Shown: piece after piece, positions 1 through 24,000 of the stretch | How the letters are laid out: each line of letters begins with the position of its first letter | Position numbering within the stretch: the stretch's first letter is position 1 | Origin: Cuspidothrix issatschenkoi CHARLIE-1 | GTDB taxonomy: Bacteria; Cyanobacteriota; Cyanobacteriia; Cyanobacteriales; Nostocaceae | Direction of reading: 5' to 3' | DNA length: 24,000 bases | Assembly: GCF_002934005.1 (NCBI RefSeq) | Contig: NZ_PGEM01000095.1 | Coordinates: forward strand, 1,137 to 25,136 | Notes under the pieces: model-generated | Told to the model about the DNA's origin: nothing | The model's database searches: none | The model's input: only the letters and a program-made list of their open reading frames with translations | Made by a program: the position numbers and the translations under genes

Positions 1-528
1 AATTCTCCCCTGGTATGGTGGTATAATTGCCGATATTTACCACACATGAAAGATGAAGCTTTAAACCCTGTTGGTTATTTAATGGAAACTCTTCCCATTG
101 CACAACCCACAACAGAAATACGCGCAGAAGTAGAAGAAATTGTCACTCGTTTAATAGAAATAACTAAACTCAACGGACAAGTTTATAAAGATGTTCTCGA
201 CTGGTTGCAAGTAGAATACAAAATTGAAAAATTGGGAAATAAATTAGAAGATTTCGCAGCTTTAGAATTTACGGAATTTCTGGAAGAAGTGAGAAAAAGA
301 ATGCCCAAACCAAAGACAGCTAAAAAAGCATCTGACCCTCTGAGTATAACAGCATTTAAAGCTTTACGTCAAGCATATAGTGATTATGTTCCAGAAATTC
401 AAACCCGCAAAAACGAAACTATGAAATTAGAAAAGCGACTTTCCGATTTAGTGAATCAAGTTTATCAATTAACACCAGAAGAAATTGAATTAATGTGGAA
501 AACAGCACCTCCAAGAATGCCGATTTGA
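1..528 (+). CDS. 3' end of a restriction-modification-type enzyme gene (C-terminal helical/specificity region); 5' part lies outside the window
   Basis: Frame 1 is open from base 1 (NSPLVWWYNCRYLPH precedes the listed Met at 46), so the gene is cut by the window edge. The helical tail ending ...VYQLTPEEIELMWKTAPPRMPI resembles, from memory, C-termini of Eco57I/TaqI-like type IIG methylase-endonuclease fusions. No catalytic motif lies inside the window, so the product call is tentative. Confidence 0.4.
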   Translation, partial: NSPLVWWYNCRYLPHMKDEALNPVGYLMETLPIAQPTTEIRAEVEEIVTRLIEITKLNGQVYKDVLDWLQVEYKIEKLGNKLEDFAALEFTEFLEEVRKRMPKPKTAKKASDPLSITAFKALRQAYSDYVPEIQTRKNETMKLEKRLSDLVNQVYQLTPEEIELMWKTAPPRMPI

Positions 529-538
529 ATTAAAAATT

Positions 539-677
539 AAAAAATTGTCAGAATCAGGATATCCAGGATTAAAGGATTTCAAGAATATGAATTTTCTCTG
601 TGTACTCTGCGTCTCTGCGGTTCGTTATAAAAAAATTGTCAGAATCAGGATATCCAGGATTAAAGGATTTACAAGAT
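539..677. repeat. Two ~48-bp direct repeat copies (539-586 and 630-677) flanking a ~43-bp core; small dispersed-repeat or MITE-like element
   Basis: AAAAAATTGTCAGAATCAGGATATCCAGGATTAAAGGATTT occurs twice at an offset of 91 bp and is identical over about 41 bp. The core contains CTCTGCGTCTCTGCGGTTCG. Both sequence types look like short interspersed repeats common in Nostocales intergenic DNA. Confidence 0.6.
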
Positions 678-743
678 GTCTTTTAATTTTTAATCATTAG
701 ATGTTATAATCAACAAATTACAACTTGATGCCATATCAAAATT

Positions 744-1550
744 ATGATCATTGCACAAGAACGAGAAACCCAAGAAAGCATCTCCCAAGATGTAATTTTC
801 CCCCCTGGTGATTTATATAGTGATGAACCTCCCGTGGAAACAGAACTGCATCTAGAGCAAATTATGCTCTTAATCAAATGTCTTAAATGGTTGTGGAAAG
901 ATAGAAATGACTTCTATGCTGCTGGAAACCTAACTATTTACTATAGTCCAAATCAGAAAAAATCAGAAGATTCTCGTGGTCCAGATTTCTTTGTGGTTTT
1001 AGGAACTGAACGCAAAACCCGTAAAAGTTGGGTAGTGTGGGATGAAAATGGTAAATATCCTCATGTAATTGTCGAAATTCTCTCACCCAGTACAGCAAAA
1101 ACAGATAGAGAATTTAAAAAACAACTCTATCAAAATACATTCCGCACTCCAGATTATTTTTGGTTTGATCCTTACACTTTAGAATTTGCAGGTTTTCATT
1201 TATTAGATGGAAAATATCAACCTTTAACAGCAAATGAAAAAGGACATTTATGGAGTCAACAACTAGGTTTATATTTGGGTGTTTATAATGGTTTATTGCG
1301 ATATTTTACACGCGAAGGAATTTTAGTTCCTACACCGGAAGAAAGCGCGGAACAAGAAGGTAAAAGAGCAGAAGCTGAAGCAAAAGCAAGAAAGTCGGAA
1401 GCCGAAAGAGCAGAAGCAGAAGCCAAAAGAGCAGAAGCAGAAGCCAAAAGAGCAGAAGCAGAAGCCAAAAGAGCAGAAGCAGAAGCCAAAAGAGCAGCAC
1501 GTTTAGCGGCAAAATTGAGAGAATTAAATATTGACCCGGAAACAATTTAA
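744..1550 (+). CDS. Uma2-family (DUF820) putative restriction-endonuclease-like protein with a repetitive AEAEAKR C-terminal helix
   Basis: ATG start. Motifs match the Uma2/DUF820 PD-(D/E)xK-like family abundant in cyanobacteria: ...GNLTIYYSP...PDFFVVLG...RKSWVVWDENGKYPHVIVEILSPSTAKTDREFKKQLY...YFWFDP. The C-terminal ...AARLAAKLRELNIDPE tail is also typical. Confidence 0.85.
   Translation: MIIAQERETQESISQDVIFPPGDLYSDEPPVETELHLEQIMLLIKCLKWLWKDRNDFYAAGNLTIYYSPNQKKSEDSRGPDFFVVLGTERKTRKSWVVWDENGKYPHVIVEILSPSTAKTDREFKKQLYQNTFRTPDYFWFDPYTLEFAGFHLLDGKYQPLTANEKGHLWSQQLGLYLGVYNGLLRYFTREGILVPTPEESAEQEGKRAEAEAKARKSEAERAEAEAKRAEAEAKRAEAEAKRAEAEAKRAARLAAKLRELNIDPETI
1410..1497 (+). repeat. 21-bp tandem repeat, 4 perfect units plus a partial unit (GCAGAAGCAGAAGCCAAAAGA), in frame within the Uma2 gene
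   Basis: Units at 1410-1430, 1431-1451, 1452-1472 and 1473-1493 are identical and encode (AEAEAKR)n. More diverged copies lie upstream (1369-1409). Confidence 0.9.
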
Positions 1551-1669
1551 GAGGATGTTTGAAAAGTTCCAGAAGGTATAATTTTATCAGTACAAGCTCA
1601 ATACAAGCTCACTAACCTCTTAGTACAAGTCTTGCCTGTTAAACTTATACAAATTAAATGCAGTACAGC

Positions 1670-2710
1670 TTATTTATCAATTACCAATTCTTCAGTTGAT
1701 TTAATGATGTGCATTCCTGCATCCGCAAATCTCGCAAATATGGTATTTGCTTGTTCTGTGTAGTCAACGACTCCAGGAACAACCACAGGAGAAGTACAAT
1801 CTTCTAAGAGATAAATTTTCTTTGTCAGGGTACTATCTACCTGTTTAATTTCTGTTAGTAAATCTTCAATTGTCCAGGCTACACAATGACTTTTAGCTTG
1901 TCCAGCAATAATCACTGCATCGTATTTTAAAAGTTGTTGAATTAAATTTGTGTTTTTGTTTCCAATTGGTTGATTATCCCATCCTATTAAAACTTCAGGG
2001 CGTAAAATAGAATAATTTTCTGTAAAAGGATTTTCACCTTTTAATTCAAATTGGGCTTGACTTTGACGGGCAATACTATGAAAAAATATGGCTTCTTCTA
2101 ACGATGAAACTAAGGCGTGACCAATTCCTCCTAACATAGAATGATAAGGCCAAACTACTAAGGGATATTTACCATCTTGACTGAGTTGTTTGACATAATG
2201 CAATGCTTGTTTTCTTAATAATTCATAATCACCATTAGTCAAACTATGGGCAACTGCTGGGTTAACTTGCCAGATACCTTGTTCAATGTCTGCGGGTCTA
2301 ATATTAGTGGCGGCTGGTGTGGGGTGTTCACCTTGAGCATTTACCCAAAAAATGGGGTGAAATATTTGCATAGCTGTGTGAGTATCTAAAGTAGGAATAA
2401 TTTTGGTAATTACTCCCAAATGGCGATAAATAAATTCACACAGTCTTTGATTATCTTCTACCGCACCATTGCCAGTTTTGCCCCCAACAAATAATTCAAA
2501 ATCAGGAATACAAAAAGTATTTTGGACATCTATTAATAATAGACAAATCTGATTTTGATCGGTAACTGCTGGTTGAATATTGTAGTGTTGAGCAAATATT
2601 TCGGCTTCAGTGGCAATTTCTTGGTAAGCTACACGCCAAACTTCTCTAACTTTTTCCCGGTTGAAGTGGGGAGGTATGGGTAAATGGGTTATATTTTTGG
2701 GATTCATCAT
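1670..2710 (-). CDS. Isochorismatase-family cysteine hydrolase (nicotinamidase-like), long form
   Basis: ATG start (MMNPK). LLLIDVQNTFC matches the D-x-Q-x-x-F motif of nicotinamidase/isochorismatase folds. VIIAGQAKSHCVAWT carries the catalytic-Cys context. At 346 aa it is longer than the ~190-aa classical enzymes. Confidence 0.8.
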   Translation of the reverse strand: MMNPKNITHLPIPPHFNREKVREVWRVAYQEIATEAEIFAQHYNIQPAVTDQNQICLLLIDVQNTFCIPDFELFVGGKTGNGAVEDNQRLCEFIYRHLGVITKIIPTLDTHTAMQIFHPIFWVNAQGEHPTPAATNIRPADIEQGIWQVNPAVAHSLTNGDYELLRKQALHYVKQLSQDGKYPLVVWPYHSMLGGIGHALVSSLEEAIFFHSIARQSQAQFELKGENPFTENYSILRPEVLIGWDNQPIGNKNTNLIQQLLKYDAVIIAGQAKSHCVAWTIEDLLTEIKQVDSTLTKKIYLLEDCTSPVVVPGVVDYTEQANTIFARFADAGMHIIKSTEELVIDK

Positions 2711-2727
2711 GGCAATATATGGGGGTA

Positions 2728-2952
2728 TTAAAGATCATCATCGGGGAAATTAAGTACAGGTAGGCGATCGCCTCGAAATAATTCTTCACTAGCTTCACCC
2801 AAGTTGAGCAATGCTTCACTGGTGGCCTTTTGAACTAGGATCAGCATCAGTATAGATACCGCACCAATTTGTAAAAAACAAGACTTATTAATCGGCAACG
2901 AGAGGCAATTGAATCCGGTTTGAGAACAAAACTGTTTTTTTAGATCTGTCAT
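2728..2952 (-). CDS. Hypothetical small protein (74 aa) with one hydrophobic segment
   Basis: ATG start. It ends 17 nt upstream of the isochorismatase-like gene on the same strand, so co-transcription is possible. I recognise no family. A HIP1 site lies inside it. Confidence 0.3.
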   Translation of the reverse strand: MTDLKKQFCSQTGFNCLSLPINKSCFLQIGAVSILMLILVQKATSEALLNLGEASEELFRGDRLPVLNFPDDDL

Positions 2953-3332
2953 TGTCTTTCTGATTAATTACTAGATGGGTAAAATAGACGGAAAAGTTAA
3001 TTTTTGATTCCAGAGACAAAATTAGATGCGGATGCTAAAACTTGAAAATTGCCACCAGGGCTGGATATTGGTCAATTGTATCTAAGGATTCAGGGAACAG
3101 GAAAGAAAAATGTTCTTCATTCTTTTTTTATCCTGATAGCGCAGCGTGGCATTAACTAAACTCCTGAATGGGTGGGGAAACCCCGCCCCTACTCTTGAAC
3201 TCCTACAATTGTATCAGGTGGGAAGATCACAAAATTGTCAAAAAAAACGTCAAAATGTGATGATGCTATGGTTCTAGTTAACAACCACAGGTAAATTACC
3301 TAAATCACCATTCCTGTTAAATTTCACCGCCC

Positions 3333-6300
3333 ATGAAAACCGTATTACCTGATAGCAAAATACTGCTGCAAGCAGTTCATCAAAAATCCTTAGTCCAATG
3401 GATAAGCCAAGCAACGGGTATCGATACTTTCGGCATCAAAGTACAGTTACTAGGTAATGACCTGCATATTCTATGTGAAAGTGCTGAGTGTCCAGAACAT
3501 TGGCAAACTGTGTTAGGGTTATTACAAGCTATACAGCAAACTGATGTGGATACCCTCACTAATGACGAGCAACCCTCCATCTATCAAATATTAGTTTACG
3601 GACGGAAAAAAGGAGAACATCACCCAGAATGGTATCATCGAGTTTCCTTGCATCAAGTAGAGCAACATTTAGAACAGGTAGAATCTGTTCTATCAACTCA
3701 AGCAGATGTCAAGAAAATCCCTAGTGGCTCTCTGATTATCTCTAATGAAAGTTTGGCACGCCAAGGTGATATAGATGCTATTGCTCGCTATCTCAGTGAA
3801 CATCTCAGTCATTTAGGTGTGGCTGTTCAGGTAAAAATTAGCCAATGTCCTAGCAAAACTAATCCACAAATTATCGTTAATCGCCTTTGGGTATTGTGTC
3901 AGTCTAGTTATAGTCCCGATCCATCATTGTTGGCGGAAACAGTAGCCCAAAAGCTGAGACATTTAAAACTGGTGGGCTATCAAGATGGTGTTCTAGTTTC
4001 TCAGGTACGGGGAGAAACAGAGCCAGATTGGCGGATGTGGGTAGATTTAACACCGCCAGAGGTAATGTTAAAAGAATGGGCGCGGTGGGGAGATTTACAA
4101 GCGATCGCCAAAATATTATCAGTAGAATTACTAGGCTTTAAAATCGCCGTTCAAACTTCCCTCAAAGAATCTACCCTGCATATATTCTGTACTCCAGCCT
4201 TTGATCTTCTCGGATCGTCCCCTGCACCAGATCAAGAAACTGCTATCAAGACCATTGTTCCCTTATTAGACACCATCGCCCCCCAAGCAATTCTTTCAGT
4301 AGCTATATATGGACAGAAAACAGGTGATAAACAACCTGCTTGGATAGATTGGGTCTCTTTACCCGCATCTCAACATCCAAATTTAGCTACATCTGCTTTG
4401 GATCTTGCCCGTGCAGGTGACAACAGTGCAATTATATTTCTACTAGAGCGTTTACTCAATCCTGATCTGGATTGGCGATTGAAAACAGGTGGTATCCGGG
4501 TATTGGTAGTCCGCAAAGAAAATTTGTTACACATCATGTGTGATGCTCCTGTTTGTCCTACACGCCATCAAGTTTCTAACAAAGTGACTCAATTTATCCG
4601 CCAGTTGAAAATTTACCGGATTAGTGGTATACGTATTTATGGCCGTCGTGCAGGAGATAAAGAACCTGTATGGCATCATGGTGTTGATTTAGAACAACGC
4701 GCTCAATTAGTTCCTGAAGCTACACCAGAATTTGCCGCTACATCTAAATATATAAATTCTCTAGTGATAAATGAAACCAGTAAAACAATTTTACGTCCTT
4801 ATTTAACAAATGAGGAAGTAAACAATTTTGACAAAGAACTCGCAAAAAAATGGGTGGCAAATACCAACCAACTAATCAAAAAGTTACTTTTAAATAGCCA
4901 ATTATTTACAGAAGTCCATCAGGACAATGAGCAAAATCCTGAGCATCAAGGAATTGGTGGTGGTCTGATTTGGCTGGGATTAGGATTACTGCTCACATTG
5001 CAAAATGATTTAATGTTAGGCTATGTTGCTGCCCATACTCTGAAAAATTCACCGAAAACTACTACAGTTTCCAGTGTGTCGTCAGAATCTGAAGCATCTT
5101 TCCCTGTGGAATATCAGGAAAAAACACCTCTATTAAATCAGCCAAAAACAACGGGCTTTTCTAAAACAGATTCTACTTTTAATGCTTCTGGATTTATTAA
5201 TGATGCAGGAGCGTCGAAAAATTTACGAGCTGCACCATTAAAAGAAAAAGCTACATCTACAGCAATTTTATTGGCAGCGCGTTCACAAATGCCAACTTTT
5301 AATGCTCGCCAATTAGATGAGCAATTAGCCCTATATAAACAACGTTTAGCAATTAAAAAACGTCCTCCAGATGTCCTAATTATTGGTTCTTCTCGCGCAT
5401 TGCGAGGAGTTGATCCTGTGGCTCTTTCTAAAGCTTTAGTCAGCCAAGGTAATCGTAATATTGATGTATTTAATTTTGGTATTAATGGTGCAACTGCCCA
5501 AGTCATTGACGTAATTATCCGTTACGTTTTAGAGCCTCAAGAATTACCAAAATTGATTTTGTGGGCTGATGGTTCCCGTGCTTTTAATAATGGTAGAGAA
5601 GATGTCACTTTTAATGCCGTCGAATCATCACCAGGATACAAACAGATAATACAGAAAGCAACCACACAAATCAAACCTGATCAAGTTCCTAAAAATCCAG
5701 AAAAAACACCCGACAAAATCAATACTGAAATTGCTAAGGCAGATGTTAGCTTTTATCAAATAGGTAATGATCGGCTAAATGAAGTTGTCGCTAATTTATC
5801 TGCTAGTTATAAAAACCGTGATCAAATTAAAGCCCTGCTGCAAAAACAACTTAAATATCTCCCTGTTAGTTCTGAAGATATCCAAAAAAAATTAAATACT
5901 GATGTTACTTATAACTCTAAAATAGATAATAATTCTTCTATTGTTGGAGTTGATTTTGATGGATTTTTACCTTTATCTATTCGTTATAATCCCAAAACTT
6001 ACTATCAAAAACACCCTAAAGTTTCTGGAGATTATGACAATGATTATAAATCTTTCCAACTGTCAGGTAAGCAAGATCAGGCATTTCAATCAGTTTTAGA
6101 GTTTACCAAAAAAAATAATATTTCTCTCGTTTTTGTGAATATGCCTCTGACTTCAGAATATTTAGATCCTGTCCGCACAAAATATGAACAGCAGTTCCAA
6201 GCGTACTTATTGAACTTTACCAATAGTTCTCACTTTATATATTGTGATTTCAGTCAGTTATGGCCAACAATCAATGATTACTTTTCTGATCCCAGTCACC

Positions 6301-6377
6301 TTAACCGTTATGGTGCTTATGAAGTATCTAAAAAACTCGCTGTAGATCCCATGATTACCTGGCCAACTGGGAAATAA
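3333..6377 (+). CDS. Large membrane protein: four ~100-aa N-terminal repeat modules, one TM segment, S/T-rich linker, C-terminal SGNH/DUF1574-like (AlgJ/AlgX/PatB-type) putative O-acyltransferase/esterase domain
   Basis: ATG start. Repeats lie at about aa 20-106, 141-239, 249-343 and 358-453. TM segment is GIGGGLIWLGLGLLLTLQNDLMLGYVAA (aa ~540-567). The C-terminal domain has VLIIGSSRAL (block-I-like Ser), FNFGINGAT, and DPSHLN (D-x-x-H) near the C-terminus. It sits immediately upstream of an MBOAT gene, the usual DUF1574 context. Confidence 0.8.
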   Translation: MKTVLPDSKILLQAVHQKSLVQWISQATGIDTFGIKVQLLGNDLHILCESAECPEHWQTVLGLLQAIQQTDVDTLTNDEQPSIYQILVYGRKKGEHHPEWYHRVSLHQVEQHLEQVESVLSTQADVKKIPSGSLIISNESLARQGDIDAIARYLSEHLSHLGVAVQVKISQCPSKTNPQIIVNRLWVLCQSSYSPDPSLLAETVAQKLRHLKLVGYQDGVLVSQVRGETEPDWRMWVDLTPPEVMLKEWARWGDLQAIAKILSVELLGFKIAVQTSLKESTLHIFCTPAFDLLGSSPAPDQETAIKTIVPLLDTIAPQAILSVAIYGQKTGDKQPAWIDWVSLPASQHPNLATSALDLARAGDNSAIIFLLERLLNPDLDWRLKTGGIRVLVVRKENLLHIMCDAPVCPTRHQVSNKVTQFIRQLKIYRISGIRIYGRRAGDKEPVWHHGVDLEQRAQLVPEATPEFAATSKYINSLVINETSKTILRPYLTNEEVNNFDKELAKKWVANTNQLIKKLLLNSQLFTEVHQDNEQNPEHQGIGGGLIWLGLGLLLTLQNDLMLGYVAAHTLKNSPKTTTVSSVSSESEASFPVEYQEKTPLLNQPKTTGFSKTDSTFNASGFINDAGASKNLRAAPLKEKATSTAILLAARSQMPTFNARQLDEQLALYKQRLAIKKRPPDVLIIGSSRALRGVDPVALSKALVSQGNRNIDVFNFGINGATAQVIDVIIRYVLEPQELPKLILWADGSRAFNNGREDVTFNAVESSPGYKQIIQKATTQIKPDQVPKNPEKTPDKINTEIAKADVSFYQIGNDRLNEVVANLSASYKNRDQIKALLQKQLKYLPVSSEDIQKKLNTDVTYNSKIDNNSSIVGVDFDGFLPLSIRYNPKTYYQKHPKVSGDYDNDYKSFQLSGKQDQAFQSVLEFTKKNNISLVFVNMPLTSEYLDPVRTKYEQQFQAYLLNFTNSSHFIYCDFSQLWPTINDYFSDPSHLNRYGAYEVSKKLAVDPMITWPTGK

Positions 6378-6534
6378 ACCTTTGGGAAAGATAAAGATTT
6401 GGACTTTACCTTTCCTCTTTACTAAACAGTATTGTCACAATATGCACATAATAATAACAAAGATATAGCGGTTTTTGGTCTGGTGAGATACTCCCTAATT
6501 TCTTCCCTGTTCCCTGTTTTCTAATCAATAAACA

Positions 6535-8034
6535 ATGAAATTTATATCTATTTTTTATGGGCTGTTTCTACTGAGTTTTTTAGGTATCTACTGGACTATT
6601 AATACAGCACATATCAGATTATGGATAGTGCTAATAGCTAGTCTGATTTTCTACGCATCCTTAAATATTCAATATTTACCTTTACTTTTAGTACTGACAT
6701 TTATTAACTTTCGTTTAGGGTTAGAAATAGGTAGCAACACTTCACCGAAAAAACATTCTCAAGACTCGAGTTTATCTAACGAAGAATGGCAATTTGCTCA
6801 AGCTGATTGGAATCAACACCGACTGAAAATATTATGGGCTGGTATAGGTTTAAATGTACTGCTTCTGCTAGGGTTTAAATATATAAATCATTTCATAAAT
6901 CTAGGTTTCAATTTCTCAACCAATTCACCAGATCCGCTAGTAAAAATAGTTGGACCTTTAGGGATTTCTTTCTTCACATTTGAATGTTTGTCCTATTTAA
7001 TAGATGTTTATCGTGGTGCTCCTGCCAGTTCTAAATTTATCGAGTTTGCTACATACAAGCTATTTTTTCCTAAGCTCATCTCAGGTCCAATTACTCGCTA
7101 TCACAACTTATCAGCACAATTCGGTAATATAAAATTTCCAAGTATTGATAAAGTCGCCGATGGCTTGTGGTTAATCGCTAGAGGGGCAGTGAAAAAAGGT
7201 ATTCTTGCGGATAATTTGGGAATATTTGTGGATTTATGTTTTGGCAATTTGCAAAGAGCAGGGAGTACGGATTTATGGTTAGCTACCTTTGCTTATGGCT
7301 TACAGTTATATTTAGATTTTAATGGTTATGTAGATATAGCTCGTGGTAGTGCTTTATTATTTGGTTTAGTATTGCCAGAAAATTTTGATTTCCCCTATTT
7401 TACTACGAGTATTGCCGATTTTTGGCGCCGGTGGCACATAACATTAGGTGACTGGTTACGGAACTATCTCTATTTTCCTTTAGGTGGTTCTCGTCACGGG
7501 TTAATACGTACCTGCGGAAATTTGCTGATAGTTATGCTAGTGGCTGGTGTTTGGCATGGTTCAGCCTGGGGTTTTATTATTTGGGGTATATTACATGGTC
7601 TGGCTTTAGTAGTTCATCGTTTGACTAGTGCCGTTGGCGATCGCTGGAAAATTCTCAAGCTATTTTGGCGGACTCCTATAGGTATAATTATTGCGTGGTT
7701 GTTGACTCAAATCATGGTATTTACATCTTGGATTTGGTTTCGTCTTCCCAACATCCAAGACTCGAATGTAGTCATTCAACATCTTTGGGGTCATGTAGGT
7801 GATCAACAATTCGCTCAAAAGGTCTATGTTGAAGCCCTGAATATCAGTCAATCTCAGCTTTATTATTTACTGTTGGTAATACCCTTGTTCATGAGCGTCT
7901 CTTATTTTCTTAAACGCATCCTAAAATTAGAGTTTAGTTGGGTGATTAAAGTTGTTTTTGTGCCTTTATGCTTTTATGCAGTGTGGTTACTAGCCCCCGA
8001 AGGTAGCTTACCTTATATCTATTTTGATTTTTAG
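6535..8034 (+). CDS. MBOAT-family membrane-bound O-acyltransferase (AlgI/DltB/PatA-like)
   Basis: ATG start and a polytopic hydrophobic protein. Hallmark MBOAT motifs are present: FWRRWHITLGDWLRNYLYFPLGGSR and VAGVWHGSAWGF (invariant His). Confidence 0.9.
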   Translation: MKFISIFYGLFLLSFLGIYWTINTAHIRLWIVLIASLIFYASLNIQYLPLLLVLTFINFRLGLEIGSNTSPKKHSQDSSLSNEEWQFAQADWNQHRLKILWAGIGLNVLLLLGFKYINHFINLGFNFSTNSPDPLVKIVGPLGISFFTFECLSYLIDVYRGAPASSKFIEFATYKLFFPKLISGPITRYHNLSAQFGNIKFPSIDKVADGLWLIARGAVKKGILADNLGIFVDLCFGNLQRAGSTDLWLATFAYGLQLYLDFNGYVDIARGSALLFGLVLPENFDFPYFTTSIADFWRRWHITLGDWLRNYLYFPLGGSRHGLIRTCGNLLIVMLVAGVWHGSAWGFIIWGILHGLALVVHRLTSAVGDRWKILKLFWRTPIGIIIAWLLTQIMVFTSWIWFRLPNIQDSNVVIQHLWGHVGDQQFAQKVYVEALNISQSQLYYLLLVIPLFMSVSYFLKRILKLEFSWVIKVVFVPLCFYAVWLLAPEGSLPYIYFDF

Positions 8035-8359
8035 CTTAACCGACTTCAAGCCCCACAACTGACCCAAAGGACAGCGTGAGATGAATGGCGCGTGAATTAA
8101 CGACAGTTTTTCGACCCTTGTACTGAGCGCGGCCGAAGGTTTGACCTCTGGAACGGGGGATAAAGCCTGTCGCCCAGAAGTAAGTCGCAGTAATAGAGGA
8201 CGAAAGAAGTCTACTACGGTGCTTTCTGCTGGACAGGAAGCCAACACTTTACCGTCAGGTCAGTGTGGGTAGTTCACAACTTTATTAGCAAATACCAATG
8301 TCCAAAATTTACATCAGCAAAACATATATTTGTGATAAGAAAGACTAATTTAATGTATC

Positions 8360-8388
8360 TTTACAAATTGAAAATAATGTTCTACATT
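8360..8388 (+). promoter_or_regulatory. Candidate sigma70-type psbA promoter (TTTACA-N17-TACATT)
   Basis: TTTACA at 8360-8365 and TACATT at 8383-8388 with a 17-nt spacer. This implies a leader of roughly 50 nt before the psbA ATG at 8448, in the range known for cyanobacterial psbA transcripts. Pattern match only. Confidence 0.3.
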
Positions 8389-8447
8389 TATAGTTATGTA
8401 AGCCTAAAAACTTACTAAAATCATACGAAAATAAAAGCACTCATAAA

Positions 8448-9530
8448 ATGACCACAACCTTACAACAGCGTTCTAGCGCTAACGTATGGGATCGCTTCTG
8501 CGAGTGGATCACCAGCACCGAGAACCGCATCTATATCGGTTGGTTCGGCGTCCTAATGATCCCAACCCTGTTAGCAGCAACCACCTGCTTCATCATTGCA
8601 TTCGTAGCTGCTCCTCCCGTTGACATTGACGGTATCCGCGAACCAGTTGCAGGTTCATTACTCTACGGAAACAACATCATTTCCGGTGCAGTAGTTCCTT
8701 CCTCCAACGCTATCGGTTTGCACTTCTACCCAATTTGGGAAGCTGCTTCCTTAGATGAGTGGTTGTATAACGGTGGTCCTTACCAGTTAGTAGTATTCCA
8801 CTTCTTGATCGGTGTATTCTGCTACCTCGGTCGTGAGTGGGAACTTTCCTACCGCTTAGGTATGCGTCCTTGGATCTGCCTAGCTTTCTCTGCTCCTGTA
8901 GCAGCAGCTACCGCAGTATTCTTGATCTACCCCATCGGTCAAGGTTCATTCTCTGATGGTATGCCTTTAGGTATCTCCGGTACATTCAACTTCATGATCG
9001 TGTTCCAAGCAGAACACAATATCTTGATGCACCCCTTCCACATGTTGGGTGTAGCTGGTGTATTCGGCGGTTCCTTGTTCTCTGCAATGCACGGTTCTTT
9101 GGTAACATCTTCCTTGGTTAAAGAAACAACCGAGAACGAATCACAAAACTACGGTTATAAATTCGGTCAAGAAGAAGAAACCTACAACATCGTTGCAGCA
9201 CACGGTTACTTCGGTCGCTTGATTTTCCAATACGCTTCTTTCAACAACAGCCGTTCCTTACACTTCTTCTTGGCTGCATGGCCAGTAGTTGGTATCTGGT
9301 TCACAGCTTTGGGCGTAAGCACCATGGCGTTCAACTTGAACGGTTTCAACTTCAACCAATCCATCATTGACTCTCAAGGTCGTGTAATCGGTACTTGGGC
9401 TGATGTAATCAACCGCGCTAACTTAGGTATGGAAGTAATGCACGAGCGCAACGCTCACAACTTCCCCTTAGACTTGGCTGCTGGTGAAGTTGCTCCTGTT
9501 GCTTTGAGCGCTCCTGCAATCAACGGTTAA
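8448..9530 (+). CDS. psbA: Photosystem II reaction-centre protein D1 (360 aa), E130 (D1:2-type) isoform
   Basis: The D1 sequence is unmistakable throughout (MTTTLQQR...[22 protein letters not shown]...[24 protein letters not shown]). Codon usage is GC-richer than the neighbours, as in highly expressed genes. Residue 130 lies in ...[18 protein letters not shown] and is Glu. Confidence 0.98.
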
Positions 9531-9564
9531 TAATTAGAGCTTTTTAATAAGCTTAATTAACAAG

Positions 9565-9599
9565 AAACGCCCTCCAGAAATGGGGGGTGTTTTTGTTTG
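9565..9599 (+). terminator. Rho-independent terminator after psbA, shared with the convergent minus-strand operon
   Basis: AAACGCCCTCC (9565-9575), loop AGAAAT, GGGGGGTGTTT (9582-9592) form an 11-bp stem (two G-U pairs) followed by TTGTTTG. The minus-strand gene ends at 9615, so the hairpin sits between convergent genes. Confidence 0.75.
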
Positions 9600-9614
9600 A
9601 TCAAGAAAAAAGTG

Positions 9615-10310
9615 CTACTGTACACCAACTGCTCTGCCTTCGGAACTAAAAATAATGGGACTCTCAGGCGTTTTTGGTTCCCAACCCACATCAAAACCCG
9701 CTTTCCAGGCAATTTCTCTAACTTGACGAAAAGTAGCAAAACTATCGGGTCTGACCAAAAATGCTAAATAATCTTTCTGAGGTGCAAATTGAGATAAAGT
9801 TCTCCGATATTCAGAATTAACTTGAGTTAGTTCTTTACCTGATTCTCCACTATTAACTGACTTAGGGTTATATTGCCACGCACCAGAATCTAAATCAACT
9901 AATTCAACTTCATAGTTTTTTGTTTCTACTAGCAACTCCTTTAACTGTTGTAATTTATGTTCCATACAACTTTGATAATTTCTTAATTCATCAAGATAAC
10001 TGTCAATAAATCCCGAAATATAACTAGGTCTAACACAAGTAGGTAAATTACCAAGAAATTCTTTAATTTGTTGATCAGCCGATTCAGTATCTAAGTAAAT
10101 AACTCGATTATCAGTAATTTCAAAAAAGTTTGGTTTTTTATTAGTTTCCTTTGCCAGTGGAGTCCTGACTATTGTACTCGATTGCACAGCTACTAAAGTA
10201 ATAAACAGACTCATAAACATTAATACCCCAACAGTATTAGTTAAAATATCCAAGAAGGAATCTAGATTTTGTTGGGGGCGCTGAGATGCAAAATAACGTT
10301 TTCTTTTCAT
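9615..10310 (-). CDS. ExbD/TolR-like single-pass membrane protein (paralog 2, with ~100-aa insertion), retains the TM Asp
   Basis: The listed ORF start at 10406 is a TTG. An ATG at 10310 (MKRKRYFASQRPQQNLDSFLDILTNTVGVLMFMSLFITLVAV) gives a basic N-terminus plus TM, 19 nt after the upstream stop. FLDIL aligns with the ExbD/TolR IDVMLVLL proton-relay Asp. The C-terminus YLAFLVRPDSFATFRQVREIAWKAGFDVGWEP is paralogous to the upstream gene. Confidence 0.6.
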   Translation of the reverse strand: MKRKRYFASQRPQQNLDSFLDILTNTVGVLMFMSLFITLVAVQSSTIVRTPLAKETNKKPNFFEITDNRVIYLDTESADQQIKEFLGNLPTCVRPSYISGFIDSYLDELRNYQSCMEHKLQQLKELLVETKNYEVELVDLDSGAWQYNPKSVNSGESGKELTQVNSEYRRTLSQFAPQKDYLAFLVRPDSFATFRQVREIAWKAGFDVGWEPKTPESPIIFSSEGRAVGVQ

Positions 10311-10329
10311 ATTTATACCAATATTATTT

Positions 10330-10791
10330 TTAAATGTTTCCTTGGATTTTGAGTTGCCATCCTTCGTCAATAGGTTCATAACCAATATCAATTCCTTCAG
10401 ACTCAATTAATGCTCTGATTGTTTTAAATACTTCAATACCATCAGGGCGAATTGCGACGATTAGATATTGTTTATCTCGATTAGTTTTGACCTCTGTTAA
10501 TAAAGTTTGTAATGGAGAATAGGAACTGTTAACTCGAGTTATAGCTACAAATTCTTGGTTAGGATAGAGAACAATCCCATCACTACGGCATTCAATATAA
10601 CGGGGTTGTTTACTCTGATTTTGTCCATTCTCTGTTTTAGCAACAATAGTAATTTGTCTTTGATTGCTAAATGTTTGAGCAGTCAGAACCATCAGTAATA
10701 AAATAAGTACACCTATGGTACAAAATAAAATTGAAAGAAAAGGGAATAATTCAACTTCCGTAACAGCACCATTGCTAATTCTTCTTGGCAT
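10330..10791 (-). CDS. ExbD/TolR-like single-pass membrane protein (paralog 1), TM Asp replaced
   Basis: The listed start at 10821 is a TTG that overlaps the upstream gene. An ATG at 10791 (MPRRISNG...) lies 4 nt after the upstream TAA. TM segment LFPFLSILFCTIGVLILLLMVL. The periplasmic part IECRSDGIVLYP...QYLIVAIRPDGIEVFKTIRALIESEGIDIGYEP fits the ExbD fold pattern. Confidence 0.6.
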   Translation of the reverse strand: MPRRISNGAVTEVELFPFLSILFCTIGVLILLLMVLTAQTFSNQRQITIVAKTENGQNQSKQPRYIECRSDGIVLYPNQEFVAITRVNSSYSPLQTLLTEVKTNRDKQYLIVAIRPDGIEVFKTIRALIESEGIDIGYEPIDEGWQLKIQGNI

Positions 10792-10795
10792 AAAT

Positions 10796-12196
10796 TTATG
10801 AACGCTTTTCTTCAGATTCAACTAATGTAATCCGTCGCGGTTTATTCAGTTGTTCTAATGCTGGTCTTAATAATGCAAGATTTGCACCCACTTCTCCTAA
10901 TACCTGTTCTAATTGTGCTGTTTTTTCTAATGTGTGTAAACCCTGTTCTAAACTATCCTGAAATTCGACAATCCTCGCTACCTGAGCAGCACAATTCTCT
11001 AAGGCTGCAATCCGACTATCTAAAGCCATTGCTGCTTTCTGGAGTCCTTGAGAAATTTGTTCTGTGTGCGCTGTGAAATTATGATTAACGTTTTGGTAAT
11101 TATCTTGAATTGCCTGACTAATTTGTTGAATCTCTTGGATAATTTCTTGACTGGATTTTTCTTGCTGGGCTAATGTATTAACAAAAATTTCCCTATCTTT
11201 AACAGCCATTTGATTGATATAACTCATGTGCTGTATCAATTTATTGGTCGTTCCTTGGATTTTTTCTACCTCAGTTAAAAACCCCTGAGTTAAAGCTTCT
11301 GCGGCCTGTTTAGCATATTCTTGGGCAGGTTGAATTAATACTTCTGGTGTTGGAAGATGTTTCTTAAATGCCTGGGATATAGCATCATTAACTAGGGCTT
11401 TATTGAAGTTCTCGGTTTCTTTGAGACGAGGTAATATTTTGTCATTGATATAAATATCAATTGCCAGTAGTAGCCGTGATTCTTGTCTTTCTACTAATAC
11501 CAAAGGAATCATCACTAATACGCTAACAAATAACGCTAGAAGTGTTGTATCAAATGCTACTGCTAATCCACTGGTAACAGTTCCAATGCCCTGCTTAATT
11601 TGTTCAATATCACTGGATTGCTGTAAGAATCCACTAAAACCATTGACCGCACCACTAATACCAACAACTGTACCGATAAATCCCAAGAGGGGAATTGCCC
11701 AGACTAAAATACGAGCTACGGAATAGGAGGTTTCTGCGGTGCTGCTGTAAAATGCCGAGTCTTCCATTGCACATTCAGTAGCCGTTTGGCGATTTCCTGA
11801 GACTATATATGCTGCAATCACCCGACTACAACGACGAGCTAATAAGCTTTTTTCCTTAATTAAAGACTGTCGAATTTGTTCTAATTGCAGAGATCTAAAA
11901 TTTTCAAATGAAATAGTGTCAGGAATTAAATCCTTGTTAAATGCCCTTAATTCACTCTGAATTTTGATCACCTTGAGAATAGTAATAGTTACTACCATAC
12001 CGCCAAAAAATATGGCGAGAATTTGGGTAAATCCCCGTTCATATAACAGAGTACCTAAAAATGTATTTTTAATGGGGAATACCGCAGCATAGATGCCAAA
12101 GGTAACTATTAATCCTATGCTTAAAATAAGCCAAAGTTTGATATCTAATTCTCGGCGGTCTGATTTACCAGGTAAGTTAAGATATTTTGCCGTCAT
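10796..12196 (-). CDS. MotA/TolQ/ExbB-family proton-channel protein with a ~225-aa C-terminal coiled-coil tail
   Basis: ATG start. Four TM segments: aa ~20-40, 57-77, 163-185, 210-236. Signature helices VWAIPLLGFIGTVVGISGAVNGF and GLAVAFDTTLLALFVSVLVMIPLVLV. Residues 241-466 are Q/E/A-rich with a heptad-like helical pattern (for example QEIIQEIQQISQAIQDNYQNV). Confidence 0.85.
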   Translation of the reverse strand: MTAKYLNLPGKSDRRELDIKLWLILSIGLIVTFGIYAAVFPIKNTFLGTLLYERGFTQILAIFFGGMVVTITILKVIKIQSELRAFNKDLIPDTISFENFRSLQLEQIRQSLIKEKSLLARRCSRVIAAYIVSGNRQTATECAMEDSAFYSSTAETSYSVARILVWAIPLLGFIGTVVGISGAVNGFSGFLQQSSDIEQIKQGIGTVTSGLAVAFDTTLLALFVSVLVMIPLVLVERQESRLLLAIDIYINDKILPRLKETENFNKALVNDAISQAFKKHLPTPEVLIQPAQEYAKQAAEALTQGFLTEVEKIQGTTNKLIQHMSYINQMAVKDREIFVNTLAQQEKSSQEIIQEIQQISQAIQDNYQNVNHNFTAHTEQISQGLQKAAMALDSRIAALENCAAQVARIVEFQDSLEQGLHTLEKTAQLEQVLGEVGANLALLRPALEQLNKPRRITLVESEEKRS

Positions 12197-12279
12197 AATT
12201 TTTAGATATTTGTTGATTCTCAGTTTTGTGTGTTTTAGTGTCTGGGGCTATCACTCGCTAATTAAACATCAAGAAATAG

Positions 12280-13797
12280 TTAATTTGCATTTTCCAGATA
12301 GTTTAATCCCCACTGATACAAAGAACGCATCAATAAGTTATTCAAATTCGGAGGAGTGCTGATTTCTTTGAGTACATCAATCATCAAGTTTTTAATGTTT
12401 TCTGAAGTTGTTGGTATATATACACCTGAAAAGTTATTATTAGCCCAGATATTACCAATTTTTGTTGAAGTTATAGATTCCCCCTTATGAATAATTTCGT
12501 TGCGCTTTATTCTAATAGCCTTTAACAATTTTGACCATTTATTATCTTGGTGAATTTTTTTGTATAAACACCAACCTTGCATTAATTCTGCTAGACTTGG
12601 TTCATCTTTATTACTTACTATCCAACCTTTAGCAGTCCAATTTTGGGCTGTTGATTGAATATATAATAACCGTTCTAAAATTTGCACAAACTGAATAAAT
12701 GCAGTAGTGTAATTTTCTCGTTTTAGAGAAAGTTCTAAGATGATTGTTGATTCCCAAAGTTTGCTAAGATCATCAGCTTGCATTTTTTGGAGTTTGGTTT
12801 TCCAATTTTCAATTTGTGCAGAATCAACTACATTAGTAACATCATCATTATTTAACCATTTTTCCAATTTGCGGTAAAAATCATGATTAGATTCCCAATT
12901 ATTATATTTTGCTAAAAAACCAGCTAATTTATATAATACTGAATGACGACTTTCATGAACTTTTAGCCAAATTTGGGCTTCTGAAAAATCACCTCTTTCC
13001 CAAGCTGATTTAATCTTTACCTTTTCTAACGCCCAGAAATATTCACTCATAGTAATAGCTTGAAAACTCTGGGAGTGATTAGCAGTAACTAAACCATTTT
13101 CTAAAGTAGTAAAAAATTCCTTTGGTTCATCGGGACTAGCATTAAATACTTGATATTGACGTACTAAAGCGGCTGCACAAATTTCTACATTAGAAGCAAT
13201 TACAGGGGTACATCCTTTAGTTTGAATCCAGAGAATAAATTCTTGATTTTTGTTAGCATTGATAGCTTCTTTTAAAACCAGTTGTTCTAATTCTTCTCGA
13301 ATTTCATCACTATTACCAGCGTTAATTTTTGGGGCGTGAACATCAACTCTGACATCAGGAAATAAACTTTTAATTTTTCCCTTCATTAATTCTGCTAACC
13401 ATAAAGTATCTAATCGGCGAAAATTCCAGGTAATACTTTCCGGTTGGTCTGTTCCCCATAGGATAATATGTTTTAAACCTTGTTTTACTCCTCCTTCAAT
13501 GACAGTTTTATCTAACAATAATTCGACATTACTAAAATCACCGCCTAACCATTCTTGACAGTAATCATAATATCTTTTACCTAAATCTCGACCACTCCAA
13601 GGATAGGTTTTACCATCTTCATCTTGATGTTTATCCCGTTCTATTCCTAGTTCTTGATAGAGTTCGTTGATATGTGGAGGATAACTAATATTACCATCTG
13701 CACCAAAGGAACGGATAACACCATCTTTACACCGCCATCCTATTTGTCTAGTTCCTACAGTGATGATGAGGGTGCTAACTTGATTTGTTGTTTTCAT
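12280..13797 (-). CDS. CARF-domain / HEPN-domain type III ancillary RNase candidate (Csx1/Csm6-like), paralog B
   Basis: ATG start. N-terminal strand STLIITVGTRQ, then LWGTDQ, then IQTKGCTPVIAS, a Rossmann-like CARF pattern. The C-terminal helical domain carries RNEIIH (R-x4-H HEPN motif, nt 12487-12504). It lies immediately downstream of the cmr operon. Confidence 0.7.
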   Translation of the reverse strand: MKTTNQVSTLIITVGTRQIGWRCKDGVIRSFGADGNISYPPHINELYQELGIERDKHQDEDGKTYPWSGRDLGKRYYDYCQEWLGGDFSNVELLLDKTVIEGGVKQGLKHIILWGTDQPESITWNFRRLDTLWLAELMKGKIKSLFPDVRVDVHAPKINAGNSDEIREELEQLVLKEAINANKNQEFILWIQTKGCTPVIASNVEICAAALVRQYQVFNASPDEPKEFFTTLENGLVTANHSQSFQAITMSEYFWALEKVKIKSAWERGDFSEAQIWLKVHESRHSVLYKLAGFLAKYNNWESNHDFYRKLEKWLNNDDVTNVVDSAQIENWKTKLQKMQADDLSKLWESTIILELSLKRENYTTAFIQFVQILERLLYIQSTAQNWTAKGWIVSNKDEPSLAELMQGWCLYKKIHQDNKWSKLLKAIRIKRNEIIHKGESITSTKIGNIWANNNFSGVYIPTTSENIKNLMIDVLKEISTPPNLNNLLMRSLYQWGLNYLENAN

Positions 13798-13814
13798 AGA
13801 ATAAATGTTTATTA

Positions 13815-15284
13815 TTAATTAATTTTGATTTCTTGGGTTTTGAGAGTGGCTATAACTTCAGTATGCATTTGAGCAAATAAACTAGCTTTATATAGGGTAT
13901 TAAATGATTTTCCAGTGACTAAATTAATGCAATTTAAAATCCTTTTTTGCCATTGTTGTGAGTTGATTACATCCTCACCCCAAGCGATAAAAACATCTTG
14001 TTCTGCTAAACCACCTAAGCGATGAGAAAAATTATTTCTGGTGTTTCTTGCAGATTCCCAAAATGCTTGAAAATCAATATTATTTGTAGTTTGAGGAATA
14101 GCAATATTTAATAAGTCTTCCAATAACCATCCTTGTAAATTTACTTCTGTTCTGCGGTCTGGTCTGTAAAAATGTCTTTTTAAAGATGAATATTTTTGCA
14201 AAATAGAATCTTTAATTAATGGATATTGATTTTTTCTTTCTTCAATATGATTAGGAAAAGAATCAGCAGCCCACCAATATAATAGACCTTCAATAGCTCG
14301 ATAACTGTGTAACATTGCTTCTGTAGTATTCATCTGTTTCAGACGAATTACACCTAAATAAGCTTGTTCATAAGCCATCCATAATCTGCCTTCTACACTA
14401 GATATTTGTGTATAATTTCTAGCAAGAGATAAGAATCCTTCAAATTGTCCTTGATTCCATAATTTACCAGCTTTTAATAAATCAGGTATTGTTCCAAAAT
14501 TAGCAGATGGTTGTTGAAAATAAGGTTCTAGTAAATCATAAGCTTCTGTATAGTCATAGCTTTCTAATAATTTTAAAGCCTGTTTTTGGGTTCTATCCCA
14601 AAGATAGTTAGTACCTAAAAATGGACCACTATAATCTGATGGGATACCATTACGATTTGCGCGTGTATTTTCCTTAAATTCAAAGAACTGAATGCGATCG
14701 CCATAAAAACTAAGCCCTGAAATCCTTGCTGCTTCAGAAGTTTGACCTACCCCTCCTTTCAAACATACCCAAACAGACTGATTTTTATTAACAGTGATTG
14801 TATTTTTCCAAATTTTTCGCCACCAATTGAACATATCTTCAAAAATTGAGGGATTAGTACCATCTTGACCTAGTAAAATAATATGAACATTATTATTATG
14901 AAGATGACTAAATTTGTGCATCAGCCATTGTTTAATTAGTTCGGCTGAATATAATGTATCTTTTTCTCTTTGTGTGACATTTTTTTCCTGATCAGTAGCT
15001 ATCAAATAAACTTTTTTAATGTTTGATACTTGTTCAATAAACATCTTACCAATAATTGGCGGTTGGATGCGATCTACATATTTTTCAATATTATCTAATA
15101 GGTATTTAGTTAAATGACGAAAATTTGTATTATCCTTTAAACCCAAATCAGAAATTACTTCTAATTGTTCAGCAATAATTTCTCCATTTTGGACTCTATC
15201 ATTACCAATATTGAACCATGCACCAGAGGCAATTTGGAACATTAAATCTCTAGTGCCAATTGTGGCGATTAAAACTGATTTCAT
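13815..15284 (-). CDS. CARF-domain / HEPN-domain type III ancillary RNase candidate (Csx1/Csm6-like), paralog A
   Basis: ATG start. MKSVLIATIGTRD, LIATDQ and CLKGGVGQTSEA form a CARF-like pattern. The C-terminal RNNFSH (R-x4-H, nt 14022-14039) sits in the context ARNTRNNFSHRLGG. It starts 39 nt after the cmr6::cmr1 stop. Confidence 0.7.
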   Translation of the reverse strand: MKSVLIATIGTRDLMFQIASGAWFNIGNDRVQNGEIIAEQLEVISDLGLKDNTNFRHLTKYLLDNIEKYVDRIQPPIIGKMFIEQVSNIKKVYLIATDQEKNVTQREKDTLYSAELIKQWLMHKFSHLHNNNVHIILLGQDGTNPSIFEDMFNWWRKIWKNTITVNKNQSVWVCLKGGVGQTSEAARISGLSFYGDRIQFFEFKENTRANRNGIPSDYSGPFLGTNYLWDRTQKQALKLLESYDYTEAYDLLEPYFQQPSANFGTIPDLLKAGKLWNQGQFEGFLSLARNYTQISSVEGRLWMAYEQAYLGVIRLKQMNTTEAMLHSYRAIEGLLYWWAADSFPNHIEERKNQYPLIKDSILQKYSSLKRHFYRPDRRTEVNLQGWLLEDLLNIAIPQTTNNIDFQAFWESARNTRNNFSHRLGGLAEQDVFIAWGEDVINSQQWQKRILNCINLVTGKSFNTLYKASLFAQMHTEVIATLKTQEIKIN

Positions 15285-15323
15285 ATTTAATCAATTTGTA
15301 TTTAGTAGGATTTTATTAGAGTA

Positions 15324-17054
15324 TTAAATTTCTGCTGGAGGTTGTACACCAAATAAATGTACATTACCATTCATGTTTCCTAAATCACGGAGAAAGCGCG
15401 ATCGCACATGAGTGGCATTTGGTGTTTGTCCACCCATAAATAAACAAACAATTTCTTGACAGTCGGTTTTTTCCTTTTGGTTGGGAATATTTATCCGTTT
15501 AATACTTGCCCAAGAACAATGTCCATTTCCTCCACCCGCTGCATTACCACCTAAATCTGGATTACGCTTATAATTTCGTGGGTGATTCTGATGATAAATT
15601 AAATACATTCCATCTCCACGAGTTGCTTCAGCATCATCTCTCTGATTCCATTTAATCGAAGATGTTTCTATAGGGTTGACATCAGGACCAGGAACTACAT
15701 AAATTGCACAGGTGGTAGGTGAAAAAACTTCTGCTTTGATATTACGGTTATTTGTTGATACTCTATCCTGCCAATGATTTCTTGCTTCTGTAACCCAATC
15801 ACTATAAGTTTTTGTCCAAGTTGTTGTATCAAGAGGTAAACCGAAGTTTTTAGATTTCAGTTCACCACTGTTTTGATCTTTTAATTTATGAGTCAATATT
15901 AACTGTGTTCCTCTAGAAGCTGCTCGACCAGTATTCATGTTAAATATATGTAATGGTCTACGCCAACCCCGACCAACACCGCCAACCATGACTGCAAAAC
16001 GAATTATTGGCAAAATGATTTTATTGAGGATATCTTTTGGTGCGCTAATTTGTAATTTACCTTTCCATAGATAAAAAAATGGTTGATTCTCAGACCTTTC
16101 TCCCCATGTTTTACCTTGAATCATTTGCAGACGTACACAACCTTTGCGACTCTTCCCATCTCCTGCATCTATCTCTCCCATCAGTTCAGCAACAGTCAAT
16201 TTAGCGAGATTTTCCGGCATTACTCCCAAGAAAAACCGCATTAACCAAGAGCGCAGCCAACCCCGCCAATGTGAAGGACGTAATTCCATTGTTTGAGTAT
16301 GTGGACCTGCGCTACCTTGACTATAAAGGCTAAATTCAAATTGTTTGACAGCATGGCCAGGATCAAGGGTAGGAGTTTGTGAAGAACTGGAAGTTTTTAA
16401 ACCGCCATATCCAGAAGCAGTACGACTACCAACACCATATAAACCTAGTGCCTGTTGCACCCATTCCCAAACCTCGTTTACTTCCTCTTCTGTAGCTTTT
16501 CCTGGTATTCCTCTCATTGCAACTATCACAGCAATTCTATCTTTACCATTACCTAAAGTATAAAGAGATAATGGTGTACATTGTCCCTGATGATATACCT
16601 GAAATTCTTGTTGAGGATTAACAATATCTAAACTTAATTTAGTTGCCGTTTCTGGCCAAGCATCAAGAAATTCAATTTTCCCAGCAGTAATTTTATCATT
16701 GTCTTGATGCCCTAAAAGCTGGTACATTCTTGGTTTAATTTCTGGTCTTTGTTTTGCCCATGCTCTTACTAAACCTCGGATACAAGAACCTGGAATATAA
16801 CCATGTAAAGGTAAATTTTTCAATGTTTCCCAATTTTGACTAACATTCCGTTTATCTTCTGGTCGTCCTTGATTTGGCCTCCACGCACCACAGGGTTCAC
16901 CAGCAGAAACTATAGTTTCTACATCTGGATGGGGAAATGAACCAACTTTAGCACGCCATTGAATCGTAAAAGTGTCTTTTTTAAATAAGCCAGATTGCGA
17001 TCGCTTTTGATGTTGCTTTTCCAGTAAATTAATTAATTCAATACCTGTATACAT
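15324..17054 (-). CDS. cmr6: Fused RAMP protein: N-terminal Cmr6-like module plus C-terminal Cmr1-like module
   Basis: The track start at 17090 is a TTG. An ATG at 17054 is preceded by AGGAGG at a 5-nt spacing and overlaps the cmr5 stop as TAATG. N-terminal module: YIPGSCIRGLVRAWA, IEFLDAWP, LSLDIVNPQ, GVGSRTASGYGGL (Cmr6 pattern). A Ser-rich linker follows (TSSSSQTPTLDP). C-terminal module: MELRPSHWRGWLRSWLMRFFLG and VGGVGRGWRRP (Cmr1-type pattern and G-rich loop). Confidence 0.8.
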   Translation of the reverse strand: MYTGIELINLLEKQHQKRSQSGLFKKDTFTIQWRAKVGSFPHPDVETIVSAGEPCGAWRPNQGRPEDKRNVSQNWETLKNLPLHGYIPGSCIRGLVRAWAKQRPEIKPRMYQLLGHQDNDKITAGKIEFLDAWPETATKLSLDIVNPQQEFQVYHQGQCTPLSLYTLGNGKDRIAVIVAMRGIPGKATEEEVNEVWEWVQQALGLYGVGSRTASGYGGLKTSSSSQTPTLDPGHAVKQFEFSLYSQGSAGPHTQTMELRPSHWRGWLRSWLMRFFLGVMPENLAKLTVAELMGEIDAGDGKSRKGCVRLQMIQGKTWGERSENQPFFYLWKGKLQISAPKDILNKIILPIIRFAVMVGGVGRGWRRPLHIFNMNTGRAASRGTQLILTHKLKDQNSGELKSKNFGLPLDTTTWTKTYSDWVTEARNHWQDRVSTNNRNIKAEVFSPTTCAIYVVPGPDVNPIETSSIKWNQRDDAEATRGDGMYLIYHQNHPRNYKRNPDLGGNAAGGGNGHCSWASIKRINIPNQKEKTDCQEIVCLFMGGQTPNATHVRSRFLRDLGNMNGNVHLFGVQPPAEI

Positions 17055-17584
17055 TAATCCTCCTGATAGGCTCTTGCCCAAAAATTCCAATGGTTAGCTA
17101 ATAACAAAGATTTCCGCCAAGTCAACATATATTCTTGAGGCCGGTTTCTAGTCATCTCTACTATTTGTGTCATTAATTCTTCTTTATTAGGTAGTTGATT
17201 TTTATCTACCGCTACCATCTGACCTAGTAATGATTCCCACACTGGTACAGTACGTTTTCGCACCTCATTATTATCCTGAGCATTTGCTTGATTCAGATAT
17301 CCAACCGCAGACAGTAGACCAAAAACTCTTAAATGTTGAGACAATCTTAAAACAGCAGTTAAATCATTTTTATCTAACTTCTGTTTGTTGTATATTTTCA
17401 AATACTTTTGAATATGTTCGTGAGCAGATAAACTCATTTGTTCTGGTAAAACTAGAGAGGAGTTATTATCGCTCCTAACAGTTTCGACCTTCACATTTTC
17501 AGAAAGACTTGGAGGTTTTGCTGTAATACTTGATTCCGGTTTTGGAGGATTAGATTTAGGTGGATACTTCTTATTTTTAGACAT
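17054..17584 (-). CDS. cmr5: Type III-B small subunit Cmr5-like, with a Pro/Ser/Lys-rich N-terminal extension
   Basis: ATG start. It sits between cmr4 and cmr6. It is an all-helical small protein with LRLSQHLRVFGLLSAVGYLNQ, resembling the Cmr5 core helix. The call rests on position plus weak motif similarity. Confidence 0.6.
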   Translation of the reverse strand: MSKNKKYPPKSNPPKPESSITAKPPSLSENVKVETVRSDNNSSLVLPEQMSLSAHEHIQKYLKIYNKQKLDKNDLTAVLRLSQHLRVFGLLSAVGYLNQANAQDNNEVRKRTVPVWESLLGQMVAVDKNQLPNKEELMTQIVEMTRNRPQEYMLTWRKSLLLANHWNFWARAYQED

Positions 17585-17598
17585 AATTTTATATTCCT

Positions 17599-22641
<5,043 letters not shown>

Positions 22642-22898
22642 CGGTGATTCCCCTGTGTAGCCGATATTTATATTGTAATGACGGGATTTAGTATTTGTCT
22701 ATTGATTGACAATATTTAATTTTCAATATAAATCACCTTGAAATCCTTTGTGTATCAGGCTTTGAGGTGTTTATTTAGTTTTATCAAGAATATTGTTTAT
22801 TTTTTGACATTAATTGCAAATTATGTATTTTTATGCCGCTTTGTTGATACTCGGATGTTATTAGGTAGAGGTTCACAGTGCTAAACCCCTACGGTAAT

Positions 22899-23096
22899 TG
22901 GTTATGTAGTTAATATCCCCAGCGAGTGGGAACCCAACGTAACACAGGCATCTTGCCTGTAAATCCTAAGTTTCCATTCAATTAATATGACATTTGCGAT
23001 CATTAATGAAGATCCCGGACTTCTTAGAGAAGTCCGGGATCTGTGGTTTTCATTCAATACGTTTCCATTCAATTAATATCCCCAGCGAGTGGGGAC
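22899..23096 (-). CRISPR. Decayed CRISPR mini-array: one intact 36-nt repeat, one 3'-half repeat, one degenerate terminal repeat
   Basis: On the minus strand the intact repeat GTCCCCACTCGCTGGGGATATTAATTGAATGGAAAC spans 23096-23061. It has a CCCCA/TGGGG stem and a GGAAAC end typical of type III/Cas6 repeats. The 3' half ATATTAATTGAATGGAAAC recurs at 22988-22970. A degenerate copy GTTCCCACTCGCTGGGGATATTAACTACATAACCA lies at 22933-22899. The orientation matches the cas genes, about 260 bp upstream of cas10. Confidence 0.55.
23011..23041. repeat. Perfect 13-bp-stem palindromic hairpin element (GATCCCGGACTTC-TTAGA-GAAGTCCGGGATC) inside the array remnant
   Basis: The palindrome is read directly from the sequence. 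This sequence type resembles small hairpin repeats common in Nostocales genomes. It occupies the 72-nt interval where a ~36-nt spacer plus the missing 5' half of a repeat would be expected. Confidence 0.7.
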
Positions 23097-23229
23097 ACTA
23101 TACTAACAGAGACATCTTGCCCACCGAGGGGAGAGGCAACCCCTTTTTCTCAGAATCCCTATAGAGTCCATAATAAGACTTAGAGACACAAGAATAGACT
23201 TATGATGACACTTAAAGTCTTTCATGAGA

Positions 23230-24000
23230 CTAGAATCGACGCACACCGGAAGTGCAATTGCTGTCAGGGATGACTTGGGAGGGAACCCGGGTAAAGGTGG
23301 TACAAACTGCGGGATTCGGACCAAATGCTCTTTGGAAGGTGTAGGCGGCACAGGGACGGGATTCTGTTCCCGATGACGTAAATCGAGCGGGATCACTACA
23401 AGCCAGTTGGCATCCACTTTCATTAAAGGGTACCTCGGACGGCCAATATGGGTAGCGGTAGGGATCGCCACCCATATTATTAAGGATGGCATCTGCCGCA
23501 CCATCAAAACGCCCCGGAATGGAATCATAGCCCCTTGAAGTTTGGGCGGGGGATACGGGGTCTGTCGAACCAATAACCCCTGAAACACAGCATGGGTTCG
23601 GTGTTTCCGGAGGAGCTGGGGTTTTAAGGTAACATACGGGTTGGGGACCCTGGTAACCCGCCCTTACGAAGGTATAAGCCCGACAGCGACCCCGATCACT
23701 TAAACAAGCCAATGCACAATCACGGGGAGTCGTGGCGGGGGAGATGACACGATAGTCACTGCCATAGCGGTCTACCCCGTCAACCTGACTAATTGGAGGT
23801 AATCGATAGGATGGGTCTAATAAAATATTCGGGTCAATCCTATCCGGAATCAATGGATTAATCTGGCTAATGGGAAGGGACTTCTTTTCAAGTAACCCAG
23901 TTGTGCGGCTTCCCCCGCCTTCGGCTTGGGATGGTTGTGCCAGTGAGGGGACTAGCATTAAACCCACCATTAATAATGGGGCGATCGCGATTCGTACCAT
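23230..24000 (-). CDS. Secreted protein with two PAN/Apple-like Cys-patterned modules; start codon at the last three bases of the window
   Basis: The ATG is at 23998-24000 and the ORF may extend beyond the window. Signal-peptide-like N-terminus: MVRIAIAPLLMVGLMLVPSLAQPSQA. Two modules have a C..AC....C.AYTF......C pattern: RDCALACLSDRGRCRAYTFVRAG...PVCYLK and SGCQLACSD...RPCAAYTFQRAFGPNPAVCTTF. The gene is markedly GC-richer than its neighbours. Confidence 0.7.
   Translation of the reverse strand: MVRIAIAPLLMVGLMLVPSLAQPSQAEGGGSRTTGLLEKKSLPISQINPLIPDRIDPNILLDPSYRLPPISQVDGVDRYGSDYRVISPATTPRDCALACLSDRGRCRAYTFVRAGYQGPQPVCYLKTPAPPETPNPCCVSGVIGSTDPVSPAQTSRGYDSIPGRFDGAADAILNNMGGDPYRYPYWPSEVPFNESGCQLACSDPARFTSSGTESRPCAAYTFQRAFGPNPAVCTTFTRVPSQVIPDSNCTSGVRRF

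Follow-up and report, generated by a model that had tools for sequence, protein, structure and literature searches.

Gene organization of the locus

The window analyzed here, a 24,000-nucleotide stretch of the Cuspidothrix issatschenkoi CHARLIE-1 genome (contig NZ_PGEM01000095.1), carries three co-oriented genes next to a type III-B CRISPR module (Table 1). These genes form a cassette on the minus strand, in the order channel gene, 153-aa gene and 231-aa gene, which is separated from the preceding gene by 83 nt and has internal gaps of 4 and 19 nt. The 83-nt gap extends from the stop codon of the CARF-HEPN_b ORF, which ends at 12280, to the ATG of the channel gene at 12196. The starts of the two small genes were set at ATG 10791 and ATG 10310, the TTG starts in the program-made ORF list being over-extended.

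The type III-B/CARF-HEPN module, which had originally been predicted from the DNA letters of the window, was verified with Pfam and PADLOC. Two matches to the PADLOC model CARF1--CARF_HEPN (2e-250 and 1.2e-136) were detected, and the translation of cas10/cmr2 contained the GGDD motif. The two CARF-HEPN genes are the last genes of this module; they are neighbors of the cassette and lie outside it.

Table 1. Features of the window and the evidence for each
Feature	Position	Strand	Evidence or description
Stable hairpin and U-rich tract just past the last cassette gene	9552..9605	-	MFE -20.3 kcal/mol, z -2.72
ExbD/TolR-like single-pass protein, 231 aa, paralogue of the 153-aa protein	9615..10310	-	ATG 10310, BLASTP
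ExbD/TolR-like single-pass protein, 153 aa	10330..10791	-	ATG 10791, AlphaFold, fold matches
MotA/ExbB/TolQ/ZorA-superfamily channel subunit, 466 aa	10796..12196	-	Pfam, Foldseek, AlphaFold, hydropathy, alignment
Spacer between CARF-HEPN_b and the channel gene	12197..12279	-	83 nt; homology breakpoint between cassette-bearing and cassette-free loci
CARF-HEPN_b (Csx1/Csm6-type)	12280-13797	-	PADLOC CARF1--CARF_HEPN
CARF-HEPN_a (Csx1/Csm6-type)	13815-15284	-	PADLOC CARF1--CARF_HEPN
Type III-B effector genes: cmr6/1-like RAMP, cmr5-like, cmr4, cmr3, cas10/cmr2	15324..22641	-	Pfam RAMPs, Cas_Cmr3, Cmr2_N, Cas10 palm2
Degenerate CRISPR array remnant upstream of cas10	22910..23096	-	One full 36-nt repeat and two half repeats

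Analysis of the spacer between CARF-HEPN_b and the channel gene revealed neither a terminator (consensus scan of 12197-12279) nor a convincing promoter. Its RNA appeared unstructured (MFE -7.1 kcal/mol, z +0.51), and the spacer was poorly conserved among relatives. The hairpin past the last cassette gene contained a terminator-like site on the plus strand (9570-9587) and is probably a bidirectional terminator common to the cassette and the convergent psbA gene. As the genes are co-oriented, the 83-nt gap lacks a hairpin and a terminator-like hairpin occurs only after the last cassette gene, co-transcription is plausible; judging from these features of the DNA, the cassette is probably expressed with the cmr operon by read-through. 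The predicted gap lengths, single strand and lack of a hairpin with a U-run in the spacer were thus all reproduced by ORF boundaries, terminator scanning and RNA folding.

The channel subunit and its two partners

The 466-aa protein matched the Pfam MotA_ExbB domain (PF01618; 8e-8, 32.5 bits versus a cut-off of 22.9) over residues 132-236. Hydropathy analysis revealed four hydrophobic (TM) segments (17-43, 55-80, 159-185 and 206-238), with a cytoplasmic loop at approximately residues 80-158. The last 226 aa formed a helical tail containing 11.5% Q and 9.7% E, and the monomeric AlphaFold model, which was of modest confidence (pLDDT 67), was all-helical with one continuous helix at 284-425. The family alignment showed that this tail was conserved end to end, including the KPRRITLVE motif in which it terminates. 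When the model was used in Foldseek searches, ZorA, MotA, ExbB and TolQ were all retrieved at a probability of ~1.0; the lowest E-value was obtained for ZorA (8qyh, 8vvn) and the best TM-score for TolQ (0.66). The NCBIfam model ZorA_2 (antiphage_ZorA_2) gave a weak full-length match (1.7e-8), its 33.9 bits falling short of the cut-off of 100, and E-values for the PADLOC ZorA models were only 1e-4 to 1e-5. On the basis of these profile matches and predicted folds, the channel is assigned to the MotA/ExbB/TolQ/ZorA stator superfamily. The description of a 4-TM MotA/TolQ/ExbB protein with a Q/E-rich helical tail of ~225 aa was therefore accurate (Pfam, hydropathy, composition and AlphaFold), and the proposed ZorA-like architecture, a long-tailed MotA homolog with a small TM partner, was borne out by the tail, the long helix and the Foldseek matches to ZorA.

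The 153-aa and 231-aa proteins had one TM segment each by hydropathy, were paralogous (BLASTP 2e-9) and fell in a single BLAST cluster. For the 153-aa protein, the AlphaFold model (pLDDT 79) matched TolR (5by4, probability 0.99) and the periplasmic domain of ExbD (8p9r, probability 0.96, TM 0.68), so that the original prediction of two paralogous single-pass ExbD/TolR-like proteins agreed with homology, topology and fold. Compared with its paralogue, the 231-aa protein contains a periplasmic insert of ~80 aa. The protonatable TM Asp that characterizes single-pass partners in the stator superfamily was present in the 231-aa protein (Asp21, in 81/81 homologues), within the invariant motif N-L-D-S-F-L-D21-I-L-T-N. 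The 153-aa protein had Ser20 at the site of the proton-binding Asp of ExbD/TolR (86 of 88 homologues).

These similarities raise an alternative explanation, namely an ordinary set of ExbB-ExbD paralogues of the Synechocystis sll0477-0479 kind. Such a set would energize uptake through the envelope, of iron for instance, whether TonB-dependent or not, and its adjacency to CRISPR genes would be an accident of one lineage. The best superpositions were indeed with TolQ and TolR/ExbD, and JGI and UniRef label the relatives as ExbB/TolQ and ExbD. However, neither small protein matched any model in Pfam, including the ExbD model, NCBIfam or PADLOC, and the combination of four TM segments with a 226-aa cytoplasmic tail is absent from Ton/Tol motors.

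Distribution of the cassette in cyanobacteria

At least 129 species-level genomes of cyanobacteria carry the three-gene cassette, and the family is restricted to this group. The order MotA-small1-small2 was kept in approximately 75 of 80 species-level loci, and no other gene was syntenic. About three quarters of the family sits among housekeeping genes, with no enrichment of defense genes. With regard to the proximity of channel homologues to cas genes, which the original prediction had proposed to score, no detectable Cas relative occurred in the examined flanks of 76 of the 80 loci (among loci outside the close clade, 57 had at least 2 kb of upstream sequence available for this analysis). 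Cas relatives adjoined the cassette in only four: L002, L004 and L005, which had Cas-panel matches, and L001, which was counted as Cas-adjacent though its contig carries only the 3' end of the CARF-HEPN gene.

Housekeeping neighbors and the scarcity of cas genes favor an uptake energizer. The same would hold for the Synechocystis unit sll0477-0479, if it belongs to this family. This unit has been called exbB/exbD3/exbD4 (PMC8634477); its ExbB-like gene is co-transcribed with two hypothetical genes, and expression rises 6.7-fold under iron starvation (PMC4195498). On the other hand, as the original prediction had stated for the window, Pfam detected no TonB, TolA, OmpA/MotB or TonB-dependent receptor there, and the 25 most frequent Pfam families among 238 flanking proteins included no TonB, TolA or TonB-dependent receptor. 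Fur-box-like sites showed no excess upstream of cassettes. Furthermore, the cassette is patchy in Nostocales and absent from most of them, being island or plasmid cargo. A core uptake system would not usually be so patchy, nor occur on plasmids, cross between orders and vary in presence among sibling strains. We therefore consider the uptake paralogue set with accidental adjacency to be unlikely. The competing view raised at the outset, a conserved cyanobacterial three-gene cluster, was largely the better reading of the adjacency, but its expectation of a cluster present in most Nostocales did not hold.

Relationship between the cassette and the type III-B module

The junction between CARF-HEPN_b and the channel gene was present in 11 loci, all within one Nostocales subclade (Cuspidothrix, Dolichospermum/Anabaena, Sphaerospermopsis, A. 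cylindrica on a plasmid, and Richelia sinica FACHB-800). These loci were chromosomal or, in one case, located on plasmid pANACY.03, and had at least six different downstream flanks; within them, cmr4-6 occurred in two versions that were 23-35% identical, indicative of an internal swap. Retention of the junction despite varied flanks and the cmr4-cmr6 swap may therefore reflect some selection for linkage.

One alternative is that the cassette serves the type III-B system as an accessory arm. Transcribed with the cmr genes, it would be activated in the course of interference via the CARF-HEPN proteins or an unrecognized cOA/nucleotide site in the tail or loop, and would then collapse the proton gradient or relay an envelope-damage signal in the manner of Cam1, Csx23 and CorA. 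The operon-like arrangement with effector genes (one strand, 83-nt gap, no terminator) and the recurrent junction agree with this possibility, as does a diverged cassette in Cylindrospermopsis, which still has type III-B remnants and a Cas_APE2256 protein at a distance of no more than ~10 kb. However, several lines of evidence argue against it. First, searches of the three proteins with Pfam, NCBIfam and PADLOC detected no known sensor domain, CARF and SAVED included, and the models comprised only an all-helical channel, whose tail is a plain long helix, and a TolR-like partner. Second, the window proteins have the same lengths and motifs as family members without nearby cas genes. Third, the gap between CARF-HEPN_b and the cassette widens to 262-376 nt in Sphaerospermopsis, and one branch member adjoins type I-like cas genes (Cas6 and a Cas3-like helicase) in divergent orientation. 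Finally, the literature searched contained no paper that connects ExbB or MotA with CARF proteins or with type III systems.

In the close clade, 11 loci had both Cas genes and the cassette, five had the cassette without Cas genes and nine had near-identical Cas modules without the cassette. Nine of the 10 informative loci with a CARF-HEPN_b 80-93% identical to that of the window lacked the cassette. Their sequence continued directly with housekeeping genes, namely Fe-ADH/ABC transporter/MutS2, an amidase, or ctpA-petB and then a 160-aa ORF presumed to be petD. In blastn comparisons with these Cas-only loci, the homology of the window ended at 12277-12279, that is, at the CARF-HEPN_b stop codon. 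L001 and L099 shared both flanks (downstream 94% nucleotide identity), and their sole difference was a 3.08-kb segment whose content is exactly the cassette. Conversely, L091/URU6 retained an intact cassette behind only a 24-aa cas10 scar, and L003, L006, L007 and L113 carried the cassette without Cas genes; cassettes remained intact where the Cas module had been lost. By these sequence comparisons, cassette and Cas module can each occur without the other. The type III-B link originally proposed is more than a one-off, but its reading as an accessory effector found no support, and we regard that role as very improbable.

Occurrence in defense islands and plasmids

The nearest relatives of the junction subclade were located in defense islands and on a Microcystis plasmid (p1 of strain NIES-2481), another plasmid copy being that of A. 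cylindrica pANACY.03. Channel proteins of Cylindrospermopsis and Microcystis were 88% identical, versus ~45-53% between cassettes of the other lineages compared, which indicates horizontal transfer. Neighbors of island cassettes included viperin, a type IIG restriction-modification enzyme, an HKD+Snf2 helicase (in two contexts only), CBASS, a GmrSD/NsnA-type protein, HicAB, a resolvase and the type I-like cas genes mentioned above. The latter suggest an affinity for defense islands in general and not for type III systems.

Proposed function and mechanism

Taken together, we favor, with moderate confidence, an autonomous and mobile ZorA-like stator cassette that encodes an ion-driven membrane motor and occupies the 3' edge of a type III-B/CARF-HEPN island as cargo of its own. 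Being self-contained, mobile and often found without CRISPR genes, it is most likely a defense-island neighbor and not a CRISPR effector. Within this explanation, an independent Zorya-like defense or envelope-surveillance role in the Nostocales/Microcystis branch is put forward tentatively, with a role as an envelope or uptake energizer only slightly less likely. As the cassette contains no effector gene, a Zorya-like output would have no obvious target.

Starting from gene anatomy, folds, conservation and presence/absence patterns, which were established directly, we infer how such a cassette might work. By analogy with distant homologues, five 4-TM MotA/ExbB-like subunits would surround a dimer of ExbD/TolR-like proteins. 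Most likely, this dimer would pair the two paralogues, which always co-occur, as a heterodimer with the protonatable Asp only in the 231-aa protein. Proton flow via Asp21 could then turn the pentamer, as in the same distant homologues, while the periplasmic TolR/ExbD-fold domains might anchor the complex to a partner in the envelope. The five cytoplasmic tails may bundle into a shaft of ~20 nm similar to that of ZorA, carrying the output into the cytoplasm. Although its genes are probably reached by read-through transcription of the cmr operon, the complex would act independently of the CRISPR system and without cyclic oligoadenylate control.

The cassette represents an uncharacterized design in a well-studied motor superfamily, in which a ZorA-like tail is combined with TolR/ExbD-type partners that replace the ZorB type and form an obligatory pair with one proton-binding Asp. 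One branch of the family is mobile defense-island and plasmid cargo in the bloom-forming genera Cuspidothrix, Dolichospermum, Sphaerospermopsis, Cylindrospermopsis and Microcystis. Protection against cyanophage by the cassette, with or without type III-B, would extend the Zorya principle and be relevant for bloom ecology; if the cassette energizes uptake, the cytoplasmic tail would need a new explanation. Coupling to type III-B, if true, would provide the first rotary-motor-type stator with an accessory role in CRISPR. To the CRISPR field, the analysis is of value mainly as a negative result, in that a striking operon-like adjacency proved separable both ways.

Comparison with known systems

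Cam1 and Csx23 have a nucleotide-sensor domain of their own, CorA comes with dedicated partner enzymes, and all three, as far as is known, track type III loci. The cassette resembles them in encoding membrane proteins at the end of a type III operon beside CARF proteins, but it has no sensor domain and is mostly found without type III systems. In the AglR-AglQ-AglS gliding motor of Myxococcus, one TolQ/MotA-like subunit and two different TolR-like subunits are encoded together, and AglR is not known to have a long tail. Set beside this motor by description only, the cassette has the same composition of one channel and two TolR-like subunits, but its channel is long-tailed and no gliding-complex genes are nearby; the two are not known to be homologous beyond the superfamily.

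With ExbB-ExbD and TolQ-TolR, the cassette shares the MotA_ExbB domain, the TolQ-like superposition of the channel, the TolR/ExbD periplasmic fold and the TM Asp of the 231-aa protein. It differs in the extra N-terminal TM segment (four hydrophobic segments versus three TM) and the tail of the channel, in the unmatched Pfam ExbD model, in having one partner without the Asp, and in the absence of TonB, TolA, Pal or a TonB-dependent receptor nearby. The Synechocystis sll0477-sll0478-sll0479 unit is likened to the cassette by gene outline, an ExbB-like gene followed by two hypothetical genes; Synechocystis was not among the matches listed for the cassette proteins, and the iron induction reported there contrasts with the lack of a Fur-box signal at cassettes.

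Several features distinguish the cassette from Zorya. The tail is ~226 aa in a protein of 466 aa, whereas the matched PADLOC/NCBIfam ZorA profiles span 383-1,063 positions and the ZorA structures solved come from constructs with tail deletions that extend to residue 729. The channel score lies well under the ZorA cut-off. There are two partners instead of one, with a TolR/ExbD fold and no OmpA-type peptidoglycan-binding domain by Pfam or PADLOC. Moreover, the cassette has no zorC/zorD/zorE-type effector, no fourth defense gene was conserved across the 80 loci, and most family members lie outside defense islands. To our knowledge, ZorA is the only subunit with a long cytoplasmic tail among 5:2 ion-driven motors, and the cassette shares with ZorA/ZorB a MotA-like four-TM channel with a long helical cytoplasmic tail, a small single-pass partner, weak full-length ZorA HMM matches and, in one branch, residence in defense islands.

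Gene organization at the junction

The minus strand carries an unbroken same-direction run from cas10/cmr2 through CARF-HEPN_b, the second of two Csx1/Csm6-type genes that end the type III-B (cmr) operon, followed by the cassette, that is, the genes for the 466-aa MotA/ExbB-like channel and its 153-aa and 231-aa ExbD/TolR-like partners. The gene order, coordinates and intergenic distances originally predicted here were all borne out. Within the gap in front of the channel gene (12197-12279), for which the absence of a hairpin or terminator had also been claimed correctly, a terminator scan found no terminator-like site and folding revealed no stable RNA structure (z +0.51); no conserved promoter motif could be observed in an alignment of this gap from eight close loci. 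The last cassette gene is followed by a strong hairpin and U-rich tail (z -2.72), which face the convergent psbA. The cassette is probably co-transcribed with the type III-B module. An antisense ORF spanning the junction was common only to the 90%-identical locus L002 and was therefore treated as spurious.

Features of the window around the type III-B operon and the stator cassette
Feature	Position	Strand	Remark
cas10/cmr2	19639-22641	-	
cmr3	18467-19639	-	
cmr4	17599-18474	-	
cmr5-like	17054-17584	-	
cmr6/1-like RAMP	15324-17090	-	
CARF-HEPN_a	13815-15284	-	
CARF-HEPN_b	12280-13797	-	
466-aa channel gene	ATG at 12196	-	83 nt after CARF-HEPN_b
153-aa gene	ATG at 10791	-	4 nt after channel gene
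231-aa gene	ATG at 10310	-	19 nt after 153-aa gene
Antisense ORF	12093-12362	+	89 aa
CRISPR array remnant	22910-23096	-	degenerate
Full 36-nt repeat	23096-23061	-	GTCCCCACTCGCTGGGGATATTAATTGAATGGAAAC
3' half repeat	22988-22970	-	
5' half repeat	22933-22910	-	
Listed ORF	23103-23588		looks spurious
Segment of 50% GC	23001-24000		~35% elsewhere in window
PAN/Apple-domain gene	23230-24000	-	runs off window
Uma2-family gene	744-1550		
21-nt tandem repeat	1342-1518		~7 copies
44-nt direct repeat pair	536-579 and 627-670		

The remaining ORFs of the window encode a Uma2 protein, a DUF1574/DltD-like protein, an MBOAT protein, PsbA and a PAN-domain protein. As stated in the original prediction, neither TonB, TolA or OmpA/MotB nor a TonB-dependent receptor was detectable in the window with Pfam. 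A degenerate CRISPR array remnant lies between cas10 and the PAN-domain gene, and cas6, cas1 and cas2 are absent from the window; one listed ORF overlaps the remnant region. The segment of higher GC content encodes a probable secreted PAN/Apple-domain protein. At the other end of the window, the C-terminal part of the Uma2-family gene contains a tandem repeat encoding an A/E/K-rich tract.

Channel protein and its two small partners

The channel protein is 100% identical to an NCBI entry from Cuspidothrix issatschenkoi. In databases its gene is annotated only as a "MotA/TolQ/ExbB proton channel family protein", and the partners as hypothetical proteins or ExbD. The 466-aa protein scored above the Pfam MotA_ExbB threshold and contains four hydrophobic segments plus a tail of 226 aa rich in Q/E/A/L, and its AlphaFold model (pLDDT 67) is all-helical with a single unbroken helix at 284-425. 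Thus, Pfam, hydropathy and AlphaFold agreed with the predicted 4-TM MotA/TolQ/ExbB protein carrying a Q/E-rich helical tail of ~225 aa. Profile searches against PDB sequences were uninformative, returning only coiled-coil look-alikes (e.g., syntaxin and Mediator) for the channel alignment and nothing meaningful for the 153-aa protein, so that fold comparison was needed. Foldseek matched the channel model to ZorA, MotA, ExbB and TolQ with a probability of ~1.0 each, which places it in the stator superfamily; however, the lowest E-value belonged to ZorA and the best TM-score to TolQ (0.66), and the model therefore cannot assign the channel subfamily. Sequence models of ZorA matched the protein weakly, below their cut-off.

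The 153-aa and 231-aa proteins had no HMM match in any library searched. They are paralogues, and the model of the 153-aa protein (pLDDT 79) matches TolR and the periplasmic domain of ExbD, which upholds the proposed pair of paralogous single-pass ExbD/TolR-like proteins. Among the 81-88 homologues compared, the motif NLDSFLD21ILTN of the 231-aa protein was invariant, and the 153-aa protein had an invariant Ser where its paralogue has Asp21, the counterpart of ExbD D25 and TolR D23. That the two paralogues are always found together, yet have only one such Asp, points to a putative heterodimeric core.

One homologue of the 153-aa protein stands alone (66% identity; L115 5450-5923), beside a radical-SAM gene and a dTDP-rhamnose operon, on a 6.9-kb contig that has no channel gene. 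In Cronbergia sp. UHCC 0137 (L088 806-1429), the channel gene is detectable only as its C-terminal ~208 aa with the small genes intact downstream, next to genes for a NERD-UvrD helicase and a nuclease; this cassette may be disrupted.

Association with the type III-B module

CARF-HEPN_b was found directly upstream of the cassette in 11 loci of the Nostocales clade whose channels are at least 75% identical to that of the window. This junction occurs in the window, in L098, its metagenomic twin, in L001 (whose contig cuts off all but the 3' end of the CARF-HEPN gene), L002, L004, L005, L089, L090 and L110, on the Anabaena cylindrica PCC 7122 plasmid pANACY.03 and in two Sphaerospermopsis assemblies; a plasmid record, NC_019773 (equivalent of AP018170.1), was found by tblastn. 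Downstream, almost every one of these loci has a different flank. In several of them, cmr4, cmr5 and cmr6 are exchanged for a version 23-35% identical and CARF-HEPN_a is absent; despite this exchange, cas10, cmr3 and the junction between CARF-HEPN_b and the channel gene are kept. Such repeated retention, even across the cmr4-6 swap, keeps alive the reading of the cassette as a dedicated type III accessory. Nevertheless, we consider this reading improbable, as neither CARF nor SAVED nor any other sensor domain was found in the cassette proteins.

The two versions of cmr4-6, with or without CARF-HEPN_a, are represented by window 15324-18474 versus L081 5224-8393, L087 and L089, while cas10, cmr3 and CARF-HEPN_b stay 72-90% identical across them; the middle of the operon has thus been swapped as a modular cassette. 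The two Sphaerospermopsis assemblies have different versions.

Module and cassette also occur apart. On the one hand, five close cassettes (L003, L006, L007, L113 and L091/URU6) lack Cas genes. A 24-aa cas10 fragment (L091 279-350) is located 70 nt upstream of the intact cassette in L091/URU6, whose downstream flank is common to the Cas-bearing L089; similarly, CARF-HEPN_b of L005 is truncated to 106 aa (L005 9628-9948) beside an intact cassette. Both are decay scars. On the other hand, only one (L098) of 10 informative metagenomic loci with CARF-HEPN_b at 80-93% identity contained the cassette; in the remaining nine, CARF-HEPN_b is followed by Fe-ADH/ABC transporter/MutS2 genes, an amidase gene, or ctpA-petB with a 160-aa ORF taken as petD, and their DNA homology to the window stops at the CARF-HEPN_b stop codon (12277-12279). 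L001 and L099 have both flanks in common (downstream flank at 94% nucleotide identity) and differ by a 3.08-kb segment comprising exactly the three cassette genes. Breakage in both directions marks the type III-B module and cassette as two separate units, commonly but not necessarily adjacent. The link is real and recurrent within one Nostocales clade; the proposed coupling to CRISPR function is unsupported, given this separability and the missing sensor domain, and retains a low probability.

Family distribution and genomic context

A scan of one genome per species yielded at least 129 cassette relatives, all in records labelled cyanobacteria or obviously mis-binned, and 80 of them were kept for locus analysis; no relatives appeared in viral contigs scanned with the channel profile. 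The order channel-small1-small2 (the 153-aa and 231-aa partners, respectively) was kept in approximately 75 of the 80 loci. A phmmer panel of Cas proteins (both cmr variants, cas1, cas2, csx18, a Cylindrospermopsis cas10 and a Cas_APE2256 protein) searched against all locus ORFs matched only L002, L004, L005 and the window, with at least 2 kb of upstream sequence available for 57 loci outside the close clade. In the bulk of the family (~50% identity), the adjoining genes are ordinary ones, encoding histidine kinases, an ABC-class ATPase, M16 peptidases and oxidoreductases. PADLOC analysis of 238 immediate neighbours of these members gave few matches, most of which look like generic kinase/Uma2/TnpB similarities; real defence matches were few, and no defence enrichment was seen around these members. 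Clustering of 1,226 flanking ORFs revealed no conserved neighbour except a ~75-aa LapA-domain (PF06305) ORF in 19 loci, located co-directionally right behind the third cassette gene (e.g., L075 12612-12866); these loci include Pleurocapsa-, Waterburya- and Xenococcaceae-labelled records, and the window clade is without this ORF.

In a neighbour-joining tree, the sister group of the window clade includes Cylindrospermopsis raciborskii and a plasmid-borne copy from Microcystis aeruginosa. The channels of the C. raciborskii chromosome (L092) and M. aeruginosa NIES-2481 plasmid p1 (L085), from two cyanobacterial orders, are 88% identical, against ~45-53% between cassettes of the other lineages compared, which indicates recent horizontal transfer between these bloom-forming genera. 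Neighbours include csx18-cas1-cas2, a WYL protein, viperin and a deoxynucleoside kinase on pANACY.03; type IIG restriction-modification, a CBASS cyclase with a 2TM effector, an HKD+Snf2 helicase, DUF559, NUDIX, HNH, GIY-YIG and an integrase on Microcystis p1; type IIG restriction-modification and an HKD+Snf2 helicase in L089 and URU6, the latter also with KilA-N/BstA domains; type III-B remnants, a Cas_APE2256 protein, HicAB and a GmrSD/NsnA-type protein in Cylindrospermopsis; divergently oriented type I-like cas genes (Cas6, Cas3-like helicase) in L107; and an HNH endonuclease and resolvase in L113. L007, a basal clade member, has housekeeping neighbours. Such contexts suit a cassette carried as accessory cargo of islands and drawn to defence islands in general, and they show no specific tie to type III.

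The type IIG enzyme and the HKD(PLD)+Snf2 helicase (PADLOC C3a139/DrmD-like) occur near the cassette, on opposite sides, in both the Microcystis plasmid (L085 1521-9851) and the Nostocales contig (L089 11811-20462); they may form one system or travel with the cassette. Directly behind the cassette in L085 (12669-13951) and L107 (12723-14008), where upstream contexts differ, come a DUF559 gene and a 181-aa gene that is annotated NUDIX in L085 and has no Pfam match in L107; together with the cassette they may form an extended five-gene unit in the Microcystis/Cylindrospermopsis-type branch.

The TolQ/TolR similarity of the cassette proteins and the literature on Synechocystis sll0477-0479, candidate members of this family, would also suit a plain Ton-type paralogue set, which we regard as rather unlikely. 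The sll0477-0479 genes are transcribed as one unit, whose expression rises 6.7-fold when iron is lacking (PMC4195498); our literature search found no further papers mentioning them, and Synechocystis was absent from the best 120 matches listed in each of three homologue lists. However, a Ton-type reading leaves the 226-aa tail unexplained and sits poorly with the mobile behaviour of the cassette and the lack of TonB or a receptor nearby. There was no Fur-box signal upstream either: with the E. coli consensus as the only reference, the mean best match upstream of 76 cassettes was 11.29 of 19 positions versus 11.32 for control genes.

Proposed nature of the cassette

On balance, we slightly favor an autonomous stator-type motor that shares an island, and probably a transcript, with type III-B rather than an effector controlled by cyclic oligoadenylate (cOA); the latter is disfavored because the cassette proteins showed no sensor domain and match family members far from any cas gene in both length and motifs. 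Whether such a motor would serve an independent defence-like role in the window's branch or energise the envelope or uptake appears about evenly balanced. In the library searched, we found no link of ExbB/MotA proteins to CARF or type III accessory genes, in line with the original view that such a connection is undescribed, and no description of a cyanobacterial ZorA-like cassette. The cassette joins a stator that has a ZorA-like tail to TolR/ExbD-like partners forming an Asp/Ser pair of paralogues. Its periplasmic parts resemble TolR/ExbD; in working principle the closest known system is ZorAB, because the output of the motor would pass through the cytoplasmic tail.
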